Positions 1-64,000 of a stretch of 64,000 bases of DNA are shown here, piece after piece. Source of the DNA: an uncultured Streptococcus sp. (lineage in GTDB: Bacteria; Bacillota; Bacilli; Lactobacillales; Streptococcaceae); NCBI GenBank assembly GCA_963536045.1, contig CAUSZI010000002.1, forward strand, positions 4,757 to 68,756, in the 5' to 3' direction. A program made the translations under genes and the position numbers. How positions within the stretch are numbered: position 1 is the first letter of the stretch; each line of letters starts with the position of its first letter. The notes under the pieces are model-generated. The model ran no database searches, was not told the DNA's origin, and saw only the letters and a program-made list of their open reading frames with translations.

Positions 1-848
1 GCGGAAATGCGCCCAAGGAAGTGGTAAAGGCTAATATTGACAAGATCAAGTCTTTGACGGACCGTCCTTTCGGAGTTAACATCATGCTCCTTTCTCCTTT
101 TGCAGACGACATTGTGGATCTCGTCATTGAAGAGGGAGTAAAAGTAGTGACAACAGGTGCGGGTAATCCAAGCAAGCACATGGCTCGTTTCCATGAAGCG
201 GGGATTACAGTTATCCCTGTTGTGCCAAGCGTGGCCTTAGCTAAGCGGATGGAAAAGATCGGTGCGGATGCAGTCATCGCAGAAGGTATGGAAGCTGGTG
301 GCCACATCGGTAAATTGACTACCATGTCCTTGGTTCGTCAGGTTGCAGAAGCAGTTAGCATTCCGGTTATTGCTGCCGGTGGTATTGCGGATGGTTCTGG
401 GGCTGCCGCTGGCTTTATGCTGGGAGCCGAGGCCGTTCAGGTCGGAACTCGCTTTGTCGTCGCTAAGGAATCCAATGCCCATCAGAACTACAAGGATATG
501 ATTTTGAAGGCTCGCGATATTGATACGACTATCTCTGCCCAGCATTTCGGTCATGCGGTTCGTGCTATTAAGAATAAGCTGACGCGTGATTTCGAAAAGG
601 CAGAAAAAGAAGCCTTCAAGCAAGAAAATCCAGATTTGACTGTTTTTGAAAATCTGGGTGCTGGTGCTTTGGCCAATGCGGTTGTTCGAGGAGATGTGGA
701 AAATGGTTCCGTCATGTCTGGTCAAATTGCTGGTTTAATCAGTAAGGAAGAAACAGTCGAAGAAATCCTCAAAGATATCTATTATGGTGCTGCTGAGAAG
801 ATTCAGCAGGAAGCAAAACGTTGGGCAGGAGTAACTAGAAATGACTAA
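1..848 (+). CDS. fabK: Enoyl-ACP reductase II FabK (5' end lies before the window)
   Basis: Motifs EGMEAGGHIG, VIAAGGIADG and QVGTRF; the frame is open from the window edge (..GNAPKEVVKANI..); first gene seen of the fab cluster. Confidence 0.95.
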   Translation, partial: GNAPKEVVKANIDKIKSLTDRPFGVNIMLLSPFADDIVDLVIEEGVKVVTTGAGNPSKHMARFHEAGITVIPVVPSVALAKRMEKIGADAVIAEGMEAGGHIGKLTTMSLVRQVAEAVSIPVIAAGGIADGSGAAAGFMLGAEAVQVGTRFVVAKESNAHQNYKDMILKARDIDTTISAQHFGHAVRAIKNKLTRDFEKAEKEAFKQENPDLTVFENLGAGALANAVVRGDVENGSVMSGQIAGLISKEETVEEILKDIYYGAAEKIQQEAKRWAGVTRND

Positions 849-1761
849 AAGAGCCTTTCTCTTCGCCGGTCAGGGAGCGCAGTATCTTGGAATGGGGCGT
901 GAGCTTTATGATCAGTATGAACTTGTGCGGTCAACTTTTGATGAGGCTAGTCAAGTTCTAGGCTATGATGTCCGAGCTTTGATCGATCAGGATGAGGAAA
1001 AGCTCAATCAAACTCGCTATACGCAACCGGCTATTTTAACGACTTCAGTAGCTATTTATCGACTCTTAGCTGATAAGGAAGTAGAGCCTGACATGGTAGC
1101 GGGTCTCTCTCTTGGAGAATATTCTGCCTTGGTGGCTGCAGGCGCCCTTGATTTCAAGACGGCGGTGGCCTTGGTTGCTAAGCGCGGTAGCTTCATGGAA
1201 GAGGCGGCTCCAGCTGGCTCAGGAAAAATGGTTGCAGTTTTAAATGCTGAGGTTTCTCTCATTGAAGCGGTCTGTCAAGAAGCAAGTGCTATTGGTGTAG
1301 TCTCACCAGCTAACTATAATACGCCTAGTCAGATTGTTATCGGCGGAGAAGTCGCGGCAGTAGATAAGGCGGTGGAGCTTTTGAAAGATGCCGGCGTCAA
1401 GCGCTTAATTCCGCTCAATGTATCTGGACCTTTCCATACAGCGCTTTTAAAGCCAGCCAGCCAACGATTGGCAGAAGTCTTGGAAACAGTTGAGTTTTCA
1501 GATTTTGTACGGCCATTAGTCGGAAATACAGAAGCAACTGTGATGGAAAAAGAGGGAGTCAGAGAGCTTTTGACTCGTCAGGTAATGGAGCCAGTGCGCT
1601 TTTATGACAGCATTGCCAAGATGCAGGAAGCTGGCGTGACTGAATTTATCGAAATCGGTCCTGGCAAAGTCCTATCTGGTTTTATTAAGAAAATTGATAA
1701 ATCTGCGGATGTACGCCAAGTTGAAGATGTAGAAAGTTTGAATGCTCTTCTAGAAAAATAA
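841..1761 (+). CDS. fabD: Malonyl-CoA:ACP transacylase
   Basis: FAGQGAQ, catalytic GLSLGEY, VSGPFHT, EIGPGKVL; fab operon context. Confidence 0.97.
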   Translation: MTKRAFLFAGQGAQYLGMGRELYDQYELVRSTFDEASQVLGYDVRALIDQDEEKLNQTRYTQPAILTTSVAIYRLLADKEVEPDMVAGLSLGEYSALVAAGALDFKTAVALVAKRGSFMEEAAPAGSGKMVAVLNAEVSLIEAVCQEASAIGVVSPANYNTPSQIVIGGEVAAVDKAVELLKDAGVKRLIPLNVSGPFHTALLKPASQRLAEVLETVEFSDFVRPLVGNTEATVMEKEGVRELLTRQVMEPVRFYDSIAKMQEAGVTEFIEIGPGKVLSGFIKKIDKSADVRQVEDVESLNALLEK

Positions 1762-1773
1762 TGAGGAATCATC

Positions 1774-2508
1774 ATGGAATTACAAAACAAGAATGTGTTA
1801 ATTACAGGGTCCGCTCGTGGGATTGGGCTGGCAATTGCGCATAAATTTGCCAGTGTCGGAGCCAATGTTATCTTAAACGGACTAAGCGGGATTTCTGATG
1901 ATATTTTGGCTGAATTTGCAGGATATTCTGGTAAAGTCGTAGCTGTTATTGGGGATGTGTCTAAAGCTGTGGATGCTCAGCGGATAGTGGAAGAAGCTGT
2001 TGAGGCTCTGGGGTCTGTGGATGTATTGGTCAACAACGCTGGTATTACACGTGATAAGCTCATGCTGAAAATGACGGAAGAAGATTTTGAGCAGGTGCTG
2101 AAAGTGAACTTGACTGGAACATTCAATATGACACAATCAGTCCTGAAACCGATGACAAAAGCTCGTCAGGGTGCTATTATCAACCTATCGAGTGTCGTTG
2201 GTTTGGCTGGGAATATCGGTCAGGCAAACTATGCAGCTTCCAAGGCCGGTCTGATTGGTTTTTCTAAGTCAGTAGCCCGTGAAGTGGCAGCGCGTAATAT
2301 CCGTGTGAACTGCATTGCCCCTGGCTTTATCGCATCTGATATGACAGATGTACTTCCAGAAAAAGTAAAGGCGGCGTCTCTGGCACTCATTCCGATGAAG
2401 CGTTTTGGTACTCCGGAAGAAGTAGCAGATGTTGCTCTCTTCTTGGCGGGTCAAGAATATCTGACGGGTCAAGTCATCACGATTGATGGCGGCTTTACTA
2501 TGCAGTAA
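1774..2508 (+). CDS. fabG: 3-oxoacyl-ACP reductase
   Basis: SDR motifs TGSARGIG, NNAGITRD, YAASKAG. Confidence 0.97.
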   Translation: MELQNKNVLITGSARGIGLAIAHKFASVGANVILNGLSGISDDILAEFAGYSGKVVAVIGDVSKAVDAQRIVEEAVEALGSVDVLVNNAGITRDKLMLKMTEEDFEQVLKVNLTGTFNMTQSVLKPMTKARQGAIINLSSVVGLAGNIGQANYAASKAGLIGFSKSVAREVAARNIRVNCIAPGFIASDMTDVLPEKVKAASLALIPMKRFGTPEEVADVALFLAGQEYLTGQVITIDGGFTMQ

Positions 2509-2572
2509 GTCATAGTTTTTGAATATTAACGAGTAGAAAATCAGTTGATTCATCTAAATAAAGGAGCTCAAT

Positions 2573-3805
2573 ATGAAACTTAATCGAGTTGTTGTAACAG
2601 GATACGGTTTAACTTCACCTATCGGGAATACTCCAGAAGAATTCTGGAATAATTTAAAAGAAGGCAATATTGGAATCGGTCCAATTACTAAATTTGATCA
2701 TAGTGAATACAGTGTTCACAATGCGGCGGAAATTCAGGATTTCCCTTTTGATAAATATTTTGTCAAAAAGGATACCAACCGTTATGATAATTACACTCTT
2801 TATGCGCTTTATGCCTCTCAAGAAGCGGTGAATAATGCTCACTTAGATGTAGATACGCTGGATAAGGATCGCTTTGGTGTCATTGTTGCTTCAGGTATCG
2901 GTGGGATTCAGGAAATTGAAGAGCAGGTTGTTCGCTTGCATGAAAAAGGTCCTAAACGTATCAAACCTTTGACCTTGCCAAAAGCCCTGCCAAATATGGG
3001 GGCAGGAAATGTGGCTATGCGCTTTGGAGCCAATGGTATCTGTAAGTCGGTCAATACAGCCTGTGCTTCAGCAAACGATGCGATTGGTGAAGCTTTCCGC
3101 TCAATTAAGTTCGGTTATCAAGATGTGATGCTGGTTGGTGGTTCAGAAGCTTCTATTACGCCATTTGCGATTGCTGGTTTCCAAGCTCTGACTGCTCTTT
3201 CTACGACAGAAGATCCTAAGCGTGCTTCTATTCCGTTTGATAAGGACCGCAATGGTTTTGTCATGGGTGAAGGTTCTGGGATGTTAGTTCTGGAAAGTTT
3301 GGAACATGCTGAGAAACGCGGAGCGACTATCTTGGCTGAGGTGGTAGGATACGGGCACACTTGTGACGCTTACCATATGACTTCTCCACATCCAGAAGGT
3401 TTGGGCGCTATCAAGGCTATCAAACAGGCGGTTGAAGAAGCTGAAATTGAGCCAAAAGATGTGGCTTATGTCAATGCTCACGGTACATCGACCCCTGCTA
3501 ACGAAAAAGGTGAAAGCGGAGCCATTGTTTCTGTCTTTGGTAAAGATGTAGCGGTGTCTTCAACCAAATCCTTTACAGGACACCTGCTCGGAGCGGCGGG
3601 CGCAGTTGAGGCTATTGCAACGATTGAAGCAATGCGTCATAGCTATGTGCCAAAAACAGCTGGTACAACAGAGCTGCCAGACTATATTGAAGCCAACGTT
3701 ATTTACGGTCAAGGTAAGGAACAGGAAATCCCTTATGCGATTTCTAATACATTTGGCTTTGGCGGCCACAATGCCGTACTTGCCTTTAAACGCTGGGAGG
3801 CTTAA
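2573..3805 (+). CDS. fabF: 3-oxoacyl-ACP synthase II
   Basis: TACAS active-site Cys, NAHGTST, SNTFGFGGHN. Confidence 0.97.
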   Translation: MKLNRVVVTGYGLTSPIGNTPEEFWNNLKEGNIGIGPITKFDHSEYSVHNAAEIQDFPFDKYFVKKDTNRYDNYTLYALYASQEAVNNAHLDVDTLDKDRFGVIVASGIGGIQEIEEQVVRLHEKGPKRIKPLTLPKALPNMGAGNVAMRFGANGICKSVNTACASANDAIGEAFRSIKFGYQDVMLVGGSEASITPFAIAGFQALTALSTTEDPKRASIPFDKDRNGFVMGEGSGMLVLESLEHAEKRGATILAEVVGYGHTCDAYHMTSPHPEGLGAIKAIKQAVEEAEIEPKDVAYVNAHGTSTPANEKGESGAIVSVFGKDVAVSSTKSFTGHLLGAAGAVEAIATIEAMRHSYVPKTAGTTELPDYIEANVIYGQGKEQEIPYAISNTFGFGGHNAVLAFKRWEA

Positions 3806-3811
3806 AAACCT

Positions 3812-4300
3812 ATGAATATCAACGAAATTAAAGATTTAATGGCGCAGTTTGACCAGTCTAGTCTGCGTGAGTTTTCTTACAAAAATCAGAGCGATGAGCT
3901 GACTTTTAGTAAGAATGAAGGTCAGGCTGCGGTTCCAACAGCCAGTGCTGCTCCAATTGCTGCACCTTTGCAGGCTGCGACTGCTCCTGTGATTGAGCCA
4001 ACTCCTCAAGCAGCTCCGCCTGCAGAGCCAGAACCAGTTTCAGAAGCTCCGGCACCTGCTGCTGAAGGCGATGTTGTGGAAAGTCCTTTGGTTGGGGTGG
4101 CTTACTTAGCAGCTGGTCCAGACAAGCCGCCGTTTGTATCTGTTGGAGACCAAGTTAAAAAAGGTCAAACCCTGATGATTATTGAAGCAATGAAGGTCAT
4201 GAATGAAGTTCCTGCACCGAAAGATGGTCTGGTTACAGAAATTCTAGTTGAGAATGAAGAAATGGTTGAATTTGGGAAAGGGCTGGTACGCATCAAATGA
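3812..4300 (+). CDS. accB: Acetyl-CoA carboxylase biotin carboxyl carrier protein
   Basis: EAMKVM biotinylation motif after an Ala/Pro-rich linker. Confidence 0.97.
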
Positions 4301-4719
4301 TTGATATTAATGCAATAAAAGAAGCACTTCCGCACCGCTACCCAATGCTTTTGGTAGACCGTGTTTTGGAAGTTAGTGAAGATGAGATTGTTGCTCTGAA
4401 AAATGTGACAGTCAATGAGCCATTCTTTAATGGACATTTTCCTCAATACCCTGTCATGCCAGGTGTTTTGATTATGGAAGCTCTGGCTCAAACAGCCGGT
4501 GTGCTGGAATTGTCTAAAGAAGAAAATAAGGGCAAACTGGTCTTCTATGCTGGCATGGACAAGGTTAAGTTCAAGAAGCAAGTTGTACCAGGTGACCAGC
4601 TGATTATGACAGCTAAGTTTGTCAAGCGTCGCGGAACGATTGCGGTTGTAGAGGCGAAAGCAGAAGTTGACGGAAAACTTGCAGCCAGCGGTACTTTGAC
4701 CTTTGCGATTGGCCAGTAG
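4297..4719 (+). CDS. fabZ: 3-hydroxyacyl-ACP dehydratase
   Basis: [13 protein letters not shown] and [20 protein letters not shown]. Confidence 0.97.
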
Positions 4720-4737
4720 ATAAAAGGAGCTTTCACC

Positions 4738-6105
4738 ATGTTTCGTAAAATTTTAATTGCTAACCGTGGGGAAATTGCGGTCAGAATCATTCGTGCAGCC
4801 CGCGAGTTGGGAATTGATACGGTAGCCGTCTATTCAACGGCTGACAAGGAAGCACTCCATACCTTATTGGCTGATGAGGCCGTCTGCATCGGTCCAGCCA
4901 AGTCTACTGATTCTTATCTGAATATGAACGCTGTTCTGTCTGCTGCTGTTCTGACAGGTGCAGAAGCCATTCATCCTGGTTTTGGTTTTTTGAGCGAAAA
5001 CTCTAAATTTGCGACCATGTGCGAAGAGGTCGGCATTAAGTTTATTGGACCTTCAGGTGCTGTTATGGACTTGATGGGGGACAAGATTAATGCTCGGGCT
5101 CAGATGATTAAGGCGAAAGTGCCGGTTATCCCAGGATCTGATGGAGAAGTTCATACCTCTGAAGAAGCCTTGGAAGTCGCCGAAAAGATAGGCTATCCAG
5201 TCATGCTTAAAGCTTCTGCTGGCGGCGGCGGCAAGGGTATTCGTAAGGTTGAAAAGGCTGGGGATTTAGTAGCGGCCTTTGAGTCTGCTTCTAGCGAAGC
5301 AAAAGCAGCCTTTGGTAATGGTGCCATGTATATGGAGCGAGTCATCTATCCAGCGCGCCATATTGAAGTGCAGATTCTGGCAGATCAGCAGGGGCATGTG
5401 GTCCACTTGGGCGAGCGGGATTGCTCTTTGCAGCGTAATAATCAGAAAGTGCTAGAAGAAAGTCCATCCGTGGCGATCGGGAAAACCCTACGTCAGCAGA
5501 TTGGTGAAGCAGCTGTTCGGGCTGCTCAGTCTGTCGGCTATGAAAATGCTGGTACAATTGAGTTTCTTCTTGATGAAGCCAAGGGTGAATTCTACTTTAT
5601 GGAGATGAACACTCGGGTGCAGGTTGAGCATCCAGTGACCGAGTTTGTCACTGGTGTGGATATTGTAAAAGAGCAAATCAAGATTGCAAACGGTCAAGAG
5701 CTGTCCTTCAGTCAGGATGATGTTGAAATCCGAGGGCATGCAATTGAGTGTCGGATCAATGCTGAAAATCCAGCCTTTAACTTTGCGCCAAGTCCTGGTA
5801 AGATTTCAAATGTTTATCTGCCAAGCGGTGGAGTGGGGCTGCGTGTGGATTCGGCCGTCTATCCTGGCTACACCATCCCCCCTTACTACGATAGCATGAT
5901 TGCAAAGATAATTGTTCATGGGGAAAATCGCTTCGATGCTCTGATGAAGATGCAACGTGCACTCTATGAACTAGAAATTGACGGTGTTGTGACCAACAGC
6001 GGCTTCCAACTGGACTTAATCTCAGATCCTAATGTGATTGCTGGTGATTATGACACAGCCTTTCTCATGGAGAAGTTCCTTCCGGCTTATCAAGAGAAAC
6101 AATAG
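4738..6105 (+). CDS. accC: Biotin carboxylase
   Basis: ANRGEIAVRI, GGGGKG, EMNTRVQVEHPVTE. Confidence 0.97.
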   Translation: MFRKILIANRGEIAVRIIRAARELGIDTVAVYSTADKEALHTLLADEAVCIGPAKSTDSYLNMNAVLSAAVLTGAEAIHPGFGFLSENSKFATMCEEVGIKFIGPSGAVMDLMGDKINARAQMIKAKVPVIPGSDGEVHTSEEALEVAEKIGYPVMLKASAGGGGKGIRKVEKAGDLVAAFESASSEAKAAFGNGAMYMERVIYPARHIEVQILADQQGHVVHLGERDCSLQRNNQKVLEESPSVAIGKTLRQQIGEAAVRAAQSVGYENAGTIEFLLDEAKGEFYFMEMNTRVQVEHPVTEFVTGVDIVKEQIKIANGQELSFSQDDVEIRGHAIECRINAENPAFNFAPSPGKISNVYLPSGGVGLRVDSAVYPGYTIPPYYDSMIAKIIVHGENRFDALMKMQRALYELEIDGVVTNSGFQLDLISDPNVIAGDYDTAFLMEKFLPAYQEKQ

Positions 6106-6204
6106 ATACGACATGTAAGAGCTGCTCTGTAAACTCGAAAGCCGGCGGCTCTTGCTGTTTGATGTGCCTGAGTATAAAATCTTGAAAAGGAGAAGACGTA
6201 AACG

Positions 6205-7068
6205 ATGGCTTTGTTTTCAAAGAAGGATAAATATATCCGTATCAATCCTAATCGAGCGAGTCGGGAAAAGCCTCAAGCAAAGCCTGAGGTACCAGACGAA
6301 CTCTTTTCGAAATGCCCAGGTTGTAAGCATACCATTTACCAAAAAGATCTTGGAAATGACAGTGTGTGTCCTAACTGTGGCTATAATTTCCGTATTTCTG
6401 CTCATGAGCGCTTAAATCTAACCGTGGATGAGAACAGTTTTGAGGAGATGTTCACTGGAATTGAAACCAAGGATCCTCTGAACTTCCCTAACTATCAGGA
6501 GAAATTAGCTCTTACCCGCGAGAAGACAGGGTTGGATGAGGCGGTTCTGACTGGGACGGCTAGTATCAAGGGGCATAAAACGGCTCTTGGAATCATGGAT
6601 TCAAACTTTATCATGGCATCTATGGGGACAGTAGTGGGTGAAAAGATTACCCGCCTCTTTGAGTATGCGACAGAGCATAAATTGCCAGTCGTTCTGTTTA
6701 CGGCTTCTGGTGGTGCCCGCATGCAGGAGGGCATTATGAGTTTGATGCAGATGGCTAAGGTCTCTGCTGCTGTACAGCGTCACTCCGCAGCAGGCCTCTT
6801 CTATTTGACTGTCTTGACAGATCCGACAACTGGTGGTGTCACAGCCTCTTTTGCTATGGAGGGTGATATTATTCTGGCTGAAACTCAGGCTCTTGTTGGG
6901 TTTGCCGGTCGTCGGGTTATTGAGTCCACAGTTCGTGAGAAGCTGCCAGATGATTTTCAAAAGGCTGAATTTCTCATGGAGCATGGTTTTGTAGATGCCA
7001 TCGTCAAGCGTGGTGATATGAGAGATACACTTGCTACCCTATTAGCATTCCATGGAGGTCAAGCATGA
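6205..7068 (+). CDS. accD: Acetyl-CoA carboxylase carboxyltransferase beta subunit
   Basis: C4 zinc finger (CPGC..CPNC), [20 protein letters not shown]. Confidence 0.97.
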
Positions 7069-7835
7069 CAAAAATCACTCGGATTATTAAAGAAGCGCGT
7101 GATCAGGCTCGTTTGACTGCGCTGGATTTTGCACAAGGAATTTTTGATAACTTTGTTGAGTTGCATGGGGATCGCTCTTTTCGAGATGACGGTGCGGTGA
7201 TTGGAGGTATCGGGACGCTAAACGGTCAGCCTGTAACAGTGGTCGGTATTCAAAAGGGTCGCAATTTGCAGGACAATCTGCGACGAAACTTTGGACAGCC
7301 GCATCCGGAAGGCTACCGTAAGGCCCTGCGCCTCATGAAACAGGCGGAAAAATTTGGCCGTCCTGTGGTAACCTTTATCAATACGGCAGGTGCCTACCCT
7401 GGTGTCGGTGCTGAGGAGCGTGGTCAAGGGGAAGCTATTGCCCGTAACTTAATGGAAATGAGCAATCTCAAAGTTCCGATTATTGCCATCATCATTGGTG
7501 AAGGTGGCTCAGGTGGTGCCTTGGCTTTGGCTGTGGCAGATAAGGTCTGGATGCTGGAAAACTCTATGTATGCAGTTCTCAGTCCGGAAGGTTTTGCTTC
7601 CATCCTCTGGAAAGACGGTAGCCGCGCTATGGAAGCTGCCGAGCTGATGAAAATTACTTCACACGAGCTCTTGCAGATGGAAGTGGTAGATAAGGTTATT
7701 CCTGAAAGAGGCTTTAACAACCATGAATTACTGGCTGCAGTGAAAGAAGAAATCGCAACGGAGTTGGATAGTCTGTCTCAGCTACCCTTGGAGCAATTAC
7801 TGGAAAATCGCTATCAGAGATTCAGGAAATATTAA
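7065..7835 (+). CDS. accA: Acetyl-CoA carboxylase carboxyltransferase alpha subunit
   Basis: [28 protein letters not shown]. Confidence 0.97.
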
Positions 7836-7840
7836 AAATC

Positions 7841-7861
7841 GAAGCCAGAAGGCTTCTTTTT
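7841..7861 (+). terminator. Intrinsic terminator of the fab/acc operon
   Basis: GAAGCC-agaa-GGCTTC followed by a T run just after the accA stop. Confidence 0.6.
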
Positions 7862-8033
7862 CTCGTTTCGAATTCTTGTTTGAAATTGATGTGGAGCTAC
7901 CTTGCGAGGGAAATATATTTTAGTTTGAAAAATCGCATTATATTCTCTTTATAGGACTTATATAAAATATATATTATACAAACCATTGGTCCTATGTTAA
8001 GATAGTTTCTAATTAAAAGAAATGAGGTTTCAT

Positions 8034-8582
8034 ATGTCAGAATTTACTATCCACACGATTGAGTCCGCACCAGCTGAGGTAAAAGAAGTCCTGGAAACTG
8101 TTCAAAAAGATAATGGTGGCTATATTCCTAATCTTATCGGTCTTTTGGCCAATGCGCCAACAGCTTTGGAAACTTATCGGACGGTTGGAGCCATCAATCG
8201 CCGTAACAGCCTGACACCAACTGAGCGTGAAGTAGTGCAGATTACGGCTGCAGTTACTAATGGCTGTGCTTTCTGTGTGGCGGGTCATACAGCTTTTTCA
8301 ATCAAGCAGATTCAAATGAATGATGATCTTTTGGAGGCTCTGCGCAATCGTACTCCGATTGATACAGATCCGAAGCTAGATACGCTTGCTAAATTTACCA
8401 TTGCTGTCATCAATACTAAGGGACGGGTCGGAGACGAGGCTTTGGTAGACTTCCTAGAAGCGGGCTATACGCATGAGAATGCTCTGGATGTAGTTCTGGG
8501 TGTCAGCCTTGCGACCCTTTGCAATTATGCCAATAATCTGGCCAACACGCCAATTAATCCGGAATTGCAGCCTTATGCCTAG
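8034..8582 (+). CDS. Carboxymuconolactone decarboxylase/AhpD-like protein (Mip-like alkylhydroperoxidase)
   Basis: E-x7-A-x2-NGCAFCVAGH AhpD-type CxxC motif; start placed at ATG 8034 after GAGG. Confidence 0.85.
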   Translation: MSEFTIHTIESAPAEVKEVLETVQKDNGGYIPNLIGLLANAPTALETYRTVGAINRRNSLTPTEREVVQITAAVTNGCAFCVAGHTAFSIKQIQMNDDLLEALRNRTPIDTDPKLDTLAKFTIAVINTKGRVGDEALVDFLEAGYTHENALDVVLGVSLATLCNYANNLANTPINPELQPYA

Positions 8583-8600
8583 TCTTTGAGGAGGTGGCAA

Positions 8601-9665
8601 ATGACATTTTTTTCAGAAGAGTTTATCAACTGGTTGGATGACCACGCTGACCAAATTGACAAAGAATCCTGTGCAGCAGGCAATCAATTGATTGAGCGTA
8701 TCGCTGCTGAAGGAGCCTTTCGGGTTGGCGTTCCAGAAGAGCTGGGAGGCCTAGGTGGCAATGATACGGATGTGATTGATGTGCTCAAGGAGCTGGCTCA
8801 CCATTCCTTGACCGCCTCCTTTATTTCTTGGGGACAAAGGACCTTTATTGATAACGTCTTAAAGTCTGCTAATTCCTACTTTAGAGACCACTATTTGGAA
8901 GGGCTTTTGTCAGGGGAATATGCAGGTGCGACAGCCCTGTCCAATGCTGTCAAATTCCTGTCGGACTTAGAAGAGTTAAATGTCTCTATTGTGGAAGAAG
9001 ATGGGCAGCTTTATCTGAAGGGGCGTCTGCCTTGGGTAACCAATGCTCGCGCGGATCGCTTCCTCAGCGTATTTGTTGCTGGTTTCGAAGACGGGAGCCA
9101 CCAGCCGCTGGTTCTGGCTGTGCCATCTGATGCGGAGAATTTCTCCCGTTCAGCGGATTTAGAGTTTGTATCCTTGCAAGGGGGAAATACAGCTGCCCTG
9201 ACCTTTAACCATGTGCCTTTGCAAGAGGAATGGATTCTTGCACAAGATGCCAAGGCCTTTTTGGCAGAAAATCGCCCAGCTTTTCTAGGTTATCAGTTTG
9301 GTCTGGCTCTTGGCCTAGCGGAGAAATCGCTGGCGGAGGTCGAAGCTAATCTGTTAGTCCGCTCTATTTTGAGAGAGGAGTGGGAGGAGCAAGTGGCTGC
9401 TCTGACTGCGATCCAGGATCAGCTCTATAGAGGTCTTCTCCAGCCTGGTTATTTCGTTGAGCGTCCTAAGGAGCTCTTCCAGCTGCGAATTGATATAGTT
9501 GATGTGGTGGCCCAAAGTCTGCTCTTGGAGCTCCAGGCTAGTGGAGGAAGAGGATACTTGAGTAATTCGACTTCTGGCTTTATCCGCCGTTGGAACGAAG
9601 GAGCTTTTCTTCCCATTGTATCACCGAGTGCAGTCCAGCTGCGGCATATTTTAGAAGTTTCATAG
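8601..9665 (+). CDS. Acyl-CoA dehydrogenase-like flavoprotein
   Basis: VPEELGGLG, GATALSN, LKGRLPWVTN, QASGGRGY; RBS GAGGAGG before ATG 8601. Confidence 0.8.
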   Translation: MTFFSEEFINWLDDHADQIDKESCAAGNQLIERIAAEGAFRVGVPEELGGLGGNDTDVIDVLKELAHHSLTASFISWGQRTFIDNVLKSANSYFRDHYLEGLLSGEYAGATALSNAVKFLSDLEELNVSIVEEDGQLYLKGRLPWVTNARADRFLSVFVAGFEDGSHQPLVLAVPSDAENFSRSADLEFVSLQGGNTAALTFNHVPLQEEWILAQDAKAFLAENRPAFLGYQFGLALGLAEKSLAEVEANLLVRSILREEWEEQVAALTAIQDQLYRGLLQPGYFVERPKELFQLRIDIVDVVAQSLLLELQASGGRGYLSNSTSGFIRRWNEGAFLPIVSPSAVQLRHILEVS

Positions 9666-9737
9666 AAATGATGGTAAACAAACGTCTGATTGTCATTGAA
9701 GAGGGACTTCAAGACATTACTATAAAGGAGTTGCTTC

Positions 9738-10655
9738 GTGAACAGCAAACGACCGCCTATTCTTTTATCTGGGTTGATTCTTGGCCTATTTGGCTTAGCT
9801 AATCTGTTGCTGAACTACCATTCTATCTTTTTCCACTTCTTGAATGGTCTGGCTTTGATACTTTGGCTTTATCTGACACTGGCTTTAGTGCTGTCATTTT
9901 CGGACTATCGGCAAGATTTGCAAAAGGCTCCTTTCTTATCGAGCTTTGCGACTTATCCTATGGCTAGTATGCTTTTAGCTTCTTACCTAAGCAAGCTTGG
10001 CTTATTTTGGGTGGGCCAGCTGCTTTGGTATATAGCCTTGCTTCTGCATATTTTTCTAATAGCTATCTTTACTTGGAAGTATGTGCTTAAGGCCGAGGGA
10101 TTATCTTTGACCCCGAGCTGGACGGTCCTATATGTTGGCTTGGCCATGGCAAGCTTGACTCAGGGTGTAGTTCATCAGCCGTTTTTGGGATATTTGGCTT
10201 GGTTTTTTGCTCTGCTACTGAGTTTGATTCTTTATCCCTTGTTTTACAAGGTTAGGCGGTCACAAAGGATGCCTGATGCTTTAAGGCCACAGTGGGCCAT
10301 TTACTGTGCGCCTTTCTCGCTCCTGCTGGGAAGCTATATCCGTCTGGCTGGTGCTGATGCTGAAGGTTGGTTTGTTGCCTTGCTGCTCCTCTTATCGCAA
10401 GCCTTTTATCTGTTGGTCCTATGCCTCTTACCTCGCATTTTCCGACTGGGTCCTCAGCTTGGCTGGTCAGCCTTGACCTTTCCTCTTGTCAATACAGCTT
10501 TTGCCCTGAAACTGGGACTTGATTATCTAGGTTGGACCTGGCTTGTTTGGCTGAGTCATGCAGAAGCTCTGATAGCTTTCGTAATTGTCCTTTATGTTTG
10601 TTTTTACTATATAGTCTCATTGCGAGCCAGAAAGATAACAAAAAATCCGAGATGA
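9738..10655 (+). CDS. TDT (tellurite-resistance/dicarboxylate, SLAC1-like) family transporter
   Basis: About 10 hydrophobic segments; FATYPM, PSWTVLYVG, IYCAPFSL, WSALTFPL; AAGGAG RBS before the GTG. Confidence 0.8.
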   Translation: MNSKRPPILLSGLILGLFGLANLLLNYHSIFFHFLNGLALILWLYLTLALVLSFSDYRQDLQKAPFLSSFATYPMASMLLASYLSKLGLFWVGQLLWYIALLLHIFLIAIFTWKYVLKAEGLSLTPSWTVLYVGLAMASLTQGVVHQPFLGYLAWFFALLLSLILYPLFYKVRRSQRMPDALRPQWAIYCAPFSLLLGSYIRLAGADAEGWFVALLLLLSQAFYLLVLCLLPRIFRLGPQLGWSALTFPLVNTAFALKLGLDYLGWTWLVWLSHAEALIAFVIVLYVCFYYIVSLRARKITKNPR

Positions 10656-10707
10656 TACTCTTTGAAACTCTATTTTTGATTTTCTCTGAGTTGATCTCGG
10701 ATTTTTT
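10640..10707. terminator. Probable bidirectional terminator between the TDT gene and serS
   Basis: 14-bp inverted repeat AAAAAATCCGAGAT..ATCTCGGATTTTTT between convergent genes. Confidence 0.55.
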
Positions 10708-10774
10708 TATTTTAGCAAAATATGTCTGAACTTAGACCTAATAATACAGGCAAATTATCAGGATGAACTTCTTT

Positions 10775-12052
10775 TTATTTTGGCGCTATAACTTCTAATC
10801 CACCCATGTATGGACGCAGAACCTCTGGGATAGTCACAGAGCCATCTTCGTTTTGGTAATTTTCTAAGATAGCTGCCACTGTACGTCCGACAGCCAGTCC
10901 AGAACCGTTGAGAGTATGAAGGAGTTTGACCTTGCCATCTGCTTCGTCACGGTAGCGGATTTGAGCTCGACGAGCTTGGAAATCTTCTGTGTTAGAGCAA
11001 CTAGAGATTTCACGGTAGGTGTTTTGAGCCGGAATCCAAACTTCCAAATCGTAGGTCTTAGCAGCAGAGAAGCCCATATCTCCAGTACAAAGTGCTACAA
11101 CGCGGTAAGGCAGATTCAGCTTTTGCAGGATGTTTTCAGCGTTGGCAGTCATTTTTTCCAGCTCCTCATAAGATTCTTCTGGCTTGGCAAATTTCACCAT
11201 TTCAACCTTGTGGAATTGGTGCAGGCGGATGAGACCGCGCGTGTCACGACCAGCAGAGCCAGCTTCGGAGCGGAATGACGGACTCATAGCTGTGAAATAG
11301 ATTGGCAATTCTTTTCCGTCCAAAATTTCATCTCGGTAGTAGTTGGTCAGCGGAACTTCAGCAGTCGGAATCAGAACGAAGTTAGTATCGCTTAGCTCAA
11401 ACGTATCTTCTTTGAACTTAGGATATTGCCCAGTCCCAAACATAGAATCATGGTTGACCATGTAGGGAGTGATGACTTCGGTGTAGCCTTCTTTGCCATG
11501 CTCATCCAGCATGAAGTTGTAGATAGCACGCTCTAATCGAGCTCCCAGCCCCTTATAGAAGAGGAAACGAGCACCAGTAACTTTTGCCCCACGCTCCCAG
11601 TCCAAGATGTTCAAATCCTCACCTAAATCCCAGTGAGCCTTGGCTTCAAAGTCAAATTGGCGTGGTGTACCCCAGCGACGAACTTCGGCGTTTTCGTCCT
11701 CATCTGCTCCGACAGGAACACTATCATGTGGAATATTAGGCAATGTGGTGGTGAACTCGGTCAATTTAGCGTCTAGCTCAGCCAAGGTTGCGTCCAAGTT
11801 CTTGACCTCAGCAGAAAGTTTTTGCATGGCAGCAATCTTGTCATCTGCATTTTCTTTATTGCGTTTAGCTTGGGCAATTTCAGCAGAAACAGTATTGCGC
11901 TCAGCCTTGAGTTCTTCGACCTTGACCAATAAATCCCGGCGTTCTTTGTCAATGGTTTTCATTTGGTTGAGTGTAGCAGCGTCAACACCTCTCGTAGCCA
12001 ATTTTTCAGCGACAGAATCAAAATCTGTACGGATGCGTTTTAAATCTAACAT
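10775..12052 (-). CDS. serS: Seryl-tRNA synthetase
   Basis: [50 protein letters not shown]; start MLDLKRIR at 12052 after GGAGG. Confidence 0.98.
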
Positions 12053-12061
12053 AAGTACCTC

Positions 12062-12245
12062 CAAAAATAAAAGCACTTTATGAAACTGTTGGAGCGGCAG
12101 AGCCGCGGTTCCATCCAACTTCACAAAAGTGCACTTGCTTAATTATTCATTTTTAAAACTAACGGTAGAATTTCCTATTTTCTCCTTATCTGCTCACAGC
12201 TACCGCAGACTTTCTGAAAAGTGCCCAATAGTACTTATCCGTTTC
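12062..12245 (-). ncRNA. T-box riboswitch (Ser) leader of serS
   Basis: Minus strand has AGTA, AGAAAG, GCTGTGAG, specifier region GAAAT-TCT-ACC (Ser codon UCU) and T-box AAGTTGGATGGAACCGCG. Confidence 0.88.
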
Positions 12246-12249
12246 GACT

Positions 12250-12278
12250 ATTATACAGGATTTTCCGGAAAATGTAAA
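12250..12278 (-). promoter_or_regulatory. SigA promoter for T-box-serS
   Basis: Minus strand TTTACA-17bp-TATAAT. Confidence 0.75.
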
Positions 12279-12297
12279 TCCTAGGATAGGAAAAATC

Positions 12298-12350
12298 TTG
12301 ACAGAAAAAGATAACTGTGTTATCTTTAGATAAAGGTAACATAGTTATCT
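12298..12350 (+). promoter_or_regulatory. Promoter with two palindromic operators (probable TetR autoregulation)
   Basis: TTGACA 12298-12303, TATCTT 12321-12326; perfect inverted repeat AAAGATAAC-tgt-GTTATCTTT 12307-12327; second copy AGGTAAC-ata-GTTATCT 12334-12350. Confidence 0.75.
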
Positions 12351-12362
12351 AAAGGAGTTCTT

Positions 12363-12920
12363 ATGGTAAAACAAACAACGCGCGACCGTATGATTGAGAA
12401 GGCAAGCCAGCTTATCAGAGAATATGGCTATCAGAATATCCCCCTGAGGAAACTGGCATCTTTGCTGGGGGTTACGACTGGTGCTTTTTACAAGGCTTTT
12501 GAAAACAAGGAGGATCTTTACTATCAGGTCTGTCTTTTGGAAAACCAGAGCCAGCTTAGACGTTTAGAGGAGCAGTATCTTGACGGAGTATCTGATCCTT
12601 TGGATTGCATTTGGCAGATAGGACTTTTTCTTTTATCGGAATATGAGACCAACAGTCAGATGATGGATTTTCTCTTTTTCAGTCCTGTGGCGATAGAGGC
12701 TTACCGGAAAGGTGAGCTTCTGGAAATCGGGAATAAGACAGTGGTTTATCTGGATCAGCTGCCTATTGAGAGTCAGAAAGAGAAAAAGATTCTTTTGCTC
12801 AAGCTGGACACCTTCATCACAGGCTATGGGCATTTTATTGCCAAAGGTTTGGAGCCTTTTGATGAGGAAGTCTATCGCTCAATGTTCAATGATTTACTAG
12901 GAGGTTACAAATATGAGTAA
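12363..12920 (+). CDS. TetR/AcrR family transcriptional regulator
   Basis: N-terminal HTH GYQNIPLRKLASLLGVTTGAFYKAFENKEDL. Confidence 0.9.
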   Translation: MVKQTTRDRMIEKASQLIREYGYQNIPLRKLASLLGVTTGAFYKAFENKEDLYYQVCLLENQSQLRRLEEQYLDGVSDPLDCIWQIGLFLLSEYETNSQMMDFLFFSPVAIEAYRKGELLEIGNKTVVYLDQLPIESQKEKKILLLKLDTFITGYGHFIAKGLEPFDEEVYRSMFNDLLGGYKYE

Positions 12921-13491
12921 AAATCTCATTGTTTATGCACATCCCTATGATAAAAGCTTTAACCATGCTATTTTAGAGCAGGTTCAGGACTTGTTGGAGA
13001 AGAAAGGTCAGACCTATGAACTGATCGATCTCTATGAGGATGGTTTTAATCCTGTCTATACCAAGGAAGAGCTAGCGCTTTTTAATAAAGGTCAGGCACT
13101 AGACCCGCTGGTTTTAAAATATCAGGAAGCTCTTGCGTCCTGTGACCGCCTTATCATGATTTTTCCTATCTGGTGGGCGGATATGCCAGCTATTGTCAAG
13201 GGCTTTGAAGATAAGGTCTTTTTGAAAAATAAGATTTACGAGGAGACGAAAACTCGCCAGTTAGTTGGTCGTCTGACCAATATTAAAGAGGTATTGGCTA
13301 TTACTACTTCAGCAGCACCGACTTTCTATCTTAAGTATTTCTGTGGTGATGTCGTCAAGAAAGCCATGTTGGACCATACCTTTAAGTCTATCGGTGCTAG
13401 ACAGCGCCGTTGGTTGAATTTCGGGAATATTTCTCAGTCTACAGCTGAAAAACGTCAAGCTTTTTTAGAAAAATTAGCAGAAAAGATTTGA
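12913..13491 (+). CDS. Flavodoxin-like NAD(P)H dehydrogenase (quinone)
   Basis: VYAHPYDKSFN, IDLYEDGFNP, FPIWWADMPAIVKG. Confidence 0.88.
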   Translation: MSKNLIVYAHPYDKSFNHAILEQVQDLLEKKGQTYELIDLYEDGFNPVYTKEELALFNKGQALDPLVLKYQEALASCDRLIMIFPIWWADMPAIVKGFEDKVFLKNKIYEETKTRQLVGRLTNIKEVLAITTSAAPTFYLKYFCGDVVKKAMLDHTFKSIGARQRRWLNFGNISQSTAEKRQAFLEKLAEKI

Positions 13492-13504
13492 GGAGGTAGC
13501 TATC

Positions 13505-14137
13505 ATGATTCGTTTTAGAAGAGCAGATGAAAGGGATCTTGCTGCTGCGGTCTCGGTTTTAACTGCTGCTTTTGCTGAGCATGAGGTCTACAGAGAAAAA
13601 TTCCGTCCTCTCTTTGGCAGCAGCCGGTCTTATATTGATTTTCTAAATAGATTGCATGCAGTTATGCTTAAGGCGGCGATGCGTCATCATATTTGCCTAC
13701 TTGCTGAAGTGGACGGGCGTCTTATGGCGGTCGCTACTATTCATAAGCTCGGTAGCCATCCTGTCGGTATACTTTCCTTTTTGCGGGCAGGAGCATGGAG
13801 GATGTGGCAATATATTCCCCAGCTTTTAGCCTTTCAAAAAGTCTTTGGGGAGGGGAGCAAAGAAGCTAAGAAAAGGAGTGTTTCAACTCTATATCTTGAA
13901 CTGCTGGGTGTGCTGCCTGATTATCAAGGACAGGGAGTTGGCGGTCTTTTTATCTCAAAGGGACTTGAGCCACTTGCCAAAGAAGAGAAATGCCACCGGC
14001 TTACTTTGATTACTCATACAGAAAGCAACTGTCGTTTTTACAAAAAGAACGGATTTAAACAACTAGATGCCCGTGATGTTGAAGGTGTCAAGACATGGAC
14101 TTTCGAGAAAAATTTAGCTGATGTTTATACTTTTTAA
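13505..14137 (+). CDS. GNAT family N-acetyltransferase
   Basis: LGVLPDYQGQGVG acetyl-CoA motif and NCRFYKKNGF. Confidence 0.88.
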   Translation: MIRFRRADERDLAAAVSVLTAAFAEHEVYREKFRPLFGSSRSYIDFLNRLHAVMLKAAMRHHICLLAEVDGRLMAVATIHKLGSHPVGILSFLRAGAWRMWQYIPQLLAFQKVFGEGSKEAKKRSVSTLYLELLGVLPDYQGQGVGGLFISKGLEPLAKEEKCHRLTLITHTESNCRFYKKNGFKQLDARDVEGVKTWTFEKNLADVYTF

Positions 14138-14324
14138 AAATCTAATGATGCGGTCTTGCATTGATAATGTCAGCTTACCCCACCCTATCATTTCAATGGG
14201 CTGAAATAGTGCATTCTCAAACCTGTTTCACTTTTCAATTTTTTGTGCTAGCTCCATTTTGCTGATACAAGCAGCTTTTGTCTTAGCCGAAAATATAAAA
14301 AATAAGGTTGAAACTTTTTCAACC

Positions 14325-14687
14325 CTATTTTTTCTTCTTAAAGATTCCAGCAATTTTTTGTAACAGAGTCGGCAATCTAACGACTTTGTCGTTGCCAATA
14401 TGTTCTCGTGCAATTTTGAGAATCTTACCAGAGTCTTTGGAGGCAAAGAGAAACTTTCCTTTGTCAGTCCAGATTTCAAAGTGGCGGCTGACTTTCTTGC
14501 CAGAAACATTGGCGCCGATAGCAGTGATGCTAGTCCAAGGCAGCTGGATATAATCTTCTACATTGGCATCAGCGTAAAACTCCAGCGCTGTCTCGCCGAT
14601 TAAAAATTTCCCAACTTTACCGCCTAATCCAAGATAGGAAACGCCAGTGGTATTAAATTCAACTGTTTTGTTTTGTGACTGTGCCAT
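14325..14687 (-). CDS. manO: DUF956 family protein (ManO)
   Basis: MAQSQNKTVE..SYLGLGGKVGK..LEFY; downstream of manN; own extended -10 TGTGGTATAAT at 14717-14727 on the minus strand. Confidence 0.85.
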   Translation of the reverse strand: MAQSQNKTVEFNTTGVSYLGLGGKVGKFLIGETALEFYADANVEDYIQLPWTSITAIGANVSGKKVSRHFEIWTDKGKFLFASKDSGKILKIAREHIGNDKVVRLPTLLQKIAGIFKKKK

Positions 14688-14729
14688 AGAGTAACTCCCT
14701 TTTAAATAATATAGCTATTATACCACAAT

Positions 14730-14755
14730 AAAAAGAAGGTCGAAACCTTCTTTTT
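14730..14755 (-). terminator. Terminator after manN
   Basis: AAAAAGAAGGT-cgaa-ACCTTCTTTTT. Confidence 0.75.
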
Positions 14756-14757
14756 GC

Positions 14758-15777
14758 TTACATCAAACCAACTACATGAGCTAGAATGCCGACTATGAAG
14801 AGAGCAACGATGATAGTGATTGGTGAAACTTTCTTCTTAAGCAACCACATGCAGAGGAAAGTCAGAATCAATCCCATTAAACCTGGAATCAAAGAGTCTA
14901 AGTTTTGTTGGAAAGTTGTGACCTTTTCAGGAGTTTGAGAAGCCCCCTCAGCTACTTGTTTAAAAGCACTATGTATTCCATTATTAATAGACGATTGGAA
15001 ATTTGTTATTTCCTCAGGAGATAGTCCTTTGCCTCCGCTCAATTTGTCAGTCAATTCTTTACTAAAGGAAACAAGCTTATCCCAATGAATATAGGCTTTG
15101 TCTTCTAACTTGACAGATGATACGTTAAAGATAAATTTAATAGATACCCATTGTTTGATAAGAACACCAATAATAAACATACCTAAAATCGATGCACCTT
15201 TAGTAATATCTTGGAGAATTCCTCCAGAAAGATCCTTAGTGATTTCTGAACCAGCCTTGTATCCTAATTCTTGTGTGTACCACAAGAAAGCCATCCGGAT
15301 AGCATTCCAAGCTAGGAAGAAGATAACAGGGCCAAGAATATTTCCTGTTAAAGCAAGAGATGCTCCCAGAGCTCCAAGAATAGGACGAACTGTAAACCAG
15401 AAGACAGGGTCTCCGATACCAGCCAGAGGTCCCATCATACCAATTTTAACCCCTTGGATAGCTACATCGTCAATTTCAACTCCATTAGCCTTTTCTTCTT
15501 CTAATGCCAAGGTTACGCCTAGAATTGGAGCTGCAACATATGGGTGAGTATTGAAGAATTCCAAGTGACGTTCAAGAGCAGCAGCTTGATCTTCTTTTTT
15601 AGTGTAGAGTTTTTTGATGGCAGGAATAAGCGCATATGCCCAACCCAAGTTTTGCATCCGTTCATAGTTCCAAGAACCTTGCAAGAAAGTAGAACGCCAC
15701 CAAACTTTTTGACGGTCAGCCTTTGAAAGAGTCAATTTTCCTGACTCATCAGGTTTTACAGTATTTAATTCTGTCAT
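14758..15777 (-). CDS. manN: PTS mannose family IID subunit, extended-loop variant
   Basis: QGSWNYERMQNLG, RHLEFFNTHPY, MMGPLAGIGDP, LDSLIPGL. Confidence 0.95.
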   Translation of the reverse strand: MTELNTVKPDESGKLTLSKADRQKVWWRSTFLQGSWNYERMQNLGWAYALIPAIKKLYTKKEDQAAALERHLEFFNTHPYVAAPILGVTLALEEEKANGVEIDDVAIQGVKIGMMGPLAGIGDPVFWFTVRPILGALGASLALTGNILGPVIFFLAWNAIRMAFLWYTQELGYKAGSEITKDLSGGILQDITKGASILGMFIIGVLIKQWVSIKFIFNVSSVKLEDKAYIHWDKLVSFSKELTDKLSGGKGLSPEEITNFQSSINNGIHSAFKQVAEGASQTPEKVTTFQQNLDSLIPGLMGLILTFLCMWLLKKKVSPITIIVALFIVGILAHVVGLM

Positions 15778-15795
15778 GATAGTGTATCTCCTTTC

Positions 15796-16599
15796 TTAAT
15801 AATCTTCTAGGATATCACCGATTGGGTCATTAGAAGTAGTTGCTCCACCGCCACCATTTCCTCCTTTTTTAGAGAGGTTGATGTAGATAAGAGCTAAAGC
15901 TACTCCAATTGCTCCAAATGCAATTAAAGTCAGTTGACTTACAGCGGCGAGAGCAAAACCTATAGCAAAGAAAGGCCACACTTCGCGACTAGCCATCATA
16001 TTAAGAACCATTGCGTAACCGACAGCCACGACCATTCCTCCACCAATTTCCATACCTTTTGATAACCATTCAGGCATTAATCCTAAGTAATGTTGAACAG
16101 TTTGAGCAGGAATAGCTAGTAGGAGGATTGCAGGGACTGCAATGCGAATACCTTGAAGAAAGAGAGCTGTGAAGTGGGCGCGTTCAACGGCTTTGAAGTT
16201 CCCTTTTTTAGCTGCAGCGTCTGCCCCGTGAACTAACCCAACTGAAATTGTACGAACAATCATAGTCAAGAAGAGTCCAGCAACACCAAGTGTTACAGCT
16301 AATCCTTGAACAACTCCAAGGCGCTCTGGAGTAAATTCACCACCTTTGATAAAGATAATTGCAGCGGCAACAGAAGCGAGGGCAGCATCAGGTGCTACAG
16401 CAGCTCCGATGTTAGCCCAGCCAAGAGCGATCAGCTGGAGAGAGCCACCCAGCATAACACCGGCAGCCAAATTACCAGTTACCAGTCCAATTAAGGTACA
16501 AGCAACCAGTGGTTGGTGGAATTGGAATTGGTCTAAGATACCTTCTAGACCAGCTAAGAAGGCAACAAAGACTACTAAAACCATAGAAATAATAGACAT
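15796..16599 (-). CDS. manM: PTS mannose family IIC subunit
   Basis: LDQFQFHQPLVACTLIG, WANIGAAVAPD, GGGMVVAVGYAMV, C-terminal DILEDY. Confidence 0.95.
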   Translation of the reverse strand: MSIISMVLVVFVAFLAGLEGILDQFQFHQPLVACTLIGLVTGNLAAGVMLGGSLQLIALGWANIGAAVAPDAALASVAAAIIFIKGGEFTPERLGVVQGLAVTLGVAGLFLTMIVRTISVGLVHGADAAAKKGNFKAVERAHFTALFLQGIRIAVPAILLLAIPAQTVQHYLGLMPEWLSKGMEIGGGMVVAVGYAMVLNMMASREVWPFFAIGFALAAVSQLTLIAFGAIGVALALIYINLSKKGGNGGGGATTSNDPIGDILEDY

Positions 16600-16643
16600 G
16601 TTCTAAATCCTTTCGTAAATTAATAAAAGCAAAACGTTTGATT

Positions 16644-17639
16644 CTACTGCACGTTGGCTTTCTTAATCAAATCAAACAAATCTTTTTTAGAGTCATTTGG
16701 TACTTTACGTACATCGAATTCAACGCCAAGGTCGCGCAGCTTTTCATAAGTAGCAACGTCTTCCTTGTCCATTGACAGTACGTTGTTGACCATTGTTTTA
16801 CCAGTTGAGTGGGCCATGGAACCAACGTTAAGGGTCTTGATTGGCACACCGCCTTCAACAGCACGAAGGGCATCTTGAGGAGTTTCAAACAGAATCAAGG
16901 CATGTGTGTTGCCAAAGCGAGGGTCTTTTGAAACAGCAATCAATTTGTCGATTGGGACAACATTGGCTTTGACATTACCTGGTGCAGCTTGCTTAATCAA
17001 CTCTTTACGAAGTTCGTCTTGAGCTACTGAATCAGAAGCAACGATAATACGATCTGCTTTTGAATCTGGCGTCCAAGCTGTTGCTACTTGACCGTGCAGC
17101 AAGCGTGTGTCGATCCGAGCAAGGTTGATTTTGAGCTTGCCGTCACCGATTACAGTCCCTTCAGGGATTGCTGCTTGGGCAACTGGAGCAGCTGCAGCAG
17201 GAGCATTTGCTTCTTCAGCAGCAGGGTTCAGCTCTTCAGGCAGAGCTTTGACTCCTTCCTTGGCTTCTTTGATGATATTGGCCACTACAGCCTCAACGCC
17301 GGCATTGGCATCCATCATCCTTTCTGTATAAGCTTGAATCAGCATAGGCAGGTTCAAGCCTGTAATGATAGCGAACTTGCGGTCTGGATTTTCACCCATG
17401 ACACGGCTAGCTTGGTTGAATGGAGAGCCACTCCAAAGGTCAGCCAAGACCAACACTTCATCGTCCGCATCAAACGAAGCCACAGCGTCATTGAACTTTG
17501 CATAGAGATCATCTGGTCCTTCGTTGGGCATGAAAGTTACAACTTGTACTTTTTCCTGCTCACCGAAAATCATAGAACCTGATTGATGAATACCAGCAGC
17601 AAATTCACCGTGGCTAGCAATAATGATTCCGATACTCAT
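16644..17639 (-). CDS. manL: PTS mannose family IIAB subunit
   Basis: [33 protein letters not shown] spacing favours the ATG at 17639 over 17648. Confidence 0.95.
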
Positions 17640-17676
17640 TATTGACATTCCTCCTTATAAAATGTTTGACTTAAGT

Positions 17677-17693
17677 TTTAAGAAAACTTTAAG
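17677..17693 (+). promoter_or_regulatory. CiaR binding site
   Basis: Exact TTTAAG-N5-TTTAAG direct repeat, oriented opposite to manL and downstream of its -10. Confidence 0.85.
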
Positions 17694-17701
17694 GCAAGTT
17701 T

Positions 17702-17730
17702 ATTATAAAACGTTTTCATGAAAAATGCAA
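17702..17730 (-). promoter_or_regulatory. manLMN promoter with overlapping CcpA cre
   Basis: Minus strand TTGCAT-17bp-TATAAT; cre TGAAAACGTTTTAT at 17705-17718. Confidence 0.8.
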
Positions 17731-18099
17731 GCGTTTGTTCCTAAAAACGACTTTTTCTTTCAAAAATGTCAGTATTTGCTGAACCCCTGATAAATATAGG
17801 TATAAGCAAACCTTAGCTATAGAAATGTTTTAATAAATTAGGAAAATATAAAATACAACAGATTAATATATGAAAAACGTTGAAATAATATGAAAGAGAC
17901 TTTTGAAATGAAAGAAGAGAATTTTGTTTGAGAAAGTGTTTATTTATCAAAAAAGAAAGAGGAGGACCAAAGACAGAAAATCGCATCTTATGTCTTTAGT
18001 CTCCCTCTATAATGGCAAAAGTTTCTAAATAATATCAAGTCTGCCCATCATATGTTTCCAAGAGTTTGGTAAATGTTGGGACTGACATGCTTTAAAGCA

Positions 18100-19119
18100 T
18101 TAGTGTGTGAAGTCAAGTACCATACGTCCCTGAATGGTACCCGCTTCCATTTCGTCAAAGACATCCACAGCATCTGAAACAGGGCGTTTTTGAACGACAG
18201 GAACCACTAATCCTTCAGCACCAAACTGGAAGGCTTCTTCCAAGTCCTTACGAGTACCAACGAGGGAACCAATGACTTGGATACCATCTAAAACAGTTTT
18301 GACAATGCTGAGGTCCATCATTTCAGATGGCAATCCAACGGCAACTACCCGACCGCCAGCACGAACAGAGTCAACAGCTTGGTTGAAGGCAACTTTAGAA
18401 ACGGCTGTTACTACTGCAGAATGCGCACCGCCAGTTTTTTCTTGGATAAGAGCAGCGACATCTTCAACTTCATGGCCGTTGATGACGATATCAGCACCAA
18501 CTTCTTTGGCCAGAGCGAGCTTGTCATTGTTGATATCAACAGCGACAACATGGGCATTAAAGACTTTCTTAGCATATTGAACCGCTAGGTTACCCAATCC
18601 ACCTGCTCCAAAGATTACTGTCCATTGTCCTGGCTGCAGCTGGGCTTCTTTAATAGCCTTGTAGGTAGTCACGCCGGCACAAGTGATAGAAGAAGCTTGA
18701 GCAGGATCCAGTCCTTCAGGGACTTTGACAGCGTAGTCAGCTGTTACGATGCATTGCTCTGCCATCCCACCATCAACAGAATAGCCAGCATTTTTTACTG
18801 TACGGCAAAGGGTTTCGCGACCAGTTGTACAGTATTCACAAGCGCCGCAGCCTTCAAAGAACCAAGCGACACTGATGCGGTCTCCGACCTTGAGACTTTT
18901 TACATCTGGAGCGATTTCTTTGACAATACCGATACCTTCATGCCCAAGAACGCGACCCGGCACCTTGCCAAAGTCACCATGCGCGACGTGCAAATCCGTA
19001 TGGCAGACACCGCAGTATTCGATGTCAACGAGAGCTTCCCCAGTTTCAAGAGGACGCATTTCTTTATTTTCAACGAGTTGGACATTAGTTCCCTCTGGAT
19101 TTACAACAACTGCTCTCAT
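18100..19119 (-). CDS. adhP: Zn-dependent alcohol dehydrogenase (AdhP type)
   Basis: CGVCHTD, GHEGIG, structural Zn CGACEYC, GAGGLG. Confidence 0.93.
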
Positions 19120-19152
19120 AAGTAGTTTCCTCCTGTTATTTAGTTTTTGATT

Positions 19153-19196
19153 ATGTTAATTATATCACAAACTCAAACAAATGGCAAACGCTTACA
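19153..19196 (-). promoter_or_regulatory. adhP promoter with Rex-like operator and cre-like site
   Basis: Minus strand TTGCCA-17bp-(TGa)TATAAT; Rex-like TTGTGATATAATTAACAT over the -10; cre-like TGTAAGCGTTTGCC over the -35. Confidence 0.7.
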
Positions 19197-19336
19197 ATTT
19201 CAAGCAGAAGTAACCTTTAAAACTATGATACGGCGGATAAGCTCCGATTTTTAAAGCTTTTGAGCATGATTGAGGTCGAGAGAAGACAAAAAAGAAAAGA
19301 CAAACTCTCAAACAGAGTTTGCCAAATTGTCTACTT

Positions 19337-20149
19337 TTATAAAAATAGTTTGTTGAGTTCGTGGGCGACACCATCTTGGTCGTTAGTCAGAGATAATTGC
19401 TGGTCGGCGTAGGGCAGCAGGTCAGTATTGGCATTTTTCATGGCATAGCCAGTGCCAGCAAAGGACAGCATCTCAGTATCATTTTGCTCATCACCAAAGG
19501 CAATCAGATTTTTACGATCCACATTGAGAACATTAAGCAGGTACTGAAGGGCGAAGGCCTTATTGACCCCTTTTGGAGCACACTCGAGAATGTTGAGCGG
19601 CCCGCCCCAAGAGTTGATAGCAAGTTCATGCTGGTAAAAAGCATTCATTTCCTCTGCCAGAGCGTATTTGTCAGCTGCTCGCGTCTGCAGGAGAATGGCG
19701 TTAGGATTCTCTGTTACCAGATTGGCTTGAAACTGGTTTTCTGGCTTGAAAGCATCGATGCCAAAGAGCTTGGGATCAGCAATTTCTTCATTGGGATTGG
19801 TGATATAGAATTTATTGCGATATTCGCCAGCAATGAAATCCGCTTCAATCTCATCCTTGCGCTTAACCATATCCAGCAGAAAGGACTTATCCAGCGTCAG
19901 CGATTTTTCAAAGTCCCATTTCTTTTCTGGAATGTGAGTCAAAGAGCCATTGAAGTTGATCATGGGCGTATTGAGCTCTAATTCTTTATAATATTTCAAA
20001 GCCATACGGTAGGGCCGGCCTGTTGTGATAATGACCTTGTGGCCCTTTTGGGAAATTTTTTTGATGGTTTCTTTGGTGAAGTCAGACAAATTGCTGTTAG
20101 AATCCAGCAAGGTTCCGTCCAAATCCACAGCGATTACTTTTTTTGTCAT
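19337..20149 (-). CDS. Cof-type HAD-IIB hydrolase
   Basis: DLDGTLL, TTGR, KGVNKA, AFGDEQNDTEML. Confidence 0.92.
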   Translation of the reverse strand: MTKKVIAVDLDGTLLDSNSNLSDFTKETIKKISQKGHKVIITTGRPYRMALKYYKELELNTPMINFNGSLTHIPEKKWDFEKSLTLDKSFLLDMVKRKDEIEADFIAGEYRNKFYITNPNEEIADPKLFGIDAFKPENQFQANLVTENPNAILLQTRAADKYALAEEMNAFYQHELAINSWGGPLNILECAPKGVNKAFALQYLLNVLNVDRKNLIAFGDEQNDTEMLSFAGTGYAMKNANTDLLPYADQQLSLTNDQDGVAHELNKLFL

Positions 20150-20272
20150 GTGAGTCTCTTTTCAGTGATAATACAGACTATTATAACAGAATTCAGTGTA
20201 AATAACACGACTTATGTTATAATGGTGCTCTAATCAGTCACAATTATGACACACCAAGGAGGAGCTTTTCGT

Positions 20273-20875
20273 ATGCGTAAACCGATCATGATTCATGCTC
20301 TTTTTCTGATGATTGCCTTTTTTATCTATATCCAATCTCTAAATGGCGGTCCTACCTATCTCATCTGGAATATGACCTTGGCCTTAATTAGCTATGATGC
20401 AGCTGTCTTGACACTTTTATTCAAGAAGCAGAAATGGATTTATCCTCTTCTTTTCCTACTGTGGTTGCTTTTCTTCCCCAACACTTTCTATATGATTACC
20501 GATTTGATTCATATGACTTGGGTGGCAGATGTTCTGAGTAAGCCAAGTGTTTTCCTGCTCTTTTTAGCTTTTGTTTCCAGTATTTTGTTCGGGATTTTCT
20601 GTGGTATGGAGAGCTGGTATGTCGTCAAGGAAGGCTGGAAGCTTAACTGGTATTTGGATCTATTGTTGACGGCAGCTCTGTCTGCTGTGTCCAGTCTGGC
20701 TATCTACATAGGACGTTATGATCGCCTCAATAGCTGGGATTTATTGCTTCATCCTCAGCTGGTTCTACAGAAACTCTTGCAAACTTTGCAGCCTGATCGA
20801 CTGCCTTTCATTCTTGGTTTTACCTTTTTACAGTTTATGAGTTTGGTATTTCTGATGAAAGATAATAAAAAATAA
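20273..20875 (+). CDS. DUF1361 family membrane protein
   Basis: WNMTLA, WLLFFPNTFYMITDLIH, IYIGRYDRLNSWD; RBS AGGAGG before ATG 20273. Confidence 0.8.
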   Translation: MRKPIMIHALFLMIAFFIYIQSLNGGPTYLIWNMTLALISYDAAVLTLLFKKQKWIYPLLFLLWLLFFPNTFYMITDLIHMTWVADVLSKPSVFLLFLAFVSSILFGIFCGMESWYVVKEGWKLNWYLDLLLTAALSAVSSLAIYIGRYDRLNSWDLLLHPQLVLQKLLQTLQPDRLPFILGFTFLQFMSLVFLMKDNKK

Positions 20876-21021
20876 GAACAGCGAGACATTCATCTTGAAA
20901 AAGTGAATGTTTTTTATTATAATTTAAAATATCGTTCGCAAATAAGTAGTTTTAAATTTGTTTTTATTTATTTTTTGAACTAGATATTAGAAATTTTACT
21001 CAAAAGGAGATTTATTGAAAA

Positions 21022-22443
21022 ATGGATAAATTTTTCAAACTGACCGAAAAAGGGACAGATGTCCGGACAGAAGTTTTGGCTGGTCTGACGACTTTCTTTG
21101 CCATGTCCTACATTTTATTTGTCAATCCGGCTATGCTGGCTCAGACAGGTATGCCCAAGCAGGGTGTTTTCCTAGCTACAATTATCGGGGCTGTTGCGGG
21201 AACCTTGATGATGGCCTTCTTCGCCAATCTGCCTTATGCGCAGGCTCCTGGTATGGGGCTGAATGCCTTTTTCACTTTTACGGTCGTCTTTGCCTTGGGC
21301 TACACTTGGCAGGAAGCCTTGGCTATGGTCTTTATCTGCGGGATTATTTCTCTTATTATCACTCTGACCAAGGTGCGTAAGATGATTATTGAGTCGATTC
21401 CAGGCTCCTTGCGAGCAGCTATTTCAGCAGGGATCGGGGTCTTTCTGGCTTATGTGGGAATTAAAAATGCTGGCTTGCTCAAGTTTTCAATCGATCCGGG
21501 AAACTATACAGTAGCTGGCAAGGGAGCAGATAAAGCTGCAGCAGCTATTACGGCTAATTCAGCAGCAACTCCAGGTCTAGTAGATTTTAACAATCCAGCG
21601 GTCATCGTAGCCCTGGTTGGTCTCGCCATCACAATCTTCTTTATCGTGAAAAATATCAAGGGTGGTGTTATCCTATCCATCCTAGTAACGACAGTTGTGG
21701 CTATTCTGGTTGGCTTGGTTGATTTATCAGCCATTGACTTTGGGCAGAATAATATTGGCACTGCTGTTAATGAATTGGGACAGATTTTTGGGGTGGCCGT
21801 AGGTCCGAAAGGTCTGGGTGCCCTCTTAGCAGATTCGGCTCGCTGGCCTCAGACATGTATGGCCATTCTGGCTTTCTCCTTGACAGATATTTTTGATACC
21901 ATTGGTACCTTGATTGGTACAGGTGAAAAGGTCGGGATTGTGGCGACTTCTGGAGAAAACCATGAATCAGAAGGTTTGGATAAGGCTCTTTACTCGGATC
22001 TCATCGGAACCTCTATTGGCGCCATTGCTGGAACTTCTAATGTGACGACTTATGTGGAGTCTGCAGCTGGTATCGGAGCTGGAGGCCGAACAGGTCTGAC
22101 CGCCTTGGTCGTAGCCATCTGCTTTGCGGTGTCAAGCTTCTTTAGCCCACTCTTGGCTATTGTTCCTAATGCTGCAACTGCACCGATTCTCATTATCGTG
22201 GGGATTATGATGCTGGCTAGTCTGAAAAACATCCATTGGGATGATATGGCGGAGGCCATTCCAGCTTTCTTTACTTCTATTTTTATGGGATTTGCCTATT
22301 CTATCACTCACGGGATAGCAGCTGGATTTATCACCTACACCTTGGTCAAAATCTTCAAAGGTCAAGCCAAGGATGTGCATTCTATGATTTGGATTTTGGA
22401 TCTTCTATTTATTTTAAATTTCGTAAATCTGGCTTTAAATTAG
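21022..22443 (+). CDS. NCS2 family (AzgA/PbuG-like) purine permease
   Basis: AGLTTFFAMSYILFVNP, APGMGLNAFF, YVESAAGIGAGGRTGL. Confidence 0.92.
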   Translation: MDKFFKLTEKGTDVRTEVLAGLTTFFAMSYILFVNPAMLAQTGMPKQGVFLATIIGAVAGTLMMAFFANLPYAQAPGMGLNAFFTFTVVFALGYTWQEALAMVFICGIISLIITLTKVRKMIIESIPGSLRAAISAGIGVFLAYVGIKNAGLLKFSIDPGNYTVAGKGADKAAAAITANSAATPGLVDFNNPAVIVALVGLAITIFFIVKNIKGGVILSILVTTVVAILVGLVDLSAIDFGQNNIGTAVNELGQIFGVAVGPKGLGALLADSARWPQTCMAILAFSLTDIFDTIGTLIGTGEKVGIVATSGENHESEGLDKALYSDLIGTSIGAIAGTSNVTTYVESAAGIGAGGRTGLTALVVAICFAVSSFFSPLLAIVPNAATAPILIIVGIMMLASLKNIHWDDMAEAIPAFFTSIFMGFAYSITHGIAAGFITYTLVKIFKGQAKDVHSMIWILDLLFILNFVNLALN

Positions 22444-22582
22444 GCCTAAACATTGCTGGATTTCCTTGTGTCTAGTGAGGTTTGAATAGCTTATATTTTC
22501 AGTATAAAAAATCGGCTTTTCCTAGCTGATTTTTCTTTTGCAAAATTAAGCAGAAAAAATTTTTTTCTGGTATAATAAGAGA

Positions 22583-23023
22583 ATGTTTAGTCATAATGAG
22601 GAAGAATTAATCCAGTGGGGTCTGTGTCTGGGCAAATTGCTCCAGGCAGGGGATGTACTGGTTTTAACGGGAGATTTAGGAGCAGGGAAGACAACCTTTA
22701 CTAAGGGTCTGGCTCTAGGTTTGGGTATCAGTCAGATGATTAAAAGTCCAACCTATACCATTGTTCGGGAATATGAGGGGCGCTTGCCGCTCTATCATCT
22801 GGATGTCTACCGCATCGGAGACGATCCAGACTCCATTGATTTGGATGACTTTCTCTTCGGGGAGGGTGTGACGGTCATTGAATGGGGAGAGCTGCTGGGA
22901 GAAAATCTGCCTAACAACTATCTCAAATTAAGCCTCTTGAAAAAGGAAGATGGGCGTGAATTGGTTTTTGAAGCCAAAGGAACACGAGCCCAAGAGTTGC
23001 TTGAGGGACTGCAGAATGGCTGA
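22583..23023 (+). CDS. tsaE: tRNA t6A biosynthesis ATPase TsaE
   Basis: GDLGAGKTT, SPTYTI, HLDVYR, VIEWG. Confidence 0.95.
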   Translation: MFSHNEEELIQWGLCLGKLLQAGDVLVLTGDLGAGKTTFTKGLALGLGISQMIKSPTYTIVREYEGRLPLYHLDVYRIGDDPDSIDLDDFLFGEGVTVIEWGELLGENLPNNYLKLSLLKKEDGRELVFEAKGTRAQELLEGLQNG

Positions 23024-23537
23024 ATATGAATTGTGCTTGCGAGAAGCGGAAAAAACAGATGCTGCTGAGCTGATTGCCTTCCTCAATCAGGTCGGATCTG
23101 AGTCAGATTATATGACGCTGGATGAGGCTGGAATTTTGATGAATCAAGAAGAGATGGCTTCATTCATTGAGCATCAGGCTGCTTCTAGTAATCAGCTTTA
23201 TCTGTTGGCGCTTTTTAATGGTGAGATTGCTGGCCTTGTCAGCATCACAGCTGATTTCCATGAGCGAATTCGCCATATTGGTCAAGTCTTTGTTGTGGTG
23301 AAGAAGGCTTTCTGGAACCAAGGGCTGGGACGTATATTGCTGGAAGAGGCATTGACTTGGGCAGAATATTCTCAAGTTATTAGACGCTTGGAATTGAGCG
23401 TTCAGGTTAGAAATGAACGAGCAGTTCACCTCTATAAAGATTTAGGATTTGAAATTGAAGGCTTACAAAAAAGAGGAGCCTATTTAAAAGAAGGGATGTT
23501 TCTTGATGTTTACCTGATGGGTAAACTGATAGACTAA
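23016..23537 (+). CDS. GNAT family N-acetyltransferase
   Basis: FWNQGLGRILL, NERAVHLYKDLGF; start MAEYEL overlaps the tsaE end. Confidence 0.85.
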   Translation: MAEYELCLREAEKTDAAELIAFLNQVGSESDYMTLDEAGILMNQEEMASFIEHQAASSNQLYLLALFNGEIAGLVSITADFHERIRHIGQVFVVVKKAFWNQGLGRILLEEALTWAEYSQVIRRLELSVQVRNERAVHLYKDLGFEIEGLQKRGAYLKEGMFLDVYLMGKLID

Positions 23538-23544
23538 AAAAGAT

Positions 23545-24783
23545 ATGTTTAAAAAGATTATAATGATGTTTCTCAGCCTCCTTGTCGTAACGACAGCTGG
23601 TATCGGTACTTATGCTTGGACAATCTATGGTCAGTCAACAGATGAACTGTCCAAGACTTATAAGGGCTTGGGAAATGAGACAGATGTCATTTCTGCGACT
23701 AAGCCCATGACCATCTTGCTGATGGGTGTAGATACAGGGAGCGGATCCCGCGAGGATACTTGGGTCGGGAACAGCGATACCATGATTCTCTTGAGTGTCA
23801 ATCCCAAGACTAAGAAAACAGTCATGATGAGTTTGGAACGTGATATTCTGACTCAGATTGATGAGAACGGTCAGACAGTTGAAGCTAAGCTGAATGCAGC
23901 CTATGCAACTGGCGGAGCAGAGTTAGCCATTTCGACTATTGAGGGCTTGATGAATATCCACATCGACCGCTATGTGATGATTAATATGCAGGGCTTGGTT
24001 CAGCTAGTAGACGCAGTAGGCGGTATTGAGGTCAATAATACCTTTGACTTCCCAATTTCTATTGAGGATAATGAGCCTGAGTATACTGCTAAGGTTGAGC
24101 CTGGCAAGCAAACTATCAATGGTGATCAGGCGCTGGTCTATGCTCGCATGCGCTATCAGGATCCAGAGGGTGACTATGGCCGCCAGAAGCGTCAACGTGA
24201 AGTAATTAAGAAAGTGGTTGAAAAAGTTCTCAGTCTCAACAGTGTCAGCCATTATCAGGCTATTTTAAAAGCTGTCAGCAGCAATATGCAGACTAATATC
24301 GCGCTTGATTCAAAAAGCATTCCACAATTGCTAGGCTATCAGGATGCCTTTAAGAACATCAAGTCTGAACAGCTGCGTGGAGAAGATGCGACCTTGCCTG
24401 ATGGTGGAAGCTATCAGCTGGTGACGTCAGAGCATCTGCTGAGCATGCAGAATCTAATCCGCAAGTCTCTAGGTTTGGACACAGTTAAGAGTCTGAAGAC
24501 CAATGCTGTTCTCTATGAAGATATTATGGGCGGCAACAGTCTAAGAAGCAGCAATAGCAGTAGTACATCTAGTAGCACAGAAAGCTATAGCAGTTACCAG
24601 AATTCTTATAGTCAGCCTACTTATAATAATGGTTATGAGAATTATTCTTATCCGACGACAGATACAACAGTTGGAACTACGAATACGACTCCGGTTGCTC
24701 CAGCAGCTTCCTCTGCTCCAGCGGCAGATGTCAGTGTCAGCACCCCACAAAGTCAGCCAGTAGTCAATGCAACTACAGAGTAG
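23545..24783 (+). CDS. lytR: LytR-CpsA-Psr family protein (LytR/BrpA)
   Basis: N-terminal TM helix, LLMGVD, NSDTMIL, SLERD, KLNAAY, GDYGRQKRQ; S/T/Y-rich tail. Confidence 0.9.
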   Translation: MFKKIIMMFLSLLVVTTAGIGTYAWTIYGQSTDELSKTYKGLGNETDVISATKPMTILLMGVDTGSGSREDTWVGNSDTMILLSVNPKTKKTVMMSLERDILTQIDENGQTVEAKLNAAYATGGAELAISTIEGLMNIHIDRYVMINMQGLVQLVDAVGGIEVNNTFDFPISIEDNEPEYTAKVEPGKQTINGDQALVYARMRYQDPEGDYGRQKRQREVIKKVVEKVLSLNSVSHYQAILKAVSSNMQTNIALDSKSIPQLLGYQDAFKNIKSEQLRGEDATLPDGGSYQLVTSEHLLSMQNLIRKSLGLDTVKSLKTNAVLYEDIMGGNSLRSSNSSSTSSSTESYSSYQNSYSQPTYNNGYENYSYPTTDTTVGTTNTTPVAPAASSAPAADVSVSTPQSQPVVNATTE

Positions 24784-24903
24784 AAAGTTAAATATAAAAA
24801 GAGGCCGGGACAAAATGTCTTGGTCTCTTTTGGTAATGACAAGAAGTTCTTGACGCGGTGCCGGATTTGAGTTTTTGTTTCCTTATCATCCATCTTTTCT
24901 CTA

Positions 24904-25191
24904 TTAAGACTCGTACTTTTCCCAGATGTCTTTGACTTGCTGGATCTGCACTTGAGCTTGGTTTTCAAGGACTTTATATTTATAAGTAAGATCTTGAGCG
25001 ATGTCTTTGACTTGCTCTTTTTGCTCTTGAATGATGGCAATATTTCGTTGGATATTGGCTAGACTGTCCTTTACTTTGTCTAGACTATCTGTTGTTTCAA
25101 TGATTTCTTCTTGAATTTTTTGACGGTTTTCAACCAGCTTGTAGCTGGCTGCTGCGGCACCAATAAATAGGAAAATATTTGACAGTTTCAT
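24904..25191 (-). CDS. Small conserved protein (N-terminal hydrophobic helix plus coiled coil)
   Basis: RBS GGAGG, 9 nt after the hit stop; coiled-coil composition. Confidence 0.7.
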   Translation of the reverse strand: MKLSNIFLFIGAAAASYKLVENRQKIQEEIIETTDSLDKVKDSLANIQRNIAIIQEQKEQVKDIAQDLTYKYKVLENQAQVQIQQVKDIWEKYES

Positions 25192-25200
25192 AGTCCCTCC

Positions 25201-25611
25201 TTAAGCTTGCGCAATCTTCTCAGCTAATTCGGCCAGAGCTGGGAAGTCTGGTTCGTGGGCTGCGAAAGTAATCTTGAGGTCATCTGCATCACTGTAGCGC
25301 GGTGCCAAATGCACATGGGTATGAAAGACAGTCTGTCCAGCAATTTCTTCGTTGTTGATGATGATATTCATACCAGCTGCGCCTGTGGCTTTCATCACCT
25401 TACGGGCAATGTCAGGTACGCGAGCAAAGAGCTGACTGGTGTTGTCGGCATCCATATCCAGCACATTTCGGAAATGCTCTTTAGGGACAACCAAGGTATG
25501 ACCTGGTGTTACCTGGGAAATATCTAGAAAAGCAAGGACTTTCTCGTCTTCGTAGACTTTAGAAGAAGGGATTTCTCCGGCAATAATTTTACAAAAAATA
25601 CAATCAGCCAT
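25201..25611 (-). CDS. hit: HIT family nucleotide hydrolase
   Basis: DCIFCKI, GHTLVVPK, QTVFHTHVH. Confidence 0.93.
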   Translation of the reverse strand: MADCIFCKIIAGEIPSSKVYEDEKVLAFLDISQVTPGHTLVVPKEHFRNVLDMDADNTSQLFARVPDIARKVMKATGAAGMNIIINNEEIAGQTVFHTHVHLAPRYSDADDLKITFAAHEPDFPALAELAEKIAQA

Positions 25612-25679
25612 AAATGGTACCTCTATTCGCTAGATTTTGTTATAATATAAGAACCATTATACCAGAATTCGGAGAAAAT

Positions 25680-26411
25680 ATGTTAGAAATCAAAGAGCTT
25701 ACGGGCGGCTATGTTAATATCCCGGTTTTAAAGGATGTCAGCTTTGAAGTGGGCAATGGCCAGCTGGTTGGTCTGATTGGTCTCAACGGTGCGGGCAAGT
25801 CTACGACTATCAATGAGATTATTGGTCTTTTGACGCCTTATAAGGGACAGATTCAGATTGATGGACTGGAGCTGCGGACCAATCCCAGCGATTACCGCAA
25901 GAAGATCGGTTTTATTCCGGAAACGCCTAGTCTCTACGAAGAATTGACCCTGCGCGAGCACATTGAGACGGTAGCTATGGCTTACGACATTGAGCAGGAG
26001 ACAGCTTTTAAGCGCGTGGATAAGCTACTGGAAATGTTCCGACTTAAGGAAAAACTGGATTGGTTCCCTGTTCACTTTTCAAAAGGAATGAAGCAAAAAG
26101 TGATGATTATCTGTGCTTTTGTAGTTGATCCCAGCCTTTTTATCGTAGATGAGCCTTTTTTGGGTCTGGATCCGGTAGCGATTGCAGACCTTATCCAGCT
26201 CTTGGATGAGGAAAAGAAGAAGGGCAAGTCCATTCTGATGAGCACCCATGTTCTGGACTCTGCCGAGAAGATGTGCGATAGTTTTGTAATTCTGCACAAG
26301 GGGCAAGTAAGGGCCAAGGGCAGCTTGACTGAGTTGCAGGCTCAATTTCAAATGCCGGATGCTAGTCTGAATGACATCTATCTAGCCCTGACAGAAGAGG
26401 CAGCGCTATGA
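25680..26411 (+). CDS. ecsA: ABC transporter ATP-binding protein EcsA
   Basis: GLNGAGKST, FSKGMKQKV, VDEPFLGLDP; start MLEIKEL. Confidence 0.88.
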   Translation: MLEIKELTGGYVNIPVLKDVSFEVGNGQLVGLIGLNGAGKSTTINEIIGLLTPYKGQIQIDGLELRTNPSDYRKKIGFIPETPSLYEELTLREHIETVAMAYDIEQETAFKRVDKLLEMFRLKEKLDWFPVHFSKGMKQKVMIICAFVVDPSLFIVDEPFLGLDPVAIADLIQLLDEEKKKGKSILMSTHVLDSAEKMCDSFVILHKGQVRAKGSLTELQAQFQMPDASLNDIYLALTEEAAL

Positions 26412-27454
26412 AAGAATTATTTGCCAAACGAAAGCAGGATTTTCGTCAGCAGTGCCTGAAGTACCTGCGCTATGTTTTTAATGATCATTTCGTGCTCTTT
26501 CTGCTGATTTTTATGGGATTTTTAGGTGTTCAGTACAGTCAGCTTTTGCGACATTTTCCGACCAATCACCTACCCATTATTGCTAGTCTGGTTATTCTAT
26601 CGGTCTTTATCTTGCCTTTTGGACGGATTGCGACCTATCTGGAAAAGCCGGATGCTCTCTTTCTCTTGGTCAGAGAAGCAGAAGTCAGGGCTTTTATCAA
26701 GGCTCAGATTCTGCGCTCCTATCTCTTGTACGCAGTCTTACAGACTGGAATCTTACTGTTACTGGCTCCGCTTTTTCTGGCTCTGGGATTGCCTGTTTGG
26801 GGCTTCGGGCTCTACTGTCTCCTTATGCTAGTCTTAAAATGGTTTTTGTTTCAGGCTAAGGCTAAGAAGTTCTTTACTGAAAATGGTTTAGATTGGCAGG
26901 TTCTGGTGGCTTATGAAGCTGCTCGAAAGCAGACGATTCTCCGTTTCTTTGCTCTCTTTACAAATGTTAAAGGCATTTCAAATAGTGTCAAGCGCCGGGC
27001 CTATCTGGATGGTTTGACGAGACTTGTGGGCAAGCAGCATAGCAAGACCTGGCAGAATCTCTTTTTGCGCTCTTACTTGCGAAATGGAGACTTCTTTGCT
27101 CTGACCTTAAGACTGCTCTTTTTGGCTCTTTTGGCCTTGGTTTTTGTCAGTCAAGCTTGGATTGCTGCAGCTTTTGCGGTCTTGTTCAATTACCTCTTGC
27201 TCTTCCAGCTGACGGCCTTGTACGAAGCTTTTGACTATCAGTTTTTGACCCAACTTTTTCCGATAGAAAGAGGGGAGAAGCTGAAGGGAGCAAGACAAAT
27301 TATCACTTCAATTGGCATCAGTGTTCTTTTGGCTGAAGTGCTGACTGCTCTGCTCTTTTTCCAAGACAAGACAGCAGTGCTGGCCATGCTGGGAGCGACT
27401 GCCCTACTCTATCTGTTCTATCTGCCGTTTAAGTTACGGAGATTGGTTGACTAA
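26408..27454 (+). CDS. ecsB: ABC transporter permease EcsB
   Basis: YLRYVFNDHF, TYLEKPD, FFALFTNV; translationally coupled to ecsA. Confidence 0.85.
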   Translation: MKELFAKRKQDFRQQCLKYLRYVFNDHFVLFLLIFMGFLGVQYSQLLRHFPTNHLPIIASLVILSVFILPFGRIATYLEKPDALFLLVREAEVRAFIKAQILRSYLLYAVLQTGILLLLAPLFLALGLPVWGFGLYCLLMLVLKWFLFQAKAKKFFTENGLDWQVLVAYEAARKQTILRFFALFTNVKGISNSVKRRAYLDGLTRLVGKQHSKTWQNLFLRSYLRNGDFFALTLRLLFLALLALVFVSQAWIAAAFAVLFNYLLLFQLTALYEAFDYQFLTQLFPIERGEKLKGARQIITSIGISVLLAEVLTALLFFQDKTAVLAMLGATALLYLFYLPFKLRRLVD

Positions 27455-27504
27455 AAGAGGTAAAATTAGTAAAATGATAAAGAAACTTTTTACGGAGGGG
27501 AAAT

Positions 27505-28299
27505 ATGGACTTGGTTGATAACGAGCTGACCCTGACACCGATAGCTGGTAAGAGCGGAAAGGCCTATATGGGGACTTATCCGGACGGGGGGCGCGTTTTC
27601 GTCAAGATGAATACAACCCCTATCTTAGCAGGCTTAGCTCGAGAACAAATCGCACCGCAGCTTTTGTGGAGCCGCCGGATGCCGGACGGCAATGTTATGA
27701 GCGGGCAGGAGTGGCTTTCAGGCACTATTCTGACCCCAAATGATATGTCCAAAAAGCAGGTAATCAATATTTTGACACGGCTGCATCGCTCGCGCCCATT
27801 GATGACGCAGCTGACCAAGCTGGGCTATACACTGGAAACACCGACTGATTTGCTGAATGCTTGGCTCAATCAAGTGCCGCTTGCTTTGAGGAATAATCAA
27901 TATCTGCAATCAGTTATCCGCGACCTACGCCAGACAGTACCAGCCTTTCGTAAGGACTACGCGACTATCGTTCACGGAGATGTGCGCCACAGCAACTGGG
28001 TAGAGACCGACAGCGGGCTTATTTACTTGGTAGATTGGGATTCTGTGCGCTTGACAGACAGGATGATGGATGTAGCTCATATTTTGAGCCATTATGTGCC
28101 TGATTCAGGTTGGCAAGAGTGGTTGAGCGCCTATGGTTATAAGTATAATCAGACTGTTTTCAATAAGCTATACTGGTTTGGACAGTATTCTTATCTGATG
28201 CAGATTGCTAAATACTATGAAAACAATGATTTAGAAAATGTGAACCGGGAGATTTACGCATTACGAAACTTCCGTTCCAAATACGGAAGAGGACAATGA
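27505..28299 (+). CDS. ccrZ: Cell cycle regulator CcrZ (choline-kinase-like)
   Basis: HGDVRHSNW and YLVDWD; directly upstream of trmB. Confidence 0.88.
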
Positions 28300-28934
28300 G
28301 AGTAAGGAATCGTAAGGGAGCGACGGAACTGCTAGAGGCGCATCCCCAGTATGTGATTTTAAATCCGGCAGACGCCAAGGGCAGATGGCAGGAGATTTTT
28401 GGCAATGATCATCCTATTCATATCGAGGTTGGCAGCGGTAAAGGAGCTTTTGTATCCGGCATGGCCAAGGCCAATCCTGAGATCAACTACATCGGGATTG
28501 ATATCCAGAAATCGGTCCTCAGCTATGCCTTGGACAAGGTGCTAGCAACGGATGTGCCCAATATCAAACTTCTATGGGTGGACGGTTCGGATTTGACTGA
28601 TTATTTTGAAGAGGGCGAGATTGACCGCCTCTATCTGAACTTCTCGGATCCTTGGCCCAAGAAACGTCATGAAAAGCGTCGTCTGACCTATCAGTCCTTT
28701 CTGGCAACCTATCAGCAGATTTTGCCGGAAAATGGAGAAATCCACTTCAAAACGGACAATCGTGGTCTTTTTGAGTATAGCCTAGTAAGCTTTTCACAGT
28801 ATGGTATGAAGTTAAAGGGTGTCTGGTTGGATTTGCATGCCAGCAACTTCGAGGATAATGTCCTGACTGAGTATGAGCAGAAATTTGCTAACAAAGGACA
28901 AGTCATCTACCGGGTGGAAGCAGCGTTTGAATAA
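28296..28934 (+). CDS. trmB: tRNA (guanine-N7)-methyltransferase
   Basis: [31 protein letters not shown]. Confidence 0.96.
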
Positions 28935-29051
28935 GAAAGAGTCTTCGAGGAAATACTCCTTGAAGCCTTTTTATTGGGAAAGAACTTTACTTAAAAATAA
29001 GAGTGTTTTAAGTGGAATTCGGTCTTTAAAAGCTTGCACAGCATATTTCCC

Positions 29052-29128
29052 TTGCATTCTGGGACTTGTCGTGCTATAATACTAGTAATGAATAAGGAAA
29101 GAGAGGCGAGGAAGTATCTTCGCCTCTT
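29052..29128 (+). promoter_or_regulatory. rimP operon promoter and rimP-leader hairpin
   Basis: TTGCAT-17bp-(TGc)TATAAT 29052-29080; stem GAGAGGCGAGGA-agta-TCTTCGCCTCTT 29101-29128 just before the RBS. Confidence 0.7.
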
Positions 29129-29150
29129 ATCTGTGAGGAGGTGTCGTCAT

Positions 29151-29621
29151 ATCGCAACAATTGTTGAATTGGTGAGGGAGGTTATTGAACCAGCCATTCT
29201 GGCCCCCTATGAATTAGTCGATATTGAGTACGGAAAGATAGGCGGGGACTACGTTCTCAGTGTCTTTGTGGATAAGCCCGAAGGTATTACGGTCAATGAT
29301 ACAGCAGATTTGACGGATATTATCAGTCCGCTCTTGGATCAAATCAAACCAGATCCCTTCCCGGAACAGTATTTTCTGGAAGTGACCAGTCCAGGCTTGG
29401 AGCGCCCGCTCAAGACCAAGGAACAGCTAGCCGATGCAGTCGGCAGTTATATCCATGTCAGTCTCTATAAGGCTGTTGACAAGCAGAAAGTCTTTGAAGG
29501 CACCTTGCTGAGCTTTGAAGAGGATGTCCTGCACATGGAATATCTGGACAAGACTCGCAGAAAAGAAGCCGAAATTCCCTACAGTCTGGTTTCCAAAGCC
29601 AGATTAGCCGTTAAGTTTTAG
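29151..29621 (+). CDS. rimP: Ribosome maturation factor RimP (probable ATC start)
   Basis: [28 protein letters not shown]; strong SD GAGGAGGTG followed in frame by ATC. Confidence 0.9.
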
Positions 29622-29680
29622 CCGCAGAAGCAATTTAGAAAAGAAAGGAACACTTTTGTTTCGGCAAAAGTCATATGAAA

Positions 29681-30928
29681 ATGAGTAAAGAAATGCTAGA
29701 GGCCTTCCGCATTTTGGAAGAAGACAAAGGAATCAAGAAAGAAGATATCATTGACGCGGTGACCGAGTCACTCCGCTCAGCCTATCGTCGTCGCTATGGT
29801 CAGGCAGACAGCGCAGCCATTGAGTTTGACGAAAAGTCAGGAGATTTCCGTGTCTATACTGTTCGCGAAGTCGTGGACGAGGTCTTTGACAGCCGTTTGG
29901 AAATCAGTCTCAAAGATGCCTTGGCTATCAGTTCAGCCTATGAATTGGGAGATAAGATCAAGTTTGAAGAAGCGCTGGCTGAATTTGGCCGGGTCGCTGC
30001 TCAGTCTGCCAAGCAAACCATCATGGAAAAGATGCGCAAGCAGACCCGAGCAATCACTTACAACACCTATAAAGAGCATGAAAATGAAATCATGAGCGGG
30101 ACGGTGGAGCGCTTTGACAATCGCTTTATCTATGTCAATCTAGGTAGCATTGAAGCGCAACTATCGAAGCAAGACCAGATTCCTGGTGAGGTCTTTGCCT
30201 CTCATGACCGCATCGAAGTCTTTGTCTACAAGGTAGAAGACAATCCTCGCGGCGTCAATGTCTTTGTCAGCCGCAGCCATCCAGAAATGATCAAGCGCTT
30301 GATGGAGCAGGAAATCCCAGAAGTTTATGACGGAACTGTGGAAATCATGAGCGTATCGCGGGAAGCTGGCGATCGGACCAAGGTAGCCGTTCGCAGTCAC
30401 AACCCTAATGTGGATGCCATCGGTACAATCGTCGGACGCGGTGGAGCCAATATCAAGAAAATTACTAGCAAGTTCCATCCTGCCAAATATGATCCGAAGA
30501 GCGGCCGTATGGTACCGACTGAAGAAAATATCGACGTCATCGAGTGGGTAGCAGATCCAGCTGAGTTTATCTACAACGCTATTGCTCCTGCAGAGGTTGA
30601 CCAAGTTATCTTTAACGAAGAAGATAACAAGCGGGCCTTGGTTGTCGTACCGGACAGCAAGCTTTCTCTGGCTATCGGTCGTCGCGGACAGAACGTACGC
30701 TTAGCAGCTCATTTGACAGGCTTTAGAATTGATATCAAGTCTGCCACTGAGTTTGAAGAAATGGAAGCAGCCAATGAACTGGGCGGATTTGCTCAGGAAG
30801 CTGAAGAAATTCTTGGGGATGCAGATGTTCTAGAGCCAGAATTTTCAGCAACAGACTTTGACGCAGCTGCAGAGGAAACTGTACTGGAAACAGCTGGTTT
30901 AGAAAGCGAAGCTGAAGAACTAGATTAA
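29681..30928 (+). CDS. nusA: Transcription termination/antitermination factor NusA
   Basis: FGRVAAQSAKQ, S1 and KH domains, LSLAIGRRGQNVRLA. Confidence 0.97.
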   Translation: MSKEMLEAFRILEEDKGIKKEDIIDAVTESLRSAYRRRYGQADSAAIEFDEKSGDFRVYTVREVVDEVFDSRLEISLKDALAISSAYELGDKIKFEEALAEFGRVAAQSAKQTIMEKMRKQTRAITYNTYKEHENEIMSGTVERFDNRFIYVNLGSIEAQLSKQDQIPGEVFASHDRIEVFVYKVEDNPRGVNVFVSRSHPEMIKRLMEQEIPEVYDGTVEIMSVSREAGDRTKVAVRSHNPNVDAIGTIVGRGGANIKKITSKFHPAKYDPKSGRMVPTEENIDVIEWVADPAEFIYNAIAPAEVDQVIFNEEDNKRALVVVPDSKLSLAIGRRGQNVRLAAHLTGFRIDIKSATEFEEMEAANELGGFAQEAEEILGDADVLEPEFSATDFDAAAEETVLETAGLESEAEELD

Positions 30929-30938
30929 GGGGGCTGGA

Positions 30939-31235
30939 ATGGCAAAAACAAGAAAAATCCCTTTAAGAAAATCAGTGGTGTCCAACGAAGTGATTGACAA
31001 GCGCGATTTATTGCGGATTGTCAAGAACAAGGAAGGTCAAGTCTTTATCGATCCGACAGGCAAGGCCAACGGCCGTGGAGCCTATATCAAGCTGGATAAT
31101 CAGGAAGCTCTTCAAGCCAAGAAGAAGCGGGTCTTTAACCGCAGCTTTAATATGGAAGTGGATGAGGCTTTCTATGATGAGTTAATCGCTTATGTCGATC
31201 ATAAGGTCAAAAGAAGAGAGTTGGGTCTTGAATAA
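30939..31235 (+). CDS. ylxR: YlxR (RnpM) RNA-binding protein
   Basis: RKIPLRK, DPTGKANGRGAY. Confidence 0.92.
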   Translation: MAKTRKIPLRKSVVSNEVIDKRDLLRIVKNKEGQVFIDPTGKANGRGAYIKLDNQEALQAKKKRVFNRSFNMEVDEAFYDELIAYVDHKVKRRELGLE

Positions 31236-31524
31236 AGAGAAACTTGCAAATATGCTGGGACTGGCTCAGCGGGCTGGCCGCATCATTTCTGGTGAAGAGC
31301 TGACCGTCAAAGCTATACAGGAGGGAAAAGCAGATCTGGTCTTTTTAGCTCAGGATGCAGCTCCTAATCTCAGCAAGAAAATCACTGATAAAAGCCGTTA
31401 CTACCAAGTAGAAGTATCAACCGTGTTTTCAACACTGGAATTAAGCTCTGCCATTGGCAAGGCCAGAAAAGTGCTCGCCGTGACAGATGCTGGTTTTACA
31501 AAGAAAATGAGGTCTCTTATGTAA
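31228..31524 (+). CDS. ylxQ: YlxQ L7Ae-family RNA-binding protein
   Basis: [30 protein letters not shown] start overlapping the ylxR end. Confidence 0.9.
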
Positions 31525-31543
31525 TAGAAGAGGAGGACAAGAT

Positions 31544-34336
31544 TTGTCTAAAGTAAGATTGTATGAAATCGCCAAAGAACTGGGAAAAGAAAGCAAGGAG
31601 GTAGTGGCTCGTGCTAAGGAGCTGGGCCTTGATGTCAAAAGTCATTCATCCAGCGTAGAAGCTGATGCTGGTGAGCGAATCAAATCCAGTTTCAAGAAAG
31701 CAGCCGCACCTCAAGCTACTGCAGAAAAGCCTGCAGCAGCCCAACCATCACCGCAAAAAACTCCTGCCAAAGAGGCGGCACCAGTCAAGGCAGAACAGAC
31801 AGAAGCAAAAGCAGCTGCTAAGCCAGAAACGAAAGCAGAAACGGTAGCGCCAGTCAAGCGCCCGCAAAGCCGGAACTTTAAGGCAGAACGTGAAGCGAGA
31901 GCCAAGGAAGAGGCAGAGCGTCGTAAGCAGCAAGGCAACCGCAAACCACAAAACAAAGAGCAAGGCAAGCGTGAGGACCGAGATAATCGAAATAAGAATC
32001 GCGGAAACCGCAACGACCGAGATAGGGGCAATCGTCCAAATGACCGTCGCGATAATCGTGGTCAAGATGGCCGCCGCAATGGTCAGAATCATCAAGGATT
32101 TAACGGTCAAAACCGCCAACAGCCTCAAGGACCAAAGATTGACTTTAAGGCCCGAGCAGCAGCTTTGAAAGCAGAGCAAAATGCTGAATACGCTCGCTCC
32201 AGCGAGGAACGCTTTAAGCAAGCTCAGGAAGCAAAAGAAGTTATGGAACGGCAAAACCGCCGCAAAGAGCAGCCTAAGGCAGAAGCAAGTGCACCAGTTC
32301 AGCCTGCACCTGCCCCATCTGCTCCAGCAGCGAATCCAAGCCCAGCGCCAGCCGCTGTGGATACGCGTCGTAAGAAGCAAGCTCGACCAGATAAGAAGCG
32401 CGATGATTTTGATCGCGAAGAAGAAGGTCCAAGAAAACAACAAAAGAATCGAAGCAGTCAAAATCAAGTGAGAAATCAAAGAAATAGTAATTGGAATAAA
32501 AACAAGAAAAATAAAAAAGGAAAGGGCAACAATAATCAGGCACCAAAACCTGTTACAGAACGTAAGTTCCATGAGTTGCCGACCGAATTTGAATATACAG
32601 ACGGAATGACCGTTGCAGAAATTGCAAAACGGATCAAGCGCGAGCCAGCTGAAATTGTTAAGAAGCTCTTTATGATGGGTGTGATGGCAACGCAAAACCA
32701 ATCTCTTGACGGCGATACTATTGAGCTCCTCATGGTGGACTACGGTATCGAAGCTAAGAAGAAGGTAGAAGTTGACACAGCTGACATTGAGCGCTTCTTC
32801 GTAGAAGAAGGTTATATCAACCAAGATGCCTTGGTAGAGCGTCCACCGGTTGTAACCATCATGGGACACGTTGACCATGGTAAAACAACCCTCCTGGATA
32901 CCCTGCGTAACTCTCGTGTAGCAACAGGTGAAGCAGGTGGTATTACTCAGCACATCGGTGCTTACCAGATCGAGGAAAGCGGCAAGAAGATTACTTTCTT
33001 GGATACGCCTGGACACGCGGCCTTTACTTCTATGCGGGCTCGCGGTGCCTCTGTTACGGATATCACTATTCTGGTCGTAGCGGCTGATGACGGTGTTATG
33101 CCGCAAACGATCGAAGCTATCAACCACTCCAAAGCCGCTGATGTCCCAATCATCGTAGCTATCAACAAGATTGATAAGCCAGGAGCGAATCCTGAGCGCG
33201 TGATTGGTGAGTTGGCTGAGCATGGTGTCATGTCAACAGCTTGGGGCGGAGATTCTGAATTTGTTGAAATCTCAGCGAAATTCAATCAAAATATCGACAG
33301 CTTGCTGGAAACAGTCCTCTTGGTGGCTGAAATCCAAGAACTCAAGGCAGATCCGACTGTTCGAGCGATTGGTACAGTTATCGAAGCCCGTCTGGATAAA
33401 GGAAAAGGTGCTGTCGCAACCTTGCTTGTCCAACAAGGTACACTGAATGTGCAGGATCCAATCGTTGTTGGTAATACCTTCGGTCGGGTTCGGGCTATGA
33501 CCAATGACCTTGGCCGTCGTGTTAAGGTGGCAGGGCCATCTACACCGGTTTCTATCACTGGTCTCAATGAAACTCCGATGGCTGGTGACCACTTTGCGGT
33601 TTATGAAGATGAAAAAGCTGCGCGTGCAGCCGGTGAAGAACGTGCCAAACGTGCACTTCTTAAGCAACGTCAAGCTACTCACCGCGTCAGTCTGGAAAAT
33701 CTCTTTGATACCCTCAAAGCTGGTGAAGTCAAGTCTGTTAATGTTATCATCAAGGCTGATGTACAAGGTTCTGTAGAAGCCCTGTCTGCTTCCCTGCAGA
33801 AGATTGAAGTGGAAGGCGTTAAGATTACCATCGTCCACTCAGCGGTTGGTGCTATCAATGAATCTGACGTGACACTGGCAGAAGCCTCAAATGCCTTCAT
33901 TATCGGATTTAACGTTCGTCCAACTTCTCAGGCTCGCCAACAGGCAGAAGCTGACGATGTCGAAATTCGTCTCCACAGCATTATCTACAAGGTTATCGAA
34001 GAAATGGAAGATGCCATGAAGGGAATGCTGGATCCAGAATACGAAGAAAAAATCATCGGGGAAGCTCTTATCCGCGAGACCTTCAAGGTTTCCAAGGTTG
34101 GTACTATCGGTGGATTTATGGTTATCAACGGTAAAGTTACCCGTGATTCCAAGGTTCGTGTTATCCGTGATGGTGTCGTGATTTACGACGGAGAGCTTGC
34201 CAGTCTCAAGCACTTCAAGGATGATGTTAAGGAAGTTACTAACGGCCGCGAAGGTGGACTCATGATTGATGGCTACAATGACATCCAAGTAGATGACACG
34301 ATTGAAGCCTACATCATGGAAGAAATTAAGAAATAA
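31544..34336 (+). CDS. infB: Translation initiation factor IF-2
   Basis: [28 protein letters not shown] start after AGGAGG. Confidence 0.98.
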
Positions 34337-34513
34337 GATAAGAAGTCCGTTAAAAACTCGCAGTGAAAATCATTTTTGGTGGAAGTCGAAACTTCTAGTC
34401 CAACATCCTTTTTTACAAAGAGTTTAGAAGAAATTTCATTCATTAAAACTAAACATATAAGCTAGGCCTAGCCTAGCTTATATTGCAGGAAAGAAAATTA
34501 GAAAGGAAATCTC

Positions 34514-34864
34514 ATGGCAAACAATTTTCGTACAGACCGTGTCGGCATGGAAATCAAGCGCGAAGTCAATGAAATCTTGCAGAAGAAAGTTCGTGACCCG
34601 CGGGTGCAAGGAGTAACTATTACCGATGTCCAAATGCTGGGCGACCTATCCATGGCCAAGGTCTACTACACGATTATGAGCAATCTGGCCTCTGATAATC
34701 AAAAAGCTCAGACCGGTCTGGAAAAAGCAACCGGTACTATCAAGCGAGAACTGGGTCACAATCTGAAGATGTACAAGATTCCAGATTTGACCTTTGTCAA
34801 GGACGAATCCATCGAGTATGGCAATAAAATCGACCAGATGCTGCGCGATTTAGATAAAAAGTAA
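34514..34864 (+). CDS. rbfA: Ribosome-binding factor A
   Basis: [25 protein letters not shown]. Confidence 0.96.
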
Positions 34865-34867
34865 AGC

Positions 34868-34898
34868 AGAAACTCAGCTGTCATGGCTGGGTTTTCTC
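34868..34898 (+). terminator. Terminator after rbfA
   Basis: AGAAACTCAGC-tgtcatg-GCTGGGTTTTCT hairpin with T tail. Confidence 0.65.
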
Positions 34899-34929
34899 AT
34901 TTTTTAATTTAATATAACAATTTTTACAA

Positions 34930-34974
34930 AAATAGGTATATACCATTTACAAATAAAAAAGAAAGAGTTATAAT
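34930..34974 (+). promoter_or_regulatory. NagR-type operator and nagA promoter
   Basis: Near-palindrome AAATAGGTATATACCATTT 34930-34948 abutting TTTACA-17bp-TATAAT (34946-34974). Confidence 0.75.
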
Positions 34975-35103
34975 ATAGTCAAGAAAACTCAGAGATTCAA
35001 AAGCGGGAGTTAGAAAGCAGCTATAGAAAGATGCTAGCTCTATCATAGAATTCCGCTTTGAATGGCAGAGAATACAGAAGTCAAGAAAAAGGGAGGCAGT
35101 CTT

Positions 35104-36255
35104 ATGCCTACATATATCAAAGCAGATCAATTTTTCTATCCTCAGGGAATCCGTCAGGGCGGTTATTTAGAGCTGATTGACGGCAAATTTGGCAAGCTGG
35201 TGCAGTCTGTTCCGCAGGATGCAGAAGTCATAGACTACAGTGGCTACTTGATTGCGCCGGGTCTGGTGGACACTCACATTCACGGCTTCGGCGGTGTTGA
35301 TGTAATGGACAATAACATCGAAGGAACTCTTCATACCATGAGTGAGGGTCTCTTGACTACCGGTGTGACAAGCTTTTTACCAACAACCCTGACCTCGTCC
35401 TACGAGCGGCTCTTAGCAGTAACTGAAAATATCGGTGCTCGCTATCAAGAAGCCAGCGGGGCCAAGATTCGCGGTCTCTATTTTGAAGGGCCTTATTTCA
35501 CCGAAAAGTATAAAGGCGCTCAAAATCCGGCCTATATGAAAGATCCTAGCATGGATGAGTTTCGTGCTTGGCAGAAGGCCGCAAATGGCTTGCTCAATAA
35601 GATTGCTCTCGCACCAGAGCGTGATGGCGTGGAGGAGTTTGTCCGCACGCTGACTGATGAAGGCGTGACCGTTGCTCTGGGGCATTCTAACGCAACCTAT
35701 GATGAAGCCAAAACTGCGGTCGAAGCAGGTGCCAGTGTCTGGGTTCACGCCTATAACGGTATGCGTGGCCTGACTCATCGGGAGCTGGGCATGGTTGGTG
35801 CCATGTATGAGTTGCCCCACACCTATGCGGAACTGATTTGTGACGGCCATCATGTGGATCCTAAGGCCTGTGACATCTTGCTTAAGCAGAAAGGACATGA
35901 AAATATTGCCCTTATTACTGACTGTATGACCGCAGGAGGTCTTGAAGATGGTGACTACATGCTGGGAGAATTTCCAGTGGTTGTGGCCGAAGGAACAGCT
36001 CGGCTCAAGTCAACGGGCAATCTAGCTGGCTCTATCCTAAAACTCAAGGACGGATTGAAAAATGTGGTCAAATGGGGTATTGCCAATCCTCATCAGGCGG
36101 TTATGATGGCTAGCCTGATTCCGGCAAAATCCGTCCATATTGATGATGTCTGCGGACAGATCAAGGAAGGCTACGATGCTGACTTTATCGTTTTAGATAA
36201 AGATTTAGAGCTGGTAGCTACTTATCTTGATGGTCAAGAACGATTCCATGTATGA
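35104..36255 (+). CDS. nagA: N-acetylglucosamine-6-phosphate deacetylase
   Basis: PGLVDTHIHG, FEGPY, HAYNGM, CDGHHV, LITD, LAGS; GGAGG before ATG 35104. Confidence 0.96.
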   Translation: MPTYIKADQFFYPQGIRQGGYLELIDGKFGKLVQSVPQDAEVIDYSGYLIAPGLVDTHIHGFGGVDVMDNNIEGTLHTMSEGLLTTGVTSFLPTTLTSSYERLLAVTENIGARYQEASGAKIRGLYFEGPYFTEKYKGAQNPAYMKDPSMDEFRAWQKAANGLLNKIALAPERDGVEEFVRTLTDEGVTVALGHSNATYDEAKTAVEAGASVWVHAYNGMRGLTHRELGMVGAMYELPHTYAELICDGHHVDPKACDILLKQKGHENIALITDCMTAGGLEDGDYMLGEFPVVVAEGTARLKSTGNLAGSILKLKDGLKNVVKWGIANPHQAVMMASLIPAKSVHIDDVCGQIKEGYDADFIVLDKDLELVATYLDGQERFHV

Positions 36256-36413
36256 GAACCGCAGGTATTTTAAATTAGTCTCCTTATATTTTTCAGAAAG
36301 AGCAGGGCAACCTGTTCTTTTTGGTTGGCAGACAGCTTGATAGACTTCTCCTAGATTTGAATTGCTTTCTTAGGCGTGTTATAATGAGACTATAATGTAA
36401 ACAGGAGTAGACT

Positions 36414-36608
36414 ATGAAACGAATTGATGCGAAATTTTTGATAATGGGACTTGTTTTGCTGCTGGCGGGACTGATTTTTGGACGAATCTTGATCCTTGTT
36501 GCAGGAGTTGCTTTCATTATCTATAGCTTTTTCAGTAAAGGCATGGAGCCAACCAAGGAAAATATCTTTAAACCTAAGCCAATACTGAAGAAAAGGGAAA
36601 AGAAGTGA
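36414..36608 (+). CDS. Small membrane protein (two TM helices, basic C-terminal tail)
   Basis: TATAAT and AGGAG upstream; hydrophobic hairpin then a Lys-rich tail. Confidence 0.65.
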   Translation: MKRIDAKFLIMGLVLLLAGLIFGRILILVAGVAFIIYSFFSKGMEPTKENIFKPKPILKKREKK

Positions 36609-36684
36609 GCAGTTCTGCTCTTGTGAACACTGTAGCAGCTGCCTTGCTGGAGGCAGTAGATGGAACTTGTAAAGGAGACATGAG

Positions 36685-37530
36685 ATGAGAGAATATCTTT
36701 TGAACAATGGTGTAGGCATTCCGGTGCTGGGCTTCGGTACTTGGAAGGCTCAGGATGGCGAAGAAGCCTATCAAGCAACATTAGCCGCTCTCAAGGCAGG
36801 CTATCGGCACATTGATACGGCAGCTATCTATAAGAACGAAGAGAGTGTCGGACGGGCGATCAAGGACAGCGGTATTCCGCGGGAGGAGCTCTTCATCACG
36901 ACCAAGCTTTGGAATGACATTCATACTTATGAGGAGGCTCAAGAGGCCTTTGCTGCCTCAATGGAGCGGTTGGGATTGGACTATCTAGACCTCTACCTCA
37001 TCCACTGGCCGAATCCCAAGCCCCTGAGGGAAAACGATGCTTGGAAAAAGCGCAATGCCGAAGTCTGGCGAGCTATGGAAGACCTTTATAATCTCGGCAA
37101 GATTCGAGCGATTGGCGTCAGCAATTTCCTGCCTCATCACTTAGAAGCCTTGCTTGAAACAGCGCGCATGACTCCTGCTGTCAATCAAATCCGCCTGGCT
37201 CCAGGTGTCTATCAGACAGAGGCGGTGAACTTCTGCCGTGAGCATGAGATTTTACTGGAAGCTTGGGGGCCATTTGGCCAAGGTGAGCTCTTCCAAAATC
37301 CAGCCGTACAGGCTGTGGCAGACAAGTATGGCAAGACTATTGCCCAAGTTGCTCTAGCTTGGAGCTTGCAGGAAGGCTTTCTGCCCCTGCCTAAGTCGGT
37401 CACTCCGAGCCGGATTGCCAGCAATCTGGACTGCTTTGACATCGAGCTAGATGCTGCTGACTTGGAAGTGCTTAAAAATGTCAGCGGTTTGGCCGGTGGC
37501 GCACCAAATCCGGACGGGATGGATTTTTAG
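36685..37530 (+). CDS. Aldo/keto reductase
   Basis: GFGTW, GYRHIDTAAIY, DLYLIHWP, IGVSNF, PKSVTPSRI. Confidence 0.93.
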   Translation: MREYLLNNGVGIPVLGFGTWKAQDGEEAYQATLAALKAGYRHIDTAAIYKNEESVGRAIKDSGIPREELFITTKLWNDIHTYEEAQEAFAASMERLGLDYLDLYLIHWPNPKPLRENDAWKKRNAEVWRAMEDLYNLGKIRAIGVSNFLPHHLEALLETARMTPAVNQIRLAPGVYQTEAVNFCREHEILLEAWGPFGQGELFQNPAVQAVADKYGKTIAQVALAWSLQEGFLPLPKSVTPSRIASNLDCFDIELDAADLEVLKNVSGLAGGAPNPDGMDF

Positions 37531-37983
37531 ATGCAAATCCGATTCTATCGAAGTTCAGATAGAGAAGCCTTGCAGTCTTACCATTTAACCGACTTAAGAT
37601 TTACCAATCATCCGAGTCAAGCTGTCGCTGACTTAAAAAATCGCTATGCCATCTTGGGTCTTGAAGAAGATCAAATCGTAACCTTTCTGATCTTGGATGC
37701 TGGGGAAGAGAAGTACACTTATGGTGGTCAGCCAGATAGCCTGCTCCTTCGTAGCTTTTCAACGGATGAAGCCTTTCGGATGCGAGGGTACGGTAGTCAG
37801 ACGCTGAAGCTCTTGCCTGATTTCATAAGAGAGCATTTGCCTATGTATAAAAGCATCATACTAGGTGTCAATGAGAGAAATCAAGTCGCTTCCTATCTCT
37901 ACCGAGAGACAGGTTTTAGCAAACAGTCCCAGCGGATATTAGGACCAGCTGGCTGGCAGGAAGTATATGAATTAAAAATATAA
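37531..37983 (+). CDS. GNAT family N-acetyltransferase
   Basis: FRMRGYG, LGVNERNQVASYLYRETGF; ATG immediately after the AKR stop. Confidence 0.8.
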   Translation: MQIRFYRSSDREALQSYHLTDLRFTNHPSQAVADLKNRYAILGLEEDQIVTFLILDAGEEKYTYGGQPDSLLLRSFSTDEAFRMRGYGSQTLKLLPDFIREHLPMYKSIILGVNERNQVASYLYRETGFSKQSQRILGPAGWQEVYELKI

Positions 37984-37987
37984 AGCT

Positions 37988-38018
37988 ATCCCCAGTTTGA
38001 AAAGAGCTGGGGATTTTT
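37988..38018 (+). terminator. Terminator after the AKR-GNAT pair
   Basis: ATCCCCAG..CTGGGGAT followed by a T run. Confidence 0.75.
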
Positions 38019-38214
38019 ATCTCTACCGCCAGAAGAAACTATAAAACAAACTGCTTCTGTGCTATAATGAGAGGTGTAAAATACGGCTAATATCCAACGA
38101 AACACTAAGATGGGGGAGTTAGATGAAGAAGACCCAAGAATTGGAAATTACACCCAACTGATTTAGGAAGTCATCGAAACCTTGAGAGTGGGGAGATAGA
38201 GTGAAAAGTAATCA

Positions 38215-38445
38215 TCAAAACTTCGAAGAGTAAACTCTGGCTAAATATCCAATCAATCTAAAGGGGGAATACGAGTGTTTACTAAAATATTTAGATAAAC
38301 TAGGTTTCGAATAGTCAATTTTGTAAAAAATTTCATGCTTTCTAACTATCACTTGATGCAATTTGCTAAAATATTAAACCATTCTAAAGTTCGAATATTA
38401 GCTTTTGTTAAAATTTCAAAGTATTCTAAGCGTGAAATGCCTTGA
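38215..38445. repeat. Degenerate tandem repeat array, 42-nt period (at least 5.5 units; weaker units back to about 38080)
   Basis: Units start at 38215, 38257, 38299, 38341, 38383 and 38425, sharing TCTAA..CGAATA..TTTG(C/T)TAAAAT(A/T)T in register. Confidence 0.7.
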
Positions 38446-38633
38446 TAATTCATTTTTTAAGAGACATAATCCCTATCTGAAGTTGAAGAAATCATCAGGT
38501 GGGGATATTTTATGTCTTTGATTTTGAAAAAGTGTTATTTCAGGGATAAAAAATGACATTTCAGGGCAGCCTTGCAAAAGATTTATTGTCACATGCTATA
38601 CTTAGTTCATCAAATTATTGGAGAGGTTTTATT

Positions 38634-39386
38634 ATGACTACTAACTACACCATTCGTCCCTTGACCTATAGCAACTTTACTCACCGTGAGTTTGAAAGTT
38701 TGATGACCGATTCTCGTCAAATCATCACGGACTTTGTCAAGGCAAATAAGAACGAAGATATGTATGGTACGCACTTGGAGCCCTTTGCGAGCAAGCTAGA
38801 AGAGTTCCAGAGACAGCTAGCCAGCGTGGAAAAGAAGCAGACCACAAGTCTAGCAGAGGTGGATAAGGAGCGGGACAGTGCTCTGGTCGGGCTCTTTACC
38901 CTGCATAGGGGATTTGCTAAGATAAAGGAAGCAAAGTTCAAGGAAGCCCATGAGACGCTGGCTCCAGTCCTGATCAAGTACAAGGATATCACCAAGCATA
39001 ATAACGATGTCGCCACTGCTGAGATTAAGAGTCTCCTCAAAACCCTCAAGGAAGAGCCCTACAATGCGGCAGTAACTACGCTGGGACTCTCACCGGTGAT
39101 TGGCGCAGTGACGACTGCTCAGGAAGACTATGATAAGGCCGAAGCCCTAGCGCGGGCAGCCAAGTCCAGCAAGGAAGTCGGTAAGACCAAGCAGCTGCGT
39201 ACGGAAATCTCCCGCACTTATGATCTTTTTATGCGCTATACCGCTGCCTCCGCAGAAGCCTACCCAGAGAAAGTCCACTTTGCCAAACTCCTCAAGGATC
39301 TCAATACTATCCGAGACAGTAAGCGCCGCCTGGCTGGCCCAAATAAGAAAACAAAACCGGAACAAGCACCGGAAGCAGCAGGATAA
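38634..39386 (+). CDS. DUF6261-like alpha-helical protein
   Basis: D-x2-RD (DKERD), Y..NNDVATAEIKSLL..L, AVTTLGL pattern recalled for DUF6261; GGAGAGG RBS before ATG 38634; extended -10 TGcTATACT at 38594-38602. Confidence 0.7.
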   Translation: MTTNYTIRPLTYSNFTHREFESLMTDSRQIITDFVKANKNEDMYGTHLEPFASKLEEFQRQLASVEKKQTTSLAEVDKERDSALVGLFTLHRGFAKIKEAKFKEAHETLAPVLIKYKDITKHNNDVATAEIKSLLKTLKEEPYNAAVTTLGLSPVIGAVTTAQEDYDKAEALARAAKSSKEVGKTKQLRTEISRTYDLFMRYTAASAEAYPEKVHFAKLLKDLNTIRDSKRRLAGPNKKTKPEQAPEAAG

Positions 39387-39393
39387 AGAATAC

Positions 39394-39425
39394 TCCCTTG
39401 GAAATGTAATTTCTAGGGGATTTTT
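39394..39425 (+). terminator. Terminator after the DUF6261-like gene
   Basis: TCCCTTGGAAAT-gta-ATTTCTAGGGGA followed by Ts. Confidence 0.7.
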
Positions 39426-39589
39426 GGTGTTTAATAGATAGTGGGTAGGGAATGTGAGGATGGGAGGATAATATACATTAGATTTTTATATAAATACTTT
39501 ATAGAATGAGGAAAAATTGATATAATAGTATGGGTATATTGATAAAGGATGTAATGTTTAAGTATTTAGTAACTTGTTAGGGAGGTATT

Positions 39590-42500
39590 TTGTTAATGAT
39601 TGACGAAAGTACGGAAAAGGAAAAAAAGTATAAGTTTCGTTCGCTTACATCGAATAAAGATGTAAAAATAAAACCAGTCATATCACATGCTCTAGAGTTT
39701 GTTATCAGTGATGTATCAGAGCCAACGAATGTGGCTATTACAGGGAACTATGGAGCTGGTAAAAGCAGTGTCATTGAGACGTTTGAGTTAGAGAAAAGAG
39801 ACAAAAAGTTTATCCATATTTCTCTCGCTCAGTATGATGAAGCTAAAAAAAACGAACTTAATAACCGTGAAATTAATACAATTGAGGGAAAGATTATCAA
39901 TCAATTACTTCATCAGATTGAGCCCAACTCAATTAGAAAGTCAATTTTTAAAACACTGGATGCAGAGTCACAAATTGATCCTAAGAAAAATACAGTTTTT
40001 TTATTTTCTATTTTGCTACTGTTTTTGTATTTGAATTTATGGACTGATTTTATTAAGGATATTGATTGGCTTACTTGGACTATTCATCCGATTGTTAGAC
40101 TTTCAGCACTCGTTATCTTATTTACTTTGTTTTTTTATGGAATTTTTTATTTATTAAAGTTACAAAGAGACATTGGATTCATTAAACACCTATCGCTAAA
40201 ATCAGATAAAATTGAAACAGATATAGAAGTTTTTTCAAACGAGACTAGCAAAGTATCTTATTTTGATAGATATTTGGATGATGTGATATATCTGTTTAAA
40301 CAATCTAAGGCAGATGTCATAGTCTTTGAAGACATTGAACGATTCAATGATTCAAGAATCTTTGAAAAAATTAAGGAATTAAATATTGTTATCAATAGAA
40401 AAAGGAAAGTGTGTGGAGAATCTAAATTAGTATTTTTCTATCTTGTCAAAGATGATTTGCTCGAGTCACAAGAGCGAACAAAGTTTTTTGATTTTATTAT
40501 TCCGGTAGTTCCTGTTGTCACTACTTCAAATTCCTATGATAAATTAATAGAAATATTAGAAGATATGGAACTTGGTGAGGGATTGGATGAAAATTTTTTA
40601 TTTAATATCTCATTATACCTTGATGATATGCGCCTGATTAATAATATTTGTAATGAGTATCTGACCTACAAAGAATCATTGAGTACTCCGAAATTAAATC
40701 CTAAAAAAGTATTTTCAATGATAGTGTACAAAAATATCTTCCCTAAAGATTTCTCTCTTTTACAAAAGAATCAAGGGTATTTATATGAATTGTTACATTC
40801 AAAAGATGAACAGTTAGAAGAACGAAAAAATGAATTATCGGAAAAAATTCAATTATTGGAGAAAGAGATTGAAAATGCACAAACAGAGCAGCTGAGGGAT
40901 GAGGTTGAATTGTACGGTCTAAATTTTCAAATCCCTGAAGGTAAATTAGTGATTGAAGTAAATGGAAAGAGCCAAGCAAAGTTCTCCTCCTATCATGAAT
41001 TTATCATGGAGCTGCTGAAAGAAGACAGCAAAATTACTTCTTTTAGTAATTTTTATGATGCTCATTACAATCAGTCTAGTATTGAGGAAACTCTTGACTC
41101 AGTATTTCCTAATAAAAATAGTGCAGAATTTCAAGAGCGTCTAAAAAACACTAAGAATAAACGAAATTTGCCTCGTTTAAATGATAAACTTAAATCGTTA
41201 CAAAATGAACTATATGAGTTGGATAGATTCAGATTGTCAGATGTTTATGAATCCTCGATTCAGATTGAGAATTTTGATAGTCTGTATTCAGAATCAATTA
41301 AAGAAAATCCACAATTTGCTATTATTCCTTTTTTAATAAGAAATACTTACATTGATGAAACATATCAAGATTATCTGACCTATTTCTATGATAATAAAAT
41401 TACAAAAGAAGAAAAGGAATTTATTGTAAATGTTATTTCTGGACGTGATGGTAATTATGATATTTCTTTAACCAATATCAATGAAATAGTTAATCGATTA
41501 GATCTTAAGAATTACAGATATAGCTATGTTTTAAATTATAGTTTGTTTAAATATCTACTAAATTCCCAACAAAAGAATGACACTGAGCGATTAGCTCAAA
41601 TATTCCAACAAAAGAATATTTTAGATTTCTTAATTAAATTTTATAAAACATTAGATATGACTACGCAGAATCATCAATGTATTTATGAAAAGGAGAATAT
41701 CAAATTATTGCTGGAAAAATGGTTGGAGTACAATGTTAGTCTATTTAATGAATGTTTAGAAGATAAAGATGCTGCTCCCAATGAAAATAGTCTAATAATA
41801 TCATTGATGAATTTAGTGGATTTGAGTGATATTCCTAAAAAAACGAAAGTATTGATTGCTAAGTATTTAATAAATAATCAGGTTATTCTACTTCCTGATA
41901 TGAACTATAATGTTTCCCAATTTAATCGAAATTTATCAAATATTGATATAAAGTTTAATGAATTTATTAATCAAGATGATTCCTATGAGAAGATAATACT
42001 TGACTATATTTATCAGAATAATTTGTATTTAATTTCAGAGAAAAATTTGGAATTTTTCATACTTTGGAACTTGAAAAAAGGATGTACTGACTATGAATTC
42101 AATCATCAGAATTTTGAACTTCTTAACACAAATATTGAATTGAAACCTTTATTAGATTATTGTTTGTCTTCGGAAGAAAATTTATTGCAATATGCCAAGG
42201 TTTATATCGAATTATCAAATGGTAAAATGGATGACGATCCGTCTTTTATTGAACAGTTGCTTAATTATGATATTTTGTTTCAAAATAGGGATGCAGAAAA
42301 TGAAGTAATAACGCTAGCTGAAGCAATATTGAATAGTATTCCAAATCTTTCTATTGATTATACTGAAGAGAAATTTAATGAATTATCTTTGGATAACAAG
42401 ACAAAATTGATAAAAAATCTTGTAGTAAATCAAAAAGCTCAAGTCAATTCTTATATTGTTTTATCTTATTTTTCTATCCATCCAGATTTTTCGGATCCAG

Positions 42501-43555
42501 ATTTTTTAGATCCAGATGGTTATAGTGATTTAATTGATTTTATTAACCAAGATTCTAATTTTATATTGAGTAGAGATTCATTTTTGCAGCTTAATCTTAA
42601 TTGGGACTTCCAAAATGCTTTCTTTACTAGAATTGTATCTGCAAATGATTTGGAATTGGCTATCTATAAATCAATGCTTGCAGGAATGAAACTACATTAT
42701 GAAGAGTTTGATAAAAAGGGGCTTTCGGATGAAAGAATGGGTGTCTTGATAGATTTGAAGATTATAGATTTTAACACTAGTAATCTTGACTTTATTAGAA
42801 CAGAGTATACATCTATGCGAACTTATTTCATTTTTAAAAACATAGAAAAGTATCTTAAGATTGAAGGAGGTGTTCATGATGAAATAGAGCTCAATGATTT
42901 GTTGCAATACGAAGGACTAGATGATTCCTATAAGCTACAAATAATAGATATTCTTGATTATGTGAGTTTGAAAGATAAAAAATTTTCAATTGAACTTATC
43001 ACTCACATCTTAGATTCTAAATTTGATATAAATGATTTTAGCTATATAATTAGTTCTGATTATTATGACAATGCTGATGAATCCATCAAAAACAAGATAA
43101 GAGAACTAACTAAAGAGCATTGGGATAAACTTATTAATCTAGATAATAGTGAAATTAGCATTCATTTATGCGAGTGGTTATTAGGCCTAGGCGATATTGA
43201 GGATTCAGAACGTAAAAACTTGCTTAAAAATAACTTATTATCGAATCCTGAAATGTCAAAATATAGGTTATATTTATTAGGGGATAACTTAGATTTATTT
43301 GAGCTATGGGAGATAATGAACTTATTGAGCGATTCTGATATACATGCAGAGTGGATTGAAGCGTTTAATAAATTGAATCAAAATGAAGATGTTGGCCACA
43401 ATGGGAATCAGTCAGCAACGGTATCTAATTGCGAATTCAATATCAAGTTATTAGAGTATTTAAAGAAAAGAGATATTATATCTGATAAATCTCGTCCAGA
43501 TTTAAAAGGTATTGTTTTGTATGGATTTAGAAGTGGTCAAATTGAATATCAGTAG
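39590..43555 (+). CDS. YobI-like/KAP-family P-loop NTPase with two TM helices and a long C-terminal region
   Basis: Walker A GNYGAGKS; two hydrophobic helices before Walker B VIVFEDIERF; RTKFFDFIIPVVP, DDMRLINNICNEY, VYKNIFPKDF; visibly very AT-rich; start could be TTG 39590 or ATG 39596. Confidence 0.85.
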   Translation: MLMIDESTEKEKKYKFRSLTSNKDVKIKPVISHALEFVISDVSEPTNVAITGNYGAGKSSVIETFELEKRDKKFIHISLAQYDEAKKNELNNREINTIEGKIINQLLHQIEPNSIRKSIFKTLDAESQIDPKKNTVFLFSILLLFLYLNLWTDFIKDIDWLTWTIHPIVRLSALVILFTLFFYGIFYLLKLQRDIGFIKHLSLKSDKIETDIEVFSNETSKVSYFDRYLDDVIYLFKQSKADVIVFEDIERFNDSRIFEKIKELNIVINRKRKVCGESKLVFFYLVKDDLLESQERTKFFDFIIPVVPVVTTSNSYDKLIEILEDMELGEGLDENFLFNISLYLDDMRLINNICNEYLTYKESLSTPKLNPKKVFSMIVYKNIFPKDFSLLQKNQGYLYELLHSKDEQLEERKNELSEKIQLLEKEIENAQTEQLRDEVELYGLNFQIPEGKLVIEVNGKSQAKFSSYHEFIMELLKEDSKITSFSNFYDAHYNQSSIEETLDSVFPNKNSAEFQERLKNTKNKRNLPRLNDKLKSLQNELYELDRFRLSDVYESSIQIENFDSLYSESIKENPQFAIIPFLIRNTYIDETYQDYLTYFYDNKITKEEKEFIVNVISGRDGNYDISLTNINEIVNRLDLKNYRYSYVLNYSLFKYLLNSQQKNDTERLAQIFQQKNILDFLIKFYKTLDMTTQNHQCIYEKENIKLLLEKWLEYNVSLFNECLEDKDAAPNENSLIISLMNLVDLSDIPKKTKVLIAKYLINNQVILLPDMNYNVSQFNRNLSNIDIKFNEFINQDDSYEKIILDYIYQNNLYLISEKNLEFFILWNLKKGCTDYEFNHQNFELLNTNIELKPLLDYCLSSEENLLQYAKVYIELSNGKMDDDPSFIEQLLNYDILFQNRDAENEVITLAEAILNSIPNLSIDYTEEKFNELSLDNKTKLIKNLVVNQKAQVNSYIVLSYFSIHPDFSDPDFLDPDGYSDLIDFINQDSNFILSRDSFLQLNLNWDFQNAFFTRIVSANDLELAIYKSMLAGMKLHYEEFDKKGLSDERMGVLIDLKIIDFNTSNLDFIRTEYTSMRTYFIFKNIEKYLKIEGGVHDEIELNDLLQYEGLDDSYKLQIIDILDYVSLKDKKFSIELITHILDSKFDINDFSYIISSDYYDNADESIKNKIRELTKEHWDKLINLDNSEISIHLCEWLLGLGDIEDSERKNLLKNNLLSNPEMSKYRLYLLGDNLDLFELWEIMNLLSDSDIHAEWIEAFNKLNQNEDVGHNGNQSATVSNCEFNIKLLEYLKKRDIISDKSRPDLKGIVLYGFRSGQIEYQ

Positions 43556-43625
43556 TCTATTTGAATAGAAACGCTGTAAATTTAATTATGAGTGTCTACA
43601 CCATTGTGAGTTACTCTACTGTTTC

Positions 43626-43666
43626 CAACCAATCAAGTCCTTCTTTCAGAATAGGTCTTGATTGGT
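43626..43666 (+). terminator. Hairpin/terminator after the NTPase gene
   Basis: AACCAATCAAG..CTTGATTGGTT inverted repeat followed by a T-rich tail. Confidence 0.6.
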
Positions 43667-43859
43667 TTTCTTATTTCCGGATTTTAAACTGTATTTGTTC
43701 TGTATTTCAAATAAATAGAGACTTAAAACTTTATTATATAGCTGTTCTTGGCTAGAACATTCGCCATTATTACGTTTTGGTTAAATTTGTTAGGATTGTA
43801 TGAATTGTCAGAAAATTTTTATTATAATATGGTTTATAAATAAAGATAAGGAGACTTCT

Positions 43860-46800
43860 ATGCAAAGACAACGTTTTTCACTCCGTAAATACAAGTTCGG
43901 TTTGGCTTCTGTTCTGCTGGGAACTGCTCTGGTTTTTGGTGCTGGACAGGCTCAGGCGGATGAGCAGGCGACAGTTAGTTCGTCAGGGCAAGGTCAGCCG
44001 ACTGCCGCTGTGGTATCAGCGACTGAGTCCGCTTCTCAAGCAGCTACACCTGAGAGTCAGCCGGTAACTCCAGCTGCTGTGGAGAAAGCAGCACCAGCTT
44101 CTTCTGAATCGGTAGCTTCAAGTACAGAGCAGGCGAGCCAGCCTTCTACGGCAGAGGCTAAGGAAGCAGCTGCAGCTCCTGTAGAGAAAGGAGCGACTTC
44201 TTCATCGGAAGAGGCTTCTTCAAGTGCTGAGAAGGTAACTCAACCATCTACCACAGAGACCAAGTCAACAGCTCCAGCTGGTCCAACTGCAGAGTCTCCG
44301 GCAGCCGTAAACTCAGACAAGCCTGCTGCTAATCCTGATGCAGTAGCAGAGTCACCAACTTCTCGGGATGCTAAACCAAGCAGCATCAGTACCAATGAGA
44401 TTATCAAGGTTCCTCAGACCTGGTCTCAAGGCTATAAAGGTCAAGGCCGAGTGGTAGCCATTATCGATTCAGGTCTGGATGTCCACCATGAGGTTTTGAA
44501 GATTTCTGACCCGTCAAAGGCCAAGTATCAGACAGAGGCAGCTCTGGAAGAAGCTAAGAAAAAGGCTGGTATTGACTACGGGAAATGGTATAACAGCAAG
44601 GTTGTCTATGCCTATAACTATATCGACGGTGATGACAATATCAAGGAAAAGAACAGTTACTCACATGGTATGCACGTAACAGGGATTACAGCGGGAAATC
44701 CCAACAAGAAAGCTCCTAATGATGAGTATGTCTATGGTGTTGCGCCAGAAGCACAAGTTATGTTTATGCGGGTCTTCTCAGACCGTCAACGCACAACAAG
44801 CGACGCTATCTATATCAAAGCCATTGATGATGCGGTGGCTTTGGGAGCAGATACCATCAATATGAGTCTAGGTTCAGCAACAGGTTCAACAGTTGATGTC
44901 AGCCCTAGTCTGCAGGCGGCTATTGAGCGCGCTCGAGCCAAGGGGGTGAGCGTAATCATTGCTGCGGGTAATGACAACACCTTCGGAAGTGAATACTCTA
45001 AACCGCTGGTTGAAAATCCAGACTATGGTCTAGTTGGTAGTCCTTCAACAGTAGAAAGCTCTATCTCAGTCGCTTCTGTCAATAATACTGTCCTGACAGA
45101 GGAAGTCATGGAAGTTCGTGGTCTGGAAAAGAACGATAAGCTTTTGAACGGTCATTTCAGCTACTCCATGGGTGAGACAAATGCAACCTTTAAAAAGGGC
45201 AAGGAATATGAGTATGTCCATGTTGGTCTTGGCCGTGAAGAGGACTTTGCTGGTAAGGATCTGACAGGTAAGCTGGCTCTTATCCAGCGTGGTTCCTTTA
45301 CCTTTGCTGAAAAGGTTAGAAATGCTATCAGCCATGGTGCTGTTGGTGCTCTGATCTACAATAATGTTGACGGAGCTAACCTAACGATGAGCCTAGACAG
45401 TGAATCTAAAAAGGTTCCGTCAGCCTTTATCAGTAAGGAATATGGAGAGGCTTTGGCAGCTGGTAATTACAAGGTAGTCTTTAATGGTCTTAAGGTCAAT
45501 CGGCCGCATCCAGGAGCTGGTAGTCTGTCTGACTTCTCTAGTTGGGGTGTAACGACAGATGGCTTGCTCAAGCCAGATGTGACAGCACCAGGTGGCGATA
45601 TTTACTCTTCGCTTAATGACAATACCTATGGAACTATGAAGGGAACCAGTATGGCTACGCCTCATGTGGCTGGTGTAGCGGCTCTGGTCAAGGAATATCT
45701 GCTTCAGCACTATCCAGACTTAACGCCTGCCCAGAATGCCGATTTGGTCAAAGCGCTCATCATGTCAACAGCTAAGCTGCACGTCAACAAAGAAACTGGT
45801 GTCTACACTTCTCCGCGTCAGCAGGGTGCAGGTATCGTAGATACGGCAGCGGCTATTTCTACTGGCCTCTATGTGACAGGGGATAACCAATATCCTAGCG
45901 TTTCCTTGGGCAATGTAGAAGACAACTTCACTTTTGATGTTACGGTTCATAATATCACTGATAAGGACCGGACGTTGAAGATGATTGTCAATACCAATAC
46001 GGATGCGGTTAAGGATGGTTACTATACTCTGACACCTCGCAAATTAACCGAAACAGTCTGGCCAGAAGTTACTGTCAAGGCTCACAGCAGCCAGAAAGTG
46101 ACTGTCAAGGTAAATACTGCTAAGTTTGCGGAAGAGCTGCTTAAACAGATGCCGAATGGCTATTTCCTAGAAGGTTTTGTCCGTTTTGTCGATCCAGCGG
46201 ATGATGGTGATGTGGTCAGCCTGCCATTTATGGGCTTCCGTGGGCAATTCCAAGATCTGCCAGCTGTAGAAAGACCAATCTATGATCTGGTCCAAGAAGG
46301 CAAGTCAGGCTTCTATTACCCAGTGCCAAAAGACAAGAGTATCCTAGCTAATAGCCATGCCTCTACTCTTTTGACTGAATCCAGTGACACGCTCTATTCT
46401 ACCGGTCAAACGGCTACTCGCAGCTCAATTGTACTGGGAACTGCAGAAAATGCTGATGGTAAGCATGTGCTGCAGTTGGGAGCGGATGGCAAGATTCGTC
46501 TGGCCTTCTCACCTAATGGAGATGGCAATCAGGACAGCATCCAGTATCGGACAGTTCTCTATCGCAATATCAATAATCTGACAGCTAGTGTCTATACGGC
46601 AGATGATACGGACTATCGCTTCCCAATCTGGCAGAGCAGCACGATTAGAGAAGGCCGCAAGAACTATTATAGTGGTCAGTCAGACAATCCTAAGTCCTAC
46701 CTACTAGAAGATACATACTGGGATGGTCGTGACAGCAAGGGTGAGAAGCTGGAGGATGGCCTCTATACCTATGTGGTTCGCTATACGCCAGATGTACCAG

Positions 46801-48380
46801 GTGCTAAAGAGCAGCAGATTACCTTTAACCTGCAGATCGATACCCAGAAGCCTTTGATTAGCTCAGGCTATATCAGTACCAAGGATGGTGCGGAAACCTT
46901 TACGGCTCGCAAGCCAAAAGATGTTGGCAACGGCGGTATTTTGAGAGAGCAGGTCTTCTATCTGCAAGCAGATGAAAAAGGGAAAGAGACCTATAAAGCC
47001 GTAGATGATTTTGGCATTGAGCGTGATTACGAGCGTCGAGTTTACATCTCAGCCAATGCGGATGGCAGCTACACCTTGCCAAAAGGAGTGGACAAGTCTA
47101 AGATTTTCTATGTGGTAGAGGACTATGCGGGCAACCGTGATGCCATAGCTCTGTCAGAACTGGTCAGTGCTGAAAATGATGGTCGTATCCGTGTCGCTCT
47201 GGTAGATGCTAATACGCATCAAGATGTATCGTCGACCTTTGTCTATCGAATCAAGGACAGCAAGGGCAAGTATGTCGAACTGGACAAGGGTAAGCAAATC
47301 AACGCTCTGCCATTTGGCCGCTATACAGCAGAGATCTTTACTTATGATAAGGATGGGCTTCGTTTCTACAGCGATCTGACTCAGGAGTTTGAGCTGACAG
47401 CCCAAGATAGCTTTAAGACGATTGAGTTTCTAGTCAAGAAGCTGGTCTTTGCACCGGTCAGCGTTGCCTTTGATCAAGCTGTTCCGAAGAATACCCAAGT
47501 GGTTCTCAAGAATAACAATGGCGATGCTTATACGCTTCCAGCAGAACTGTTTGGCAAGCATGCCTTCGGAAGATCTGTAGCAGCTGGATTCTACTCTGTC
47601 TTTGTCAACCTGCCGACTGGCTACGAGCTCTGGGAAAATGAGCCGACTGTTGAGGTCAAAGAAGGCAAGAATAACCTGCTGAAGCTGGGAGTTATCGTCA
47701 AGTCAGGCTTGCTGGCAGCTGTCAATCAGCAGTCCAGTCTAGTCGGCACTGCTCAGTATTACAATGCTTCTGCAGCGAAGCGCACAGCCTACGACCAAGC
47801 ATATCAGGCAGCCAAGGAAGCTTTGACAAGCAAACTGACCCAAGCGCAAGTTGATGCCGTAAGAGCAAAACTAGAAACAGCATCTGCTGATCTAGACGGC
47901 AAGGACTCTGATATCGCTGCGGTTAAAGCGGCTGTGGAAGCTTATGCAGCTACCACTAAGACAGGTGCTTATGCCAATGCTAAGGATAGAACTCGTCGCG
48001 CTTATGACAAGGCCTTCCAAGCAGTGGCCCTCCTCTTGGTGCAGGACAAGGTAACTCAAGAGCAAATCGATACTGCCCTAGCTCAGCTGACTACAGCTGA
48101 GAAGAAGCTAGATGGCAAGGCGACTAACTTTACTAATCTCAAGAAGCTAGTCGATGATGAAGTGCATTACCAAGCCATCAGCAATAAGTTTATCTATGCG
48201 ACTGATGCGGTGAAGGCGGCTTATCTAGAGGTTTATGCACAGGCTAAGGAAGTTTTGGCCAATCCAGGTGCCAGCCAGGAAGATGTCAAAGAAGCCATTG
48301 CCAACCTCAGAGCAGCAAAGAGAAAGCTTGATGGCAGAAAGCCAAGAGTCGTAAAACCGAAAAAACCTAAACAAGTCTAA
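43860..48380 (+). CDS. Cell-envelope subtilisin-like S8 serine protease (C5a peptidase/PrtS/challisin family)
   Basis: YSIRK-type signal FSLRKYKFGLASVLLG; catalytic IIDSG, SHGMHV, GTSMATPHVAG; PA domain ALIQRG; FSPNGDG; C-terminal FIVAR-like repeats; AAGGAG before ATG 43860. Confidence 0.92.
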   Translation: MQRQRFSLRKYKFGLASVLLGTALVFGAGQAQADEQATVSSSGQGQPTAAVVSATESASQAATPESQPVTPAAVEKAAPASSESVASSTEQASQPSTAEAKEAAAAPVEKGATSSSEEASSSAEKVTQPSTTETKSTAPAGPTAESPAAVNSDKPAANPDAVAESPTSRDAKPSSISTNEIIKVPQTWSQGYKGQGRVVAIIDSGLDVHHEVLKISDPSKAKYQTEAALEEAKKKAGIDYGKWYNSKVVYAYNYIDGDDNIKEKNSYSHGMHVTGITAGNPNKKAPNDEYVYGVAPEAQVMFMRVFSDRQRTTSDAIYIKAIDDAVALGADTINMSLGSATGSTVDVSPSLQAAIERARAKGVSVIIAAGNDNTFGSEYSKPLVENPDYGLVGSPSTVESSISVASVNNTVLTEEVMEVRGLEKNDKLLNGHFSYSMGETNATFKKGKEYEYVHVGLGREEDFAGKDLTGKLALIQRGSFTFAEKVRNAISHGAVGALIYNNVDGANLTMSLDSESKKVPSAFISKEYGEALAAGNYKVVFNGLKVNRPHPGAGSLSDFSSWGVTTDGLLKPDVTAPGGDIYSSLNDNTYGTMKGTSMATPHVAGVAALVKEYLLQHYPDLTPAQNADLVKALIMSTAKLHVNKETGVYTSPRQQGAGIVDTAAAISTGLYVTGDNQYPSVSLGNVEDNFTFDVTVHNITDKDRTLKMIVNTNTDAVKDGYYTLTPRKLTETVWPEVTVKAHSSQKVTVKVNTAKFAEELLKQMPNGYFLEGFVRFVDPADDGDVVSLPFMGFRGQFQDLPAVERPIYDLVQEGKSGFYYPVPKDKSILANSHASTLLTESSDTLYSTGQTATRSSIVLGTAENADGKHVLQLGADGKIRLAFSPNGDGNQDSIQYRTVLYRNINNLTASVYTADDTDYRFPIWQSSTIREGRKNYYSGQSDNPKSYLLEDTYWDGRDSKGEKLEDGLYTYVVRYTPDVPGAKEQQITFNLQIDTQKPLISSGYISTKDGAETFTARKPKDVGNGGILREQVFYLQADEKGKETYKAVDDFGIERDYERRVYISANADGSYTLPKGVDKSKIFYVVEDYAGNRDAIALSELVSAENDGRIRVALVDANTHQDVSSTFVYRIKDSKGKYVELDKGKQINALPFGRYTAEIFTYDKDGLRFYSDLTQEFELTAQDSFKTIEFLVKKLVFAPVSVAFDQAVPKNTQVVLKNNNGDAYTLPAELFGKHAFGRSVAAGFYSVFVNLPTGYELWENEPTVEVKEGKNNLLKLGVIVKSGLLAAVNQQSSLVGTAQYYNASAAKRTAYDQAYQAAKEALTSKLTQAQVDAVRAKLETASADLDGKDSDIAAVKAAVEAYAATTKTGAYANAKDRTRRAYDKAFQAVALLLVQDKVTQEQIDTALAQLTTAEKKLDGKATNFTNLKKLVDDEVHYQAISNKFIYATDAVKAAYLEVYAQAKEVLANPGASQEDVKEAIANLRAAKRKLDGRKPRVVKPKKPKQV

Positions 48381-48398
48381 TCGGTTTTCAAGTCAGTT

Positions 48399-48431
48399 AA
48401 AATCCCTTAAGTTGAAACTTGGGGGATTTTT
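48399..48431 (+). terminator. Terminator after the protease gene
   Basis: AAAATCCCTTAAGT..ACTTGGGGGATTTT. Confidence 0.75.
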
Positions 48432-48476
48432 CGATAAGTATTTTACATTGGCTCTATTTTCTGCTATAATCTTTTT

Positions 48477-48657
48477 TAGAAAGAATTCTCATTGTCTACT
48501 TTCTAGCGAGTTCGGGATAGTGTGAGCCGGATAGGGAAGCAGTGCAGATGGCGCTTTTGGTTATCATTTCAAAAGTAATGAAGTAATAAATTAGGGTGGA
48601 ACCGCGTCTTGACGCCCCTAGGTGAATAGCCTAGGAGTGTCGGAGGTGGTTCTTTTG
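48477..48657 (+). ncRNA. T-box riboswitch (Gly) leader of the glyQS operon
   Basis: TGcTATAAT upstream; AGCGAG..GTGTGAG stem I; specifier GAT-GGC-GC (Gly); T-box AATTAGGGTGGAACCGCG at about 48589; terminator ending TTCTTTT. Confidence 0.9.
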
Positions 48658-48692
48658 CGTACTGAGTCTATTGTTTGAAAGAAAGGAGATTC

Positions 48693-49454
48693 ATGGAGAA
48701 CCTTTATCTTGTAAAAGATGAGAATCAATTAGTAGCTTTTCGAGATTTCGTTGCAAAGAATGCCGCAAAGTTGCAGGATTATCTGGCTTTTTTAAAAGAC
48801 GAGTTTGCGGTTTATGACTTGCCGCAAGCCATCGTTTGGTCCGATTTTGATTCTGCTACGCAGATCATTCGTGAAAGTCCTGTGCCGGCTTATACAAATG
48901 ATAAGCGGATGGTTATGACTCCCGAGTTGCCGGTTTGGAAAGATTTGTATCTCCTTCAGTTGGAGAATTACGAGACCTCTCACCAAACTCGAGCAATAGA
49001 AAGCCACTATAAGTCTTTGTCAGGAAATTCCCTCTTGCAGATTGTAGGCCATGAGTTGGCTCATTGGTCAGAGCATTTTTCAGATGACTTTGATGGATAC
49101 GGTGCCTATATCTGGTTTGAAGAAGGTATGGCTGAGTATATTAGTCGCAAATATTTCTTTACAGCTGAGGAATTTCGAGCAGAAAAAGCATGTAATCAGT
49201 CTCTCGTAAAGCTCTTTCAGAAAAAGCACGGTTGGCACTCATTGAATAATTTCGGTACTTCGACTTATCAAGGGAATTATGCTAGTATTTTTTACGAATA
49301 CTGGCGCAGTTTTTTGACAGTTGACAAGTTAGTAGAAAATCTAGGCAGTGTGCAAGCGGTCTTTAATTCTTATCATCGTTGGGAAAATACAGATAAAACA
49401 CTTCCCTTGTTGGATTGGTTCATACAGCAGAAAATAATAGACAAAGAGATATAA
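48693..49454 (+). CDS. Conserved protein with a gluzincin-like HExxH motif
   Basis: GHELAHW followed by WFEEGMAEY; AAGGAG before ATG 48693. Confidence 0.8.
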   Translation: MENLYLVKDENQLVAFRDFVAKNAAKLQDYLAFLKDEFAVYDLPQAIVWSDFDSATQIIRESPVPAYTNDKRMVMTPELPVWKDLYLLQLENYETSHQTRAIESHYKSLSGNSLLQIVGHELAHWSEHFSDDFDGYGAYIWFEEGMAEYISRKYFFTAEEFRAEKACNQSLVKLFQKKHGWHSLNNFGTSTYQGNYASIFYEYWRSFLTVDKLVENLGSVQAVFNSYHRWENTDKTLPLLDWFIQQKIIDKEI

Positions 49455-49460
49455 ACAAAC

Positions 49461-49675
49461 TAAAGGAGTAACAAATGTCTAAAAAGTTAACATTTCACCT
49501 CGCCAAAGTCAATTGCGAACCTAAGGGTTCGATTGATTAACGACAACCGCTATGGGCGGTTTGTCTAGGCGATGTACTAGCTTTTCAAAAGGGAAATAAT
49601 CGTTCCCTTTTGACCGCTTCGCAAGAATCTTAAGAAATTAAAGGAGTAACAAATGTCTAAGAAGTTAACGTTTCA
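49461..49675 (+). repeat. 37-bp direct repeat (glyQ RBS plus first codons) flanking a ~140-bp structured insert
   Basis: TAAAGGAGTAACAAATGTCTAA(A/G)AAGTTAAC(A/G)TTTCA at 49461-49497 and 49639-49675. Confidence 0.9.
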
Positions 49676-50570
49676 AGAAATAATTTTGACTTTACAGCAG
49701 TTCTGGAATGATCAGGGTTGTATGCTCATGCAGGCTTATGATAATGAGAAGGGGGCGGGAACGATGAGTCCCTATACCTTCCTGCGGGCTATTGGGCCAG
49801 AGCCATGGAATGCGGCTTATGTAGAGCCGTCTCGCCGGCCAGCAGATGGTCGTTATGGGGAAAATCCGAATCGTCTTTACCAGCACCACCAATTTCAGGT
49901 GGTTATGAAGCCTTCTCCAAGCAATATTCAAGAACTTTATTTGCAGTCTTTGGAGCTCTTGGGCATCAATCCGCTGGAGCACGATATTCGATTTGTCGAG
50001 GATAACTGGGAAAATCCGTCAACTGGCTCGGCTGGTCTGGGCTGGGAAGTCTGGCTGGATGGTATGGAAATCACTCAGTTCACTTACTTCCAGCAGGTCG
50101 GAGGTCTGCCAACTCAGCCGGTGACTGCTGAGGTGACTTATGGTCTGGAGCGTCTGGCTTCTTATATCCAAGAAGTGGACTCAGTCTACGACATTGAGTG
50201 GGCTGATGGCGTTAAGTACGGCGAAATTTTCACGCATCCTGAGTATGAGCATTCCAAGTATAGCTTTGAGGTCAGCGATCAAGACTTGCTCTTGGGGAAT
50301 TTTGAGAAGTTTGAAGCAGAAGCTAAGCGCTGTCTGGACGAGCATCTGGTGCATCCGGCCTATGACTATGTTCTCAAATGCTCGCATACCTTTAACCTCT
50401 TGGATGCGCGTGGCGCTGTATCTGTGACAGAGCGGGCTGGCTATATCGCACGCATTCGTAATCTTGCCCGTGTTGTGGCCAAGACCTTTGTGGCTGAGCG
50501 CAAGCGTCTGGGCTACCCGCTTTTGGATGCAGAGACTCGCGAGAAACTCTTGGCAGAGGAGGGAGAATAA
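49653..50570 (+). CDS. glyQ: Glycyl-tRNA synthetase alpha subunit
   Basis: [44 protein letters not shown]. Confidence 0.98.
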
Positions 50571-50572
50571 TC

Positions 50573-52612
50573 ATGGTAAAAAATTTATTAGTTGAATTAG
50601 GCTTGGAGGAAATGCCAGCCTATGTCGTGACACCGAGCATGAAGCAGCTGCGCGACAAGATGGGAGCCTTCCTGACAGACCATCGTTTGACCTTTGAGAA
50701 AATTGAAATGTTCTCCACACCTCGTCGTCTGGCGGTGCGCGTGGTTGGCTTGGCGGACAAGCAGTCTGATTTGACCGAAGATTTCAAAGGCCCTTCTAAG
50801 AAAATTGCTCTGGACGCAGATGGCAACTTTACCAAGGCTGCAGAAGGTTTTGTCCGTGGCAAGGGCTTGACGGTTGAGGACATTACTTTCCGTGAAATCA
50901 AGGGGGAAGAATATGTCTATGTAACCAAGGAAGAGGTCGGTCGTCCGGTAGAGGAAATCATCCCAGCAGTGACGGAAGTTCTGCAAGCTTTGACCTTCCC
51001 TGTCAGCATGCACTGGGCCAACAACACCTTTGAATACATCCGTCCAGTACATACTTTGACTGTGCTCTTAGATGAGCAGGCCTTTGACTTGGATTTCTTG
51101 GACATCAAGAGTAGCCGTACTAGCCGTGGACATCGCTTCTTGGGTCAAGAAACGGAGATTGCTTCAGCGGATTCCTATGAAGATGATCTACGGGCTCAGT
51201 TTGTCATTGCCAGTCCTCTTGAGCGGGGTGATATGATTGTCGAGCAGATTCAAGCACTGGAAGAGGAGCACGGAGTTTCTATAGAGATTGACGAAGACTT
51301 GCTTAATGAAGTGTTGAATCTGGTAGAATATCCAACTGCTTTCCTAGGTAATTTTGATGCCAAATACTTAGAGGTGCCTGAGGAAGTGCTGGTAACTTCC
51401 ATGAAAGAGCACCAACGTTACTTTGTTGTGCGCGATGCTGAAGGCAAGCTTTTGCCGCACTTCATTTCTGTCCGCAACGGAAATGCAGAGCATTTGGAAA
51501 ATGTCATCAAGGGAAATGAGAAAGTCTTGGTGGCTCGTCTGGAAGATGGGGAATTCTTCTGGCGGGAAGACCAAAAACTGGCTATTGCCGACTTGGTTGA
51601 AAAGCTGAACAATGTGACCTTCCATGAAAAGATTGGCTCTCTGGCAGAGCACATGGAGAGGACTGGTAAGATTGCTGCTCTCTTGGCGCAAGAAGCAGGA
51701 TTGGATGCGGATGAGACAGCTGACTTGGCTCGTGCAGCAGCTATTTATAAGTTTGACTTGCTGACTGGTATGGTTGGGGAATTTGATGAGCTGCAAGGCA
51801 TCATGGGTGAGAAGTATGCTCTTCTGTCTGGTGAGAATGCTGCGGTGGCAGCTGCTATTCGGGAGCACTATATGCCGACTTCAGCCGATGGCGAATTGCC
51901 TGATACTAAGGTCGGAGCAGTCTTGGCTCTGGCTGATAAGCTGGATACTATTCTGTCCTTCTTCTCAGTTGGCTTGATTCCGAGCGGTTCCAATGACCCT
52001 TATGCACTACGCCGTGCGACTCAGGGTGTCGTGCGTATCTTGGACAAGTTTGGTTGGAATATTGACTTGGCTCAGCTTCTTGGTCGACTTTACGAACTCA
52101 AGTTTGATAGTCTAAGCTATGACAATCAAGAGGCTGTGCTAGACTTCTTCCGTGCCCGTGTTGAGAAAATGATGGATCGCAGCATTCCGAAAGACATCGT
52201 GACGGCTGTTCTTCAAAGCACTAACTTTGTCGTACGCGATTTAGTAGAAACAGCTGCGCTCCTAGCAGAAAAAGCTCAGGAAGACAACTTCAAGTCAGCA
52301 GTCGAAAGCCTGTCTCGGGTCTTTAATCTAGCTGAGAAAGCCCAAGGGCAGACCGCTGTCAATCCAGCTCTCTTTGAAAATCAAGAGGAAAAAGACTTGG
52401 CTGCAGCTATTGAAAAAGTGGAGCTGACATCTGACTTAGCTGCCAATTTGGACCAACTCTTTGCTCTCAGTCCAGTTATCGATGCTTTCTTTGACCATAC
52501 CATGGTCATGGCTGAAGATGAGACTGTGCGTAACAATCGCCTAGCTCTCCTGACGTCTTTGACGGCTAAAGCGGGACAGCTGGCGCAGTTTAATCAGATT
52601 AATACCAAATAA
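50573..52612 (+). CDS. glyS: Glycyl-tRNA synthetase beta subunit
   Basis: [38 protein letters not shown]. Confidence 0.98.
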
Positions 52613-52632
52613 AAGGTAAGAGAGGTAGAATC

Positions 52633-52890
52633 ATGGATCCTAAAAAAATTGAACGTATAAATGAACTGGCTAAAAAGAAAAAAACGGAAGGTTTAACTGC
52701 TGAGGAAAAAGTGGAACAAGCCAAGCTTCGTGAAGAGTACATCGAAGGCTATCGTCGTTCTGTTCGCCATCACATCGAAGGCATCAAGATTGTTGATGAG
52801 GATGGCAATGATGTAACGCCTGAAAAATTGCGTCAAGTTCAGCGTGAGAAAGGTCTTCATGGCCGCAGTCTGGATGACCCAGAGTCTTAA
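52633..52890 (+). CDS. DUF896 (YnzC/UPF0291) family protein
   Basis: [37 protein letters not shown]. Confidence 0.9.
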
Positions 52891-52949
52891 GTAAAAATAT
52901 AAAAAAATCCCTCGCTAGGAAGCTAGAAAGTTCCTGTCGAGGGATTCTT

Positions 52950-53126
52950 TTATTCTTGTTTATGTTTTTTCAAAATGCGGAGGGCTATATAGATGCAACT
53001 AACGATAATTGCTACATCCAGCCAGAAAATCCAAGGCTCCGTGATACGGAAAAAGAAATAAGTAGCGATGGCAGTAATGAGGGACAGAATCCCTAGATCC
53101 ATTTTTTCTTTGAGATTAAGTCTCAT
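52950..53126 (-). CDS. Small 58-aa two-TM membrane protein (not in the ORF track)
   Basis: MRLNLKEKMDLGILSLITAIATYFFFRITEPWIFWLDVAIIVSCIYIALRILKKHKQE; ATGA overlap with the upstream gene's stop and an AGGAGG RBS. Confidence 0.7.
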   Translation of the reverse strand: MRLNLKEKMDLGILSLITAIATYFFFRITEPWIFWLDVAIIVSCIYIALRILKKHKQE

Positions 53127-53665
53127 AGGTCTTCTTCCTCCTTTTTTTGTGCTTGACGAATCTTTCCTTTGGCAATGAAATGCATAATCAGTCCAAATCC
53201 AAGACCTGCGGCTAATCCAGTTATAATAAGTTTAGGCTGAAGCAAAACTTGTAGGATATCTTTCTTTTCCATGACAGCTATCATGATGCCGAAGAGAGGG
53301 TAAAAGAGCAGCCAATAGGAGAAGCCTGCTTTGAGACCAGCATGTTTCATAGCTTTTTCTTCTTTTTCATCCTGAAGTCCTAGCTCTAGATCATCAATTC
53401 CTTTGCGCCGTGCTTGGATGATTATATAGACACAGAAGCCGAGGATAAGGATTTCCAGCAGGATAGGATAGGCAAGAGCGATAATTTTGGGCCAGCGAAA
53501 GGCTAGGGGAAAGGCGATGGCATTGCCAAAAATCAGAATAAAGAAAAGCCAAATAAAGCCTATATTTCCTAAGTGTTCAGCCTGTTGGCGCTTTTGCTCG
53601 TCCAAAGGTCCGGTAATGCCGTAAAATCGTTTAATCATCTTGTCTGAGAATGTTTCTTTTTTCAT
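53123..53665 (-). CDS. DUF3278-like membrane protein (paralogue 2)
   Basis: MKKETFSDKMIKRFYGITGPLDE N-terminus followed by 4 TM helices. Confidence 0.75.
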   Translation of the reverse strand: MKKETFSDKMIKRFYGITGPLDEQKRQQAEHLGNIGFIWLFFILIFGNAIAFPLAFRWPKIIALAYPILLEILILGFCVYIIIQARRKGIDDLELGLQDEKEEKAMKHAGLKAGFSYWLLFYPLFGIMIAVMEKKDILQVLLQPKLIITGLAAGLGFGLIMHFIAKGKIRQAQKKEEEDL

Positions 53666-53696
53666 GTTTGTGTCCTTTCTAGCTTAGGTCAAGGGA

Positions 53697-54227
53697 TTAT
53701 TCGCTCTGTTCAGTATGGTGTTTGCGTGATTTGAAGTAAAAGCTGATAAAAACACCTAAAATGCTAGCGACCAAGGCTGTTTTCAGGATTCGATCAGCTT
53801 TTAAAAAGAGAGTGAAAAAGTCTTGCTTGAGAGTGACTGCCTCTACAAGGCTAAAGATAGGATGGAAAGTCAACCCAACGAAGAGAGCAATCTTAAGACC
53901 AGGATATTGAAGCTTGCGCCTTTCTTTTTCACTCATGAGTTCCAAATCCAAATCTGCCAGGTGCTCTTTCTCAGACCTGAAGTAAATGATGCCAGCTATT
54001 ATAAAGGTAAGAAGCTCTATAATAATGGGGTAAATTCGAGCATCTAATCCTGGATAGATATCGGCTAGCATGAAAGCTAGGAAATTACCAACTTGCAAAA
54101 TCAAGAAAAGCCAGATAAAGCCTATATTTCCTAGATGCTCAGCCTGTTGGCGCTTTTGTTCGTCCAAAGGTCCAGTAATGCCGTAAAATCGTTTGATCAT
54201 CTTGTCTGAGAATCTTTCTTTTTTCAT
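53697..54227 (-). CDS. DUF3278-like membrane protein (paralogue 1)
   Basis: MKKERFSDKMIKRFYGITGPLDE N-terminus followed by 4 TM helices. Confidence 0.75.
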   Translation of the reverse strand: MKKERFSDKMIKRFYGITGPLDEQKRQQAEHLGNIGFIWLFLILQVGNFLAFMLADIYPGLDARIYPIIIELLTFIIAGIIYFRSEKEHLADLDLELMSEKERRKLQYPGLKIALFVGLTFHPIFSLVEAVTLKQDFFTLFLKADRILKTALVASILGVFISFYFKSRKHHTEQSE

Positions 54228-54274
54228 GTTTGTGTCCTTTCTTTAGGTATGAATATTACTGTAGTGAAAAATTC

Positions 54275-54490
54275 TTAGTCCTCAGAATCTTCATCTGTCA
54301 GCTGGGGTTCCCAGAAGAGGGTGTTGAGATCAGTATCCAGCGCTCTAGCCAGATTGATACAGAGCTCGAGGGTGGGGTTGTATTTGTTGTTTTCAATCAT
54401 ATTGATAGTTTGTCTCGATACCCCGATAGACTTGGCCAGCTCTAGCTGAGACATCTTTTTTTCTTTTCGAAATTCTTTGACACGATTCAT
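54275..54490 (-). CDS. XRE/Cro-CI family HTH regulator
   Basis: SQLELAKSIGVSRQTINMIENNKYNPTLEL. Confidence 0.92.
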   Translation of the reverse strand: MNRVKEFRKEKKMSQLELAKSIGVSRQTINMIENNKYNPTLELCINLARALDTDLNTLFWEPQLTDEDSED

Positions 54491-54537
54491 TACACCCTTC
54501 CTTTCTAATTCTATAACTGATAACTTTCAGTAAGTTT

Positions 54538-54608
54538 GTCAGTTATATTTGACTTTTATTTTATGCTAGTATAATACTTTTCAAAAAAAGTGTCAAGTAT
54601 ATCTGACA
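54538..54608 (-). promoter_or_regulatory. Promoter and two palindromic operators for the XRE-DUF3278 operon
   Basis: Minus strand TTGACA-17bp-TATACT (54596-54568); operators TGTCAAGTATATCTGACA 54591-54608 and GTCAGTTATATTTGAC 54538-54553. Confidence 0.72.
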
Positions 54609-54690
54609 AAAAATTTAAAAAAGGATTTCATCCGCTTACTTTTTCTTTTAAATTTTTTTTTGCTTTTGAATGTGATATAATAAGTAAGAT

Positions 54691-55641
54691 ATGACAAACG
54701 AATTTCATCACATTACTGTTCTTCTTCATGAAACGGTTGACCAGCTGGCGGTTAAGCCTGACGGCATCTATGTCGATGCGACCCTTGGCGGTGCTGGTCA
54801 CAGCGAATATCTTTTGAGCCAGCTCGGAGACGAAGGGCATCTCTATGCCTTTGATCAGGACCAGACGGCTATTGACAATGCTAAAAAGCGTTTGGCTCCT
54901 TATGTAGAGCGGGGGATGGTGACCTTTATCAAGGACAATTTCCGCCACCTCAAGAGCCGTTTGCAAGAAGCCGGTGTGGAAGAAATTGATGGAATTTGTT
55001 ATGATTTAGGCGTTTCCAGCCCACAGCTGGATCAGCGTGAGCGTGGTTTTTCCTATAAACAGGATGCGCCTTTGGATATGCGCATGAACCGCGAGGCTGC
55101 CTTGACAGCTTTTGATGTTGTCAATCATTATAGCTATCAGGATTTAGTACGAATCTTTTTTAAATACGGCGAAGACAAGTTTTCTAAGCAGATTGCTCGC
55201 AAGATTGAGCAGGCTAGAAGTGTCAAGCCTATTGAAACAACGACAGAACTGGCTGAAATTATCAAGTCAGCCAAGCCAGCTAAGGAGCTGAAGAAGAAAG
55301 GCCATCCAGCCAAGCAGATTTTTCAGGCCATTCGGATTGAGGTCAATGATGAGTTGGGAGCGGCGGATGAGTCTATTCAGCAAGCTATTGATTTGCTGGC
55401 GGTGGACGGCCGGATTGCGGTCATTACCTTTCATTCGCTGGAAGACCGTCTGACCAAGCAGCTTTTCAAGGAGGCGTCAACAGTGGATGTTCCCAAGGGC
55501 CTGCCCTTCATCCCAGATGAACTGCAGCCTAAGCTGGAGCTGGTCAGCCGCAAACCAATTTTACCAAGCAAAGAAGAATTAGAAAGCAATAACCGGGCTC
55601 ATTCCGCCAAGCTGCGCGTGGCCCGTAAGATACACAAGTGA
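54691..55641 (+). CDS. rsmH: 16S rRNA C1402 N4-methyltransferase RsmH (MraW)
   Basis: [36 protein letters not shown]. Confidence 0.97.
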
Positions 55642-55648
55642 GGAAGAA

Positions 55649-55972
55649 ATGTCAGAAAAAAGACCAAACCCGCTTCAAGATCAGATGAGAAAATTTTCCC
55701 GAGTTGAGAAGGCCTTTTACGGCTCCATCGTTTTGACTGCCATTATTTTAGCGGTCAGCATCGTCTTTATGCAGACCAAGCTATTGCAGGTGGACCGGGA
55801 TTTGACGGAAGTCAATACGCAGATTGAGGCGGAGCAGACAGAACTGGCCGACATCAAGCAGGAAGTCAATGAACTGACCCGCTATGAAAGGCTGTCCCAG
55901 CTGGCCAGCTCTCAGGATATGAAACTCCAGAAGGGAAATCGTAAAACGGTGAGTTCAACGGATGAAGAATAG
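55649..55972 (+). CDS. ftsL: Cell division protein FtsL
   Basis: FSRVEKAFY, single TM helix and coiled coil; between rsmH and pbp2x. Confidence 0.92.
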
Positions 55973-58250
55973 AATTTTTGAAAGAATTAAAAAATACGCC
56001 CTGAAAAATAGGCAAACCCCTGAATACAATCGGCGGCAAGTGGGAAAGAGCATGAGCATCTTAGCTATCTTTCTCTTTTTCGTTTTCTTGATTAATTTTG
56101 CCATTATTATCGGGACAGACCAGAAGTTCGGTGTTAATTTATCAAAGGGAGCAGAAGTGGTCCATCAAAAGACTGTCACAGTCGCTGCCCGGCGTGGAAC
56201 GATTTATGACCGAAATGGAGTTCCCATTGCAGAGGATGCCACGACTTATAATGTTTATGCCATTATTGACAAGAGTTACAAGTCAGCTACCGGCAAGATT
56301 CTCTATGTAGAAGAATCCCAGTACGATAAGGTGGCAGAGATTTTCAATCAATACCTAGAGCTGGATAAGGACTACGTCAAAACCCAGCTGTCTCAGAAAA
56401 ATCTCAAGCAGGTTTCCTTCGGGGCCCAGGGCAATGGCATTACCTACAGTAATATGAATGCCATGCGGGAAGCCTTTGAAGCTGCTGGTATTGAAGGGAT
56501 TGACTTTACTACTAGTCCCAACCGCAGTTATAGTAACGGTGTCTTTGCCTCCCAGTTTATCGGTCTTGCCCAGCTGCAGGAGGATAAGGAAGGTAATAAG
56601 ACGCTAAAAGGGACTTCTGGCATGGAGCAGGCACTGGATAGGATTCTTGCTGGTCAGAATGGGGTTGTGACCTACGAAAAAGACCGAAATGGTAATGTTG
56701 TCCCTGGGTCGGAAAAGGTCTCTGTACAGGCAGAGGATGGCAAGGACGTCTATACAACGCTGTCGGCTGATTTGCAAACCTACCTAGAAACGCGGATGAA
56801 CGCCTTTCAGGAAAAAGTCAAAGGTAAGTTTGTCAATGCAACCTTGGTCAGTGCCAAGACCGGCGAAATCCTAGCCACCTCTCAACGGCCGACCTATAAT
56901 GCAGATACCAAGGAAGGCTTGAATGAGGAAAATCTGGGCACATGGAATACCATGCTCTATCAAGGTCAGTACGAGCCTGGATCTACCATGAAGGTCATGA
57001 CTCTGGCTTCAGCTATTGATAATGGTAGTTTTAATCCTAACGATACCTTTGACAGCAGAGAGTATAAGGTCATGGATGCGACCATTCGGGACTGGGACGT
57101 CAACATGGGGATTTCAGAAGGGGGAACCCTGACCTTTGCCCAAGGATTTACCTATTCCAGTAACGTCGGTATGACTATTCTGGAGCAGAAGATGGGCAAT
57201 GACAAGTGGCTGGACTACTTGAGTAAGTTTAAGTTTGGTCTGCCGACTCGTTTTGGGATGGGTAATGAAACCTATGGCTCCTTGCCAGGTGATAACTATG
57301 TTACGATTGCCATGAGCTCCTTTGGTCAAGGGATTGGTGTGACCCAGGTGCAGATGCTGCGTGCCTTCTCATCGGTAGCCAATGACGGTGTCATGGTAGA
57401 GCCTAAGTTTATCAATGCTATCCATGATCCTAAAACCAATACAGCTCGTAAGACAGCGACAGAAATTATCGGAAATCCTGTCTCAGAAAAAGCAGCTCAA
57501 ACCACTCGGGATTATATGGTTCAGGTCGGAACAGACCCCTACAAAGGAACCCTGAATGTCGGTGGAGAACCCGTCATTCAAGTGGCCGGTCAGAATGTCG
57601 CTGTCAAGTCAGGGACCGCTCAGATCGCTTCTGAAAATGGTTATCTAGAGGGCGAGAACGACAATATCTATTCAGTTGTTGCCATGACGCCGGCAGAAAA
57701 TCCTGAATTTATCATGTATGTGACAGTTCAGCAGCCTGAGGAAAAATTCCAGCCTATATTCTGGCAGGAAGTGGTCAATCCGGTCTTGGAAGAAGCAGTC
57801 GCTCTTAAAGACAGTCTTAATCTGACGACAGAGACGACTCCAGCTCTCGAAACAGTCACTGAAGAAACCGGTTATAAAATGCCATCCGTAGAGGAACTGA
57901 CCAAGCAACTAGGTCTGAAAAATCAAATCAGCCCTGGCGGTCTGGCAGATGAATTGAGCCGCAACTTAGTCCAGCCAATTGTGCTGGGAACAGGTGGCAA
58001 GATTAAAAAAGTATCTGTCAAAGAGGGCAAAAATCTCAAGTCCAACCAGCAGGTTTTGATCTTGTCAGATGATTTAGAAAGTCTGCCTGATATGTACGGC
58101 TGGACCAAGGCCAATGTTGAACGTTTTGCCAAGTGGCAGGACATTGAAGTCACTTTCAAAGGAGAGGGCTCCAAGGTCGTCAAGCAGAGCGAGAAGACCA
58201 ATACTTCGCTGAAAAATCTCAAGAAAATAACAATTACAATGGGAGACTAA
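55962..58250 (+). CDS. pbp2x: Penicillin-binding protein 2X
   Basis: [17 protein letters not shown] and KSG motifs; C-terminal PASTA domains. Confidence 0.96.
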
Positions 58251-58251
58251 T

Positions 58252-59235
58252 ATGCTTATTGCTCTTATTGCAGGAATCGTAACTTTTATCCTAACTATCA
58301 TCGGCATTCCTGCCTTTATTCGTTTTTACCATAAGGCCCGTATCACAGGCCAACAGATGCACGAAGATGTTAAGCAGCATCAGGCCAAGGCCGGAACACC
58401 AACCATGGGTGGCACAGTCTTTCTCTTGACATCTGTTTTGGCCAGCTTTGTTATCGGTCTGGTTTCGCATCAGCTGTCAAACGGTCTCATCATGATTCTT
58501 TTTATCTTGGTCCTGTATGGTGTTGTCGGCTTTTTGGACGACTTTCTCAAGGTGTTTCGTAAGATCAACGAGGGTCTAAATCCCAAGCAGAAATTGTTTC
58601 TGCAGCTGGTCGGTGGAGTTGTCTTTTACTTCTTTTACAATCAGCACGGTGCAGGTGACCAGCTGAATATCTTCACCGTTCCTGTCCAGATAGGCTTCCT
58701 CTATGTCTTTTTCGTCCTTTTTTGGCTGATTGGCTTCTCCAATGCTGTCAATCTGACGGATGGAATTGATGGTTTGGCCAGTATCTCGGTGGTCATCAGC
58801 TTGGTGGCCTATGCTGTGATTGCTGTTGAGCAGAAGCGTTTTGATATTCTGATTGTCATCATTAGCATGATTGGCGGCTTGCTAGGCTTCTTTGTCTTTA
58901 ACCACAAGCCCGCTAAGATTTTCATGGGAGATGTAGGAAGCTTGGCTTTGGGCGGTATGCTGGCTGCTATCTCTATTTCCCTTCACCAAGAATGGACCCT
59001 GCTTTTGATTGGAATCGTCTATGTGTTTGAAACAACTTCTGTCATGATGCAGGTGACCTACTTCAAGCTGACCGGCGGCAAGCGGATTTTTCGGATGACT
59101 CCAGTTCATCATCACTTTGAGCTGGGTGGCCTAACTGGCCACGGCAAAGAATGGAGCGAGTGGAAGGTCGATTTCTTCTTCTGGGGAATCGGTATCGTGG
59201 GCAGTCTCTTGACCCTGGCTATCCTATATCTATAG
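58252..59235 (+). CDS. mraY: Phospho-N-acetylmuramoyl-pentapeptide transferase
   Basis: [40 protein letters not shown]. Confidence 0.97.
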
Positions 59236-59339
59236 CAAGAAGCGAGTCTCTGGCTCGCTTTTCTGCTTCTTAGATTTGAGGGTAAGCAGGATGGCAGATT
59301 TTTTGGTATAATGGTTAGGATAATAGAATAGAGGACAAG

Positions 59340-60683
59340 ATGAAATTTACAGAATTTAAGTTTAAAGATTATATTCAGGAAGCGCTTAGAGATTTGAACT
59401 TCGTTGAAGCGACTCCAGTCCAAGAGAAGCTGATTCCAGTGGTATTGTCAGGTCGGGATTTGGTCGGTGAGTCCAAGACAGGCTCTGGGAAGACCCACAC
59501 ATTTTTGCTGCCGATCTTTCAAATGCTGGATGAGGAAGCAGACAGCGTGCAGGCTGTTATTACAGCTCCAAGTCGGGAGCTGGCAGCACAGATTTATCAG
59601 GCTGCTCGGCAGTTGGCTAGCTTTTCTGAAAAAGAGATTCGAGTAGCCAACTATGTCGGTGGGACAGACAAGGCTCGTCAGATTGGGAAGTTAGAGTCCA
59701 GTCAGCCCCATATCGTCATCGGAACACCAGGGCGGATATATGACTTGGTAGAGTCTGGCGACTTGGCTATTCACAAGGCCAAGACCTTTGTTGTTGACGA
59801 AGCTGATATGACGCTGGACATGGGCTTTTTGGCGACGGTTGATAAGATTGCCGGCCGGCTACCTAAAAACCTGCAGTTTCTCGTCTTTTCAGCGACCATT
59901 CCACAGAAGCTTCAGCCTTTTTTGAAAAAATACCTGTCTAATCCAGTCATTGAGCAGATTAAGACCAAGACGGTCATTGCGGACACCATTGAAAACTGGC
60001 TCCTGTCAACCAAGGGACGAGATAAAAATGCCCAGATTTATCAAATCAGTCAGCTCCTACAGCCTTATCTGGCTATGATTTTCGTTAATACCAAGACGAG
60101 GGCAGACGAGCTGCACAGCTATCTGACAGCTCAAGGGCTCAAAGTTGCTAAAATTCATGGAGATATTGCTCCGAGGGAGCGCAAGCGTATCATGAATCAG
60201 GTCAAGAATCTGGATTTTGAGTACATTGTCGCTACTGACTTGGCAGCGAGGGGGATTGATATCGAAGGTGTCAGCCATGTTATCAATGATGCCATTCCTC
60301 AGGACTTGTCTTTCTTTGTCCATCGGGTAGGCCGGACCGGCCGTAATGGTCTTCCCGGCACAGCCATTACCCTCTACCAGCCGAGTGACGACTCAGATAT
60401 TCGGGAGCTGGAAAAGATGGGGATTAAGTTCATTCCCAAGATGATAAAAGATGACGAGTTCCAGGATACCTACGATCGAGACCGTCGGGCCAATCGGGAA
60501 AAGAGCCGGGAGAAGCTGGATACGGAAATGCTGGGGCTAGTCAAGAAGAAAAAGAAAAAAATCAAACCAGGCTACAAGAAAAAAATCCAGTGGGCGGTGA
60601 ACGAGAAGCGCCGCAAGACCAAGCGAGCAGAGAATCGTGCACGTGGCCGGGCAGAACGTAAGGCTAAGCGCCAAACCTTTTAG
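59340..60683 (+). CDS. cshB: DEAD-box RNA helicase (CshB-like)
   Basis: TGSGKT, GTPGR, DEAD, FSAT, ARGID, HRVGRTGR; basic C-terminal tail. Confidence 0.9.
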   Translation: MKFTEFKFKDYIQEALRDLNFVEATPVQEKLIPVVLSGRDLVGESKTGSGKTHTFLLPIFQMLDEEADSVQAVITAPSRELAAQIYQAARQLASFSEKEIRVANYVGGTDKARQIGKLESSQPHIVIGTPGRIYDLVESGDLAIHKAKTFVVDEADMTLDMGFLATVDKIAGRLPKNLQFLVFSATIPQKLQPFLKKYLSNPVIEQIKTKTVIADTIENWLLSTKGRDKNAQIYQISQLLQPYLAMIFVNTKTRADELHSYLTAQGLKVAKIHGDIAPRERKRIMNQVKNLDFEYIVATDLAARGIDIEGVSHVINDAIPQDLSFFVHRVGRTGRNGLPGTAITLYQPSDDSDIRELEKMGIKFIPKMIKDDEFQDTYDRDRRANREKSREKLDTEMLGLVKKKKKKIKPGYKKKIQWAVNEKRRKTKRAENRARGRAERKAKRQTF

Positions 60684-60710
60684 TGATATACTTTTCTTAT
60701 CGCTGTGATA
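60684..60710 (+). promoter_or_regulatory. CmbR/CysR (LysR-type sulfur regulator) box
   Basis: TGATA-N9-TATCG-N3-TGATA matches the TGATA-N9-TATCA-N2-4-TGATA consensus with one mismatch, upstream of an amino-acid ABC pair. Confidence 0.65.
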
Positions 60711-60926
60711 AGAAAAATATATTAGTCTTTATGAGATAGATATGATAGACTAGTGAAACTAGTCTATTTTTATATTGGGCTTAGTGTGGCTTATTTGATA
60801 TTTAGGAACACGAGATTTGCACTAGCTACTCATGTTTTGACTGCTAAAAGACAGTAAAAGCGGAGCAAATTCTTTGTTTTGTTCTAGAATTGTGTTAAAA
60901 TATTTCATTATCAAGAAAAGGAAGTA

Positions 60927-61739
60927 ATGATGGTAGTTACAACTTATCTTCTGACAACTGGTTGGTATGAGGAGTTCCTCAAGATTATTCCAGATGGTAA
61001 ATTATTTAGTTTAAGGGCTGTTTTTGAGGCTATTCCCGGCATTTTGCAAAATCTGCCAATCACCCTTCTCTTGACAGCGGGTGGTGCAGTCTTTGGTATT
61101 CTGCTTGCCATGGTTTTTGCTATCGTCAAGATTAATCGGGTTAAAGTCCTGTATCCGATTCAGGCTTTCTTTGTCAGCTTTCTGAGAGGAACACCTCTTC
61201 TGGTCCAGCTCATGCTGACCTATTTTGGGATTCCTTTGTTGCTGAAGGCTATCAATCAGCAGTATGGCACAAGTTTTAATATCAATGATATTCCAGCGTC
61301 TGTCTTTGCGATTGTTGCCTTTGCTTTCAACGAAGCGGCTTATGCCAGTGAGACCATCCGGGCAGCCATCTTGTCCGTGGATCCGGGGGAGATTGAGGCT
61401 GCTCGCAGTCTAGGGATGACCAACAAACAGGTTTATATGCGTGTCATTATCCCCAATGCAGCAGTGGTAGCGACGCCTAGTCTGATTAATTCCCTGATTG
61501 GCTTGACCAAGGGTACTTCTCTGGCCTTTAGTGCTGGTGTAGTGGAAATTTTTGCCAAGGCACAGGCTATCGCGGGGGCGGACTACCGTTACTTTGAGCG
61601 TTTTATTTCGGTGTCCCTGATTTATTGGGCTGTCAATATTCTCATTGAGCAGCTTGGCCGATGGATCGAAAAGATGATGGATATCAAGCAGCCAGATAAA
61701 TTTGAATCGCTTCAGCAAGCAGAAGGAGAAGGAATCTGA
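60927..61739 (+). CDS. Polar amino acid ABC transporter permease (TcyB-like)
   Basis: FLRGTPLLVQL, AAYASETIRAAI, EIEAARSLGM (EAA loop). Confidence 0.9.
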   Translation: MMVVTTYLLTTGWYEEFLKIIPDGKLFSLRAVFEAIPGILQNLPITLLLTAGGAVFGILLAMVFAIVKINRVKVLYPIQAFFVSFLRGTPLLVQLMLTYFGIPLLLKAINQQYGTSFNINDIPASVFAIVAFAFNEAAYASETIRAAILSVDPGEIEAARSLGMTNKQVYMRVIIPNAAVVATPSLINSLIGLTKGTSLAFSAGVVEIFAKAQAIAGADYRYFERFISVSLIYWAVNILIEQLGRWIEKMMDIKQPDKFESLQQAEGEGI

Positions 61740-62482
61740 TGATTAATATTTCACATTTAAGTAAGAATTTTTCAGGTCAAAAGGTTCTGGATAATCTTAG
61801 TTTGGACATTCAAAAAGGCGAAGTGGTAGCTTTGATTGGCTCTTCGGGTGCTGGGAAGTCAACCTTTCTCCGTAGCCTCAACTATCTGGAACAGCCAGAT
61901 AGCGGAAAGATTGCTATCGACGGCTTTAAAGTAGATTTTTCAAGGATTTCCAAAGATGAGATTTTGCTGCTGCGCCGCAAGCTAGCCATGGTCTTTCAGC
62001 AGTTTAATCTCTTTTCCCGCCGGACAGCTCTGGAAAATGTCAAGGAAGGTCTGCTGGTAGTTAAGAAACTGTCAGACCAAGAAGCGACTAAGATAGCCAA
62101 GGAAGAGTTAGCAAAAGTTGGCTTGTCAGACCGAGAAAATCACTATCCTAGACATCTGTCAGGCGGTCAGAAGCAGCGGGTAGCGTTAGCAAGGGCTTTG
62201 GCTATGAATCCAGATGTTCTTTTGCTAGACGAGCCGACCTCAGCCTTGGACCCCGAGTTGGTCGGAGAAGTAGAGAAATCAATCGCTGATGCAGCCAAGT
62301 CTGGCCAAACCATGATTCTGGTCAGTCATGATATGTCCTTTGTCGCTCAGGTTGCGGATAGAGTACTCTTTTTGGACAAGGGGAAAATCATAGAGTCTGG
62401 CACACCAGATGAAATTATCCATCATCCAAAGGAAGAAAGAACCAAGGAATTTTTTGCTAGTTACAAACGGACCTATATTTGA
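61739..62482 (+). CDS. Polar amino acid ABC transporter ATP-binding protein (TcyC-like)
   Basis: GSSGAGKST, MVFQQFNLF, LSGGQKQRV, DEPTSALDPEL. Confidence 0.92.
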   Translation: MINISHLSKNFSGQKVLDNLSLDIQKGEVVALIGSSGAGKSTFLRSLNYLEQPDSGKIAIDGFKVDFSRISKDEILLLRRKLAMVFQQFNLFSRRTALENVKEGLLVVKKLSDQEATKIAKEELAKVGLSDRENHYPRHLSGGQKQRVALARALAMNPDVLLLDEPTSALDPELVGEVEKSIADAAKSGQTMILVSHDMSFVAQVADRVLFLDKGKIIESGTPDEIIHHPKEERTKEFFASYKRTYI

Positions 62483-62653
62483 TATAATAGAGACAGTGAA
62501 GGCTCAGTTGGCTAGACCAGCTGAGTTTGTTTTCAGTCTTAGCATACTGTGGAGCAGGCTTTCTTGTCTAGTGGGTGTTTTATGCTGACAGCTAGATTTA
62601 GAGTTGTTCCCTTTCTTTGCACTATGAGGCTGATTGACCTTTGAGGAGTTGAC

Positions 62654-62878
62654 ATGTTAGATCAAATATTTGCACTTTATATCGAGAGCTTGGTTTATAC
62701 TGCAGTTGGTGTAGGGATTATTGCAGGTTTATGGATTGGACTGCGGATGATTCGCCGCAAGGACAAGACAGCCAAGGAGCGCCAGAGCCATCTGTACGAT
62801 GTCCTTTTGATTGTCATTATGACGATTCCAGTCCTGTCTTTTGCGACGCTGGGCTTGCTCATTGTCCTAAAAGCTTAA
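62654..62878 (+). CDS. DUF4059-like small membrane protein
   Basis: Two TM helices, DKTAKERQ..LYDVLLI; GAGGAG RBS; upstream of trxB. Confidence 0.7.
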   Translation: MLDQIFALYIESLVYTAVGVGIIAGLWIGLRMIRRKDKTAKERQSHLYDVLLIVIMTIPVLSFATLGLLIVLKA

Positions 62879-62943
62879 ATGCTTGTAAAACTGTAGAAAA
62901 GTTGTTAGAATAATTCTAGTTACAACAAGGAGAAAGAAAAGTT

Positions 62944-63858
62944 ATGTACGATACAATTATTATTGGAGCTGGGCCTGCCGGCATGACAGCTGCCCTCTAT
63001 GCAGCCCGCAGCAACCTAAAAGTTGCCCTGCTGGAGCGTGGTATTCCTGGTGGTCAGATGAATAATACTGCTGACATTGAAAACTATCCAGGCTATGCTA
63101 ATATCAGCGGTCCTGAGCTAGCAGAGAAAATGTTTGAGCCTCTTGAGAATCTAGGGGTTGAACATTTATTTGGCCTAGTAGAAAAAATTGAAGACCGAGG
63201 TGATTTCAAGGAAATCATCACAGAGGATGAGCGTTTTGAAACTAAAACAGTCATCATTGCTTCTGGTGCTAATCATCGTCATTTAGGGGTTCCTGGTGAG
63301 GAAGACTACAACAGCCGCGGGGTTTCTTACTGCGCGGTCTGTGATGGCGCATTTTTCCGTGATGAAGACCTGCTGGTTGTCGGTGGTGGCGACTCAGCGG
63401 TAGAGGAAGCTATTTTCCTGACGCGCTTTGCAAAAAGTGTGACCATTGTTCACCGTCGTGATGAGCTACGAGCACAAAAGGTGCTGCAGGATCGCGCCTT
63501 TGCCAACGAAAAGATTCGCTTTGTCTGGGATTCTGTGGTGGAAAGTATCCATGGTGATGAACGTAAGGTGACTGGTGTAATCTTCAAGAATGTCAAGACA
63601 GGTGAGGTTAGTCAGGCAGAGTTTGGCGGTATCTTTATCTATGTTGGCTTAGATCCAGTTAGCGAATTTGCTGCGGACTTGGGCATCACTGATGAGGCTG
63701 GCTGGATTCTGACGGATCATCAAATGAAAACGTCAGTAGCAGGCATTTACGCTGTTGGTGATGTTCGCCAGAAAGACCTGCGCCAGATTACGACGGCTGT
63801 TGGCGATGGTGCTATTGCCAGTCAGGAAGCCTACAAATACCTTACAGAGCAAGCATAA
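62944..63858 (+). CDS. trxB: Thioredoxin reductase
   Basis: GAGPAG, GVSYCAVCDG, VGGGDSAVEEA, HRRD, AVGDV. Confidence 0.97.
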   Translation: MYDTIIIGAGPAGMTAALYAARSNLKVALLERGIPGGQMNNTADIENYPGYANISGPELAEKMFEPLENLGVEHLFGLVEKIEDRGDFKEIITEDERFETKTVIIASGANHRHLGVPGEEDYNSRGVSYCAVCDGAFFRDEDLLVVGGGDSAVEEAIFLTRFAKSVTIVHRRDELRAQKVLQDRAFANEKIRFVWDSVVESIHGDERKVTGVIFKNVKTGEVSQAEFGGIFIYVGLDPVSEFAADLGITDEAGWILTDHQMKTSVAGIYAVGDVRQKDLRQITTAVGDGAIASQEAYKYLTEQA

Positions 63859-63864
63859 AAATAT

Positions 63865-63919
63865 AAGCTAAGCAAGTGTGTCTATTCAAGTGAGTTGACA
63901 GGATTTGCTTAGCTTTTTT
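63865..63919 (+). terminator. Terminator after trxB
   Basis: AAGCTAAGCAA..TTGCTTAGCTT followed by a T run. Confidence 0.65.
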
Positions 63920-63965
63920 GGAATTATGATATAATATAAGGTATCTAGCATAAAGGAGCAAGAAG

Positions 63966-64000
63966 ATGTACCCAGATGATAGTTTAACTCTGCACACTGA
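63966..64000 (+). CDS. pncB: Nicotinate phosphoribosyltransferase (5' fragment; runs off the window)
   Basis: AAGGAG RBS then MYPDDSLTLHT(D), the typical streptococcal PncB N-terminus, after trxB. Confidence 0.75.
   Translation, partial: MYPDDSLTLHT

Follow-up and report, generated by a model that had tools for sequence, protein, structure and literature searches.

The stretch analysed here (the window) is 64,000 nt of a contig from an uncultured Streptococcus sp., and the features of the locus are listed in Table 1. All genes at the locus lie on the + strand and terminators bound its units; RNA reads from a related strain dropped in depth at the leftmost of these hairpins. The first-pass annotation had read a ~600-nt non-coding stretch with repeats and a long hairpin, a DUF6261-like gene and a P-loop NTPase gene as a candidate undescribed defence locus in a variable slot, possibly one system, with the caveat that the two genes may have been acquired independently. 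The gene calls, the long hairpin and the contrast in GC (49.9% for DUF6261 vs 28.3% for the NTPase gene, which encodes 1321 aa from TTG and 1319 from ATG) were all confirmed. The repeats are real but confined to the array; the first 180 nt of the stretch show no period (best z 2.6) and hold a promoter and the fused ends of hsdR instead, and the final 100 nt, also outside the repeats, contain a ComE-type promoter. The hsdR scar and the ComE box had both been missed.

Table 1 Features of the locus in the window
Feature	Positions	Strand	Basis
Terminator-like hairpin of the AKR-GNAT unit (left neighbour)	37988..38014	+	Fold z −5.7
hsdR deletion scar (type I restriction subunit gene)	38020..38199	+	blastn against L050
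Phased array: six 16-bp imperfect dyads, one per 42 bp, with 26-bp linkers	38213..38438		Repeat search, autocorrelation
Long RNA-type hairpin	38460..38520	+	−26.7 kcal/mol on + vs −17.3 on −, z −6.2
ComE-type box: two 9-bp direct repeats 12 bp apart	38535..38564	+	32 nt before −10
−10 hexamer of DUF6261 promoter	38597..38602	+	Sequence; conserved in orthologues
DUF6261 gene, 250 aa, predicted all-helical two-module rod, pI 9.2	38634..39386	+	PF19775 127 bits; model
DUF6261 terminator, left edge of variable downstream slot	39394..39420	+	Fold, slot comparison, RNA
Variable defence slot	39430..43658		Comparison with relatives
Tmn-family (YobI-like) transmembrane P-loop NTPase gene, 1319 aa, GC 28%	39596..43555	+	PF20693 353 bits

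The NTPase matches the described Tmn family, which supports its earlier reading as a defence protein but not the novelty of the proposed system. The PADLOC Tmn profile (PDLC02220) matched it with 184 bits (E 1e-54) over positions 22-892 of 1273. Walker A lies at aa 50 and Walker B at aa 243, and hydropathy placed two hydrophobic segments (about aa 132-153 and 161-190) between them, as first reported. Eleven of the 12 residues essential in E. coli Tmn (PMC13001434, section 6) are identical in the window NTPase (G66, K67, Y262, D276, R279, N297, K325, F326, R374, F506 and R544), and the twelfth, Y541, is conservatively changed to F; the E. coli reference protein has all these residues at the PMC13001434 numbers and was assumed equal to Tmn-25. 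No solved relative of the NTPase was found by sequence search. Tmn is self-contained, and Bacillota make up 24% of its occurrences (PMC13001434), a paper that mentions no streptococcal Tmn. Among streptococcal Tmn loci, 19 of 30 had no DUF6261 gene within 1.5 kb, as expected of a stand-alone gene that has no fixed operon. Judged by these matches, the Tmn-family gene likely defends against phage alone, from a swappable slot. We have little doubt that it would work as in E. coli, as a membrane oligomer that senses a phage protein and then collapses the metabolism of the cell; its trigger is probably another one, because the C-terminal arm has diverged.

The slot that the Tmn gene occupies is hypervariable and belongs to a type I restriction locus in decay. 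Comparison with 12 relatives sharing the same flanks bore out the variable slot, since Tmn occupies it in only 2 of them and similarity resumes at 43659 in all 10 Tmn-less relatives. The slot gave a PADLOC or Pfam defence match in 8 of the 12, the matches being HsdS/HsdM, AbiH, AbiTii, HamB, AbiP2-type RT, PDC candidates and Tmn. The scar on the left consists of the promoter, ribosome site and first 9 codons (38123-38149) of hsdR, fused to its final 50 nt. At this site relative L050 carries a 995-aa HsdR, identified by PADLOC and Pfam, and blastn against it gave 95% identity up to the hsdR start and 88% from the hsdR end onward. The array was rejected as a recombination site, because the slot edges fall outside it. 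Tmn in such a variable slot is ordinary, and the slot is a source of unannotated candidate defence genes.

Within the array, five 26-nt copies are spaced by exactly 42 nt, and the first of the six dyads is weak. Autocorrelation over 38190-38450 gave z 6.3 at lag 84 and 5.1 at lag 42 (highest z in 500 shuffles, 4.4). The copies are only 69-81% identical, so Tandem Repeats Finder misses them. A 42-bp period was found at 56 of 58 orthologous loci. Scored against 1685 control regions, a 41-43-bp period exceeded their 99th percentile upstream of 106 of 129 DUF6261 loci in Streptococcus and Parabacteroides; Bacteroidota were sampled thinly, by two Parabacteroides loci and alleles of one of these. 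By DUF6261 group the counts were 57/58, 32/54, 11/11 and 6/6, and most of the 22 paralogue loci (of 54) below the threshold have intact genes. Downstream of DUF6261 such a period was seen in 2 of 126 regions. Thus, the array travels with DUF6261, not with Tmn. Across loci the dyads are 15-16 bp wide and the linker is 26 bp; dyads are even in 33 of 37 period-42 loci and odd in 31 of 37 period-41 loci. A blind dyad scan on the window chose a different, odd centre, and the window dyads are degenerate. The window's assembly held no second copy of the array, and a genome-wide scan for 40-44-bp periods listed ten stretches, of which the others resemble coding repeats by eye. Literature listings on 41/42-bp arrays and hagB repeats gave no description of such an array.

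Downstream of the array, the long hairpin is kept in 8 strains with one-sided changes (compensatory pairs only 1/34) and is followed by a T run in L034, and it is likely the terminator of the hsdR unit, separating that unit from the DUF6261 promoter. The promoter carries a ComE box, for which the consensus and a spacing of 31-32 nt to the −10 are described (PMC6001120). With up to 3 mismatches the box was present in 57 of 58 orthologues and in none of the other paralogues (0/54, 0/8 and 0/4). RNA ends were mapped at 38619 and 38626 in a related strain. The best-scoring other ComE box in the genome precedes a membrane protein for which a ComM-like identity was considered but only a weak CPBP match (E 0.017) obtained. 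Direct CcpA control of DUF6261 was rejected, the only candidate site having two mismatches and no central CG.

By gene order, size and GC, the window DUF6261 gene is the orthologue of S. sanguinis SK36 SSA_1889, which has its own 815-nt transcript. Expression of SSA_1889 rose from 4 to 426 (106-fold) in a ciaR mutant and was 4 in the complemented strain, with comX up 56-fold and comD 35-fold in the same mutant (PMC5719415 supplement); it fell 31-fold in a ccpA mutant (PMC6904348). The SK36 slot genes were down 4-5-fold in the ciaR mutant, where SSA_1889 was up, but in the ccpA mutant SSA_1888 was down together with SSA_1889. These data show that SSA_1889 rises and falls with the competence genes; they are indirect, and early and late competence genes are not separable in them. 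ComE very probably drives the DUF6261 gene directly; the early-gene table of PMC6001120 names no DUF6261 gene.

The DUF6261 protein was modelled as a rod, its dimensions estimated from helix lengths. A tail-to-tail dimer was predicted with a score of 0.45 (best control 0.00), a value that 20 of the 30 solved homodimers attained, as did 1 of the 23 monomers; the runs agreed in at least 94% of contacts with pLDDT of at least 84, and the predicted interface comprises residues 42-47 and 198-210. Pfam and fold searches found no known DNA-binding fold: Pfam returned the DUF6261 family only, a fold search of PDB and BFVD gave no match at E up to 0.001, and the best VIA match was the McpS sensor bundle (Z 9.2, rmsd 3.8 over 193 residues), which shows neither kinship nor a new fold because helical bundles reach such Z by chance. 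Sequence search found no solved relative, the ESM Atlas returned DUF6261 clusters only, and 'DUF6261' was found in two papers, in tables both times. The queries used turned up no member among phage records and viral contigs, a screen of 400 further genomes from the phylum was likewise negative, and the window's assembly has no second DUF6261 gene. The Parabacteroides member L086 is acidic (pI 4.7). A DNA mimic of the ArdA type was considered and dropped because the streptococcal DUF6261 proteins are basic. Streptococcal DUF6261 paralogues adjoin defence genes at other sites too.

In Parabacteroides, nearly all differences between three alleles fall at residues 8-14, and each allele is paired with an array of its own (73 of 74 scorable loci). 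For the parE-parC paralogue of streptococci, identity of this N-terminal arm was 95% within an array type and 59% between types, against 89% and 85% for the protein body, and the array types are scattered across the body tree. The arm predicted the array motif at 38 of 43 loci, with 2 discordant and 3 without motif; the motifs were defined on the same data and the loci are kin. Residues about 8-14 follow the array motif, and the body recombines freely. We consider it likely that DUF6261, as a putative DNA-binding protein, binds the 42-bp array upstream of its gene, an array that precedes such genes in two bacterial phyla. We hold the following arrangement to be somewhat more probable than not. 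Two subunits would join tail to tail as a rod-shaped dimer, and the arm of each would read one 6-bp half-site. The dimer would bridge the linker, whose length is fixed at 26 bp, and the array would be tiled by five or six such dimers. In exchange, arm and array would move jointly, as a matched pair.

Co-variation could also arise from linkage alone, because arm and array are neighbours. On that account, another cellular factor reads the array, or the array shapes the DNA itself, serving only to regulate the gene while the arm hitch-hikes. It would fit the failure to find a DNA-binding fold in DUF6261, the upstream block that moves as one haplotype through codon 14, and two TTCGAATA sites in the window array that match a SigX-box variant. 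However, the arrays of paralogues in the same genome are unrelated, conservation within a type is higher for the arm than for the body, and none of the other array types shown contains SigX-like sites, so we regard this account as unlikely.

The first-pass annotation had offered RNA or binding sites as the role of the array; binding sites fit better and RNA worse. As RNA, the array would be either a repeat of the type III antitoxin kind, processed into 42-nt units and followed by a terminator, or a protein-bound leader, and the order of promoter, repeats, hairpin and gene does resemble type III toxin-antitoxin loci. In the window the array lies upstream of the hairpin, about 100 bp from the ComE box, and in another clade it lies between promoter and gene, inside the transcribed leader; a single regulatory role is not obvious because its position differs between clades. 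No sign of a structured RNA was detected: four Rfam matches in 37900-39700 were by chance and below cut-off, folding of the array was no stronger than that of shuffles (z +0.4), the fold of the whole 621 nt was not significant (z −1.8), dyad mismatches showed no RNA-pairing bias (G-U 68 vs A-C 93), and the central spacers occur in either orientation. RNA depth in a related strain was 3.5-14 over the array vs 150-620 over the DUF6261 gene, a comparison to be read knowing that standard libraries lose short RNAs and that strain divergence can lower mapped depth; contig depths from these runs were excluded as expression measures. With a separate ComE promoter after the hairpin, a protein without ToxN/MazF-like fold and units only 69-81% alike, we hold an RNA role to be quite improbable.

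A single integrated system of array, DUF6261 and NTPase is very improbable. It draws on the fact that all 11 DUF6261-neighboured Tmn loci fall among the 19 loci whose Tmn shares at least 49% identity with that of the window, with no DUF6261 neighbour at the 11 more distant loci, and on the streptococcal paralogues beside defence genes elsewhere. However, 8 of those 19 close loci lack DUF6261, only 11 of 30 streptococcal Tmn loci have it within 1.5 kb, Tmn is in 2 of 12 matching slots, the Parabacteroides loci have no such context, and a terminator stands between the two genes, which SK36 transcribes as separate units. The earlier caveat of independent acquisition is supported. To read the array as the remnant of a gene for a 14-residue repeat peptide is hardly credible: 42 bp equal 14 codons, and a minus-strand frame stays open over the array in some relatives, but the window has stops in all six frames, the common 41 and 43 periods break any frame, dyad symmetry is unexpected for coding repeats, and the 41-bp arrays largely refute the idea. 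The best explanation as a whole, which we favour by a modest degree, is that two unrelated things lie side by side here, a Tmn-family gene and an array-DUF6261 unit.

What the tiled array would do is the weakest part of this explanation. Tentatively, it could be a local transcription roadblock or feedback switch, and at this site the targets of the tiled stretch would be the hsdR unit and the flanking slots, once cells become competent. More speculatively still, DUF6261 might be an undescribed class of DNA-tiling rods whose tail-to-tail dimers serve as rulers over a 26-bp linker of fixed length, and in which the swappable seven-residue arm sets the sequence read and gives each DUF6261 gene a private address. 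In oral streptococci, one paralogue would then have come under the control of ComE, build its tract at a defence hotspot during DNA uptake and gate expression or exchange of the flanking defence cassettes. DUF6261, a family with no assigned function, gains a candidate ligand, specificity segment, geometric rule and inducing signal. If binding holds, the family would represent a new architecture for DNA binding, whose protein-site pairs are orthogonal by nature, and an unexplained competence-linked gene would be tied to a defence hotspot.

Compared with known systems, the window NTPase is like Tmn in that it comes from one gene of about 1300 aa, two TM segments separate its Walker A from its Walker B, and its C-terminal region is helical; unlike it, it is only 22% identical to the E. 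coli plasmid protein, and its C-terminal arm has diverged to the point where the profile match stops. As in type I restriction-modification defence hotspots, hsdR remains upstream and hsdS/hsdM downstream in relatives L037, L050 and L053, where Abi-type genes have been inserted in between, whereas the window's hsdR is a scar only, its assembly (91% complete) gave no match to hsdR, hsdS or hsdM, and an array-DUF6261 unit lies within the restriction locus. The DUF6261 gene resembles the ComE regulon of the mitis group (PMC6001120) in the 9-12-9 direct repeat before its −10 and in the expression of its SK36 orthologue, which tracks comD, comX and SSA_0195, unlike the DUF6261 paralogues, which have no box. 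A CRISPR or TIGR guide array was rejected, as complete units correspond position by position between strains and differ by point changes; no CRISPR/TIGR effector nuclease or Nop protein family was adjacent to the array. Type III toxin-antitoxin loci such as ToxIN and AbiQ have the order promoter, repeats, hairpin, gene, and here too repeats are followed by a hairpin and then a gene, but the units are degenerate and unfolded, the protein is all-helical with its own promoter after the hairpin, and Rfam gave no match to structured repeat RNAs of the ToxI, antiQ, CptI or TenpI type. Among centromere or operator arrays to which the product of the adjacent gene binds, the sopC-SopB system of the F plasmid has 43-bp units with an inverted repeat. 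The array-DUF6261 unit differs from it in being chromosomal and short (4-6 units), with an array sequence that varies between DUF6261 paralogues and alleles; the DUF6261 model is a helical bundle with no apparent HTH, no ParB stood among the listed fold matches, no ParA-type ATPase was among the families scanned, and the DUF6261 neighbours vary. Like sopC-SopB, it has phased units of 41-43 bp, or about four turns, each with a dyad (15-16 bp), and its array adjoins the gene of its putative cognate protein.

The non-coding stretch before the DUF6261 gene consists of four parts, namely an hsdR deletion scar, a repeat array, a hairpin and a promoter. The gene order, terminators and repeats of the first-pass annotation were confirmed, but the repeats are confined to the array and do not fill the whole stretch. 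The array contains five 26-nt copies set 42 apart, and its autocorrelation z was 6.3 at lag 84 and 5.1 at lag 42, whereas shuffles reached 4.4 at most.

Coordinates of features at the DUF6261-NTPase locus in the window
Feature	Position	Remark
AKR	36685-37530	
GNAT	37531-37983	
Terminator closing AKR and GNAT	37988-38014	
hsdR deletion scar	38020-38199	Comparison with L050, a relative's locus
Repeat array	~38213-38438	
Hairpin	~38460-38520	Folds better on + than on -
9-12-9 direct repeat, ComE-type promoter box	38535-38564	32 nt before -10
DUF6261 gene	38634-39386	
Terminator of DUF6261	39394-39420	
NTPase (Tmn-like) gene	39596-43555	Subtilase next

The array belongs to DUF6261. Of 400 genomes searched in the genus, 147 had relatives of the protein; 400 genomes from the rest of the phylum had none. 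We took 130 loci, left one out for its short flank, and compared the flanks with 1685 control regions; the 99th percentile of the controls, used as the periodicity threshold, was exceeded upstream in 106 of 129 cases and downstream in 2 of 126, in a set that contains kin and a few duplicates (L089-L091 equal L082, L080 and L083, and L007 is the window). By group, the array was above threshold in 57/58 orthologues, 32/54 parE-parC/ileS paralogues, 11/11 loci of a third paralogue and 6/6 from Parabacteroides, and the repeat-unit sequences of the groups were unrelated to each other. The second paralogue, which lies in the parE-parC interval or else follows ileS (L058-L077, L205-L237), again adjoins a variable slot with R-M and Abi genes, and several of its copies are broken with the array partly lost. 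In the literature searched, the name 'DUF6261' turns up in 2 papers, each time only in a table. P. gingivalis HagB is a family member, and its original description reportedly noted repeats upstream of the gene; a search of literature listings did not retrieve them. A single-locus precedent in print for the combination is possible.

Array and protein also vary together. Parabacteroides metagenomes gave 80 loci, of which 74 could be scored and 6 were too short. They fell into three alleles differing almost only at residues 8-14, the N-terminal arm, and each allele had its own array in 73 of the 74. In the streptococcal parE-parC proteins (30 sequences, three array types), arm identity was 95% for proteins that share an array type and 59% for those with different types; the corresponding values for the body were 89% and 85%. 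On the body tree of 35 intact unique proteins the array types changed 5-10 times, no fewer than shuffled labels, and 38 of 43 parE-parC loci carried the motif expected from the arm (another motif in 2, none in 3). RNA reads mapped to one allele ceased to match at about codon 14 and went on as another arm type. Linkage is a real confound for this covariation, and we defined the motifs only once the arrays had been inspected. Loci with period 42 had even dyads in 33 of 37 cases, and those with period 41 had odd dyads in 31 of 37; if even dyads are taken as 16 bp and odd ones as 15 bp wide, both leave a 26-bp linker. A blind scan of the window's own array chose a different centre. Two TTCGAATA sites in the array (38306, 38390) match a SigX-box variant reported for S. 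mitis, and such sites number 38 genome-wide.

At the distinct sites of 15 array types, dyad mismatches were G-U in 68 cases versus A-C in 93, so the dyads have no sense-strand pairing bias. Spacers occurred in either orientation, the folding z of the window array was +0.4, and an Rfam search found nothing. In three pooled RNA runs of the related strain X24, of which we read about a quarter, depth was 150-620 on DUF6261, ~100-160 on AKR-GNAT and 3.5-14 on the array, and antisense reads were almost nil; short RNAs and strain divergence set limits to this comparison. In S. sanguinis SK36 the transcript of the orthologue SSA_1889 is 815 nt long with 49.6% GC (PMC6904348 supplement), and the 707 nt between it and the AKR transcript agree with the spacing found in the window. 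The acetyltransferase is SSA_1890. Nine RNA reads from a related strain jump over 44 nt within DUF6261 (39041-39086), probably a template-switch artefact.

The DUF6261 model is of high confidence (pLDDT 93) and all-helical past a 10-residue extended start. The fold search gave no significant match; its matches span either residues ~15-66 plus 181-234 or residues 67-180, a division that suggests a stack of two bundles. The homodimer score was 0.45 against 0.00 for the best control, a mark reached by 20/30 solved homodimers and 1/23 monomers (rough counts with the alignment used), with contact agreement of at least 94% between runs and pLDDT of at least 84. The interface (residues 42-47, 198-210) would form one rod end and place the arms some 8-12 nm apart, a distance estimated from helix lengths and near the 11 nm that separates the half-sites over the linker. 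We consider it likely that DUF6261 dimers tile their own array, the arm reading the half-sites. The role of the tiled tract is the weakest step: a local roadblock or feedback switch is the favoured option, held with low confidence, and the slot-gene data are contradictory. A bolder, less probable reading has the tract gating a defence hotspot at the time of competence.

In consensus and spacing the box agrees with the ComE boxes described in PMC6001120. With at most 3 mismatches it was found in 57 of 58 orthologues, whereas all 66 loci of other paralogues lacked it, and only three other sites in this genome rank with it as the best four. SSA_1889 went from 4 to 426 in a hyper-competent ciaR mutant and back to 4 on complementation, with 56-fold for comX, 35-fold for comD and 18-fold for SSA_0195 in the same dataset and changes of at most 1.2-fold for SSA_1890, SSA_1891 and prtS (PMC5719415 supplement). 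In a ccpA mutant SSA_1889 was 31-fold down, and comD and SSA_0195 were down too. Rodriguez 2011 reportedly lists SSA_1889 as an early gene, so the competence link may already be in print; passages of PMC13192262 and PMC5069739 do not show it. SSA_1884, SSA_1888 and SSA_1231 of SK36 fell 2.5-5-fold in the competent ciaR mutant; either competence acting on AT-rich islands or a GC bias of the library may explain this. Many mitis/oralis-type loci (L029, L030, L034, L036, L239-L264) have a ~70-aa hydrophobic gene without family match between box and DUF6261. The best ComE-like box of the window's assembly (G000 contig C34, L266:75-801) precedes a 212-aa membrane protein, possibly a ComM-like early gene.

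In the scar the first 9 codons of hsdR are fused to its last 50 nt; L050 encodes a 995-aa HsdR that begins at the same codon and has the same tail. Of 18 close loci, 9 matched a strict pattern for the scar and 5 more show it by eye with point changes, while 2 retain the hsdR end and 2 have an insert. The hairpin folds far more stably than shuffles and has a T run after it in locus L034, from which we infer a terminator of the hsdR unit. Upstream of the array, L041 and L053 have a 3.3-kb insert (a Panacea-domain gene pair and an unknown 509-aa gene) with the final 48 nt of hsdR as a direct repeat on either side, which makes the hsdR tail a second site of insertion.

The idea of a variable defence slot held: among 12 same-flank relatives, drawn from the best DUF6261 matches, 8 had a library defence match there. 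Tmn occurred in only 2, and a single defence system of array, DUF6261 and NTPase, as first proposed, is not supported. The slots elsewhere contained HsdS/HsdM, AbiH, AbiTii, HamB, an AbiP2-type RT, PDC candidates and unknown genes, and similarity resumed at 43659 in all 10 relatives without Tmn. Within the genus, 35 of 400 genomes had Tmn; in 30 loci fetched from 36 matches, DUF6261 lay within 1.5 kb in 11, the window included, and every one of these belongs to the 19 loci whose Tmn is closest to that of the window. This distribution, with the slot's variability, indicates a clade circulating through the slot and not a fixed system. Slots also held retron-type RTs (L253, L258), DarT with NADAR (L250), KAP NTPases, Sir2-HerA (L040, L245) and AriAB (L037). 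Many slot genes in L044, L051, L055, L026, L239, L243, L249, L260, L262 and L059-L070 lack a PADLOC match, and mostly a Pfam match as well, and are candidates for new defence genes. In L014, Tmn is reduced to its last 175 codons (~1030-1560 nt past the DUF6261 start), and a 15-nt tandem repeat within the window's Tmn (42480-42517) differs in copy number among strains.

The locus is a known defence gene adjoining an unexplained array-protein unit that is open to direct testing now. By sequence, the NTPase is assigned to Tmn: it scored 353 bits against PF20693 and 184 bits against PADLOC Tmn, with a pair of hydrophobic segments lying between its Walker A and B motifs. All residues mutated in PMC13001434 are present, at that paper's numbers, in a protein from an E. 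coli plasmid whose annotation is anti-phage transmembrane ATPase, and 11 of the 12 residues essential there are identical in the window's NTPase (Y541 is F). The protein would likely work by itself, as an inducible defence protein in the membrane, and PMC13001434 reports Tmn to be without a conserved operon.
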